Positions 1-47,352 of a DNA stretch of 47,352 nt are shown here, in pieces (positions within the stretch are counted from its first letter, which is position 1; each line of letters begins with the position of its first letter). Under the pieces are notes generated by a model. That model searched no databases, was not told the DNA's origin, and saw only the letters and a program-made list of their open reading frames with translations. This DNA is from Myxococcota bacterium (GTDB taxonomy: Bacteria > Myxococcota_A > UBA9160 > PR03), in NCBI GenBank assembly GCA_041611735.1, contig JBFIML010000035.1, positions 1-47,352 on the forward strand, written 5' to 3'. Made by a program: the position numbers and the translations under genes.

Positions 1-801
1 CGCGGCATCGTGCGCACGGCGCGGGCGGAGCCCGTCGAGGTGCCCTTCTACGACCGGGTCGCCTCGGCCGCGGAGGCGGTGGCCGCGGTGGAGGAGCGGG
101 CGGGCCCGCGCAGCGCGGCGCTTTACGTTTCCACGCCCTCGAATCCGACGGCCCGCGTCCTGCCCGAGGCGTGGCTCGCCGCCCTGGCGGACTGGGCGCG
201 GCGCCGGAACCTCTGGATCCTCTCCGACGAGGTCTACGAGCAGCTCGTCTACCGGGGGCGGCACGTCTCCATCGGGCGCTTCGCACCGGAGCGGACCCTC
301 ACCGCCTTCTCGTTCTCGAAGGCCTGGGCCATGGCCGGTCACCGGGTCGGCTACCTGGTGGGGCCGCCCGCGGTGGTCGCCCAGGTCCACAAGGTCACCA
401 CCCACACCGTGTATTCGGCGCCCACCCCCGGTCAGTGGGCGGCGCGTCGCGTGCTGGAAACGGGCGGAGCCTGGCTCGAACGCGCCCGGGAGCTCTACCG
501 CGGGGCCGGGGACGACGCGGCCCGGGCCCTGGGGCTGCCGCCACCGGAGGGCTCGACCTTCCTGTTCCTCGACGTGCGCGATCGTCTGGACGAGCGCGGC
601 ACGCCCGGGCTGCTGGAGGACTGCCTCGAGGACGGGGTGCTGCTCGCCCCGGGCGCGTCGAGTGGCGAGGCGTACTCGGGCTTCGTGCGCCTCTCCTACA
701 CCGCGTGTCCGCCCGGTGAGACCCGCGAGGCGGTAGTCCGGCTCTCCCGACGCCTGGGCCGCTCCGGCGCGGCGCCTCGGATCGCAGAGAGGCCGGCGTG
801 A
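1..801 (+). CDS. Class I/II PLP-dependent aminotransferase (5' end outside window)
   Basis: Frame is open from base 1. Motifs PSNPT, SDEVY and SFSKAWAMAGHRVG (PLP-binding Lys). Confidence 0.9.
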   Translation, partial: RGIVRTARAEPVEVPFYDRVASAAEAVAAVEERAGPRSAALYVSTPSNPTARVLPEAWLAALADWARRRNLWILSDEVYEQLVYRGRHVSIGRFAPERTLTAFSFSKAWAMAGHRVGYLVGPPAVVAQVHKVTTHTVYSAPTPGQWAARRVLETGGAWLERARELYRGAGDDAARALGLPPPEGSTFLFLDVRDRLDERGTPGLLEDCLEDGVLLAPGASSGEAYSGFVRLSYTACPPGETREAVVRLSRRLGRSGAAPRIAERPA

Positions 802-1652
802 CGCCGCCTTCGCTTCCTCCCCGAGCGCTGGCAGGACCGCGGCTGTGGACCGACTGCCAGCTGGGCGAGCCGGAGCTGCTGGCGGTGGGCAACGGCCGCG
901 CCGCCGTCTTCTCGTCGCGCTGTCCGGGCAGGGAGGGTGCGAACGAGGACGCCGCGGCGGTGATCCCGTGCGGAAGCGGCCGCGTCGTGCTGGCCGTGGC
1001 GGACGGGCTCGGCGGCCATCCGGCGGGCGAGGAGGCCTCGCGGCTCGTTCTCGAGGAGCTGCGCCGCACCCTCGAGACGGCCGCGCAACGCTCCGACGCG
1101 GACCTGCGGCCTGCGATCCTGGACGCGATCGAGTCGGCGAACGTGCGGCTCCTCGAGCACGCGAGCGGCGCCGCGACGACGCTCGTGGTGGCGGAGGTCC
1201 AGGACGGCGGCCTGCGCCCCTACCACGTGGGCGACTCGTTGATCCTCGTGGTGAGCCAGCGCGGGCGCACGCGGCTCCAGACCGTCTCCCACTCGCCGGT
1301 GGGCTACGCGGTGGAGTCCGGCCTGCTCGACGAGCGGGACGCCATGCACCACGAGCACCGGCACCTGATCTCGAACCTGGTGGGCTCCCAGGAGATGCGG
1401 ATCGAGGTGGGCTCGCCTCTCGTGCTGGCTCCGCGCGACACGGTGCTGCTGGCCACGGACGGCCTGCTGGACAACCTGCACGGCGACGAGATCGTGAACC
1501 GGATCCGCAAGGGATCGCTCGAGCGGGCCGCCACCGCGCTGACGGAAGACAGCCTGCGGCGCATGCGGGAGCCCGCTCCGGGCCAGCCCTCGAAGCCGGA
1601 CGACCTCACCTTCGTGCTGTTCCGGCACTCCGGCTCCGGACGGCGCGGCTAG
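798..1652 (+). CDS. PP2C/PPM-family Ser/Thr protein phosphatase
   Basis: NEDA, ADGLGGH, HVGDS, LATDGL and DDLT motifs; GTGA overlap with the upstream stop. Confidence 0.88.
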   Translation: MTPPSLPPRALAGPRLWTDCQLGEPELLAVGNGRAAVFSSRCPGREGANEDAAAVIPCGSGRVVLAVADGLGGHPAGEEASRLVLEELRRTLETAAQRSDADLRPAILDAIESANVRLLEHASGAATTLVVAEVQDGGLRPYHVGDSLILVVSQRGRTRLQTVSHSPVGYAVESGLLDERDAMHHEHRHLISNLVGSQEMRIEVGSPLVLAPRDTVLLATDGLLDNLHGDEIVNRIRKGSLERAATALTEDSLRRMREPAPGQPSKPDDLTFVLFRHSGSGRRG

Positions 1653-1677
1653 CGGCGATCCGAGAGGGAAGCGACCC

Positions 1678-3051
1678 ATGGCCGACGTCGAGCGGGTCCG
1701 CGATCTCCTGCGCCGCCCGCGGGCGGGCGGGAGCGTGACGGTGCGCGGCTGGCTTAAGACGGCCCGGCACGCCAAGGAGCGTTCCTTCCTGGAGGTCACC
1801 GACGGCTCCTGCCTGACGGGCATCCAGGTGGTGGTGGAGCCCGAGCTTCCCAACGACGCCGACGAGCTGCGCAAACTGCGCGCGGGCTGCGCCGTGGAGG
1901 CTTGCGGCGAGCTCCGGGAATCGCCGGGGCGAGAGCAGCGCTACGAGCTCCACGCCCCTCGCGTGACGCTCGTCGGCGAGGTGGGGGACGACTACCCGCT
2001 CCAGAAGAAGCGCCACTCCTTCGAGTTCCTGCGCAGCATCGGTCACCTGCGGCTGCGCACCAACAGCCTGGGGGCGGTGGCGCGGGTGCGTGACGCCACC
2101 GCGCGAGCCATCCGTCGCTTCTTCCACGAGCAGGGCTTCCTCGAGCTGCACGCGCCGGTCATCACCACCTCGGACTGCGAGGGGGCCGGGGAGCTGTTCC
2201 GCGTGACGACGCTCTCCCCCGGCGAGGCGGGCGCCGACGCGAGCCGCGACTTCTTCGGGCGCGCCGCCTTCCTCACCGTCTCGGGACAGCTCCAGGCGGA
2301 AATCGGGGCCCTCGCCCTCTCGCGCGTCTACACCTTCGGACCCACCTTCCGCGCCGAGAACTCCAACACCAGCCGCCACCTGGCGGAGTTCTGGATGGTG
2401 GAGCCGGAGGCCGCCTTCCTGGACCTGGATGGAAACGCCGCCCTGGCGGAGCGCTTCCTCAAGTCGGTGCTGGGTGAGCTGCTCGAGAGCTGCCAGGAGG
2501 ACCTGCGCTTCTTCCGGGACCGCGTCGATCCGGACGTCCTCGACGTCCTCGAGCACGTGGTACAGAGCCCCTTCGAGCGCCTGACCTACGACCAGGCCAT
2601 CGAGATCCTGGAGCGCTCCGGTCGCAGCTTCGAGTTCCCGGTGGCGTGGGGCGCCGATCTCCAGAGCGAGCACGAGCGCCATCTGACCGAGACGCACGTG
2701 GGCCGTCCCCTGGTGATCACCGACTGGCCGGCCTCACTGAAACCCTTCTACATGTACGAGAACGACGACGGCCGCACCGTGCGCGCCATGGACGTGCTGG
2801 TCCCGCGGGTCGGCGAGATCGTGGGCGGCTCGCAGCGCGAGCACCGTCCCGAGCGCCTCGAACGACGCCTGCGCGCGTGCGGCCTGCGCCCGGAGGACTA
2901 CTGGTGGTATCTGGAGCTGCGGCGGCACGGGTCGGTCCCCCACGCGGGCTTCGGCCTGGGCTTCGAGCGGCTGGTCCAGTTCGCCACCGGCATGGCCAAC
3001 ATCCGGGACGTGATCCCATTCCCGCGCGCGCCGGGGTCCGCCGAGTTCTAG
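1678..3051 (+). CDS. asnS: Asparagine--tRNA ligase
   Basis: N-terminal OB fold, LTVSGQL, FGPTFRAENSNTSRHLAEFWM, and GSVPHAGFGLGFERL...NIRDVIPFPR. Confidence 0.97.
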   Translation: MADVERVRDLLRRPRAGGSVTVRGWLKTARHAKERSFLEVTDGSCLTGIQVVVEPELPNDADELRKLRAGCAVEACGELRESPGREQRYELHAPRVTLVGEVGDDYPLQKKRHSFEFLRSIGHLRLRTNSLGAVARVRDATARAIRRFFHEQGFLELHAPVITTSDCEGAGELFRVTTLSPGEAGADASRDFFGRAAFLTVSGQLQAEIGALALSRVYTFGPTFRAENSNTSRHLAEFWMVEPEAAFLDLDGNAALAERFLKSVLGELLESCQEDLRFFRDRVDPDVLDVLEHVVQSPFERLTYDQAIEILERSGRSFEFPVAWGADLQSEHERHLTETHVGRPLVITDWPASLKPFYMYENDDGRTVRAMDVLVPRVGEIVGGSQREHRPERLERRLRACGLRPEDYWWYLELRRHGSVPHAGFGLGFERLVQFATGMANIRDVIPFPRAPGSAEF

Positions 3052-3674
3052 CCCCCTCGAAGCGTCGACTCGAAGGCGAACACGGCCAGCGAACGGGGCC
3101 CGTGGGCTCCCAGGACCAGGGTCTGCTCGATGTCGGCGGTCTTGGAGGGCCCGCTCACCCAGGTGAGGCCCGGGGGCGCCAGGGCGCCCTCGGGAAGGGC
3201 GCGGAAGGCGGCGTGCAGGTCGGGAACCAGGCCGCGCACGTCCAGCAGCAGCGCCAGATGCTCGGCCAGGAAGAGCAGGGCCCGGTTCGGGACGTCGCGG
3301 CCGAGCACGGCCAGCGCGCCGTTCTCCGCCACGCCCAGGCAGCCGACCCCGACCGCCACCTGCACGTCCGCCAGGGCCTGCGGAGCCACCGCTTCGCCAA
3401 GGGTCTCCCAGCGCGGATCGCAGAGGCGGCGGGCGGCCGAGGCGGCCGCCACGCGCCGCCCCGCGCCCCGGGTGTCCGCCCAGGCGGCGAGCGCGGCGGG
3501 GAGCTCCCGCTCCGGCAGCGGACCGTGGGCCTCGCCCCCGACCGCCGCAAGAATCCGGGCGAAGGCCGGGAAGTCCGTCAGGCCCGGAGCCCCTTCCCAG
3601 ACGCCGGGATGCGGCACGCGGCGGCCCGCGGCGGCGCGCACCCGCGCCAGCACGGCCTCGCGGTCGCCGCTCAC
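3048..3674 (-). CDS. lutC: Lactate utilization protein C (LUD domain, YkgG-like)
   Basis: GVAENG and SGPSKTADIEQTLVLGAHGP motifs; GTG start overlaps the lutB stop (3671-3674). Confidence 0.88.
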   Translation of the reverse strand: MSGDREAVLARVRAAAGRRVPHPGVWEGAPGLTDFPAFARILAAVGGEAHGPLPERELPAALAAWADTRGAGRRVAAASAARRLCDPRWETLGEAVAPQALADVQVAVGVGCLGVAENGALAVLGRDVPNRALLFLAEHLALLLDVRGLVPDLHAAFRALPEGALAPPGLTWVSGPSKTADIEQTLVLGAHGPRSLAVFAFESTLRGG

Positions 3675-5035
3675 GGGGCCCGTCTGCGTCGCCAGCGGGC
3701 GGCGAAGCTCGCACCGGGATGGGGCGGGAGCTCGCGCGCTGCGAGCCAGCCGCCGGCGGGGTTCCCCGGCCAGCGGCGCGCGAGCAACGGCCAGGCGAGG
3801 CGCAGCAGCCGCCCGCTGGCCCGGTACAGGGTGGGACGCGCCAGCAGCGCGGCGGCCAGGCGCGCGGCCCAGCGCAGGCGCGCGGGTGCGGCCGGCACCT
3901 CCCGTCGCCAGGCCAGGAGCTGGCCGTGCAGGTCGATCCCCACCGGGCATACCGCGCTGCAGCTTCCGCACAGGGAAGAGGCCAGCGGCAGTGTGCGGAC
4001 CGCTGGGTCCGCGGTCAGCGCCGGCGCCAGCACGGCCCCGATCGGGCCGGCCACGGACGTGCCGTAGGCGTGCCCCCCGGCACGCCGATAGACGGGGCAG
4101 GTGTTCAGGCAGGCGCCGCAGCGGATGCAGGCCAGCGCATCCCGATGCGTCGGGCTCGCCAGCAGCCGCGTGCGCCCATTGTCGACGATCACCACGTGCA
4201 GCTCGCCACCGGGTCGAGGGCCCGTCACCAGCGTGGTGTAGGCGGTGATCGGCTGGCCGGTGGCGCTCCGCGCCAGCAGGCGCAGGAAGAGCGCCAGGTC
4301 GTCGAGATCCGGGACCAGCTTCTCGATGCCCATGCAGGCCACGTGCAGCCCGGGCAGGGTCATCCCGAGATCGGCGTTGCCCTCGTTGGTGCAGACGACG
4401 AGGCTGCCGGTCTCCGCCACGGCGAAGTTCACGCCGCTGATGGCCGCCTGGGCGGCGAGGAAGCGCGGCCGCAGGTCCCGGCGCGCGTGCTCCGTGAGCC
4501 GCACCGGGTCCGACTCGCCGGCGGGCGTGCCCAGATGGCGATGGAAGAGCTCCCCGATCTCGCCACGGCGGCGGTGGATCGCGGGCACCACGATGTGGGA
4601 GGGCGGCTCCCGGCGCAGCTGCACGATGCGCTCGCCCAGATCCGTGTCCACCACCTCGATGCCACGCGCCTCCAGGTGCGGGTTGAGGCCGCACTCCTCG
4701 GTGAGCATGGACTTGCTCTTCACCACCCGGCGCGCGCCGCGTTCGAGCAGCAGCTCCTCGACGATCCGGTTGTGGGCGGCCGCGTCCCCGGCGAAGTGCA
4801 CCACCGCCCCGGCGGCGCGCGCCCGGGCCTCGAAGCGCTCCAGGTAGAGGTCGAGGTGGTCGAGGACGTGGCGCTTGACCGCCGCCGCGCGCTGCCGCAG
4901 GGCCTCGAACTCCGGCAGGGCGGCCACGGCGGCATCCCGGCGCCGGCGCAGATCGAAGACCGCGGCGTCGTGACGCGCCACCGCCCGGTCGTCGGGCAGG
5001 TTCACGCGGGCGCGGGCGTCGAGGGGAAGCCTCAC
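3671..5035 (-). CDS. lutB: Lactate utilization Fe-S protein B (YkgF-like)
   Basis: KSKSMLTEE, DTDLGE, PSHIVVPAIH, TNEGN, CIRCGACLNTCP and SSLCGSCSAVCP; GTG start overlaps the lutA stop. Confidence 0.92.
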   Translation of the reverse strand: MRLPLDARARVNLPDDRAVARHDAAVFDLRRRRDAAVAALPEFEALRQRAAAVKRHVLDHLDLYLERFEARARAAGAVVHFAGDAAAHNRIVEELLLERGARRVVKSKSMLTEECGLNPHLEARGIEVVDTDLGERIVQLRREPPSHIVVPAIHRRRGEIGELFHRHLGTPAGESDPVRLTEHARRDLRPRFLAAQAAISGVNFAVAETGSLVVCTNEGNADLGMTLPGLHVACMGIEKLVPDLDDLALFLRLLARSATGQPITAYTTLVTGPRPGGELHVVIVDNGRTRLLASPTHRDALACIRCGACLNTCPVYRRAGGHAYGTSVAGPIGAVLAPALTADPAVRTLPLASSLCGSCSAVCPVGIDLHGQLLAWRREVPAAPARLRWAARLAAALLARPTLYRASGRLLRLAWPLLARRWPGNPAGGWLAARELPPHPGASFAARWRRRRAP

Positions 5036-5783
5036 GGGCCCTCCCGGGCGGCCAGGATCTCCGCCAGGTGGATGGGCGCGGGGCCCGCACCGAGGCGGCG
5101 CCGGATCCCGTCCAGGTGCAGCAGGCAGCCCGCGTCGGTGGCGGTCACCCAGGCTGCGCCGGTCTCGGCCAGGGCCCGCACCCCGTCCCGGCCCATGCGC
5201 CCCGACACCACCGGGAACTCCACCGAGAAGGCGCCCCCGAAGCCGCAGCACTCGTCGCGCCGACTCGGGAACACGAGCTCGAGCCCGGAGACCGCGCGCA
5301 GCAGCTGCTCGGTCGGGCCGGGGGTCGCCCCCACCCGCTCGCTCGGCGACCCCAGGCCGAGCTCGCGCAGCCCGTGACAGCTCGGCAGCAACGCCACGCG
5401 GTGCGGGAAGCGGGCTCCCACGTCCACGCGGCCGAGCCGGCGCACCAGGAACTCGCCCAGCTCGAAGGTGCGCTCGCGCACGCGGAGGCCCTCGGGCCCG
5501 AGCCCGACGCCGATTTCCCCGTAGTGACGCCGCACCGTCGCCACGCAGCTCGCCGAGGGGCACACGACCGCCTCGAAGCGAGCGAAGCGCTCCAGGTGCG
5601 CACACGCCAGGCGCTTCGCCTCCCGGGCGGCGCCCGAGTTCAGGAAGGGCTGGCCGCAGCAGGTCTGGCGCGGCTCCCAGACCACCCGGCACCCCACCCG
5701 CTCGAGCACCTCGGCCGCGGCCAGCCCGACACCCGGCGCGAGCTGATCCACGTAGCAGGGTACGAAGAGACCGACTTCCACGA

Positions 5784-5787
<4 letters not shown>
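5032..5787 (-). CDS. lutA: Lactate utilization protein A (CCG-domain Fe-S protein, YkgE-like)
   Basis: LFVPCYVD, QTCCGQP, SCH, ECCGFGG and DAGCLLHL; GTG start overlaps the acylase stop. Confidence 0.9.
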
Positions 5788-7862
<2,075 letters not shown>

Positions 7863-8000
7863 GGCCGGCTAGGGTGGGGCATGGACGCTGCGCCGCAAGT
7901 CGGCGCGCCGCGGCCCTGGGCGCCGCCGCCTTCGCGTGCTACCCGAGGCGGCGGCGCGCGCGACGCCGCCGATCCCGCCGCGCCAGGAGCGCACGATCCG

Positions 8001-10289
8001 ATGGGCCACCGCCGAACGTCTCGCGCACGGCGTGCTCCGCCTGGGCTGCTGCTCCTCGTGCTGGCGCTGCAGGCGCTACCGGTCGGGGCCCAGGAAGCCG
8101 CCGCGCCCGGGTCCCGGGCCCCTGAGGCCCCCGCCGCCAGCTCCCCGGCGCCTGGCGCCCTGGCGGCCAGGCGCGCCGCGCTGACCGCGGAGATTGCCGA
8201 GGTGCGCCAGCGCCTGGAGGCCCTGTCCCCTTCCAGCCCCGACGCCGCTGCCGCCCTCGGCAGCGAGCTCGACCTGCTCGAGCAGATCGACCACGCCCAG
8301 GCCCGGCAGATGGAGGCGTTGCGCCGGGCCGGGCAGCTGACGGAGGCGGAGGCGGAGCTCGAGCTCAAGGTGGCGGCGGGCGCATCGAGCCCGCTGGCCG
8401 ACCCGCCGCCCTACCCGCTGGCCCTGGCCGACGCCGTCGCCTCCGCCCTGCGCGGGCAGGCGGAGCGACGCGCCAAGATCCAGGCCGCCGTGGGCGCGGC
8501 GGAGAAGGCGATCCTCGACACCCGCCGGCGGTTGGAGGCGGGCGAGAGCAAGCGACGTCTGGCCAAGGAGGCCGCCGCCCGTGCGGGCTCCACGGCCGAG
8601 GCGGCCGGGCGGGCGCGCTCCCTGCGTCTGGCGGAGCTGGAGAGCCGTCTGGCCACGGCGCGTCACGAGCTGGCCGAGGTCGAGCTCGCCAACCTGAAGA
8701 GCGAGCTCGCCCTGCAGAAGCAGAGCGAGGAGTTCGCGGCCCGCACGCTGCGCTGGATCGAGTCGAACCTGCAGCTCGACCGCGACGAGCTGCAGCAGCG
8801 GCTCGCCGAGCTGGAGAAGCGCGAGTTCGACCTGCGACGTGCCATCGACGCCGCCGGCCTGGAGCTTGCTTCGACGGAGCGCCGCTTCGATGCGGTCCAG
8901 CAACGCGCGGACGCCACGGTGCGTCCCGGTCCGGAGCTGCTCGCGGAGCTCGAGGCGCGTCGGCTGGCCCGCAGCGTGGCCCAGCGGCGCGTGGCGCTGC
9001 GGAACGAGCAGCTCCAGCGCCTGGCGGCCGAGCGGGCCCTGTGGCAGCGACGCTACGACGCCCTGGCCGGGACGGTCCCCAAGGCGCAGCTCCGCACCTG
9101 GGAGGAGGAGATCCGCAGCTCCCTGGAGGACCTGGGGCGGCAGCGCCTGCTGGCCGAGGCGCGCCTGGCGGAGCTGCGCGGGGAGCGCGTCGGGGCGCGC
9201 GAGCGCGCGGCCGCGGCCCGGCCGGACGAGGCGCGCTGGATCCGGGAGCAGGAGCAGGAGCTCGCCGCGCTGGTCGGCCTCTACGAGGCCGACCTGGCCA
9301 GCCTCTCCGAACGTCGGGCCGGCGCCGAGCGCACCCTGGGCGTGATCCGGGACCGCGTCGGCACCTCCTCCCTGTCCGACCGCCTGAGCCAGGCCGGGGA
9401 GCGCGTCGTCGGCGTCTGGCGCACGGAGCTGCTGGCGGTGGACGACCGCCCCATCACGGTCGGAAAGATCGTGACCGCCCTCCTGCTCTTCGCAACCGGC
9501 ATCGTCTTCTCGCGGGTGGTCTCCCGGGCCCTGGCAGGCCTGCTCTCCCGTCGCTTCGCCATGGACGAGGGCGCCATGGCCGCCCTCCAGGGGCTCAGCT
9601 TCTACGTGCTGCTGGTGCTCTTCTTCCTGTTCGCGTTGCGCACGGTGAACATCCCCCTGACCGCCTTCACGGTGCTCGGGGGCGCGCTGGCCATCGGCGT
9701 GGGCTTCGGCAGCCAGAACATCGTCAACAACTTCATCAGCGGCCTGATCCTGATGGTGGAGCGCCCGATCAAGGTGGGAGACATCGTGGAGATCGAGGGC
9801 GTGCAGGGTCGCGTCGAGCGCATCGGTCCCCGCAGCACCCGGGTGCGACGCTTCGACAACATCCACATCATCGTGCCGAACAGCGCCTTCCTGGAGCGGA
9901 ACGTGGTCAACTGGACGCTCTCGGACGACGTGATCCGCACCGAGCTCACGGTGGGCGTCGCCTACGGGTCGCCCACCCGCGAGGTGCAGCGTCTGGTCCG
10001 CAAGGTGCTGGGAGAGCACGAGGTGATCCTGAAGCACCCGGAGCCGGACGTCTTCTTCGTGGACTTCGGGGAGAGCTCCCTGAACTTCCGCTGCTTCTTC
10101 TGGCTGCGGGTGCGGAGCCCCGCCGACCGCCGTCGCGTCGAGAGCGACGTGCGCTACCGAATCGACGACCTCTTCCGGGAGCACGGCATCACGATCGCGT
10201 TTCCGCAGCGCGACGTGCACTTCGACGCAGACAAGCCGATCGCGGTGCGCCTGCTCGACTCCCGCGCCGGCGAGGGGGAGGCCTCGTGA
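8001..10289 (+). CDS. Mechanosensitive ion channel (MscS family) with long periplasmic coiled-coil N-terminus
   Basis: GALAIGVGFGSQNIVNNFISG, ERPIKVGD, IVPNS and IAFPQRDVH; signal peptide; AGGAG upstream of ATG 8001 (an in-frame ATG also exists at 7881). Confidence 0.9.
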   Translation: MGHRRTSRARRAPPGLLLLVLALQALPVGAQEAAAPGSRAPEAPAASSPAPGALAARRAALTAEIAEVRQRLEALSPSSPDAAAALGSELDLLEQIDHAQARQMEALRRAGQLTEAEAELELKVAAGASSPLADPPPYPLALADAVASALRGQAERRAKIQAAVGAAEKAILDTRRRLEAGESKRRLAKEAAARAGSTAEAAGRARSLRLAELESRLATARHELAEVELANLKSELALQKQSEEFAARTLRWIESNLQLDRDELQQRLAELEKREFDLRRAIDAAGLELASTERRFDAVQQRADATVRPGPELLAELEARRLARSVAQRRVALRNEQLQRLAAERALWQRRYDALAGTVPKAQLRTWEEEIRSSLEDLGRQRLLAEARLAELRGERVGARERAAAARPDEARWIREQEQELAALVGLYEADLASLSERRAGAERTLGVIRDRVGTSSLSDRLSQAGERVVGVWRTELLAVDDRPITVGKIVTALLLFATGIVFSRVVSRALAGLLSRRFAMDEGAMAALQGLSFYVLLVLFFLFALRTVNIPLTAFTVLGGALAIGVGFGSQNIVNNFISGLILMVERPIKVGDIVEIEGVQGRVERIGPRSTRVRRFDNIHIIVPNSAFLERNVVNWTLSDDVIRTELTVGVAYGSPTREVQRLVRKVLGEHEVILKHPEPDVFFVDFGESSLNFRCFFWLRVRSPADRRRVESDVRYRIDDLFREHGITIAFPQRDVHFDADKPIAVRLLDSRAGEGEAS

Positions 10290-11488
10290 GCGAGCCGCCG
10301 AGCCGGGGCGCGGGCCGCGCCCGGGCGCGCCGCTGGGGCCAACGACTGGCTCGGACCCCGGTGGCGGTGCCGGTGGGGGCCCTGCGCTTCGCCGGCGGCC
10401 GCGCCCGGGACCTGTTCCGGCATGCCCCGCTCCCGCCCGGGGCGCGCCCGGGCACGCTCGCCATCCCGGCGGACGCGCCGCCCCCGCGCCTGCACGCCTT
10501 CGTCTACGGGCCGGGGCGCTGCGAAGAGCACGAGGTACCCGACGCCGCAGCGCTCGCCGCGCTTCGGGACGAGGACGCGGTCACCTGGATCGACGTACAG
10601 GGTTTCGGCAACCGGGCTGCCATCGACAAGATCCGCGAGACCTTCGACATCCATCCGCTCGCCATGGCGGACGTGGTGAACGTGCCACAGCGCTCCAAGG
10701 TGGAGGACTACGGGGACCGTCACCTGATCGTGACGCGCATGGCGCGGCTCGGGGCGGAGGGAGAGCTCACGCTCGAGCAGGTGAGCTTCGTGCTGGGACC
10801 GGGCTGGCTGCTCACCTTCCAGGAGCGCACCGGGGACGTCTTCGATCCGGTTCGCGAGCGGCTGCGGACGGGCGTGGGCCTGCTGCGCCAGTCCGGCCCG
10901 GACTACCTCGCCTACGCCCTGATCGACGCGCTGGTGGACGGCTACTTCCCGGTGGCGGAGGCGTTGGGCGAGGGGCTCGAGGGGCTCGAGGAAGAGGTCA
11001 TGGGGCGGCCGAGCCGAGCCACCCTGGCCCGCATCCACCGCGTGCGACGCACGCTGCTGGCGCTGCACCGCATCCAGTGGCGCCAGCGCGACGCCCTGAG
11101 CATGCTCGCGCGCGACGAATCCTTGCCCTTCCGTCCCGAGGTGCGCGTCTACCTGCGTGACGTCTACGATCACGCGGTCCAGATCCTGGACGTGATCGAG
11201 ACCTACCGGGAGCTCACCGTCGGCCTGATGGACATCTACCTCTCCAGTGTGAGCAACCGCATGAACCAGGTGATGAAGACGCTGACCGTGATGGCGTCGA
11301 TCTTCATCCCCCTCACCTTCCTGGCCGGAATCTACGGCATGAACTTCGAGAACATGCCCGAGCTGCGCTGGCGCTGGGGCTACTACGCCGTGTGGGGAGT
11401 GATGGTCGGCGTCGGCCTGGCGCTGCTGGCCTGGTTCTGGCGCCGCGGATGGCTGCGGACCGACGACCTGGACGAGCCGCCCTCCTAG
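10286..11488 (+). CDS. corA: Magnesium/cobalt transporter CorA
   Basis: TWIDVQG, IHPLAMAD, MNQVMKTLT and GIYGMNFENMPEL; GTGA overlap with the upstream stop. Confidence 0.95.
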   Translation: MSEPPSRGAGRARARRWGQRLARTPVAVPVGALRFAGGRARDLFRHAPLPPGARPGTLAIPADAPPPRLHAFVYGPGRCEEHEVPDAAALAALRDEDAVTWIDVQGFGNRAAIDKIRETFDIHPLAMADVVNVPQRSKVEDYGDRHLIVTRMARLGAEGELTLEQVSFVLGPGWLLTFQERTGDVFDPVRERLRTGVGLLRQSGPDYLAYALIDALVDGYFPVAEALGEGLEGLEEEVMGRPSRATLARIHRVRRTLLALHRIQWRQRDALSMLARDESLPFRPEVRVYLRDVYDHAVQILDVIETYRELTVGLMDIYLSSVSNRMNQVMKTLTVMASIFIPLTFLAGIYGMNFENMPELRWRWGYYAVWGVMVGVGLALLAWFWRRGWLRTDDLDEPPS

Positions 11489-12327
11489 TTCGACGGCGGC
11501 TGCTCCGGCCGGGGCCGGAAGCGCCGGGGCCCCGGCGTGTACTCGACGCTCGACGTGCGGCGGACCGGCTGCGGAAAGAGCTTCATGAGCTCCAGCAGCT
11601 CGGCGGGCATGTCCGTGCCGATGGGCAGCCCCAGCTCCCGGGCCGCCTCCGGCGTGATGCCGTAATCGTGGGTCCAACGTCCGTCCGAGAGGGCCGCCGC
11701 GGTCTCCTTGCAGCGATCCGGGGGCAGCCGCTCGCAGAGCAGCTCGGTCACGCTCTCGCGGAGCTGGTCGGTCGCCTTCTGTGCCACGTCGGCAAGGATC
11801 AAGGTCTCGTCGTCCACCTCGGCGGTGGGCTTGCGGTCCACGGCTCGCAGGATCGAGGCGGCCGGGTACTGGCCGATCTGCGGGTCCACCGGCCCGAGCA
11901 CCGCGTGCGGGCTCATGACGATCTCGTCCGCTGCCAGCGCGATCAAGGTCCCTCCCGACATGGCGTAGTGGGGCACGAAGACGGTCACCTTCCCCGGATG
12001 CCGGTGGATGGCCCGCGCAATCTGGAGGGAGGCCAGCGCGAGCCCCCCCGGCGTGTGCAGCACGAGGTCGATGGGAATCTGCGGGTCCGTGAGCTGGATG
12101 GCGCGGATCACCTGCTCGGAATCCTGCACGTCGATGTAGCGGAAGATGGGGATGCCGAGCAGGCTCATCTGCTCCTGCCGATGCACCAGCAGGATCACCC
12201 GCGAGCCGCGGTTGCGCTCGATCTGCTGGATCATCCGACCCCGCGAGGCTTCGAGCAGCCGCTGCTTGAGAAGCGGCGTGAGCGCCGCCACCAGCAGGAA
12301 GATCCAGAGGACGTCCATCGCGCCCAT
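11485..12327 (-). CDS. SDH-family ClpP-class serine protease with N-terminal membrane anchor
   Basis: HTPGG, AMSGGTLIALAADEI, LGPVDPQ and WTHD; start is ATG 12327 or 12318. Confidence 0.87.
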   Translation of the reverse strand: MGAMDVLWIFLLVAALTPLLKQRLLEASRGRMIQQIERNRGSRVILLVHRQEQMSLLGIPIFRYIDVQDSEQVIRAIQLTDPQIPIDLVLHTPGGLALASLQIARAIHRHPGKVTVFVPHYAMSGGTLIALAADEIVMSPHAVLGPVDPQIGQYPAASILRAVDRKPTAEVDDETLILADVAQKATDQLRESVTELLCERLPPDRCKETAAALSDGRWTHDYGITPEAARELGLPIGTDMPAELLELMKLFPQPVRRTSSVEYTPGPRRFRPRPEQPPSN

Positions 12328-12437
12328 GACGCGCAAGCCTCCCGACGGGTTGCGTCCGCTGGCAAGAGTAGGCGAGACGCGAGCCGGCGTCGAAACGGTT
12401 GGTGGCGAGGCGGACGTGGCGTAGAATCGGCGCCCTC

Positions 12438-13844
12438 GTGACGCTGCGGCTCTCGTTCCATGGCGGCGCCGGCACCGTGACCGGCTCGCGGCACCTGCTC
12501 GAGGCGCCGCAGGCCACGCTGCTGGTGGACGCGGGACTGTTCCAGGGCCTGAAGGAGCTGCGGCTGCGCAACTGGCGCAAGCCCGCCTTCGATCCCCGCA
12601 GCGTGGACCACCTGTTGCTGACCCACACGCACATCGACCACGCGGGCTACCTGCCTCGTCTGGTGCGCGACGGTTACGCCGGTCCCGTGCACTGCACTCC
12701 CGGCACGCGCGATCTGGCCGAACTCCTGCTTCTCGACGCCGCCAAGATCCAGGAAGAGGACGCCGCCTACGCCAACCGGAAGGGCTACAGCAAGCACCGG
12801 CCCGCGCTTCCCCTCTACACCAGCCAGGACGCGGAGGAGGCCCTCGGCCTCATGCGTCCCGTGGACTACGAGACCTGGCTGTCGCTGGGCGAGGGGATCC
12901 GCACGCGCTTCTGGAACGCGGGGCACATCCTCGGCTCGGCCCTGGTCGAGGTGCGGGTGGCCCGAGGCGATGGCGAGACGGTCTTGCTCTTCAGCGGGGA
13001 CGTGGGGCGCTACGACATGCCGCTCCACCCGGACCCCAAGCCGCTGCCGGCCTGCGACGTCCTGGTGGTGGAGTCCACCTACGGCAACCGGTCCCACGAG
13101 GACACCCCGTTCCTCGAGCAGCTTCGCCCGCCCCTGCTGCACTGCTTCGCCCGCGGAGGCGTCGTGCTGGTGCCCTCCTTCGCCGTGGGGCGCGCCCAGC
13201 TCGTCACCCTGTTGCTGCGCCAGGCCATGGAGGCGGGGGAGCTGCCCGACGTACCCATCCACGTGGACAGCCCCATGGCCGTGGACGCCACCCGCATCTA
13301 CGGCCGCCACCTGAACGACGAGAACCTCGATCCCGAGCTGGTGGGCGAGGGGCGGGCCCGGCTGTTTCCCACCAACGTGCACTTCCATCGCTCCGTGGAG
13401 GACTCCAAGCGCCTCAGCGAGGCGCGGGGCCCCCGCATCATCATCTCGTCCAGCGGGATGCTGACGGGAGGCCGCGTGCTGCATCACGTGCGCCGGCTGC
13501 TTCCGGACCCGCGCAACCTGCTGGTGCTGGTGGGCTACCAGGCCCCGGGGACCCGCGGCCGCGCGCTGCTGGAGGGAGCCACCTCGCTGCGCATGCACGG
13601 CGAGGACGTACCGGTGCAGGCGTCCTTCCTGGTGATCCACGGCCTCTCGGCCCATGCGGATCGGGACGGGCTGCTGCGCTGGGTGCGCTCCGCGCCGCGC
13701 CCGCCCCGGGCGGTCTTCGTGGTGCACGGGGAGCCGGAGGCCTCCCTGGCCCTGGAGCACAAGCTGCGCCGCGAGATCGAGGGACGCGTGATCACGCCCC
13801 GGCTCGAGCAGTCCTTCGACGTGAACGACGTGTTGGAGGCCTAG
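12438..13844 (+). CDS. MBL-fold beta-CASP metallo-hydrolase (RNA-processing nuclease-like)
   Basis: GGAGTVTGS, THTHIDH, AGHILGS, FSGD, ESTYG, SSSGMLTGGR, SAHAD and VHGE. Confidence 0.92.
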   Translation: MTLRLSFHGGAGTVTGSRHLLEAPQATLLVDAGLFQGLKELRLRNWRKPAFDPRSVDHLLLTHTHIDHAGYLPRLVRDGYAGPVHCTPGTRDLAELLLLDAAKIQEEDAAYANRKGYSKHRPALPLYTSQDAEEALGLMRPVDYETWLSLGEGIRTRFWNAGHILGSALVEVRVARGDGETVLLFSGDVGRYDMPLHPDPKPLPACDVLVVESTYGNRSHEDTPFLEQLRPPLLHCFARGGVVLVPSFAVGRAQLVTLLLRQAMEAGELPDVPIHVDSPMAVDATRIYGRHLNDENLDPELVGEGRARLFPTNVHFHRSVEDSKRLSEARGPRIIISSSGMLTGGRVLHHVRRLLPDPRNLLVLVGYQAPGTRGRALLEGATSLRMHGEDVPVQASFLVIHGLSAHADRDGLLRWVRSAPRPPRAVFVVHGEPEASLALEHKLRREIEGRVITPRLEQSFDVNDVLEA

Positions 13845-15988
13845 GACGGCTCGGTCTGCGGCGGGCCGGTGGGGCTGCTGCGCAGCAGCTCCCCGGCCGC
13901 CTGGGCCGTGAGCGGCGGACTGAACAGGAAGCCCTGCATCTCGTCGCAGCCGTGCTCGGCCAGGAAGCGCGACTGGGCCTGGGTCTCGACGCCTTCTGCG
14001 ATCACCCGCAGCCGCAGGTTCCGGGCGATCGAGATGATCGCCGCGGTGATGGCCGCATCGTCCGAGTCCACCACGAGATCCCGCACGAAGGAGCGATCGA
14101 TCTTCACCGCATCCACCGGAAACCGCTTCAGGTAGCTCAGCGACGAGTATCCGGTGCCGAAATCGTCGAGCGCCACCGAGACCCCGATGCGCTTCATCTC
14201 CTCGAGCACCTTCACCACCGCCTCCTGCCCCTGGATCAGGGCGTTCTCGGTGATCTCGATCTCGAGGCACGAGGCGTCCATGCCCGTGTCCCACAGCGTC
14301 CGGACCAGGTGCTTGACCAGTGAATCGTGCTTCAGGTGGAGCGGAGACACGTTCACCGCCACGCGAATCCGCCCGAAGCCCTGCTTGCGCCAGGCCGCCG
14401 CCTGGCGGCACGCCTGCCGCAGCACCCATTCGCCCAGCGGCACGATCAGCCCGGTCTCTTCGGCCAGCGGGATGAACTCGGCGGGCGACAGGATGCCGAG
14501 CTCGGGATCCTGCCAGCGCAGCAGGGCCTCCACTCCGGTCACGCGACCGGTGCGAAAATCGCGCTGCGGCTGGTAGTAGAGCTGGAGGACGTCCGTCTCC
14601 AGCGCCCGGCGCAGCTTGCGCTCGATCGCCATGCGCTTCAATGCCGCGGCGTTCATGGCCTCGGCGAAGAACTGGTAGTTGTTCTTCCCCTTCTCCTTGG
14701 CCTGGTACATGGCCGTATCGGCGTTGCGCAGCAGCGTCTCCACGTCCTGGCCGTCGAGGGGGTAGACGGTGATCCCGATGCTCGCCCCGATGATCAGCTC
14801 GTGCCGCCCCACGAACAGGGGCTCCCGGAGCACGTCGATGATGCGCTCGGCCACCCGCGCCGCGTCCTCCGTGGAAGCGATCTCGCTGAGGAGGACGGTG
14901 AACTCGTCGCCGCCCAGCCGGGATACGGCGCGCTCACGGGGCGCTTCGCGGCGCGCCACGTAGTCGGTCTGCCGCGTGCATTGCACCAGGCGTTCTGCAA
15001 CGCCCCGTAGCAGCTCGTCGCCCACCGAATGACCGAGGGTGTCGTTGATGCGCTTGAAGTTGTCGAGGTCCAGGAACAGCATCCCCACCAGCCGCCCGTG
15101 CCGGTGCGCCTGGGCCAGGGCCTCCTTCAGGCGTTCGACGAAGGAGCGGCGGTTGGTGAGCCCGGTCAGGCTGTCGTGGTACGCGAAGAAGCGCACCTGC
15201 TCCTCGGCACGCTTGCGCTCCGTGATGTCCTGGACCGTGCCGGTGATCCGCACCGGACGCCCGTCGTCCCCGAGGACCGCCTGGGCCTGGGCGTGCACGA
15301 AGCGTTCGGAGCCGTCGGGCAGGGAGAGGCGCGTGTCGAGGCTCACGCTCTTGCCCACGCGCAGACGCTCCTCGGCGAAGCGCCGGAGCTCCTCCCGGTC
15401 GTCGGAATGGATGCGGCTCAGCAGCAGCTGCGGCGTGACCGGGCCGTCCTCGGGCCGCAGGTCGAACAGCGAGCGCAGCTCCTCGGTGCTGCGGATGCGC
15501 CCGTCCGCGAGATCGACCTCCCAGTTGGCGACGCGTGCCAGGCGTTGCAGGTTCGCCAGGCGCGCCCGGCTGCGACGCAGGGCGTCGCGGTTGGAGAGGG
15601 CCTGGAGCATCGAGCGGACCCGGTGCATCAGGATCAGCCAGTGCACGGGCTTGCGGATCACCTCGGTGGCGCCGGCGTCGTAGGCGCGGCGGATGCTCTC
15701 GGCGTCGTCGAAGTCCGCCACCAGCAGGAAGGGGGTCTCGGCCAGCCGCGGGTCGCGCCGCATGCGCTCGCAGAGCGCCACGCCACCCACCCCCGGGAGC
15801 CCGGCGTCCGCCACCACGAGGTCGGGCCGGCGCGTCTCCAGGGCCGCCAGGGCGCTGGCGCCGTCCTGGGCCTCCTGGATCAGCAGGCCCTGCTGCTCGA
15901 GGGCCTCCCGGGCTACGAGACGGGCGGACTCGTCGGACTCGGCCAGGAGGACCAGGGGCCCGCGGACGGCAGCAGAATCGGCGGGCAT
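13841..15988 (-). CDS. REC-PAS-GGDEF-EAL c-di-GMP signalling protein
   Basis: Receiver domain (PDLVVAD), PAS/PAC (GTVQDITERK), intact RLGGDEF, VEALLRW and DDFGTGYSSL; GGGAGG RBS. Confidence 0.93.
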   Translation of the reverse strand: MPADSAAVRGPLVLLAESDESARLVAREALEQQGLLIQEAQDGASALAALETRRPDLVVADAGLPGVGGVALCERMRRDPRLAETPFLLVADFDDAESIRRAYDAGATEVIRKPVHWLILMHRVRSMLQALSNRDALRRSRARLANLQRLARVANWEVDLADGRIRSTEELRSLFDLRPEDGPVTPQLLLSRIHSDDREELRRFAEERLRVGKSVSLDTRLSLPDGSERFVHAQAQAVLGDDGRPVRITGTVQDITERKRAEEQVRFFAYHDSLTGLTNRRSFVERLKEALAQAHRHGRLVGMLFLDLDNFKRINDTLGHSVGDELLRGVAERLVQCTRQTDYVARREAPRERAVSRLGGDEFTVLLSEIASTEDAARVAERIIDVLREPLFVGRHELIIGASIGITVYPLDGQDVETLLRNADTAMYQAKEKGKNNYQFFAEAMNAAALKRMAIERKLRRALETDVLQLYYQPQRDFRTGRVTGVEALLRWQDPELGILSPAEFIPLAEETGLIVPLGEWVLRQACRQAAAWRKQGFGRIRVAVNVSPLHLKHDSLVKHLVRTLWDTGMDASCLEIEITENALIQGQEAVVKVLEEMKRIGVSVALDDFGTGYSSLSYLKRFPVDAVKIDRSFVRDLVVDSDDAAITAAIISIARNLRLRVIAEGVETQAQSRFLAEHGCDEMQGFLFSPPLTAQAAGELLRSSPTGPPQTEPS

Positions 15989-17862
15989 GCGGTCCTCCCC
16001 GGCCCGGGGCGGCAGATGGCCCCCGGGTCGACAAGGAGCAATCGGCTGGTGGGGCGGCCCGCTTGATGAGGTCGCTGCATTTTCTTCCCCGGAGGGAAGG
16101 GCCGGGGGCCCGGGCGTCGCTTCCGGGGGTCCCTCTCCGAATCCGAGTCCGTGTCCTCGTCTTCCGAGCCGGAGGCGAGCAGCCGCTCCACCCAGGCGGC
16201 GATCGGGGCGACCGCCTCGTTCTCGGCGGCGGTGAGCACGTCCAGGTGCGCGTAGCCCTCGAGGATCACGATCTCCTGCTGCAGGGGCGGCGTGGCGATC
16301 GAGCCCAGGTAGCTCGCGAAGGACTCCTCGGTGGGAGTCAGGCCGTTCGAACCGCCGATGCACAGCACCGGCACGTCCACGCTGGCGTTGCGGGTCACGG
16401 CCAGCAGGCGCTCGTCGCCGAGCGCGCTCGAATCGCGCCCGAAGCGCAGGTCGAGGCTCGCGCGCCCGCCCACGAAGTACCACTCGGCGAAGTTGCCGTC
16501 GGTGAAGTTGAGCGCCAGCAGGTCGTCCATGTCGGTGACCTCGCGCTCCACGCCCCACACCGCGGGCGGCGCTCCCGGGGCCGGCTTCGGACCGTTGTCC
16601 AGGATCGAGCAGCCGGGGCTCACCTCCACCAGGTTGGGCGGGCAGCTCGGCTGGGGCTCGTCGAAGTTCTTCCAGTCGCGTGGCGCCGGCGCGGTCAGGG
16701 GAACGTAGGCATCGAGGGCCGGCAGGAAGGCGTTCACGCCGTCGTCGCTGAAGCCGAGGGATGCCCGGAACGCCGGGTTCGGCGAGAAGTCGTCGTCCAG
16801 GAAGAACCCGACGATGGAGCGGTTGGTGGCGTCGGCCTGGATCACGATGCGGAGCGAGGCGCCGAAGGGCGTGCGCTGGATGATGGCGGGGCCCGTCGGG
16901 TCGAAGGTGCCCGCAATCCCGGTGAGTTCCGCGCCGGCCCCGAGCTCGATCACCGAGATCAAGCCGAAGATGGTGCGCAGGTACACATCGGGACCGCCCG
17001 GCCGCTCCAGGGCAGCCAGCTCTTCGCGGTAGGCGTCCGGGCTCGGCGCGCCGGCGCCGGGCCCCGGACCTCCTCCTTCCAGCAGGATCAGGCCGTCGAT
17101 GCGCGCATGGCCGGCGTCGACGCCCGGGCCGGGATCGAAATCATAGGCCGCGAAGAGGCCCGCCCACGCGGTGCCCAGGGAGTGGCCGCCGAACAGCACG
17201 AGGCCATCGGGCCCCACGCGCTCGCGCGCGCGCTCCGCCAGGATCTTCCAGTCGCGCACGTAGGTGTCGACCCCCCAGTGGGCGAGGAAGCGCACGTCGT
17301 CCTGCTCGAAGCGCAGGAAGCCCGACGGGTCTCCGAGGGCGTCGGGCAGCAGGAACGGCGGATCGGGGCTTCCGTCGCCGTCCACGTCCGCGCCCGGGAA
17401 GTGGAACCGGGTTCCCTGGGCGATCGCCTCGGGCGTCCCCAGCGACGCGTGGAGCGCCCCGCGCCGGTCCTCCAGCAGGTTGGGGCGCCGATCAACGGCC
17501 CACACCTCGAGGTCTCCCTCGAGCTGCGCCACCAGCTGGCGGGCGAGCGGACCGAAGGTGGCGGCGCCACCCAGGAAGCCGGGAATCAGGATCAGCACGG
17601 CGCGGGGTTTCGAGGGACCGCCGGTGCGGGTTCGCACGTAGCTGACGACGTTCAGGTCGGGCTCCGGCCCGAGCAGCCGCACGAGCTTGTCCGGCGCCGG
17701 GAACTCGAGGGCATCGCCGGAGCCGGGCGTGTGCGGCTCCACGGAGCCAGGCACGTGCTCCACGTCCGATACGACCGTGATCCCGCCCCCGGGGCAGGTC
17801 GTCGTACCGAGGGCGAGCGGAGCCAGGAGCAGCAGAAGCACGAGGGAGCGGCGGGGGGACAT
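15913..17862 (-). CDS. Secreted/lipoprotein alpha/beta-fold hydrolase
   Basis: Signal peptide ending LALGTTTC, IPGFLGG oxyanion loop, VDRR, GHSLG nucleophile elbow and EGYAHLD catalytic His. The last ~75 codons look like a low-complexity extension. Confidence 0.8.
   Translation of the reverse strand: MSPRRSLVLLLLLAPLALGTTTCPGGGITVVSDVEHVPGSVEPHTPGSGDALEFPAPDKLVRLLGPEPDLNVVSYVRTRTGGPSKPRAVLILIPGFLGGAATFGPLARQLVAQLEGDLEVWAVDRRPNLLEDRRGALHASLGTPEAIAQGTRFHFPGADVDGDGSPDPPFLLPDALGDPSGFLRFEQDDVRFLAHWGVDTYVRDWKILAERARERVGPDGLVLFGGHSLGTAWAGLFAAYDFDPGPGVDAGHARIDGLILLEGGGPGPGAGAPSPDAYREELAALERPGGPDVYLRTIFGLISVIELGAGAELTGIAGTFDPTGPAIIQRTPFGASLRIVIQADATNRSIVGFFLDDDFSPNPAFRASLGFSDDGVNAFLPALDAYVPLTAPAPRDWKNFDEPQPSCPPNLVEVSPGCSILDNGPKPAPGAPPAVWGVEREVTDMDDLLALNFTDGNFAEWYFVGGRASLDLRFGRDSSALGDERLLAVTRNASVDVPVLCIGGSNGLTPTEESFASYLGSIATPPLQQEIVILEGYAHLDVLTAAENEAVAPIAAWVERLLASGSEDEDTDSDSERDPRKRRPGPRPFPPGKKMQRPHQAGRPTSRLLLVDPGAICRPGPGRTACPPILLPSAGPWSSWPSPTSPPVS
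16039..16066 (-). promoter_or_regulatory. Candidate sigma-28 (FliA)-type promoter for the GGDEF-EAL gene
   Basis: Minus strand reads TCAAG-N15-GCCGATTG, about 50 nt upstream of ATG 15988, resembling TAAAG...GCCGATAA. Confidence 0.5.
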
Positions 17863-18018
17863 AAGGGGTCTCCTGGCATCGATCCTGGGCGCCATCGCCT
17901 CGGGGCCCGCTTGGGCCCCGAGGTCCCGGGGACCCAGAAAGATAGTGGCACCGGAGGGGCGCCTGGGCACGGGGACCAGCCGGGCGCTCGCCGACGGCCC
18001 AGGGCACTCTATGCCGTC

Positions 18019-19326
18019 ATGGCCGATCCCGCCTCCCCGGTGCTGGTGGAGCCGGCGCGCCGCACGCCGGTGCGGCACGAGGCCGAGGTGCTGGTGGTGG
18101 GAGGCGGGTCGGCGGGGGTCGCAGCCGCCGTGGCGGCCGCTCGGGAAGGCGCCGACGTGCTCCTGGTGGAGCGTTACGGCTACCTGGGCGGGCTCGCCAC
18201 GGGAGGCCTGATCATCCTGTTGCTCACCCTCGACGACGGACACGGCCGCCAGGCGGTGGGCGGGCTGTGCCAGGACGTGACCGAGCGGGTGGCCCGGCGA
18301 GGCGCGGCCCACCTGCCGGCGCGGGACGAGTGGGGGAGCGCCGACCCGGCCCTGGTCGAGCGGGAGCGCCGCTGGGGCCTCGTGTGGGGCCGCGGACCGC
18401 ACCGCGTGCGCTACTCGGTGGCCTTCGAGCCGGAGGAGATGAAGTTCGCGCTGGCCCAGATGGTGGAGGAGGCCGGCGTCCGCCTGCTGCTGCACGCCTG
18501 GGCGTGCGATCCGGTGCTGGAGGACGGGCGCCTCGCCGGCATGACCTTCCAGGGCAAGTCCGGCCGCTTTGCGGTGCGCGCCCGGGTGGTGATCGATGCC
18601 AGCGGCGACGGCGACGTGCTGGCCGCCGCCGGCTGCGCCAACGAGCGGGAGCGGGTGCTGCCCTGGCTCTGGTTCACCATGGGCGGCGTACGCGACGTCC
18701 CCGCCGCCGTCGATGCGGGCGCGGGGTTCCGCACCCCGGGCGACGGCCGTGTGCTGATGCCCTGGGGCGCCACCGAGAAGGTGGCCCGACGCATCGACGC
18801 CACGTCGCCGGAGGATCTCACCTATGCGGAGGTGGAGTGCCGCAAGCGGGTGATGGCCGAGTTCGACCGACTTCGCCGCGAGGTTCCAGGCTTCGCCGAG
18901 GCCCACGTGTGCCGGGTGGCGGACCAGCTCGGGATCACGGAGAGCCGCCGCCTGGTGGGAAGGCGCGTGCTGCGTCGGGAGGACATGGACCGAAGCTTCG
19001 AGGACGCCATCGCCGTGACCGGCCACTGGACCCGCTACGGAGCCTTCTACGAGATCCCGTACGGGTGCCTCCTGCCGCGGGAGATCCCCAACCTGCTGGT
19101 CGCCGGGCGCTGCATCTCCGTGGATCACCGCGTCCACCACGCCACCAAGGAGATCCCGGCCTGCATGGCGACGGGCGAGGCCGCGGGAACGGCCGCAGCG
19201 TTGGCCGTGGGCGGCGGCCTGGACCCTGCCGAGCTCGACGTGGCCCGCCTGCGCGACCGCCTGCGCACCCGGGGCGCCATCCTGGCACTGCCCGGGGACG
19301 CGATTCCGCCGGGCCCTAGGGAGTGA
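18019..19326 (+). CDS. FAD-dependent oxidoreductase (FAD_oxidored family)
   Basis: VLVVGGGSAG, VERYGYLGGLAT, IDASGDGD, GITESRR, IPYGCL and NLLVAGRCIS. Confidence 0.9.
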   Translation: MADPASPVLVEPARRTPVRHEAEVLVVGGGSAGVAAAVAAAREGADVLLVERYGYLGGLATGGLIILLLTLDDGHGRQAVGGLCQDVTERVARRGAAHLPARDEWGSADPALVERERRWGLVWGRGPHRVRYSVAFEPEEMKFALAQMVEEAGVRLLLHAWACDPVLEDGRLAGMTFQGKSGRFAVRARVVIDASGDGDVLAAAGCANERERVLPWLWFTMGGVRDVPAAVDAGAGFRTPGDGRVLMPWGATEKVARRIDATSPEDLTYAEVECRKRVMAEFDRLRREVPGFAEAHVCRVADQLGITESRRLVGRRVLRREDMDRSFEDAIAVTGHWTRYGAFYEIPYGCLLPREIPNLLVAGRCISVDHRVHHATKEIPACMATGEAAGTAAALAVGGGLDPAELDVARLRDRLRTRGAILALPGDAIPPGPRE

Positions 19327-21832
19327 CCGGCTCGCTGGCGAAGAGATCCACCTGGACGCCGGGCGCGCCGGAGGCGGCCTCCTCGGCGACCCGCACGCGG
19401 TCCGCCTCGAGATCGTGCTCGGCGATCAGCCGCTCGCGAAGCGCGGCGGCGCGCTCCCGGGCCAGCTTCGTCAGCTGCGCCTCCGGAACCGGGAGCGCCG
19501 CCCGGTGGCGCTGCAGCAGCGCCTCGTCCTCGGGGGCCAGCGCACCGAGCTCCCCGCGGCCCCGGGCCGCGAGAGCCTCCTCGACCCGGTGGCGTGCGCC
19601 GCCGTCCGCGCCCTCGAGCTCCGTCAGCGACTGCCCGGCGAGCACCCGTTCCTGGAGCATGCGCTCGGCGAGGGGAGCGCGATCGGCGGGACCGCTGCGG
19701 CCGCGCAGCTCGACGCTCAGGGCCGGGCGGGCGGCCAGCAGGTTGGCGAGCCCCTCGAGGCGGGACCCGCTGCCTGGAGTGAGGGGCACCGCGCCGGGAG
19801 GACTGGCCAGGGGCTCGACGGCGACTCCCTGCTCGCCTCCCGGCCGGAGCACGGCGCCCACCAGCTTGAGTGGCGTGGAGAGAGCCCCGAGTAGCGCCTG
19901 GCGGATGGCGCCGGTCACGACCGGCCGGAGACCGGTCCGGGCGCCCTGCTCGCCCACCGCGACGGGGATCGAGAGGCGGATGTCCCCGCGCGGGTCGCGG
20001 AGCAGGGCCAGGGCGAGATCGAGGGGCACGCCGAGCTGCTGCTGGAAGAAGCCGTCGTCGGACCCGCCCACGCGCAGACCGTGCAGGACGAGCCGGTTGT
20101 CCGCCTCGTAGCGGGGACCCCGCACGCGCAGCGACGACTCCAGCGAGGCCTCGCCCTGCTCGATGCGATAGCCCGCCGCTCGGGTGGCATAGGGATTCAA
20201 GGGCGCGAGCGACAGCCGCTGCACCCGCAGCGAGAACTCTCCCTGGTCGGAGGGAAGGCTTCCCGTGAGCAGGAAGGAGGCGCGCCGCGGTGCGCGGCCG
20301 CTCACGCGGAGCTCGCCGGCCCGGGGCCCCGCGAGACGCAGGGCACGCGCCGTCATGGCGAGGTCGCGCACCCGGACCCGGTAGGGAGGCGAGACGGCGC
20401 GGTCCAGGAAGCGGAGGTCGCCTGCCTCCAGCTCGAGGGCGTCGAGGGACACCTCCACGGGTCGGCCCGGAGTCTGCTCGGCCGGGCCCGGCGGGCTGCC
20501 CCGGAGCGCGTCGAAGGCGGGGGCGGGGCGGGCCAGGCGCAGCTCGGGCTGCGCGATGCGCAACCGCTCGAGGGCGATGCGGAGCGGCGTCGGGGGCGAG
20601 GCCGGAGCGTCGTCGAGGGGCAGGAAGGCCTCGCGCACCACCACCTCCACCTGCTTCCAGTCGAGGGCGAGCTCCTCGTCTTCGGGAGCCCGGAGCGAGA
20701 GGGCCTCCACGGCGAGCCGGCCCCTCAGGCGCACGCCCGCCTCGGGCCCCGGCGCCGTGCGGGCGTCCACGGATACCTCGCCGCCCGCCCGACCGGAGCG
20801 CAGCCAGTCTTCGAGCCCCGGCCGCAGCCCGCGCGCCAGGGGCTGGAGCGCGAGATCCTGCCAGCCCACGTGGCCCGCGAAGCCGAGCGGGGCCAGTTCG
20901 AGCTCGCCCTCCAGGGCGATCGTTCCGGGGTCGAGGTCGAGCTCGAGCCGCACCGGGAAGCGCTCGCCGGCCTCGGTGCGGACGTCGCTCGCCGAGAGGC
21001 CGAGGGTCGCCTCCAGGGGAGCGGGGCCCCCCACCAGGGCGAGACCGGCCTTCTCCACGCTCACGCGACCGATGCGCACGCGCAGCGGTGCTTGGACCGG
21101 GGCTGCGGGCGAGGTCTCCTCCGCAGGGGTCTCGGCGCCGGCGCCGGCCGTCGAGGCGAGGTCGCGGCGCACGCGCAGCCCGGGCTCGCGCAGAGCGACC
21201 GCGTCGATGCCGATCGCCGCGTCACCCAGCTCGATCCCGGAGACTTCGAGCTCCGCCAGCGTCAGGACCAGCGGCTCCGTGCCGGCGACCGCATCCACGA
21301 GCCGGAAGGATCCGTCCCGCAGCACGAGACGGTCCAGGGCGAAGCCGAGGCCCGCCGCGTCCTCCTCCGCCTCCCGGGGCTTCGGCTCGGGGGGCGGCGC
21401 GCGCCGCTCCGGAAGTCGGATGCGGCCCTGCGCGTCCCGTTCCAGACGGACGGCGGGAGAATCCAGCACGAGCTCGCGCAGCCGAAGGCGTCGGCGCACG
21501 AGCTCCCCCCAGTCGAGACGGGCGAGGAGCCGCCTGCCCCGCAGGAGCGCACGCTCGGGATCCGGCGGCGCCTCCGGGGCGGGGCGTTCCCCCACCACCA
21601 CCTCCTCGAGGGAGACGGCGCCGCGCAAGAGCCAGAGATCCACGTTGCCCACCCGAACGCCGAGGTCGAACGTCTGCGCCAGGCCGCGCTCCAGGCCATA
21701 GGCGATCCCGACGGGGAGGAGCCCCCGCACGGTGCCGGCCAGGGCCAGGGCTGCGGCGAGGACGAGGAGGAGGCGGCGGCGACGCCGGCGCGTGGGGCGG
21801 CGCGCCGCGGGCTCGCGCGGGGGGGTGGTCAT
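19316..21832 (-). CDS. DUF748/AsmA-like protein with N-terminal membrane anchor
   Basis: Basic N-terminus plus TM helix, beta-rich repeats, FLDRAVSPP, LAPLNPY, and GVPLDLALALLRDPRGDIRLSIPV...ALSTPLKL typical of DUF748 proteins. Confidence 0.8.
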   Translation of the reverse strand: MTTPPREPAARRPTRRRRRRLLLVLAAALALAGTVRGLLPVGIAYGLERGLAQTFDLGVRVGNVDLWLLRGAVSLEEVVVGERPAPEAPPDPERALLRGRRLLARLDWGELVRRRLRLRELVLDSPAVRLERDAQGRIRLPERRAPPPEPKPREAEEDAAGLGFALDRLVLRDGSFRLVDAVAGTEPLVLTLAELEVSGIELGDAAIGIDAVALREPGLRVRRDLASTAGAGAETPAEETSPAAPVQAPLRVRIGRVSVEKAGLALVGGPAPLEATLGLSASDVRTEAGERFPVRLELDLDPGTIALEGELELAPLGFAGHVGWQDLALQPLARGLRPGLEDWLRSGRAGGEVSVDARTAPGPEAGVRLRGRLAVEALSLRAPEDEELALDWKQVEVVVREAFLPLDDAPASPPTPLRIALERLRIAQPELRLARPAPAFDALRGSPPGPAEQTPGRPVEVSLDALELEAGDLRFLDRAVSPPYRVRVRDLAMTARALRLAGPRAGELRVSGRAPRRASFLLTGSLPSDQGEFSLRVQRLSLAPLNPYATRAAGYRIEQGEASLESSLRVRGPRYEADNRLVLHGLRVGGSDDGFFQQQLGVPLDLALALLRDPRGDIRLSIPVAVGEQGARTGLRPVVTGAIRQALLGALSTPLKLVGAVLRPGGEQGVAVEPLASPPGAVPLTPGSGSRLEGLANLLAARPALSVELRGRSGPADRAPLAERMLQERVLAGQSLTELEGADGGARHRVEEALAARGRGELGALAPEDEALLQRHRAALPVPEAQLTKLARERAAALRERLIAEHDLEADRVRVAEEAASGAPGVQVDLFASEPVTP

Positions 21833-21949
21833 GCTCGGTCAACCAGTACAGCCCTGCGCCGTCCCTGACAACCGCGTCACCGCCTGGCGGCGGACGGGTT
21901 CCACATGCAGCGAGCGCATGCGATGATGATGGGGGGGCAGGAGGGCATC

Positions 21950-23596
21950 ATGAAACCTGTAACCGGACTGCTGGCCTTGTGGATCCTCCTGCTCGGTCTC
22001 GCCACCTGTCGCAGCGCACCCTCCCCCGCCACGGCCCACGTGCCCCGGCTGCTCGAGAATCTGGGCGACCACTCCCACCCGATCTCCACGCGGGTTCCCC
22101 TGGCCCAGCGCTACTTCGACCAGGGTCTGGTCCTCACCTACGGCTTCAATCACGAGGGGGCCATCGACGCCTTCCGCGAGGCGGCGCGTCTCGATCCGGA
22201 GTGCGCCATGTGCTTCTGGGGCATCGCCCTGGCCCACGGCCCGAACATCAACGCGCCCATGGGGCCGGACGGAGCCCGCGCCGCCTGGGAGGCGCTCCAG
22301 GCGGCCCGGCGTCTGGCACCGAAGGCGAGCCCGGACGAGCAGGCCTACATCGAGGCGCTCTCGGCCCGCTACGCGAGCGAGCCGGCGGCGGACCGCGCCA
22401 CCCTGGACCGGGCCTTCGCCGACGCCATGCGCGAGCTGCACCGGCGCTTCCCGGAGGACTCGGACGCCGCCACGCTCTTCGCCGAAGCCGTGATGGACCT
22501 CATGCCCTGGGACTACTGGACGCCGGACGGGAAGCCTCGCGTCGGCACCGAGGAGGTCGTGCGCACCCTGGAGGCCGTGCTGGCGCGCGACCCGCAGCAC
22601 CCCGGCGCCAATCACTACCTGATCCACGCCCTCGAGGAACATCAGCCCGAACGGGCGGAGGCCGCTGCCGACCGGCTGGCCAAGATCGCGCCGGACGCCG
22701 GTCACCTGGTGCACATGCCCTCCCACATCTACTGGCGGGTGGGTCGCTACCAGGACGCCACCGAGATCAACGAGCTGGCGGCAGCGGCGGACGTGGCCTA
22801 CTTCGCCTGGTGCCGCTCGCCGGTCTTCTATGCAGCCGCCTACTACAACCACAACGTGCACTTCCTGTGGTCGGCGGCGGCCATGGAAGGCCGCAGCGAC
22901 CTGGCCTTGACCGCCGCGCGGCGGCTGGCGGCGAACATCCCGGCCGCGGAGATCGCGACCTACCCGTGGCTCGAGGACTTCCTGACGGTGCCGGTCTTGA
23001 CGCTGGCGCGCTTCGGCCGCTGGGACCGCATCCTGGGCGAGCCCCGGCCGAGCGAGGCGTTGCCCTACGCCACCGGCATCTGGCACTACACGCGCGGTTT
23101 GGCCCTGACCCGTCAGGGACGCCTGGAGGAGGCCGGGGCGGAGCTGGCCGCGTTCGAGCGCATCGCCCGGGACCCGGCCCTGGACGCCCTCGTCTACGAC
23201 GTGGCCGGCGGCACCGCCGGCCAGCGCCTGCGCGTGGGCTTGCACCATCTACAGGGGGAGCTGCTGGCCGCGCGCGGGGACCGCCCCGCCGCCGTGCGCG
23301 CCCTCGAGGAGGCGGTGCGCGCCCAGGACGCCATGAACTACATCGAGCCGCCGGCCTGGTACTTCCCGGTGCGCCAGGCGCTCGGGGCGGTGCTGCTCGA
23401 CGCGCGCCGGCCCGCCGAGGCGGAGGCCGTCTATCGCGTCGACCTCCAGCACTACCCGCGCAACGGGTGGTCGCTCTTCGGCCTGGAAAAGAGCCTGCGT
23501 GCCCAGGGCAAGCAGGTCGAGGCCAAGATGGCCGCCTCGGGTTTCGCGAACGCCTGGACGCGCGCCGACGTGGAGCTCTCCGCCTCGCGCTTCTGA
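21950..23596 (+). CDS. Exported TPR-repeat protein
   Basis: Signal peptide/lipobox, AQRYFDQGL.LTYGFNH, HPGANHYLIH, AGHLVHMPSHIY and PRNGWSLFGL; AGGAGG RBS. Confidence 0.85.
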   Translation: MKPVTGLLALWILLLGLATCRSAPSPATAHVPRLLENLGDHSHPISTRVPLAQRYFDQGLVLTYGFNHEGAIDAFREAARLDPECAMCFWGIALAHGPNINAPMGPDGARAAWEALQAARRLAPKASPDEQAYIEALSARYASEPAADRATLDRAFADAMRELHRRFPEDSDAATLFAEAVMDLMPWDYWTPDGKPRVGTEEVVRTLEAVLARDPQHPGANHYLIHALEEHQPERAEAAADRLAKIAPDAGHLVHMPSHIYWRVGRYQDATEINELAAAADVAYFAWCRSPVFYAAAYYNHNVHFLWSAAAMEGRSDLALTAARRLAANIPAAEIATYPWLEDFLTVPVLTLARFGRWDRILGEPRPSEALPYATGIWHYTRGLALTRQGRLEEAGAELAAFERIARDPALDALVYDVAGGTAGQRLRVGLHHLQGELLAARGDRPAAVRALEEAVRAQDAMNYIEPPAWYFPVRQALGAVLLDARRPAEAEAVYRVDLQHYPRNGWSLFGLEKSLRAQGKQVEAKMAASGFANAWTRADVELSASRF

Positions 23597-23598
23597 GG

Positions 23599-23616
23599 CG
23601 AGACGCCGGCCGTCTC
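23599..23616. terminator. Short hairpin between convergent genes
   Basis: GAGACG-ccggc-CGTCTC stem between two stop codons; no U-tract. Confidence 0.3.
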
Positions 23617-24292
23617 AGGCGGCGAGCGGAAAGCGGTCACGCAGTGCGTCGAGCACCAGACGCTCGGCGCAGTCCATGCTGAGCGTTCCGGTGTTCACGG
23701 CCAGGTCGTAGAGCAGCGGATCGTCCTGATCCACGCCGAACTGGCGGCGCACGAACTCGCGCCGCTGCTCGTCCTCCTGCTCCAGCTCCTGGGCGGCGTC
23801 TTCCCGGGAGAGCTCCCGCTCCCGGGCCATGCGCTCGATGCGGAATGCGATCGGCGCCACCACCAGCACCCGCAGAGCCTGCTCGGGGGGCAGCACGAAG
23901 GGTGCCCCCCGGCCCAGGAGCACCGCCATGCCCCGCTCGCCGAGGGTGGCGATCGTCCGCACCACGTGTTTCAGGTAGTCGCTCTCCCGGAACGAGCGGC
24001 CGCGGAAGGCGTCGGTCGCGTAGCGGTCAATCGTGCTGCGCATGCGCTCGTCGAGTCCGGTCAGGAGCTGCCGCTGCACGCCCTGCTCGCGCTCGATCTC
24101 GTCGATGATCTCGCGGCCGAAGAGACCATAGTCGAGCCTCTCCGCCACCCGGCGGCCGAGCTCGCCGCCCCCCGACCAGGGCAGGCGGGAGATAGCCACG
24201 CAGGGCTGGTGGGGGCGCGCCTTGCGGGCGCGTTCGCCCATCTCCCAGCGCTTCACCTGCTGGCTGACCAGGATTTCCAGGCTGCGCGGCAC
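23615..24292 (-). CDS. Cytidylate kinase-like family protein
   Basis: ISRLPWSGGGELGRRVAERL, VLLGRGA and YDLAVNT; GTG start with AGGGG RBS. Confidence 0.85.
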   Translation of the reverse strand: MPRSLEILVSQQVKRWEMGERARKARPHQPCVAISRLPWSGGGELGRRVAERLDYGLFGREIIDEIEREQGVQRQLLTGLDERMRSTIDRYATDAFRGRSFRESDYLKHVVRTIATLGERGMAVLLGRGAPFVLPPEQALRVLVVAPIAFRIERMARERELSREDAAQELEQEDEQRREFVRRQFGVDQDDPLLYDLAVNTGTLSMDCAERLVLDALRDRFPLAA

Positions 24293-24416
24293 GAACTCGC
24301 CCCCTGTGGCCGGTGGAGCGGGGAATCTAGCGCCCCGTGCCGATTCCGACAGGAGTCGCACCACCCTTGCAGGAGGTAGGGTCCACGGGTGTATCCTCGC
24401 GCGGGGAGGGATCTCC

Positions 24417-25688
24417 ATGGACTCGACCTCGGCTCCCTCGTCGCGGCGCACGCCCGTTCCCGGACCGCTCGTGCGCGCCGCCCGGCGGGCGGTGCATGCG
24501 GGATTGCGACGCCTGGAGCGGGGCTGCCTCACCCTGGTGGAGGACGGCGTCGAGACGCGCTTCGGCTCGCCCGACGACGCCTCGGGGATCAAGGCCACCG
24601 TCACCATCCACGATCCCCGCTTCCACCTCCTGCTCCTGCGCCACGGATCCCTCGGCGCCGGCGAGGCCTTCATGGACGGCCTGTGGAGCTGTGACGACCT
24701 CGCCTCAACGGTGCGGATCCTGGCGGTGAACGAGCCGGCGCTCGCGCGTCTCGATGGCCTGACGGCCCGGTTGGCGCGGCCGCTGCGACGCGTGCGCCAC
24801 GCGCTGCGGCGCAACAGCCGGCGGGGTAGCCAGCGCAACATTGCCGACCACTACGACCTCGGCAACGAGTTCTTCGCGCTCTTCCTGGATCCCACCCTCA
24901 CGTACTCCTGCGGCATCTTCGAGCGGCCGGACACCTCGCTCGAGGAGGCTTCACGCGCCAAGTACGAGCGCATCTGCCACAAGCTGGCGCTCACGCCGGA
25001 CGATCACGTGCTGGAGATCGGCGGGGGCTGGGGCGGCTTCGCCCTGCACGCCGCCGGCCGCTACGGATGCCGGGTGACGACGACGACGATCTCCCGGGCC
25101 CAGTACGACCTCGCACGCCGGCGCATCGCCGAGGCGGGGCTCGCCGATCGCGTCGAGATCCTGCGGCGCGATTACCGGGATCTCGAAGGCACCTACGACA
25201 AGCTCGTCTCCATCGAGATGATCGAGGCCGTCGGAAAGGAGTACTTCGACGCCTACTTCCGCACGTGTAGCGAACGGCTGCGCCCGGACGGCCTCATGCT
25301 GCTCCAGGCGATCGTCGTGCCCGAGGAGCGCTGGGAGGTCTCCAAGCGCTCGGTGGATTTCATCAAGCGCTACATCTTTCCGGGCGGCTGCCTCATCTCC
25401 GTGGGTGCGATCGCCGCCTCGCTGGGGCGGGTGACGGACTTCCGGATCGTCCACCTGGAGGACCTGAGCGCCCACTACGCGCGCACGCTCGCCCGCTGGC
25501 GGGAGCGCTTCCTGAGTCAACAGGACCGGGTGCGCCAGCTCGGCTTCCCGGAGCGGTTCCTGCGCCTGTGGGAGTTCTACCTGGGGCTCTGCGAGGGGGG
25601 CTTCGCGGAGCGCTACAACGGCGTCGTGCAGATGCTGCTGGCGAAGCGCCTCGATCGCCGCGAGCCGCTCCTCGGCGCGCTGCCCTAG
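24417..25688 (+). CDS. Cyclopropane-fatty-acyl-phospholipid synthase-family SAM methyltransferase
   Basis: NIADHYDLGNEFF, YSCG, LEIGGGWG, SIEMIEAVG, FIKRYIFPGG and WEFYLGLCEGGF. Confidence 0.92.
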   Translation: MDSTSAPSSRRTPVPGPLVRAARRAVHAGLRRLERGCLTLVEDGVETRFGSPDDASGIKATVTIHDPRFHLLLLRHGSLGAGEAFMDGLWSCDDLASTVRILAVNEPALARLDGLTARLARPLRRVRHALRRNSRRGSQRNIADHYDLGNEFFALFLDPTLTYSCGIFERPDTSLEEASRAKYERICHKLALTPDDHVLEIGGGWGGFALHAAGRYGCRVTTTTISRAQYDLARRRIAEAGLADRVEILRRDYRDLEGTYDKLVSIEMIEAVGKEYFDAYFRTCSERLRPDGLMLLQAIVVPEERWEVSKRSVDFIKRYIFPGGCLISVGAIAASLGRVTDFRIVHLEDLSAHYARTLARWRERFLSQQDRVRQLGFPERFLRLWEFYLGLCEGGFAERYNGVVQMLLAKRLDRREPLLGALP

Positions 25689-26119
25689 ACGAGACTCGCT
25701 CCGAACGGCGGCTGCGCGGTCAGCAGCACCCGCTCCTCGTATTCCATGTCCTGGCGCACGTAGGCCACGAAGTTCTGCAGCTCCCGGGCGATCAGCACCG
25801 TGGGAGTCTTGGTGTTCTCGAGCCGGCCCAGGAGATAGTGGAGCAGCTCGCGCTGCTCCTCGTGCTCTCCGGCGAGCCGGCGGGCCAGGCGCGGGCCCTC
25901 GCCTCCAGCAGTGCGCAGGGCCGCACCGAGGGCGACCTCTTCGTCCTCCAGATGCGCCCCGAACTCCCCGTAGAGGGCCAGGGCGCGCTCGCGCAGCGCC
26001 GCTCCGACCTCCGCGTCGCCCGCCTCGAAGCGCTTGGCCAGGGCCTCGATCTCCGCGAGCTGCTCGCGCAGGGCGGCGTGCTGTCCGAGCACCCGGCGCC
26101 GGACGTCCTCCCAGGCCAA
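25685..26119 (-). CDS. Hemerythrin-like domain protein
   Basis: QH...HLEDEE...EHEEQ...DMEYEE four-helix pattern; TTG start with GGAGGGG RBS. Confidence 0.75.
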   Translation of the reverse strand: MAWEDVRRRVLGQHAALREQLAEIEALAKRFEAGDAEVGAALRERALALYGEFGAHLEDEEVALGAALRTAGGEGPRLARRLAGEHEEQRELLHYLLGRLENTKTPTVLIARELQNFVAYVRQDMEYEERVLLTAQPPFGASLV

Positions 26120-26296
26120 CGTCCCCTCCCGAGCGCGAGTCTAGCCCAACGCCCCGGGCAGGCCCCGACACGCCGACACACGTGGGCTTGCGAAGGGTAT
26201 GCTTCGCTGCGGACGGAGTGACTGGCGTGAAGCGGCTGGACGCGGGTCGGGGGTCGGCGCCGGCCACGACGCCCGAGGCGCCGCCCCGGAGGACCC

Positions 26297-27247
26297 GTGC
26301 CGAATCCCTTCCGCTTCGGTCTACAGCTCCAGACCCCGACCCGCGAGGGCTGGGTCGAGGAGGTCCGCCACGCCGAGGCCCTCGGCTACTCGACCCTCTT
26401 CTGGCCGGATCACTTCACGAGCCAGTGGGATCCCACCACGGCCCTGGCCGCTGTGGCAGCGGTGACCGAGCGCGTGAACGTCGGCACCCTGGTCTACGAC
26501 GTGGACTACCGCCACCCGGTGATCCTGGCCAAGGCCTCGGCCACCCTGCACCTGCTCTCCGACGGACGGCACGAGTTCGGAATCGGCGCCGGCTGGATGC
26601 AGGCCGACTACGATCAGGCGGGGCTTTCCTACGACCGGCCGGGGCTGCGCATCGAACGCCTGGACGAAGCGCTCCAGATCATCCGCTCCATGTGGTCGCG
26701 AGAGAAGACGAGCTTCGCGGGCCGCCACTACCGGGTGCAGGACATCGCCCAGGCGGCTCCGCTCTCGAACGGTGAACGGCCGCGCATCCTGATCGGCGGC
26801 GGCGGGCGGCGTATCCTGCGCCTGGCGGGCCGCCACGCCGACATCGTGGGCGTGAACGCGCGCATGCACGAGGGTCGCGTGACGGCCGAGACGGCCGCCG
26901 ACCTCGCGCCGGAACGGGTGCGGGAGAAGGTGGGCTGGGTGCACGAGGGTGCCGAGGGCGCGGGACGTCGCGCCGACGCCCTCGAGCTCAACGTGCTGGT
27001 CTTCGTCGTGGCCATCACCGACGACCCGAAGGGGGTGCGCGGCGCCCTGGCCCGCAACACCGGGATGAGTGAAGCGCAGGTGGCAGGCTGCCCGATCTTC
27101 CTGACCGGCCCCGGGGCCGAGATCCGCGAGCGCCTGGAGAAGCAGCGCGAGTCGACGGGGATCAGCTACGTGGTGATCCAGGGCGGTGACCGCGAACGGG
27201 TGGAGCGCTTCGCCGAGGAGGTGGTCGGCCCGCTCGCGGGGCGCTGA
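26297..27247 (+). CDS. LLM-class (putative F420-dependent) oxidoreductase
   Basis: AEALGYSTLFWPDH, YRHPVILAK, LSDGR, GIGAGW and ILIGGGG; GGAGG RBS. Confidence 0.9.
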   Translation: MPNPFRFGLQLQTPTREGWVEEVRHAEALGYSTLFWPDHFTSQWDPTTALAAVAAVTERVNVGTLVYDVDYRHPVILAKASATLHLLSDGRHEFGIGAGWMQADYDQAGLSYDRPGLRIERLDEALQIIRSMWSREKTSFAGRHYRVQDIAQAAPLSNGERPRILIGGGGRRILRLAGRHADIVGVNARMHEGRVTAETAADLAPERVREKVGWVHEGAEGAGRRADALELNVLVFVVAITDDPKGVRGALARNTGMSEAQVAGCPIFLTGPGAEIRERLEKQRESTGISYVVIQGGDRERVERFAEEVVGPLAGR

Positions 27248-27275
27248 GGCCGCCGGACGGGGTATGCTGGCTCCC

Positions 27276-28499
27276 GTGCCCCTCACCATCCGCGACGCCG
27301 AGCTATTCGGGGTGACGGAGTCGAGCGCCACGCTCAGCTTCGTGGTGGCCGACCCCTCGGGCCCCGTGGACGTCCCGGCCCGCGTACGCCTGAACGGAGA
27401 GGTCCGGGCCCGCAGCGAGGGTCCGGCGGGCACCCGCTGGGTGCGCCTGGAGGGTCTCGCGCCGGCCACGCGCCATGCGCTCCAGATCGAGGCGCCGGGC
27501 GCCGCGCCCTGCACCACCGACCGCTTCCTTCCCGAGGCGTTCACCACGCTCCCGGCGCCGACGGCAGAGCCGACGGCCCGCCTGGCCACGCTGAACGACC
27601 TCCACTTCGGCGAGCCGCGCTTCGGAGGGACCCTGCTCGAGGACGGCGGCTACGGCCCCGAGGCGCCGGGCTTCCCAGCCATCCACGCCCACGACACGGA
27701 CGTGCCCTACTGGCGCTTCATGAACGAGGATGCCATCGAGGCGATCAACGCCGACGACGTGGACTGCGTGGTGATCAAGGGCGACATCGCGGACCGCGGG
27801 CGTGCCGATCAGTTCGAGGCAGCCCGCGACGCCTTCGCGCGCTTCACGGCGCCCCATCACGCCTTCCTGGGCAATCACGACCACTACGCAAGGCTCGAGG
27901 GCGAGGACGTGGACGGCTATGGGCTGCTGGGCCAGCCGCCCGCTCCGCGCGGCATCGATCTCGGAGGCTGGCGTCTCTTGCTGCTCGACACGGTCCTGCC
28001 CGGGGAACATCACGGCGTCCTGCCTCGCCAGCGGCTCGAGTGGCTCGAAGACGCCCTCGCCGAGACGCGCGACCTCCGCATGCCGACCCTGGTCTTCATG
28101 CACCATCAGCCGGTGCCGCCCCGCTTCCGCGATCGCTATCCCAATACGATCGGTCTGGAACCGGAGCACTCGTTGCGTCTGTTTCGGGTGATCGGCCGAA
28201 ACCCGCAGGTACGGGGCGTCCTGATCGGGCACACCCATCGCAACCGGGTGCGACGCCACGCCGCGGCAGGCGAGGCGCCCTTCGTGGAGGTGGCCTGCAC
28301 CAAGGACTACCCGGGGGTGTGGGCGCACTACCGGCTCTTCGCGGACGGGAGTTTCCGGCAGGAGGTTCGCCGCACGGCGAGCCAGCGGGCGCTCACCCAT
28401 TCGACGCGCTGCCGCGACTTCTTCAACGGCTTCTACCGCTTCTTCGCCCTGGGTCCGCTCGAAGCGCGTAGCTTCGCGACGGCCCCGATGGAGCGTTGA
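27276..28499 (+). CDS. Metallophosphoesterase (Icc/CpdA-like) with N-terminal FN3-like domain
   Basis: NDLH, KGD, GNHD, MHH and GHTH motifs; start is GTG 27276 or ATG 27264. Confidence 0.85.
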   Translation: MPLTIRDAELFGVTESSATLSFVVADPSGPVDVPARVRLNGEVRARSEGPAGTRWVRLEGLAPATRHALQIEAPGAAPCTTDRFLPEAFTTLPAPTAEPTARLATLNDLHFGEPRFGGTLLEDGGYGPEAPGFPAIHAHDTDVPYWRFMNEDAIEAINADDVDCVVIKGDIADRGRADQFEAARDAFARFTAPHHAFLGNHDHYARLEGEDVDGYGLLGQPPAPRGIDLGGWRLLLLDTVLPGEHHGVLPRQRLEWLEDALAETRDLRMPTLVFMHHQPVPPRFRDRYPNTIGLEPEHSLRLFRVIGRNPQVRGVLIGHTHRNRVRRHAAAGEAPFVEVACTKDYPGVWAHYRLFADGSFRQEVRRTASQRALTHSTRCRDFFNGFYRFFALGPLEARSFATAPMER

Positions 28500-28505
28500 C
28501 GGGCT

Positions 28506-28922
28506 TCAGCGCCCGGGGCCGCCCCGCACCCCGTTTCGAAGCTGGGAGCCTCCGGCCGAAGTCTTGCCGCCCGGCGTGCCCTGGCGTCGGGTCGCCTGGA
28601 GAGCCGGGCTGTGGGAGAAGGAGGAGACCGAGCGCCGGAACGGCGAGCCGCACGACGTACAGCTCTGCCAGGGGCGCTGGGTCCAGGCGGGAAGCGAGCT
28701 CGGGATCTCGGTCCGGACCGGCCCCGGGGAGCTCGCAATGGCCTGGTAGCGATCCGCGCCCTCGATGCTCGGCCGTCGGCTCGGTGCGTCGAGCAGGCTG
28801 CGGTAGCGGCTCTGCATGTGGGCGCCGTCCCAGTCGTCGCCGGAGGCTGCCGCCGCGCCTTCCGGCGCCAGGACCAGCAGGAGGACCAGGCCCGCAACCA
28901 CCGACCCGCCAGTGCTCCGCAT
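28506..28922 (-). CDS. Small hypothetical secreted protein
   Basis: GGAGGTG RBS, clear signal peptide and a CTSC motif; it fills the gap between flanking genes. Confidence 0.55.
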   Translation of the reverse strand: MRSTGGSVVAGLVLLLVLAPEGAAAASGDDWDGAHMQSRYRSLLDAPSRRPSIEGADRYQAIASSPGPVRTEIPSSLPAWTQRPWQSCTSCGSPFRRSVSSFSHSPALQATRRQGTPGGKTSAGGSQLRNGVRGGPGR

Positions 28923-29003
28923 GCCTGCACCTCCCGCCCGCGGCGCTCGCGCGCGGGCCTTCCCCTCGGTGGGTGTCCGACGGGCGGGACCAGGTGACGG
29001 GGC

Positions 29004-29921
29004 TCAGAAGAAGAGGCTGCGGCGCGCGCGCCGCCCGCGGTCCAGGAGATCCGCCACGGCCCGCTTCACCGCCCGGACCTTCGCCTCCACCACCGCATCC
29101 TCCTCGTTGGGCTCGCCTTCGAAGTGAAGCGGTGCCCCGAAATGGATGTGGTACTTGACCGGCAACGCCAGCGCGATGCCAAGGGGCCCGAGCCACGGAA
29201 AGGTGACCGTGATGGGCAGCGAGGGCAGACCGAGGCTCCGGGCCACACCCTTCAGGTTCGCCAGGCCGGGCTGCTGCTCCTCGGAGCCCACGATGCCGAC
29301 GGGCACCACGGGCGCCCGGGTCTCCAGGGCGATGCGCAGGAAGCCCATACCGAAGGGCTGCAGCCGGTAGCGCTGGCGGAACGGCTTGTTCGCGCCGTCC
29401 GCCCCTTCGGGAAAGACCATCACGCACTCCCCGGCCTCGAGCATCTCGACGCAGTTCTCGGGCGTGCCCACCACCGTCCCGGTGCGCGACAGGGTGGTCC
29501 CCACACCGGGCACGTGCCAGAGCGCGTACTCGCTCATCCCCCGGCAGATGCGCGGCGGCTCCGCGTCGAGGACCAGGGCGAGGGCGAGCATGATGCCGTC
29601 GTAGCCCACCTGACCGGCATGGTTGGCAACCAGCAGGACCCCGCCCGGCGGGACCTGCTCGATCCCGTGGGTCTCGACCCGGAACCAGTAGCGGTAGGCC
29701 AGGCCGGCCAGCAGCAGCCAGGGGCGGGCGGCCTCCGGGTGGAAGCCGTAGGGGTCGTAGCCGTACTCGTTCAGACGCAAGGGAGTCTCGTGCAGGCGCT
29801 CCCGGATCTCCGCCTCCAGCGCTCCGACGCCGGGCAGGAGCCCCCGGGCGCCCTCGAAGAGCTTGCGTCCGAGGCCCGGAAGGTCCGCCGGCCGGGTGCG
29901 CGCGGGTCGCACGGCGCTCAC
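29004..29921 (-). CDS. Lysophospholipid/glycerol acyltransferase (PlsC family)
   Basis: GYDPYG, LVANHAG...DG (HX4-5D), VFPEG and PVVPVGIVGSEE. Confidence 0.9.
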   Translation of the reverse strand: MSAVRPARTRPADLPGLGRKLFEGARGLLPGVGALEAEIRERLHETPLRLNEYGYDPYGFHPEAARPWLLLAGLAYRYWFRVETHGIEQVPPGGVLLVANHAGQVGYDGIMLALALVLDAEPPRICRGMSEYALWHVPGVGTTLSRTGTVVGTPENCVEMLEAGECVMVFPEGADGANKPFRQRYRLQPFGMGFLRIALETRAPVVPVGIVGSEEQQPGLANLKGVARSLGLPSLPITVTFPWLGPLGIALALPVKYHIHFGAPLHFEGEPNEEDAVVEAKVRAVKRAVADLLDRGRRARRSLFF

Positions 29922-30068
29922 CGGACCGCCAGCACCGGGCGGGCGAGCTCGCTCACGGGAGCCTCGGCACCGGCGGGGAGCACCACGTCCTCCCAGGTTC
30001 GACGGGCTACAGCATCGGGCGTCCCGACCGGTCCGCGCAAGCCCCGGTGCTCGCCGTAGCCGCTCGGT

Positions 30069-31250
30069 TCACGTCTCCCGCGGGAGGCCGGCGCGCCGCT
30101 TCCGCTTCCCGAGCAGGTTCAGCTTGAAACGCCGCACCGTCTCGGCCTCGATCACGGAGGCATCCGGAGCGCGGAACGAGAGCGCATCGAAGGGGCACTG
30201 GACGATGCAGGCGCCACACTGGACGCAGGCTCCGGCGCGCGGGAGGGTGGCGCGCCGCCGCGCGACGTCCATCTCGAACACCCGGGTGGGACAGACCTGC
30301 TCGCAGAAGCCCGCGCCCCGGCAGCGCTCCTCGTCGAGCGCGATGGCGAGCAGGCGATCCTCGTGGAGCCCGCTCTTGTAGGTCGGCGTGCTGCCCGCGA
30401 GGTCGAGGCTCAGGATCCCCAGCACCGCGAGCGAGGCGAGCCCCCAGCCCAGCACGAAGCTCCCCCCGAGATCCTCGCGGACGGCCACCAGCCCCAGCAG
30501 GACCGCCAGGAAGGCCCCCCACAGCAGGAGCGCCACCCCGTGGCGACCGAAGTCGAAGAAGACGCAGCCGACCCGCCTCCCCGTCCTGCGTAGCCGGGAC
30601 TCGTAGAGCGGAAACGCCAGGAACAGGGCGAGCGAGAGGACCCACACCAGCGCCGCCAGCCGGAGGACGCCCCAGCCGAGGAACGGCGCCGCCAGCAGGA
30701 CGCCCAGCAGGGAGATCGGGAAGGCCCATGCCACGGCCATCTCGAGCCGCTGGGGCCAGGGAAAACTCACGCGGCGCATCTCCACATCCGCCTCGAGCCC
30801 CCGGGCCAGGAACGCCGGGACGTCGTCGGCCCGGACCGGCCCCCAGACGACGCGCCAACCGGTCCGCCGGTGCACCCCCCGCCCGTCCACGCCCGTCGCG
30901 GCGAGCTGGGGAAGGATCACCCGGCGATGATCCACCCGGTGGGCAATCCCGCTGGTCTTGAGGGCGGAGATCACGTCGTGGTCCGTCAACAAGCCCCCCG
31001 TCGCGGCGCACCAGACGTTCACGCCCCGGCTGTTCGCCACCAGCAGGTAGGCGTCCAGACCACGCCAGCTGCGTCGCACGCGCTCCACGGTCAGCCGGAA
31101 GTTGCCGGTGAGGAGCACCGGGGCGCCGCGACCCGGATTGCCGAGGACCACGAGGCCCGTACGGCACGGGAACGGCAGCATGCGGAGCAGCGTCTGCACC
31201 ACCGTGACCCGGAGGAAGCCGAGCCACGCGCGAACTTCGGCAACGGTCAT
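30069..31250 (-). CDS. HgcAB-like fusion protein (CdhD-type corrinoid domain + TM helices + ferredoxin)
   Basis: GNP...PVLLTGNF.LT, GVNVWCAATGG, LPQLAATGV and WGPVRA; four or five hydrophobic helices; C-terminal CRGAGFCEQVCP and CVQCGACIVQCP. Confidence 0.9.
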   Translation of the reverse strand: MTVAEVRAWLGFLRVTVVQTLLRMLPFPCRTGLVVLGNPGRGAPVLLTGNFRLTVERVRRSWRGLDAYLLVANSRGVNVWCAATGGLLTDHDVISALKTSGIAHRVDHRRVILPQLAATGVDGRGVHRRTGWRVVWGPVRADDVPAFLARGLEADVEMRRVSFPWPQRLEMAVAWAFPISLLGVLLAAPFLGWGVLRLAALVWVLSLALFLAFPLYESRLRRTGRRVGCVFFDFGRHGVALLLWGAFLAVLLGLVAVREDLGGSFVLGWGLASLAVLGILSLDLAGSTPTYKSGLHEDRLLAIALDEERCRGAGFCEQVCPTRVFEMDVARRRATLPRAGACVQCGACIVQCPFDALSFRAPDASVIEAETVRRFKLNLLGKRKRRAGLPRET

Positions 31251-31897
31251 CGACGGGCCACGATCTCGACCCAGCCTCCCAGACCGCCGACTCGCGTCTC
31301 GACCGGCTCGAGCCCGCAGTGGCGCAGCCGGCCCGGAAGCTCCGCGACCGGGTGGGTCGTCTGCTGGGTGAGGAGATAGGTCAACGCCACCAGCGGCGCC
31401 CGCAAGAGGCCGTGGAGGATGCGACGCGGCCGGGTGCCGGGCCGGGCCTCGTCCGCGATCAGGAGCAGCCCTCCCGGCCGGAGGATGCGCGCCACCTGCT
31501 CCAGCGTGTACGCGATCTCGTCCTCGCTCAGCTCGGACAGGCAGAGACCGCAGGTAACCACGTCGTAGCTCTCGGACGGCTCGCGATCGAGCTCCGCCAC
31601 GCCCTGCTCGCGGAGCTCGATGCGCTCCGCCACCCCTGCCCGGCGCGCCTGCCGCGCGGCGATCTCCAGCATCTCCGGGTTGACGTCGATGCCCGTCACC
31701 CGGGCACCGCGCCGCGCGGCCCGGACCGCCAGAGCGCCGGTCCCGACCCCCAGGTCCAGCACCCGCTGGCCCGGGGAAATGCGTTGCGCCAGGCGATCGT
31801 AGGCCCGGTCGACGGCGCCCAGGGTGAGGAGCCGGATCCCGAACTCGTAGCGGCGGGGCGCCGACTCGAGGATGCGCATGAGGACGTAGGTGCTCAG
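31247..31897 (-). CDS. cpaM: Class I SAM methyltransferase, corrinoid protein-associated (CpaM-like)
   Basis: VLDLGVGTG, GIDVNPEML and LRPGGLLLIADE; N-terminal MRILESAPRRY; ATGA overlap with the hgcAB-like gene. First ATG is 31879; an in-frame CTG at 31897 is the possible true start. Family name is from recall. Confidence 0.8.
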   Translation of the reverse strand: MSTYVLMRILESAPRRYEFGIRLLTLGAVDRAYDRLAQRISPGQRVLDLGVGTGALAVRAARRGARVTGIDVNPEMLEIAARQARRAGVAERIELREQGVAELDREPSESYDVVTCGLCLSELSEDEIAYTLEQVARILRPGGLLLIADEARPGTRPRRILHGLLRAPLVALTYLLTQQTTHPVAELPGRLRHCGLEPVETRVGGLGGWVEIVARR

Positions 31898-31901
31898 GTG
31901 C

Positions 31902-32630
31902 CTACCACTCCTCCACCCACGGCCGCAGGTCGAGCTCGTGGGTCCAGGCGCTGCGGGGCTGGGCGTGCAAGGCCCAGTAGCTCTCGGCCACGTCGTCGGG
32001 GCGGAGCAGGCCGTCCGGCGGACGCGCCTCCACCAGCTTCGGGAAGTTCTCGCGGATCCACGGCATGTCGATCGGCCCGTCGATCACCACGTGCGCCACG
32101 TGGATGCCCTGGGGCCCGAGCTCCCGAGCCATGCTCTGGGCCAGGGCCCGCAGCGCGTGCTTGGCGCCGGCGAAGCCGGCCATGAGCGGACGCCCGCGGA
32201 CGCTCGCCGTGGCCCCCGTGAAGAGGATCGTCCCGCGGCCGCGCGGCGCCATGCGTCGCGCCGCTTCGCGCCCGACCAGGAAGCCCGAGAAGCAGGCCAT
32301 CTGCCAGATCTTGAAGTACTTGCGGCTGGAGAACTCCAGGATCGGGATGGGGACGTTGGCGCCGATGTTGTGGATGGCCACCTCCACCGGGCCGAGCTCC
32401 GCCTCCACCCGCTCGAAGAGGGCGACCACCTGCTCTTCGTCGCGGGCGTCCACACCGAAGGGGGTCGCCCGATTGCCCGCCTGGCGGATCTGCGTGCAGA
32501 GGGCCTCGAGCTTCTCCGCGCCCCGGCGCACGACGCCCACGTGCAGGCCCTCGCGCGCAAAGCGACGCGCGATCGCCCCGCCGAGGCCCGCACCGGCCCC
32601 GAACACGAGGGCGACCTGCGCGTCCCCCAT
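31902..32630 (-). CDS. SDR-family oxidoreductase
   Basis: GAGAGLG, HNIGAN, FTGATAS, FAGAK, HVAHVVIDG and SAWTHELDLRP. Confidence 0.92.
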   Translation of the reverse strand: MGDAQVALVFGAGAGLGGAIARRFAREGLHVGVVRRGAEKLEALCTQIRQAGNRATPFGVDARDEEQVVALFERVEAELGPVEVAIHNIGANVPIPILEFSSRKYFKIWQMACFSGFLVGREAARRMAPRGRGTILFTGATASVRGRPLMAGFAGAKHALRALAQSMARELGPQGIHVAHVVIDGPIDMPWIRENFPKLVEARPPDGLLRPDDVAESYWALHAQPRSAWTHELDLRPWVEEW

Positions 32631-32636
32631 GCCGCC

Positions 32637-33245
32637 TCAGGCGCCGGCCTGGAGCGCCTTCTCCACCAGGAGAAGGCGGTCGTTGCCGAAGTACATCTCG
32701 TCGCCCACGAAGCAGGCCGGCGCCCCGAAGACGCCGCGCGCCACGGCCTCGTCCGTGGTCTCGCGCAGGGCTCGCTTGATGTTCGGGTCCCGGGCGGCCT
32801 CGATCAGGGCAGAGGCGTCGAGGCCGGCCGCCACCAGCACCCGGGCGAACTCGTCGGGATCCCCCAGGTTCCGGGCCTCGGCCCAGAAGGCCGGGAAGAC
32901 GGCGGCGTGGAAGGGCTCGAAGAGCCCCGCGCGGAGCGCCGCGTGGGCCGCCCGCATGAGGCGAAGCGTATCGATGGGGAAGTGCGGATTGAAGCGGAGC
33001 GGGACGCCGTAGTGCTCCCCCCAGCGGCGCAGGTCCAGGGCGGCATGGCGGCGCTTGGCCTCCACGGGCTCGAAGGCCGGCGAGTGGTTGCCCGTCACCT
33101 TGTAGACCCCGCCCAGGAGCATGGGCCGGTAGACGAGCTGGCAGCCGGTCCGGCGGCGCAGGCCGGCGAGTTGCGTGTCCGCCAGGTAGCTGTAGGGGCT
33201 TCCGTAGTCGAAGAAGAACTCGAGTCGGGCCACCAGGCTCTCCAA
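32637..33245 (-). CDS. 2-hydroxychromene-2-carboxylate isomerase / DsbA-like GST-kappa protein
   Basis: FFFDYGSPYSYLA, PMLLGG, GVFGAP and FGNDRL. Confidence 0.9.
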   Translation of the reverse strand: MESLVARLEFFFDYGSPYSYLADTQLAGLRRRTGCQLVYRPMLLGGVYKVTGNHSPAFEPVEAKRRHAALDLRRWGEHYGVPLRFNPHFPIDTLRLMRAAHAALRAGLFEPFHAAVFPAFWAEARNLGDPDEFARVLVAAGLDASALIEAARDPNIKRALRETTDEAVARGVFGAPACFVGDEMYFGNDRLLLVEKALQAGA

Positions 33246-33324
33246 GCGCCTCCGATCCTACCCGCAGGGGCCGCCAGGGAGCAAACGAGGCGCGGATTGC
33301 GGAAGCCTGGGCTCGCGTGGTTGA

Positions 33325-35667
33325 ATGGAAAAGCGGGGTCGGAGCGTCGTCGTGGCAGGCAGGCAGTGGACAGGCTGGCTGGGAGTATGGATCGGTTGGC
33401 TGATCCTGCTCTCCTCCCCCGCGTCGGCCCTGGTCACCACCGGCTCCCTGGACACGCCGGGCCAGGCGCTGGCCGTGCAGGTGGTGGACGGCCTCGCCTA
33501 CCTGGCCGACGGCCTCGCCGGCCTGCGCGTGATCGACGTCTCCGACCCGACCGCACCCCGAGAGGTCGGGGCGCTGGCGACTCCCGGCTCCGCCTCGGAC
33601 GTGATCGTGTCGGACGGCATCGCCTGGGTTGCGGGCGCGGGCCGCGGCCTGCGGGTCGTCGACGTATCCGATCCCACCGCGCCTCGGGAGATCGGCGCCC
33701 TGGACACCGTGGCGGCCTTCGGTCTCGCGCGCCTGGGCAACCTCGTGTACGTGGCCGACGGGGCTGCGGGCCTGCGCATCCTGGACGGGACGGACCCGAC
33801 ACGACCCGTGGAGCGCGGCGCGCTCGACACCCCGGGCTCGGCCCGAGCCGTGGTCGTGGCCGGCGGCCTGGCTTACGTGGCCGATGCCGAGGCCGGGCTG
33901 CGCATCGTGGACGTGGGCGATCCCGCCGCTCCCGTGGCGCGGGGCGCCCTCGACACCCCGGGCTCCGCCCGGGCCGTATTCGTGGTGGAAGGCATCGCCT
34001 ACGTGGCGGACGCGGAGGCGGGCCTGCGCATCGTGGACGTCGCAGACCCGGACGCGCCGGCGGAGCTCGGCGTCCTCGACGTCGGAGGCCCCGGTCAGCC
34101 GGTCCAGGGCGTCACCGTGGTGGGCCGCCTCGCCTTCCTCGCCATGGAGAGCCGGGGCCTCCAGCTCGCGGACGTCGGGGATCCGAGCCGGCCGTTGGCG
34201 CTCGGCGCCCTCTCCACGCCGGGCGGCGCCCGGGACGTGACCGTCGTCGGACGCTTCGCCCACGTGGCGGACCTCGACCGTGGCTTGCACGTCGCAGACG
34301 TCTCGAACCCCGGGAACCCGCTGGAGATCGCCACCGCCCCGACGGACAACTCGGGTGCAGACCTGGTCCTCGGGGACGGCATCGCCTACGTGGCCAACTC
34401 GTTCTCGGGCCTCGTCCTCTTCGACGTCTCGGACCCCACGAAGCCGGCCCGCCTGGGCCGGATCGGCCTGGACGACCCACGGGACGTGGAGGTGATCGAC
34501 GGGATCGCCTACGTGGCCGACGAAGACGTGGGGCTGCGCATCCTGGACGTCGCGAATCCGTTCGCTCCCAGGGAGATCGGGACCGCTGTCATGCCGAGGG
34601 GAGCCCTCGACGTGGCGGTGGTGGACGGTGTGGCGTACGCCACCGGGGGATCGGTTTTCTCGTCCCCCGGGAACCTCTGGATCTTCGACGTCTCCGACCC
34701 GACCGCCCCGGACCTGATCTTCGTCGTCGGCCCCATCGCCGCGAGCCGGGTCGACGTGGTCGACGGCGTCGCCTACGTCACCGCCGACTTCCCGGACCTG
34801 CGGACGATCGACGTGTCCGACCCCGCTGCGCCGGTGCGCCTCGGCGTCTTCGACACGCCGGAGAATGCTCTGGACGTACAGGTGGCGGACGGCGTGGCGT
34901 ACCTGGCCGTTCCGCAAGCGGCCGTGCGCATCCTGGACGTCTCGGATCCCGCGGCGCCCCGAGAGCTCGGCGTGCTCCCGGTTCTCGCCGCCTTCGTCGG
35001 CGACGTGGACCTCGTGGACTCGCTGCTCTTCGTGACCGCCGGAGCGGACGTCCTGGCCGTGGACGTCGCGGACCCCACGGCTCCACGGGTGGTGGGCGGC
35101 TTCCCCCTCCCCCCGTTCGGATTCGCCAGCGACGTCGCCATGGACGGCACCATCGCCTTCGTCCCGGGCGGCCCCGGCAACGTCCTGCGCGTGATCGACT
35201 TCGGCCCGGAGTACGCCGCGCGCCTGCAAGCCGCGCTGGACGTGAGGCCCGACTCCTGCCCGAACCCCTGGAATCCCACCTCCCGCGGCGTCCTGCCGCT
35301 GGCCGTGCTCGGATCCCCGGGCTTCGACGCCAGCCAGATCGACCTGGAGAGCGTGGTGCTGTCCCGCGCCGACGGCGTGGGTGGGGAAGTCCCGCCCGAG
35401 GCGGGGCCGACCGGCCCGCAGCCGGTCCTCGCCGACGTGGGAAGCCCCTTCGAGGCCGACGCCTGCGCCTGCCACGCGGGTGGCCCCGACGGCCACGTGG
35501 ACCTGGCGCTCAAGTTCCGGACCCCGGCCCTGGCCGGGGCTCTCGCCCCGGGCGAGCTCGTCGAGCTCGTCCTGAGCGGGCGGCTCCGCGACGGCCGGCG
35601 CTTCGAGGGGCGCGACTGCGCGCGGGTCGTGCCGACCGCCAGGCGGCGCGGGGGCTCTGGCAGCTAG
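33325..35667 (+). CDS. Secreted LVIVD-repeat beta-propeller protein with uncharacterised C-terminal domain
   Basis: Signal peptide and 14 repeats of about 42 aa (AYVAD..GLRIVDVSDP..P), then LDVRPDSCPNP.N..SRGVLPLAVLGS. Confidence 0.88.
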   Translation: MEKRGRSVVVAGRQWTGWLGVWIGWLILLSSPASALVTTGSLDTPGQALAVQVVDGLAYLADGLAGLRVIDVSDPTAPREVGALATPGSASDVIVSDGIAWVAGAGRGLRVVDVSDPTAPREIGALDTVAAFGLARLGNLVYVADGAAGLRILDGTDPTRPVERGALDTPGSARAVVVAGGLAYVADAEAGLRIVDVGDPAAPVARGALDTPGSARAVFVVEGIAYVADAEAGLRIVDVADPDAPAELGVLDVGGPGQPVQGVTVVGRLAFLAMESRGLQLADVGDPSRPLALGALSTPGGARDVTVVGRFAHVADLDRGLHVADVSNPGNPLEIATAPTDNSGADLVLGDGIAYVANSFSGLVLFDVSDPTKPARLGRIGLDDPRDVEVIDGIAYVADEDVGLRILDVANPFAPREIGTAVMPRGALDVAVVDGVAYATGGSVFSSPGNLWIFDVSDPTAPDLIFVVGPIAASRVDVVDGVAYVTADFPDLRTIDVSDPAAPVRLGVFDTPENALDVQVADGVAYLAVPQAAVRILDVSDPAAPRELGVLPVLAAFVGDVDLVDSLLFVTAGADVLAVDVADPTAPRVVGGFPLPPFGFASDVAMDGTIAFVPGGPGNVLRVIDFGPEYAARLQAALDVRPDSCPNPWNPTSRGVLPLAVLGSPGFDASQIDLESVVLSRADGVGGEVPPEAGPTGPQPVLADVGSPFEADACACHAGGPDGHVDLALKFRTPALAGALAPGELVELVLSGRLRDGRRFEGRDCARVVPTARRRGGSGS
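33430..35210 (+). repeat. Intragenic tandem repeats (~126-nt period) encoding LVIVD units
   Basis: Units 4 and 5 remain highly similar at DNA level (ctcgacaccccgggctc...ctgcgcatcgtggacgt). Confidence 0.85.
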
Positions 35668-35679
35668 ACGGGGAGAGGC

Positions 35680-36435
35680 ATGGTCCGACACGAGATCGAG
35701 CTCTTCCAGTTCCCGGCCTCCCACTTCAACGAGAAGGTGCGCTGGGCCCTGGACTGGAAGCGCGTTCCCCACGAGCGCATCTCGCTCGTGCCGGGGCCGC
35801 ATGCCGCGCGCATGCGCAAGCTCTCGGGACAGACGGCGACCCCGGTGCTCCGCGACCGCGGGCAGGTGATCGCCGGCTCGGCCCGCATCCTGGAGCACCT
35901 GGAACGCCGCTTCCCGGAGCCGGCGCTCCATCCGAGGGATCCCGACGATCTGCGCCGGGCCCTCGCCATCCAGCGCGAGTTCGACGAAGAGGTCGGACCG
36001 GCGGTGCGCCTCGCCAAGTTCTTCCAGGTGATGAGCGCCGATTATGCGACGCGCGTCTTCGGCGACGGCCTGGGACCCCTGGGTCGGGCCGCCTACCGGG
36101 CGAGCTTCCCGCTGGTGCGGCGGGTCATGTGGCGCAAGATGGGGATCGATGCGGACAGCGCAGTGCGTGCCGGCGGGCGGACCCTCCAGGCCCTCGACTT
36201 CGTGGCCAAGACCGCAGGCCCGAGCGGTCACCTGGTGGGGGAGCGCTTCGGCCTGGCCGACCTGGCCTGCGCCAGCCTGCTCATGCCCGCCGTGCGGGTG
36301 GCCGAGTGGGGCGGCCCGGCCGAGCCCTCGGATGCGAAGACCGATGCCTGGTTCGCTCGCTGGGCCGATCATCCCGGCGCCGCGTGGGTGCGCGACACGT
36401 ATCGACGCTACCGGCGACCGCCCTCGGACCCGTGA
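35680..36435 (+). CDS. Glutathione S-transferase-family protein
   Basis: SHFNEKVRWALDWK, TPVL, GSARILEHLE and FGLADLACASLL. Confidence 0.88.
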   Translation: MVRHEIELFQFPASHFNEKVRWALDWKRVPHERISLVPGPHAARMRKLSGQTATPVLRDRGQVIAGSARILEHLERRFPEPALHPRDPDDLRRALAIQREFDEEVGPAVRLAKFFQVMSADYATRVFGDGLGPLGRAAYRASFPLVRRVMWRKMGIDADSAVRAGGRTLQALDFVAKTAGPSGHLVGERFGLADLACASLLMPAVRVAEWGGPAEPSDAKTDAWFARWADHPGAAWVRDTYRRYRRPPSDP

Positions 36436-36441
36436 TCCTTG

Positions 36442-36502
36442 CTGGCCGGCCTGGAGCGTCTTGCCGGCGCGCCGGGCCAGGAAGGAGGCCTCGAGCGCCA
36501 GC
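36442..36502. repeat. Direct repeat, copy 1 (61 bp)
   Basis: ctggccggcctggagcgtcttgccggcgcgccgggccaggaaggaggcctcgagcgccagc; 56/61 identical to 38826-38886. Confidence 0.95.
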
Positions 36503-36536
36503 GAGGCGGCGCCTTGCGCTAGGGTGACCGGAATCC

Positions 36537-38819
36537 ATGAAGGACGCGCTGCGCCGCTCCCCGACAAGCCGACCCGTCCGCGCCATGATCCACACCCTGG
36601 TGGCCATCGGCGGGGTTGCCGCACTGTCCTGGGAGATCCTCTGGCAGCTGCAGGCTTCACTCGCCCTGGGGGTCTCGGCGCGCGGCACCGCCATCGTCCT
36701 GGCCGCCACCATGGCGGGCCTCACGTTCGGAGCGCTGATCGGCGGACGCTGGTTGGCCCGGGTCAGGTCCCATCCGATCCGTCTCTACGGGGCTCTCGAA
36801 GCGGCCATCGGACTCTCGGGTCTGCTCATGCTTCCGGGCTTCCGCGCGCTCGAGCGGCTCGACACGGCCCTCTACGGCGCGGCTCCCGCGCTCGCGCCCG
36901 GCCTGCACGCGCTCGCGATCGTCCTTCTCCTCGGCCCCGCGACGCTCGCCATGGGCGCGACGATCCCGGTCTTCTCGCGGATCGCCTCGGCACATCACAC
37001 CTCGCTCGCTGGACTCTACGGGATCAACACCGTGGGTGCCGCTGCAGGATCTCTGCTCATCGCCTTCCTGTTCATCCCGACGCTCGGCGTGTCGCAGACC
37101 GTCCAGCTCGTGGCGGGCTTGAATCTATTTGTCTTCTGCTTGACGCACTTGCTGCCTGCGGCGGTAGCCGCCGAATCCGATGGCTCCTCCGGAGAGCGTA
37201 GAACGCCCCGTCTTGCCCCGTTCACCGCGGGCGCGATGGTCTTCTGCACCGGTTTCACCACCTTCGGTCTCGAGGTGGCCTGGTTCCGCTCCCTGCGCGC
37301 CGCCTTCCAGAGCGTCACCGACAGCTTCGCCATCATGCTTGCGTCGGTGCTCCTCCCGCTGGGTGTCGCCGCCAGGCTGGTGCCCCGCCTCCGCCGCACA
37401 CAGGTCCATCCCGCCCTGCTCCTGGGAGCAGCCGGCCTGCTGGCCCTCCTAGCCACGCCTGTCGTCGAGCGGATGGACGTGCTGGCACGCGCACCGGACG
37501 ACTACGCGTGGGTTCTCTTGCGCCGATTCCTGCTCTCCCTGGCGACCCTCGGTCCTTCCATGCTGCTGCTGGGCACGGTCCTCCCCTGGCTGCTCGAAGA
37601 TTATGGAGAGCCCAGGAGCTGCGGATGGCTGTACGGGATCAACACGGCGGGCTCCGTGCTCGGAGCCCTTCTGGGGGCCTGGGTCCTGCTCCCCAGTCTG
37701 GGGTTTGCGCGCGCCTCCTGGCTGCTGGGAGCCGGAGTGGTGGTCTTCGCCGCCGCACAGCGGGGAGGTAGGCGTGGAGTGGCCATGGCGGTGGCCGGCG
37801 CCGGGGCCCTCGTCGTGGCCGTGACACAGACCTCGAGCGTCGGGCGCGAGCGGGTGGTCGGCCTTCCGGATTTCGATGACCTCGAGATCGTCGCCTACGA
37901 CGAGGGTCCGGACAGCACCGCATCCGTGGTATCGGATTCGAGCGGAGCCAGGGGTCTCGTGATCGACGGGTTCCTCGCCTCCTCCGAAGGAGTCGGCGGC
38001 GGCCGCTACATGGAGATGATGGGGACACTACCCATGCTGCTGCATCCGGAGCCCCGGGCTGCGCTGGTGATCTGCTTTGGCACCGGTCAGACGGCGAACG
38101 CCGTTCGCCGGGAACATCCGGAGCGTCTGGACGTGGTGGACGTCAATCCTTCCGTGCTCGAGATGGGTCGCCACTTCCGGTCCAACGAGGGCGTGCTGGA
38201 AGATCCCCGCGTGAGGGCCGTCGCGATGGACGGACGCGCCTGGCTACGCCGCAGCGAGCAGCGCTACGACGTCGTGACGTTGGAGCCCATGCCTCCCTAC
38301 TTCGCCGGAGTGAATGCGCTCTACTCCAGGGAGTTCTACGAGATCGTGGCGAGCAAGCTCGAGACCGGCGGGGTCGTCGCGCAATGGCTTCCCTTCCATC
38401 TGATGCCCCCCTTCTATGCTGCCTCCGCGGCCGCGACCTTCGCGGCCGTCTTTCCGGACTCGATCCTCTGGATGCATCCCAGCGAACCCACGGGAATCCT
38501 CCTGGGACGGGTTACGGGCACGTCCGTTCCGCTTGCAACCGATTGGCCCGGCTTCGCGCGCTCGGGCGAGCCGCACGCCTACCCGGCGGACGAGGTGCGC
38601 GCGAGCGTCGCGCTGGATGCCAGCCGGCTGGCCCGCTACGCGAGCCTGGGGCAGGTCATCTCGGACGACAACCAGCTCCTGGCCTACGGCGCGATCCGGA
38701 GACAGCTGGCCGACCGAGACCGCAAGAGCGTCGTGGAGAACGTAAACCTAGTGCGCCGCATCGCCCGGACGGAGCTCTCGCGGCCTGCGGCTTCCCCGCC
38801 GGCAGCCCTGGAGCCTTGA
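36537..38819 (+). CDS. Fused MFS-like membrane domain / spermidine synthase-like protein
   Basis: Many TM helices with two LYGINT.G motifs, then ALVICFGTGQT, VDVNP, DGRAWL, YDVV, LYSREFY, QWLP and SDD. Confidence 0.9.
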   Translation: MKDALRRSPTSRPVRAMIHTLVAIGGVAALSWEILWQLQASLALGVSARGTAIVLAATMAGLTFGALIGGRWLARVRSHPIRLYGALEAAIGLSGLLMLPGFRALERLDTALYGAAPALAPGLHALAIVLLLGPATLAMGATIPVFSRIASAHHTSLAGLYGINTVGAAAGSLLIAFLFIPTLGVSQTVQLVAGLNLFVFCLTHLLPAAVAAESDGSSGERRTPRLAPFTAGAMVFCTGFTTFGLEVAWFRSLRAAFQSVTDSFAIMLASVLLPLGVAARLVPRLRRTQVHPALLLGAAGLLALLATPVVERMDVLARAPDDYAWVLLRRFLLSLATLGPSMLLLGTVLPWLLEDYGEPRSCGWLYGINTAGSVLGALLGAWVLLPSLGFARASWLLGAGVVVFAAAQRGGRRGVAMAVAGAGALVVAVTQTSSVGRERVVGLPDFDDLEIVAYDEGPDSTASVVSDSSGARGLVIDGFLASSEGVGGGRYMEMMGTLPMLLHPEPRAALVICFGTGQTANAVRREHPERLDVVDVNPSVLEMGRHFRSNEGVLEDPRVRAVAMDGRAWLRRSEQRYDVVTLEPMPPYFAGVNALYSREFYEIVASKLETGGVVAQWLPFHLMPPFYAASAAATFAAVFPDSILWMHPSEPTGILLGRVTGTSVPLATDWPGFARSGEPHAYPADEVRASVALDASRLARYASLGQVISDDNQLLAYGAIRRQLADRDRKSVVENVNLVRRIARTELSRPAASPPAALEP

Positions 38820-39120
38820 TCGGTCCTGGCCGGCCTGGAGCGTCTTGCCCGCGCGCCGGGCCGGGAGGGAGGTCTCGAGCACCAGCATGCGCGGATCATC
38901 GGCCGCCAGCGGCTCTCCCTCCAGCGGGTTCTCGGTGCACCAGTTCACCATGTCGCGCAGCAACGCCACCTTCTCGAGCTGCGTCTGGAACTTGGGGTAG
39001 GTCCCCGGATGCGTTCCCGAGGCGTGGGGATGGCACATGGCGCAGGCGATGCCGTTGCTTCCGATCTCGTCGCTGTGGAGCAGGCGATCCCCCTCCCGGA
39101 CGACCTTGTCGAGCTGCCGG
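38820..39120 (-). pseudogene. Remnant of a c-type cytochrome gene (CXXCH plus distal NWC)
   Basis: Reads QLDKVVREGDRLLHSDEIGSNGIACAMCHP...TYPKFQTQL...LRDMVNWCTENPLEG...DDPRM. No signal peptide, no credible start, and no stop before it runs into the convergent gene. Confidence 0.7.
38826..38886. repeat. Direct repeat, copy 2 (61 bp)
   Basis: ctggccggcctggagcgtcttgcccgcgcgccgggccgggagggaggtctcgagcaccagc; 5 substitutions versus copy 1. Confidence 0.95.
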
Positions 39121-39230
39121 GGACGTAGTCGGGATGGACGCGGCCCCCCGGCCTCCACCAAGGGCATTGGGCCCCCACGGGGCAGTGGGCTCCGATGGTG
39201 CACCCCCCCGGCGTCGGCTATAGGGGCCCG

Positions 39231-40034
39231 ATGCTGCGGACGGGCCTGCGCCCACGGGTTGCGAGCCACCTGCACCGGCTCGGCTACTACCGCGATCTGG
39301 TGGCGGTGCTGACGCAGAAGGAGCTCAAGGTCCGCTACAAGGGCAGCTTCCTGGGCTACCTCTGGTCGATTGCAAATCCGCTGGCCTTCGCCCTCGTCTT
39401 CTTCGTCGTCTTCAAGGTCGTCATGCGGGTCGGCATCCCCGACTACCCGCTGTTCCTGATCGCCGGGCTCTTCCCCTGGCATTGGTTCCAGAACTCGGTC
39501 AACGGATCGGCCAATGCTTTCATCGGCAACGCGAGCCTGGTCAAGAAGCTGAACTTCCCGCGCCTCATCATTCCGCTGACGGGCGTGCTCGACGACCTGA
39601 TCCACTTCCTGTTGTCGATTCCCGTCATCGTCTTCTTCCTGCTCCTCTATGGCAAGGGTCCCGCGGCGTCCTGGCTCTATGGGGTGCCGCTGCTGATCCT
39701 GGCGCAGTTCATCCTGATCTACGGCATCGCCCTGGCGGTGAGCTCGATCAACGTGTTCTTCCGCGACCTGGAGAGGCTGGTCGCCCTGCTGACGATGCTG
39801 CTCTTCTACGTGACGCCGATCATCTACTCCGAGACCATGATCCCGCAGGGCTTCGAGGCACTCGTCACCCTGAACCCGCTCGCCACGCTGACGATCGCCT
39901 GGCGGCGCCTCTTGCTGGACGGGTCGCTCGACCTGGCGAGCCTGCTCTGGACGGCAGCCTACGGCGTGGCCGCGCTCGGGATCGGCGCCCTGGTCTACCG
40001 GACGACGAAGGCGCGCTTCGCCGAGGTCGTGTGA
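39231..40034 (+). CDS. wzm: ABC-2 polysaccharide export permease (Wzm-like)
   Basis: ELKVRYKGSFLGYLWSIANPL, NASLVKK..FPR, FFRDL, FYVTPIIY and LNPL; start uncertain. Confidence 0.9.
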   Translation: MLRTGLRPRVASHLHRLGYYRDLVAVLTQKELKVRYKGSFLGYLWSIANPLAFALVFFVVFKVVMRVGIPDYPLFLIAGLFPWHWFQNSVNGSANAFIGNASLVKKLNFPRLIIPLTGVLDDLIHFLLSIPVIVFFLLLYGKGPAASWLYGVPLLILAQFILIYGIALAVSSINVFFRDLERLVALLTMLLFYVTPIIYSETMIPQGFEALVTLNPLATLTIAWRRLLLDGSLDLASLLWTAAYGVAALGIGALVYRTTKARFAEVV

Positions 40035-40819
40035 GCGAAGAATCCGCCATCCGGTTCGAGGCGGTGGGCAAGTCGTACCCCGGCTACGGCTCGCTCAGCG
40101 GTGGGCTCAAGCGCTTCCTGCTGGATGCTCGCAGGGGGCTGCGCGAATTCGCGGCGGACCGCGAGGTGCTTCGCGACGTCTCCTTCACCGTCTGGAAGGG
40201 AGAGGCCTTCGGGATCGTGGGGCGCAACGGCGCCGGCAAGAGCACCCTGCTCGGCCTCGCAGCCGGCGTGCTGGCGCCGAGCCGGGGCTCGGTGCGTGTG
40301 AACGGGCGGGTGGTGCCGCTCCTGGAGCTGGGATCGGGCTTCCATCCGGAGCTGACCGGGCGGGAGAACATCCTCCTGAACGGGGTCCTGCTGGGGCTGA
40401 CGCGCGCGCAGGTCCGCGAGAAGCTGCCGGAGATCGTGGATTTCAGCGAGCTCACCGTCTCGTTGGACCAGCCGATCCGTACCTACTCCATGGGCATGGT
40501 GGCCCGCCTGGCGTTCTCCGTGGCAGCCCACGTCCGGCCGGAGATCCTGCTCATCGACGAGGTGCTGTCGGTGGGCGACGAGATGTTCCAGCGCAAGTGC
40601 GTGGACCGCATGCGCGGGCTGCTGGCTTCGCCGGCGACGATCGTCCTGGTCTCCCACGCGCTGGACCAGCTGGCGGACTTCTGTACCCGAGCGGTCTGGA
40701 TCGAGGAGGGCGAGGTCCGGGAGGTGGGAGCCGCCAAGGAGGTCGTGGAGGCCTATCGGAGCGCCTGCGCCGGGGGCGCCCCGGGACCCGCGGGCAGGGC
40801 GACCGCCGCGAAGCAGTGA
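40031..40819 (+). CDS. wzt: ABC polysaccharide export ATPase (Wzt-like, no C-terminal sugar-binding domain)
   Basis: GRNGAGKST, GFHPELTGRENI, YSMGMVARLAFS and IDEVLSVGD..FQRKC; GTGA overlap. Confidence 0.92.
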   Translation: MSEESAIRFEAVGKSYPGYGSLSGGLKRFLLDARRGLREFAADREVLRDVSFTVWKGEAFGIVGRNGAGKSTLLGLAAGVLAPSRGSVRVNGRVVPLLELGSGFHPELTGRENILLNGVLLGLTRAQVREKLPEIVDFSELTVSLDQPIRTYSMGMVARLAFSVAAHVRPEILLIDEVLSVGDEMFQRKCVDRMRGLLASPATIVLVSHALDQLADFCTRAVWIEEGEVREVGAAKEVVEAYRSACAGGAPGPAGRATAAKQ

Positions 40820-40855
40820 TAGGCTCCTCGGCGGCTGTCGCGGCCGCGAGGCATC

Positions 40856-41722
40856 ATGAAGCTCTGCACCTTCCGCCACGCTGGGAGCGCCCGTCTGGGC
40901 GTCGTGCGCGAGGACGGCATCGTCGACCTGACGGAGGCCGCTCCCGATCTGCCCCGCGAGATGACGCAGCTCCTCGCCGCCGGGGACGCGGCGCTGCGCC
41001 GCGCCGCCAGCGCCGACGCGCGCGCCCGCCTGCCGCTCGACTCCGTGACGCTCGCCGCTCCGGTCCTGCGCCCACCCAAGTTCCTGGCCATCGGCCTGAA
41101 CTACGCCGACCACGTGGCGGAGGCCGGCCTCCAGAAGCCCGAGCACCCCACGGTCTTCAACAAGCAGTCGACCTGCGTCACGGGCCCCCGGGACCCGGTG
41201 CACATGCCGCGGGTTTCCAAGGCGCTGGACTACGAGGGCGAGCTCGGCTTCGTGGTCGGCCGCCGCTGCCGGCACGTACCGCGCGATCGGGCCCATCAAG
41301 TGATCGCCGGCTATCTCGTGGTCAACGACGTCTCCGTGCGGGACTGGCAGCTCCGCATCCCCACCTGGACCATGGGCAAGTCCTTCGATACGCACGGTCC
41401 GCTCGGCCCCTGGCTCACCACTGCCGACCAGGTGGGCGATCCCCACGCCCTGCGCCTGCGCACCTGGGTGAACGGGGAGCTGCGCCAGGACTCGAACACC
41501 AAGCACCTGATCTTTGACTGCTTCGCGCTGGTCGAGCATCTCTCCACCGTGTTCACCCTCGAGCCGGGCGACGTGGTCACCACCGGGACGCCCGGCGGCG
41601 TCGGAATCGCCTGCAAGCCGCCACGCCTGCTCCAGGTGGGCGACGTGGTTCGCGTGGAGATCGACGGCCTCGGGACCATCGAGAACCGGGTGGTGGAAGA
41701 GCCCGAGACCGCTCTTCTCTGA
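40856..41722 (+). CDS. Fumarylacetoacetate hydrolase-family protein
   Basis: IGLNYADH, LDYEGEL, NDVSVRDWQ, GKSFDT and TGTPGGVG. Confidence 0.93.
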   Translation: MKLCTFRHAGSARLGVVREDGIVDLTEAAPDLPREMTQLLAAGDAALRRAASADARARLPLDSVTLAAPVLRPPKFLAIGLNYADHVAEAGLQKPEHPTVFNKQSTCVTGPRDPVHMPRVSKALDYEGELGFVVGRRCRHVPRDRAHQVIAGYLVVNDVSVRDWQLRIPTWTMGKSFDTHGPLGPWLTTADQVGDPHALRLRTWVNGELRQDSNTKHLIFDCFALVEHLSTVFTLEPGDVVTTGTPGGVGIACKPPRLLQVGDVVRVEIDGLGTIENRVVEEPETALL

Positions 41723-41735
41723 GGAGGGATCCCCC

Positions 41736-42647
41736 ATGCCCCTGCACCGCCTGCGGTCCATCGGGATCGGCGTCCCGAACCTGGATGCCGTGCGCGCCTT
41801 CTACCGGGACTTCGGCTTGACGGAGATGGATCGGGGCCGCTTCGAGACCACGGACGGCGGCGAGCAGCTCCAGCTCCAGTCGGCGCCGCGCCGCAATCTC
41901 CTGGCGCTTTGCGTCGGAGTGGACGACCCGGACGACCTCTCTCGCGCCGCGGCGGCCCTGGCCCGTCTCGGCGTCCGCGCCGAGCAGGGCGAGCGGACGC
42001 TGCATGCCGTCGAGCGCGTGACCGGAATCCGCGTCGAGCTCGTCGTCGAGCCGCGCATCGGGCAGAAGCCGGCACCGGCCCTGGCGACGAACGGCCCCGG
42101 TCGCAGCGCGCGCATCGACGCCCGGTCGCCCGCGGTCTTCGAGTGCGCACCCCCGCGACCCCGCCGTCTCGGGCACGTGGTGATCGGCTCGAAGGATGCC
42201 ATCGCCTCGCGGCGCTTCTTCGTCGAAGGGCTCGGCTTCCGCCTGAGCGATCTGGTGCCCGACGTCGGTGCAGCCTTCCTGCGCTGCTCGACCGACCACC
42301 ACAATCTCCTGGTGCAGCCCGCCCCGGTGGGCTTTCTGCACCACACCGCGTGGGAGATGGACGACGTGGACGCCGTGGGCCGTGCGGCCGCCGTCATGGT
42401 GGCCGCGGACCCCGTGCGCCACGTCTGGGGCCTCGGCCGCCACGGCCTAGGCTCGAACTACTTCTGGTACCTGCGCGACCCCGCCGGGAACTTCGCCGAG
42501 TACATGAGCGACCTCGACGTGATCGCGGACGACGAGGCGTGGAAGGTGGCAGCCTCGACCTCCGCGCACCCTCTGGCGGCCTGGGGACCGCCCGTACCCC
42601 CGGCCTTCCTGGCCCCCGAAGACATCGTCGCCCTGGCCCGCGGCTAG
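41736..42647 (+). CDS. VOC-family protein (extradiol dioxygenase-like)
   Basis: RLGHVV, FLRCSTDHH, LHHTAWE and WGLGRH..GSNYFWYLRDPAGNFAEY; GAGGAGG RBS. Confidence 0.88.
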   Translation: MPLHRLRSIGIGVPNLDAVRAFYRDFGLTEMDRGRFETTDGGEQLQLQSAPRRNLLALCVGVDDPDDLSRAAAALARLGVRAEQGERTLHAVERVTGIRVELVVEPRIGQKPAPALATNGPGRSARIDARSPAVFECAPPRPRRLGHVVIGSKDAIASRRFFVEGLGFRLSDLVPDVGAAFLRCSTDHHNLLVQPAPVGFLHHTAWEMDDVDAVGRAAAVMVAADPVRHVWGLGRHGLGSNYFWYLRDPAGNFAEYMSDLDVIADDEAWKVAASTSAHPLAAWGPPVPPAFLAPEDIVALARG

Positions 42648-42650
42648 CCC

Positions 42651-44189
42651 GTGCCGGAGACCGCGGACGTCGCGATCGTCGGGCAGGGTCCGGTGGGACA
42701 GCTGCTGGCCATCCTGCTCGGTCAGCGGGGTTGGCGCGTCCGGGCACTCGAACGCTGGCCCCGTCCGTATCCACTCCCTCGTGCGGTGCACTTCGATCAC
42801 GAGATCGGCCGGGTGCTCCAGGCCGCCGGGGTGGCCGATGCGCTGGCCGGGCGCAGCGAGCCCGCCTCGGTCTACGAGTGGCGCAACGCCGCCGGGGAAG
42901 TCCTGCTCCGGATCGGGCGCGACGCCGAGCGCAGCCTCTCGGGCTGGCCGGAGTCGAACATGTTCAACCAGCCCGAGCTGGAGGGGATCCTCCAGGAGCG
43001 CGTACGCGCCCTGCCCTCGGTCTCCGTGCAGCCCGGATGCCAGGTCGTCGACGTGCGCGAAGACGCGGCCCACGTGGAGGTCACCGCGAGGCGGGAGGAC
43101 GGCGAGGCGGTCGCGGTGCGCGCCCGCTACGGCGTGGGCTGCGATGGCGCGAACAGCTTCGTGCGCACCGCGATGGGTTCGCCCTGGAGCGACCTCGGCT
43201 TCCACTTCGACTGGCTCGTGGTGGACGTGACTCCGAATCAGGCGCACACCTGGGATCCCCTCAACTGGCAGCTCTGCGACCCCGCGCGGCCCACGACGCT
43301 CGTCTCCGGCGGGCCCGGGCGTCGCCGCTGGGAATTCATGCGTCTTCCCCACGAAACCCTCGAAGAGCTCAACCGTGAAGATACGGCCTGGCGCCTGCTG
43401 GAGCCCTGGGACGTGCATCCGGGCAACGCCAAGCTCGAGCGGCACGCGGTCTACACCTTCCGTGCCTGCTGGACCGAGGCGTGGCGCAAGGGCCGGCTCC
43501 TGCTGGCGGGGGACGCGGCGCACCTGATGCCGCCGTTCGCCGGCCAGGGCCTGTGCTCGGGCCTGCGAGATGCCACGAACCTGGCCTGGAAGCTGGACCT
43601 GGTGCTCTCGGGCCGCGCGGGGGAGAACCTGCTCGACAGCTATCCGAGCGAGCGCATCCCGCACGTACGCGGCATGATCGAGTTCTCGGTCGCACTGGGA
43701 AGGGTGATCTGCGTGGCCGATCCCCGCGAAGCGGCGGCCCGGGACCGCCGCATGGCGGCGGACACCCGCGAACGACGCTCGCCGGTTCCCGCCCAGCTCC
43801 CTCCCCTCGGTCCGGGCTTGTTCGCCGACGCGAGCCCGTGCGCCGGCCAGCTGTTCGTGCAGGATCGCGTGCGGCGCGGGAGCGCGACCGGACTGTTCGA
43901 CGACGTGGTGGGGGGCGGCTTCGTCCTCGTGAGCCCCCACGGCGACCCGGGGAAATCCCTGGATCCCGCCTTGGCGGCCTTCTTCGCCTCCCTGGGTGGC
44001 ATCACCGCCCACGTCGCCCCGGACGGCGCCGTGGCGGACCTGAACGGCGGCTACGCGCGCTGGTTCCGCGAGCATGGCGTCTCGGTGGCGCTGCAGCGTC
44101 CGGACTTCTACGTCTTCGGCACGGCGCCGGCGCTCGCCGGCGCCGAAGGCCTCGTCGAGGGGCTGCGCCACAAGCTCACCGCGCGCTGA
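42651..44189 (+). CDS. FAD-dependent aromatic hydroxylase (MhpA-like)
   Basis: GQGPVG, LPRAVHFDHE, FNQPELE, GCDGANS, AGDAAHLMPPFAGQGLCSGLRD and RPDFYVFG. Confidence 0.92.
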   Translation: MPETADVAIVGQGPVGQLLAILLGQRGWRVRALERWPRPYPLPRAVHFDHEIGRVLQAAGVADALAGRSEPASVYEWRNAAGEVLLRIGRDAERSLSGWPESNMFNQPELEGILQERVRALPSVSVQPGCQVVDVREDAAHVEVTARREDGEAVAVRARYGVGCDGANSFVRTAMGSPWSDLGFHFDWLVVDVTPNQAHTWDPLNWQLCDPARPTTLVSGGPGRRRWEFMRLPHETLEELNREDTAWRLLEPWDVHPGNAKLERHAVYTFRACWTEAWRKGRLLLAGDAAHLMPPFAGQGLCSGLRDATNLAWKLDLVLSGRAGENLLDSYPSERIPHVRGMIEFSVALGRVICVADPREAAARDRRMAADTRERRSPVPAQLPPLGPGLFADASPCAGQLFVQDRVRRGSATGLFDDVVGGGFVLVSPHGDPGKSLDPALAAFFASLGGITAHVAPDGAVADLNGGYARWFREHGVSVALQRPDFYVFGTAPALAGAEGLVEGLRHKLTAR

Positions 44190-44206
44190 GCGTCGATCGG
44201 TGCCGA

Positions 44207-45307
44207 ATGCGAACCCGGTGGCTCGACGTTTGCAAGGGACTGGGGATCGTCGCGGTCTACTACGGGCACGTGGTCGGGCGCTTCGGCGGGTACGGAGTGA
44301 CGGCGGCGGTCACGCAGTGGACTGCGATCTACGCCTTCCACATGCCCCTCTTCTTCCTGCTGTCGGGGTATCTGCACAAGACCACGAACCGGAGTGCGGT
44401 CGGGTTGCTGAAGAGGCGGGCCCGGCGGCTCGTCTACCCGATCTGGTTCTTCAACCTCATGTTCCTGCTGGTGAGCATGGCCGTCGTCCTGGCCCTGGGG
44501 CAACCCCTGGACCTGGCCTGGTACGGCAGAGCGCTGCTGAGCTCGTTCCTGACCGGCGAGATCCGCCCGTGTGGACTGACCTGGTTCCTGTATTGCCTGA
44601 TGAGCGTGTTCGTCCTGCACACCCTGCTCGGGGGATGGGCGAAGACGGGAAGCCGCGCCCTGCTGCTGGCGGTCGCCTCTGGGGGCTTCGGCTACTGGGT
44701 GACGCACCCCGAGCAGCAGGCCAACCCGGCCGGAGCGCTGCTTCGCATCTGGTACCTGGACGAGGCGTTCGTCGCCTACGCCTTCTTCCTGGTGGGCCAC
44801 GCGCTCCGGCGTTGGGAAGCCGGGCGTTCCTGGACCCAGTCGACGGGATTGAACCTCGCCGTGGTGGTCGCCTGTGCGGCGGTCTTCCTGGTGACTCTGG
44901 ACTGGAACGAGGGGCCCTTCCGCGCGCACCTGCCGGGCGTCGTGATGGCGCAGCGGGGTCACGGCGGCCTCGCCTTCTTCCTGACGGCCGTCGCCGGGTC
45001 CCTCGTCTTCCTCTACTCGGCGCGTCTGATCGGGCGCAACCGGCCACTCGAGTGGATCGGAGTCAACTCGATCCCCTTCTTCGCACTGAACTCCGCGTTC
45101 TACGGGTGGCTCAATCCGCCGCTGGTGCGCTGGTGGAAGGCCTCCTTCGGGCTTCCCCGGGATCCCTTCGACGTCTTCGGCTGGGTCGGGCTGGTCACGC
45201 TGGCCTCGCTGCTCGCCACGGCGCCCCTGGTCTGGCTGCTGGGCCGGATGGCTCCGACCGCCAGCGGGGCGAGCCGCCGCCCCGACCCCGATCCCCCGGC
45301 CGACTGA
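44207..45307 (+). CDS. Acyltransferase family 3 membrane protein (glycan O-acylation)
   Basis: WLDVCKGLGI...GH, IYAFHMPLFFLLSG and TWFLYCL; about 10 TM helices. Confidence 0.87.
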   Translation: MRTRWLDVCKGLGIVAVYYGHVVGRFGGYGVTAAVTQWTAIYAFHMPLFFLLSGYLHKTTNRSAVGLLKRRARRLVYPIWFFNLMFLLVSMAVVLALGQPLDLAWYGRALLSSFLTGEIRPCGLTWFLYCLMSVFVLHTLLGGWAKTGSRALLLAVASGGFGYWVTHPEQQANPAGALLRIWYLDEAFVAYAFFLVGHALRRWEAGRSWTQSTGLNLAVVVACAAVFLVTLDWNEGPFRAHLPGVVMAQRGHGGLAFFLTAVAGSLVFLYSARLIGRNRPLEWIGVNSIPFFALNSAFYGWLNPPLVRWWKASFGLPRDPFDVFGWVGLVTLASLLATAPLVWLLGRMAPTASGASRRPDPDPPAD

Positions 45308-45506
45308 CCGTGCAGCAGGCCCGACCGGGCAAGCTCGGCCCGCAGTGCGTCCGCCACGACCCGGGGTCCGCGCACGGTCAGGGGACGGTCCCGGGCGTCG
45401 CAGAGGGGGCTCGCCGTGGCGCTCTCCGTCGGACAAGAGGGCCGGGAGCCCTCGAAGAGGTCGCGTGAAGCGGCGTCCCGCGGGACGCGCTCCTGGAGGG
45501 AAGCAC

Positions 45507-46616
45507 ATGAATCCCGGCTTCGGCTCCCTGGCCAACCTGGCGCGGCTGCGCGACTTCGAGCGGCGTCGCGTCTCGTCCTGGGATCGCAGCGGAGGCAACC
45601 GCGACTTCCTTCCCCTGGCCCCGGGCGAGCGCAGCAGCTTTGCCGAGCTCGAAGGGGCCGGCTGCATCAAGCACCTCTGGATGACCACCCTGGCCCTGCC
45701 TCCCGAGGAGCACGAGCTCTGCGGCCTGGTGCTGCGCGCCTTCTGGGACGGCGAGGAGAGCCCGAGCGTCGAGGTGCCGCTCGGAGACTTCTTCGGCGTG
45801 GGCTTCGGCCTGCGCCGCAACTTCGTCTCGCTGCCGCTCCAGATGAGTCCGGAGGACGGACGCGGCATGAACTGCTGGTTTCCGATGCCCTTCGCCGCCG
45901 GGGCGCGGCTCGAGATCGAGAACCAGGGCAGCCACCAGCGCATCGTCTACTTCTACGTGGACTACGAGTCCTACGGCGCGCTGGATCCCGAGCTGGCCCG
46001 CTTCCACGCCTGCTGGAACCGGACGCCGCGCAGCGCGGGGCTGGCGCGCGAGCGCGGCTACACCGCCGCGGACTACGCGGATCTCGGCGCCCGCCTGCGC
46101 GGCCCCTGGGCCGAGCCGAACCTGACCGGCGAGCGCAACTACGTGATCCTCGACGTGCGGGGGCGCGGCCAGTACGTGGGCTGCGTGCTCAACGTGGACG
46201 TCTTCGAACGCCAGCTCAACGACTGGTACGGCGAGGGCGACGACATGATCTTCGTGGACGACGAGTCCTGGCCGCCGCGCCTGCACGGAACGGGCACCGA
46301 GGACTACTTCAACACCGCCTTCTGCCCGACCCAGGAGTACTCCGCCCCCTATCACGGCATCACGGTCTACAGCGGCACGCCGGACTGGCCCTGGAGCGGC
46401 AAGAACTCGATGTACCGCTTCCACGTGGAGGACCCGATCCGCTTCGAGCGCTCGATCCGGGTGACCCTCGAGACCGGCCACGCTAACACCCTGGCCAACG
46501 ACTACTCGAGCACCGCCTACTGGTACCAGGCGGGCCGCACGGCCCCGCGGCCGCCGCTGCCCCCCCTGGCCGCCCGCCTCCCGCGCCCCGCGGGCGGCGG
46601 GCCGGGCCGGACCTAG
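45507..46616 (+). CDS. DUF2961 / glycoside hydrolase family 172 protein
   Basis: SSWDRSGGNRD, PSVEVPLGDFFG, NCWFPMPF, WYGEGDDMIF, GTGTEDYFN, YRFHVEDPI and STAYWYQ; GGAGG RBS. Confidence 0.9.
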   Translation: MNPGFGSLANLARLRDFERRRVSSWDRSGGNRDFLPLAPGERSSFAELEGAGCIKHLWMTTLALPPEEHELCGLVLRAFWDGEESPSVEVPLGDFFGVGFGLRRNFVSLPLQMSPEDGRGMNCWFPMPFAAGARLEIENQGSHQRIVYFYVDYESYGALDPELARFHACWNRTPRSAGLARERGYTAADYADLGARLRGPWAEPNLTGERNYVILDVRGRGQYVGCVLNVDVFERQLNDWYGEGDDMIFVDDESWPPRLHGTGTEDYFNTAFCPTQEYSAPYHGITVYSGTPDWPWSGKNSMYRFHVEDPIRFERSIRVTLETGHANTLANDYSSTAYWYQAGRTAPRPPLPPLAARLPRPAGGGPGRT

Positions 46617-47352
46617 CAGTGGTCCGATCCCGTCAGCTCCTTCGGTGAGCATCGTGGCCGAGAGCGGTCGCGGGGGCTCCTCCCGGGACCAGTTGTCGGG
46701 CACGGTCTCCCCGGCAAACACCCGTTCGCGCATGCCCGGCTTGAGGAGGGTGTCGCGGGTGAAGAAGCCCCAGCCGTCGTCGCTGCCCTTGAAGGGCTCG
46801 TCGAAGACGGAGAAGTAGTAGACCTCCACCCCCGTCGCGCGGATGAAGGAGGTGAGATTGAGCAGGAAGTGGATCTGGTTCGCGGGGGAGGGTACCGCCG
46901 CACCGTTCACCGGGCCGAAGCTCTTCCACCCGGTCTCGCTCACGATCACCCGCTTCCCGGGATGGGCGGCGACGAGCCGCAGGTACTGCTGATACACCCA
47001 CGGCACCGCCTGCGTGACGTCGATCCCATCCCAGTACGGGTGGATGTGGGCGAGGACCAGGTCGGATGCGGCCGCCACCTCGGGGTGGGCCAGCAGCACG
47101 GGATACGCCTCGGAGGTGCCGACCGGCTTGTCCGGGACCGCGGCCTTCACCTGCTGGATGTAGGCGATGAGCTGCGCGGGCGTCACGTCTCCGCGCAGGA
47201 GGGCCTCGGATCCCACCACGAGCACGTCCGAGAACGGAGCCATGGTGATGAGCGCGCGGACCTGCTCCTGATTGGCCGCCTCGTCGCGGCCGATCCAGGC
47301 GCCGGCCAGGACGGTCCGGAATCCGAGTCGCTTCGCCAGCCAGGGAGCGGCC
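46613..47352 (-). CDS. Glycoside hydrolase family 17 (beta-1,3-glucanase-like); 5' end outside window, 3' end apparently frameshifted
   Basis: GAWI, VGSEALLR, HIHPYW, VSETGW and YFSVFDEPFK...WGFF; the frame has no stop until 45378. Confidence 0.8.

Follow-up and report, generated by a model that had tools for sequence, protein, structure and literature searches.

The window, by which we mean the whole stretch of 47,352 nucleotides that was analysed, carries on its minus strand two overlapping genes, one for a class I SAM-dependent methyltransferase and one for a protein that joins a corrinoid-binding domain, a membrane domain and a ferredoxin-like domain. The two genes, their overlap and the genes around them are the following.

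31247..31879, minus strand: cpaM, class I SAM-dependent methyltransferase, 210 aa from the ATG at 31879 (NCBIfam NF043040)
30069..31250, minus strand: gene of the HgcAB-like fusion protein, 393 aa (NCBIfam NF043039)
31247..31250, minus strand: ATGA stop/start overlap between cpaM and the HgcAB-like gene (tcat on the plus strand)
31902..32630, minus strand: SDR oxidoreductase (PF00106, E 3e-36), local neighbour outside the conserved module
32637..33245, minus strand: DSBA-like thioredoxin-fold protein, "GST-kappa-like" (PF01323, E 1e-46), local neighbour outside the conserved module
29004..29921, minus strand: PlsC-type acyltransferase, 147 nt downstream (PF01553, E 4.6e-18), local neighbour only

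The plus-strand tcat at 31247-31250 reads ATGA on the coding strand, and thus the TGA stop of cpaM overlaps the ATG of the HgcAB-like gene, as the original prediction had it. The same prediction placed a GST-kappa-like gene and an SDR gene upstream on the same strand, with gaps of only a few nucleotides. Both genes are there, and the DSBA-like gene ends 6 nt before the SDR gene, but the second gap, from the SDR stop to cpaM, is 22 nt when counted to the ATG at 31879 and shrinks to 4 nt only if a CTG at 31897 is the start. This alternative start, which would give a protein of 216 aa, is possible, and 31897 is the end coordinate that had been assigned to the module. The label "GST-kappa-like" comes from PF01323, which includes the kappa-GST/HCCA-isomerase group; the gene product had no match in NCBIfam. 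A scan of positions 28800-33500 for promoters and terminators returned zero sites.

The module is almost certainly one copy of a pair formed by CpaM, the corrinoid protein-associated methyltransferase of NCBIfam (NF043040), and the HgcAB-like fusion protein (NF043039). CpaM matches its model with 267.7 bits (cutoff 180, E 5.9e-80, residues 1-209 on profile positions 5-215 of 216), and the HgcAB-like protein matches its own with 430 bits (cutoff 285, E 9.4e-129, residues 16-358). Both genes pass curated equivalog-type cutoffs, and therefore the pair already has a name and is not the new candidate that it was first taken for. The pair agrees with that of 20 other genomes in gene order, overlap and domain composition, without any difference of substance; a possible CTG start is the one point in which the window copy may depart. 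The closest database relatives are 72% identical. Literature searches found no publication on the pairing of CpaM with the HgcAB-like protein, and one possible description of both families is that of Haft & Gwadz 2023 (J Bacteriol), which PMC11588087 cites.

CpaM is recognised by Pfam as Methyltransf_25 (E 2e-22) and gave an AF2 model with a pLDDT of 89.5 and a pTM of 0.87. Two of its motifs bear on what follows.

31736..31750, minus strand: SAM-binding glycine motif G-x-G-x-G, CpaM residues 44-48 (G44, G46 and G48 conserved in 98-100% of 48 diverse CpaM)
31541..31555, minus strand: TCGLC, CpaM residues 109-113, no family feature

The conservation of the glycine motif and of the acidic residue D65 (98% in the same 48 diverse CpaM) suggests that CpaM binds SAM. 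The TCGLC to which the original prediction drew attention does follow the SAM-binding motifs, but it does not characterise the family: its two Cys positions hold a cysteine in 5/48 and 10/48 diverse CpaM, and in 8/25 and 23/25 close relatives. We rejected it as a metal-binding or relay motif because it is so poorly kept among diverse members. The fold matches of CpaM are solely generic small-molecule methyltransferases (MitM, RebM, Coq5 and PE N-methyltransferase), and the fold is common to UbiE, MenG, Coq5 and other small-molecule class I enzymes (TM 0.79 for Coq5, TM 0.78 for MM_2633, E 5e-15 for MitM). CpaM nevertheless differs from them in several respects. It falls under every curated cutoff, with 60.5 and 58.3 bits against the UbiE/MenG models TIGR01934 and NF001244 (cutoffs 158.35 and 216) and 52.2 bits, in the Rossmann core only, against the arsenite methyltransferase ArsM (NF008823, cutoff 263). 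It also has a conserved N-terminal helix of its own (E5, P8, Y11, D12), the motifs S-E-L at 115-117 and D-E-x-x-P at 143-147, and an inserted long helix at 150-171. Many CpaM homologs are labelled UbiE/MenG by JGI pipelines.

In the HgcAB-like protein, the corrinoid, membrane and ferredoxin domains lie in one chain, as indicated by Pfam (CdhD and Fer4), hydropathy and the AF2 model (pLDDT 83.9, pTM 0.81).

30801..31172, minus strand: corrinoid-binding (Rossmann) domain, residues ~27-150 (PF03599 CdhD, E 9e-12)
30993..31019, minus strand: cap-helix motif N-V-W-C-A-A-T-G-G, residues 78-86, with the presumed cobalt-ligating Cys81 (alignment)
30411..30758, minus strand: membrane domain, four predicted helices at ~165-191, 194-222, 239-257 and 263-280 (hydropathy and AF2 secondary structure)
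30171..30353, minus strand: ferredoxin-like domain, residues ~300-360 (Pfam Fer4 families)
30102..30134, minus strand: basic C-terminal helix R-R-F-K-L-N-L-L-G-K-R, residues 373-383 (motif in 27/30 family rows; helix at 369-379 in the AF2 model)

The corrinoid domain matches the large subunit of CFeSP both in profile (2h9a, 4c1n and 4djd, E 5e-19 to 3e-16) and in fold (rmsd 1.8-3.1 A over 131-135 columns). Its cap helix keeps N-V-W-C and the terminal G-G in 30/30 aligned members of the HgcAB-like family, and Cys81 is the counterpart of Cys93 in the HgcA of ND132, as given in PMC7305189. The second membrane helix is split in the AF2 model (194-211 plus 213-222). Of the two Fe-S motifs, the one at 342-353 is a full CxxCxxCxxxCP, complete in 29/29 family rows, and the one at 310-321 has Ala313 in place of the second Cys, which is absent in 26/29 family rows. 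The tail beyond the motifs has zero Cys in 28/29 rows, and none is found among the 40 residues that follow motif 2 in the window protein. A tblastn search of the protein against plasmids gave zero matches. In one relative (locus L014), an in-frame TGA stands where the incomplete Fe-S motif has its first Cys, and is a candidate selenocysteine codon. SECIS support for it is weak, with a hairpin ~12 nt downstream of the TGA at a z-score of +1.10 and 177/200 shuffles folding as well, and the TGA region had no match in Rfam. A selenocysteine at this position would fit a site that serves as a substrate-handling thiol or selenol and not as a cluster ligand.

The association between the two genes was surveyed from the side of CpaM, by checking CpaM loci for an HgcAB-like gene. 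Related loci were fetched with an alignment of the closer CpaM relatives, and distant CpaM are thus under-sampled; the CpaM profile split the fetched loci into 21 with a true CpaM (262-311 bits) and 59 with a generic methyltransferase (at most 106 bits), which served as controls. An HgcAB-like ORF lies directly downstream and on the same strand in 20/20 assessable CpaM loci, the 21st being left out of the count as its contig stops 81 nt past CpaM, and none of the 59 control loci has such an ORF within 6 kb of the methyltransferase. The expectation that homologs would be found consistently beside fused hgcAB genes is therefore confirmed. The spacing between the two genes is -14 to +5 nt in 18/20 loci, with a 4-nt overlap in 10/20, and this recurrence of order and near-zero spacing exceeds chance. 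The pair is widespread: its hosts include Acidobacteriota, Gemmatimonadota, Desulfobacteraceae, Anaerolineae, Lentisphaeria, Ignavibacteriaceae, Thiohalobacter, Methanofastidiosia and Desulfurococcales. Annotated CpaM also occurs in Thermococcus argininiproducens and further Thermococcus, and P. furiosus has a fused HgcAB.

The two proteins also occur as one. Among the best 150 CpaM relatives, 19 of the 20 representatives with at least 350 aa unite CpaM with an HgcA(B)-like domain in a single chain, always in the order methyltransferase-corrinoid domain and with a short linker; these chains are gene calls from metagenomes, and eight of them score above cutoff with both models. Pairwise distances in CpaM and in the HgcAB-like protein are correlated across 16 pairs (r = 0.90, with 0/5000 permutations equally high), a correlation that shared descent alone could explain. 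Adjacency and natural single-chain fusions together make a strong case for a functional link, and the two-gene module of the original prediction stands. It is the gene context and the fusions that suggest that CpaM and the HgcAB-like protein bind each other.

The neighbouring genes fared differently. No homologs of the SDR and DSBA-like genes lie beside the pair in any of the 21 related loci, which leaves no ground for the earlier view of the SDR and GST-kappa-like genes as companions of the pair, and a PlsC-type acyltransferase is not common to these loci either; all three were rejected as members of the module. No third conserved partner emerged from a Pfam analysis of 93 flanking ORFs, which turned up nothing beyond scattered recurrences (TetR, LolA-like, PEMT-like, ABC-2 and thiol-redox proteins), including TetR regulators upstream in 5/21 CpaM loci. 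The pair looks self-sufficient because no further gene is conserved beside it, and its context in the 21 loci offers no pointer to a methyl acceptor.

We propose that the module may work as a relay in which a methyl group passes from SAM through CpaM to a Co(I) corrinoid and then to an acceptor, a model to which we give about even chances, leaning slightly in its favour. The HgcAB-like protein would be seated in the membrane, with its corrinoid-binding and ferredoxin domains both predicted to be cytoplasmic. In the bound corrinoid, Cys81 would be the lower ligand of the cobalt, and the Fe-S domain of the protein would reduce this cobalt to Co(I). CpaM with bound SAM would then dock on the corrinoid domain and methylate Co(I) to methyl-Co(III), from which the methyl group might move to an acceptor within the membrane or at its surface, probably not Hg(II). 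The conserved G-x-G-x-G and D65 of CpaM and the invariant cap-helix Cys (30/30) suggest such a relay, and so, by analogy, does the match of the corrinoid domain to CFeSP, which has both a separate methyltransferase (4djd) and an activator (4c1n) as docking partners. Against it stand the fold matches of CpaM, confined as they are to generic small-molecule methyltransferases. We know of no class I methyltransferase that methylates a corrinoid. The chemistry from SAM to corrinoid to acceptor, as originally put forward, appears reasonable by analogy with purified true HgcAB, the cobalt of which is methylated by SAM without an accessory methyltransferase, according to PMC11588087 (2024). Because true HgcAB accepts this methyl group unaided, CpaM is possibly dispensable for the loading of cobalt.

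A more far-reaching reading, which we offer tentatively and as possible rather than probable, is that CpaM is the first Rossmann-fold (class I) enzyme to methylate a protein-bound corrinoid with SAM. On this view the two proteins would make up a self-contained methylation machine in the membrane, whose Cys-ligated methyl-corrinoid would methylate an electrophile other than mercury (a metal, a metalloid, or a membrane lipid or quinone) in aerobes and anaerobes. If true, this may reveal the original function out of which mercury methylation evolved.

Other roles for CpaM have to be weighed against the relay. Methionine synthase is reactivated by SAM-dependent reductive methylation, and CpaM could likewise be a repair partner only, using SAM and an electron from the Fe-S domain to restore the methyl group on cobalt that has dropped to the Co(II) state, with a different routine methyl donor supplied by a gene encoded elsewhere. 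The SAM binder, the electron-transfer domain and the corrinoid domain are the exact parts needed for reductive methylation, and corrinoid proteins of the CFeSP-type fold need activators (4c1n). Yet a second methyltransferase is not conserved beside the pair, and the strict 1:1 pairing, the translational overlap and the fusions are a better fit to a stoichiometric catalytic partner; we consider a role restricted to repair unlikely. It is similarly improbable that the corrinoid protein does non-methyl redox chemistry, such as reductive dehalogenation, with CpaM bypassing cobalt and methylating the substrate or product straight from SAM. Enzymes of the same pathway rarely fuse in a fixed methyltransferase-corrinoid order with a short linker unless their domains meet, and in HgcA it is with methyl transfer that the invariant Cys-on cap helix is associated (PMC7305189). 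Such chemistry would nonetheless agree with the closest folds of CpaM, those of small-molecule methyltransferases, with the TetR genes upstream in 5/21 loci, which hint at a small hydrophobic inducer, and with a 2026 preprint (10.64898/2026.04.26.720869), which reports that heterologously expressed HgcAB dechlorinates CCl4 besides methylating Hg. That CpaM is an ordinary UbiE/MenG-type quinone methyltransferase, next to the corrinoid protein by accident, is hardly credible. The JGI labels and the presence of Coq5 among the best fold matches (TM 0.79) speak for this identity, but it is contradicted by scores of 58-60 bits against cutoffs of 158-216, by adjacency to the HgcAB-like gene in 20/20 loci against 0/59, and by the very existence of CpaM-corrinoid protein fusions.

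Mercury methylation itself is the function that the name of the fusion protein evokes. The protein scores 159.6 bits (E 1e-46) with the HgcA model NF040863, over residues 27-173 only, i.e., the corrinoid domain, and 52.3 bits (E 4e-14) with the HgcB model NF040864, where the cutoffs are 275 and 99. It shares with HgcA and HgcB a homologous corrinoid domain, the invariant cap-helix Cys, a membrane domain and a dicluster-type ferredoxin. HgcA and HgcB are two proteins, however, whereas the window protein is a single fused chain with a dedicated class I methyltransferase as partner. HgcA has five transmembrane helices (PMC7305189); the window protein probably has four, judging by four hydrophobic segments in its hydropathy profile and by the helices of the AF2 model, the second of which is split. 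The high-stringency criterion for HgcA is the cap-helix motif N(V/I)WC..GK (PMC10087281); the window motif keeps the Cys and lacks the G-K, and the G-G ending recurs in 30/30 family rows. HgcB is described, in PMC7305189, with two full CxxCxxCxxxCP motifs, Cys73 and the C-terminal Cys94/95; the window protein has Ala for the second Cys of motif 1 and no equivalent of Cys73 or of the C-terminal pair. A genuine but cryptic mercury-methylating system would account for the homology to both proteins and for the cap-helix Cys, and the authors of the P. furiosus study point out that absent cellular MeHg does not disprove catalysis by the fused protein (PMC4646819). We regard it as very improbable: both scores are under cutoff (159.6 against 275 and 52.3 against 99), the cap helix ends in T-G-G in place of G-K, there are zero Cys beyond the Fe-S motifs where HgcB carries Cys73 and Cys94/95, and two cultured archaea with fused forms, P. 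furiosus and M. methylutens, gave no MeHg above controls (PMC4646819, PMC5893877).

Surveys of mercury-methylation potential routinely catch fused HgcAB-like genes and then discard them because their function is not known (PMC10087281, PMC10083202). Our analysis shows that these genes are accompanied by a dedicated SAM-type methyltransferase, sometimes in one polypeptide, and that the module appears to need no further conserved gene. This has a message for annotation, since such genes should be counted neither as mercury methylators nor as UbiE/MenG. It makes of CpaM and the HgcAB-like protein a concrete two-protein system for reconstitution, and it connects with the 2024 finding, in PMC11588087, that SAM and not methyl-folate feeds true HgcAB. 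The acceptor, if found, would tell the purpose of the CpaM-linked branch of HgcA, and might help to explain the existence of mercury methylation itself.

Among the other corrinoid systems, the CFeSP, MeTr and RACo proteins of the Wood-Ljungdahl pathway resemble the window pair in the B12-binding Rossmann domain (rmsd 1.8-3.1 A) and in their logic, in which the methyltransferase is a separate protein that the corrinoid carrier docks onto, and the carrier depends on reductive activation. The likeness has limits: the model of the CFeSP large subunit and acetyl-CoA decarbonylase-synthase gamma (NF003195, cutoff 306) gives the HgcAB-like protein 69.7 bits, in the B12-binding domain only. CFeSP has neither a Cys ligand to cobalt nor a membrane domain, and its donor is methyl-tetrahydrofolate, delivered by a TIM-barrel enzyme, whereas the window pair would use SAM on a Rossmann methyltransferase. 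Methionine synthase and class B radical SAM enzymes have their Co(I) methylated by SAM, with an electron donor to hold the metal in its reduced state. The latter enzymes are named in PMC11588087. The SAM modules of both systems have other folds, whereas in the module described here this part would be played by a class I Rossmann methyltransferase, separate from or fused to the membrane protein on which it acts.

The gene pair of the window is almost certainly a CpaM/HgcAB-like module. Its methyltransferase scores 267.7 bits against the model of the corrinoid protein-associated methyltransferase (CpaM, NCBIfam NF043040, cutoff 180), its partner scores 430 bits against that of the HgcAB-like fusion protein (NF043039, cutoff 285), and the closest relatives of both proteins are 72% identical. 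The original prediction had presented the pair as a candidate uncharacterised system; it is an already named and widespread module, whose role in methyl relay is putative. NCBI uses these names for relatives in Gemmatimonadota, Binatia, Myxococcota, Methylomirabilales, Planctomycetota, Baldrarchaeia, and cultured Thermococcus. Our literature search found no paper on CpaM; Haft and Gwadz (2023) may cover both families. The pair and its neighbours are arranged as follows.

31879 to 31247, minus strand: cpaM, class I methyltransferase, 210 aa, ORF from ATG
31250 to 30069, minus strand: HgcAB-like gene, ORF of 393 aa
32630 to 31902, minus strand: SDR gene (PF00106, E 3e-36), upstream of the pair
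33245 to 32637, minus strand: DSBA-like thioredoxin-fold gene (PF01323, E 1e-46), upstream of the pair
147 nt downstream of the pair: PlsC-type acyltransferase

The cpaM stop overlaps the HgcAB-like start in the coding ATGA (plus-strand tcat, 31247-31250), residues 109-113 of CpaM read TCGLC, and the upstream genes run on the same strand, with 6 nt between the DSBA-like and SDR genes and 22 nt from the SDR stop to the ATG at 31879, so that all these features had been read correctly from the window DNA. The cpaM gene may in fact start at CTG 31897 (minus strand, window 31895-31913), the end coordinate of the original prediction, because the five codons from there to ATG 31879 (S-T-Y-V-L), with the CTG as start Met, agree with the family consensus M-S-T-Y-V-L-M, an SD-like GGAGGAG lies 10 nt ahead, within the end of the SDR gene, and no ATG, GTG or TTG intervenes. 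The GC content is 72.3%. The rest of the window has ordinary chromosomal content and no cobalamin, arsenic or mercury genes. It includes a 780-aa LVIVD beta-propeller repeat protein (33325-35667, plus strand; PF08309, E 5e-81, 8 stretches), divergent from the adjoining DSBA-like gene, and a cyclopropane-fatty-acid-synthase ORF (24222-25688, plus strand; CMAS domain at residues 201-471). The latter probably starts later than called, because its surplus of about 200 N-terminal residues overlaps a cytidylate-kinase-like ORF on the opposite strand (23615-24841, minus).

CpaM is a class I methyltransferase (Methyltransf_25, E 2e-22), and its confident AF2 model (pLDDT 89.5, pTM 0.87) has the Rossmann fold of such enzymes, into which a long helix (residues 150-171) is inserted; when solved structures were searched by fold and by sequence, only generic small-molecule methyltransferases matched. 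Across 48 diverse members, conservation of at least 90% is found at the glycine motif (G44, G46, G48), D65, R160, the N-terminal helix (E5, P8, Y11, D12), S-E-L at 115-117 and D-E-x-x-P at 143-147. The two Cys of TCGLC occur in 5 and 10 of these 48 and in 8 and 23 of 25 close relatives.

We surveyed CpaM loci from the methyltransferase side, scanning an alignment of the 25 closer relatives against one genome per species and seeking neighbours within 6 kb in the best 80 of 377 confirmed matches. Our own CpaM profile splits these 80 into 21 loci at 262-311 bits and 59 at no more than 106 bits. Of the 21, 20 have an HgcAB-like ORF immediately downstream of cpaM and on its strand; in the exception (L010), the contig stops 81 nt past CpaM. 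No such ORF occurs within 6 kb in any of the 59 generic methyltransferase controls. With start codons picked by a simple rule, the genes overlap by 4 nt in 10 loci, and the spacing is -1 in 3, -8 in 2 and -14 in 1, while one locus each shows +2, +5, +28 and +659 nt. The host genomes include numerous bacterial phyla as well as archaea (Methanofastidiosia, Desulfurococcales). Over 16 complete pairs, the pairwise distances of the two proteins correlate (r = 0.90, 0 of 5000 permutations as high), a correlation that shared descent alone could explain. With the two genes consistently adjacent, the functional idea of the original prediction passes the refuting test that it had set itself. Two of its supporting details fell away: the TCGLC cysteines, which are poorly conserved among diverse CpaM, and the SDR and GST-kappa-like (here DSBA-like) neighbours, which, like the acyltransferase, have no counterpart beside the pair in the 21 related loci.

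When the ORFs of these loci and the window were compared all-against-all, only CpaM and the HgcAB-like protein, plus antisense shadows, recurred in more than nine loci. Pfam analysis of 93 flanking ORFs revealed variable surroundings with scattered repeats, ABC-2 transporters and thiol-redox proteins among them. TetR regulators lie just upstream of cpaM in 5 of 21 loci by clustering (L001, L015, L017, L018, L020) and LolA-like proteins near the pair in 3, which hints weakly at a small hydrophobic inducer or substrate. PEMT-like membrane methyltransferases directly adjoin the pair in L006 (5480-5983) and L011 (2422-2970), and the archaeal L003 (Methanofastidiosia) has two extra class I methyltransferases (4317-4946 and 6179-6979), of which one separates cpaM from the HgcAB-like gene.

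The two proteins also occur fused. A CpaM search of 1.84 billion cluster representatives gave 1334 matches at E <= 1e-10, of which 86 reach E <= 1e-30. Among the best 150, we scanned all 20 proteins of at least 350 aa: 19 begin with CpaM and continue into an HgcA(B)-like domain, and the twentieth proved to be a UbiE-UbiG fusion. Both curated models score above cutoff in 8 of the 19, and 7 of these are full three-part fusions (582-644 aa). Fourteen fusions are merely 28-47% identical to a reference fusion (P0335), with the cap-helix Cys kept and a short linker. Single fusions could be artefacts, being metagenome gene calls known at the protein level; it is unlikely that all nineteen separate 50%-identity clusters are.

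In the relay that we propose, CpaM would bind SAM and methylate the Co(I) of a Cys-ligated corrinoid, the Fe-S domain would hold the cobalt reduced, and the methyl group would pass to an acceptor at the membrane. Judged from sequence, the module's identity and this outline, taken jointly, are the most likely working model, somewhat better than an even call. Of its two main rivals, a role of CpaM in repair only is improbable, and it is equally improbable that CpaM and the corrinoid protein act in parallel rather than serially. An unrelated, UbiE-like role of CpaM is exceedingly unlikely: the protein scores 60.5 and 58.3 bits against UbiE/MenG models with cutoffs of 158 and 216. ArsM was rejected too (52.2 bits, cutoff 263).

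Cryptic mercury methylation by the pair is very unlikely. Fused HgcAB have been known since 2015; excerpts of PMC4646819 and PMC5893877 report no methylmercury above controls for P. furiosus and Methanococcoides methylutens carrying them, and a passage of PMC10083202 places the fused genes in a separate clade. The HgcAB-like protein fails the models of true HgcA (159.6 bits, cutoff 275) and true HgcB (52.3, cutoff 99), and at 69.7 bits it also stays under the cutoff of 306 for the CFeSP-type gamma subunit. Its AF2 model (pLDDT 83.9, pTM 0.81), with hydropathy for the membrane helices, gives the following parts.

Ahead of the corrinoid domain: N-terminal helix
Residues ~27-150: Rossmann corrinoid domain
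Residues ~165-280: four predicted membrane helices
Residues ~300-360: ferredoxin domain
Residues 310-321 (window 30288-30323, minus strand): Fe-S motif 1, C-x2-A-x2-C-x3-C-P
Residues 369-379: C-terminal helix
Residues 373-383 (window 30102-30134, minus strand): basic helical tail motif R-R-F-K-L-N-L-L-G-K-R, C-terminal to the ferredoxin domain

Both soluble domains are presumably cytoplasmic, because the membrane-helix count is even and the loop between helices 2 and 3 is basic. The best fold match is a deposited computed HgcA model (9a0b_A, E 2.5e-11), followed by CFeSP large subunits (rmsd 1.8-3.1 A over 131-135 columns); sequence search found no solved HgcA structure. All 30 family members in the alignment share the cap helix N-V-W-C...G-G without variation, and the basic tail motif is present in 27 of 30, missing from both Anaerolineae copies. 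Fe-S motif 2 is complete in all 29 rows. The second Cys of motif 1 is absent from 26 of these rows (Ala in 23) and kept in the three-part CpaM fusions, L011, L017 and L018; motif 1 may bind a [3Fe-4S] cluster or be no plain cluster site. Two loci carry unusual copies. In L006 ('Candidatus Phoenicimicrobium oleiphilum'), the HgcAB-like gene (6668-7435) has just 255 aa: the final two membrane helices are missing, as is the entire ferredoxin domain, and the basic motif at the C-terminus remains. This copy reflects either a genuine deletion or a misassembly. In L014 (a Desulfobacteraceae MAG), the HgcAB-like ORF at 6280-7428 has a single in-frame TGA (7195-7197), at the position of the first Cys of motif 1 in all 29 aligned relatives, and the protein is full length if this is read through. 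A hairpin that begins about 12 nt 3' of the TGA has an energy not better than shuffles and no Rfam match. The TGA is a candidate selenocysteine codon, or else marks a pseudogene or sequencing error.

Purified true HgcAB methylates its own cobalamin from SAM and not from methyl-folate, according to part of PMC11588087, and the summary of a 2026 preprint (10.64898/2026.04.26.720869) describes halomethane dechlorination by HgcAB. Sections of PMC7305189 and PMC10087281 give true HgcA five helices and a cap motif ending in G-K. The cap motif of the HgcAB-like protein ends in G-G, and its four membrane helices are predictions from hydropathy and the AF2 model. The same sections assign Cys73 and Cys94/95 to true HgcB; in 28 of 29 rows of the HgcAB-like family, no Cys follows the Fe-S motifs.
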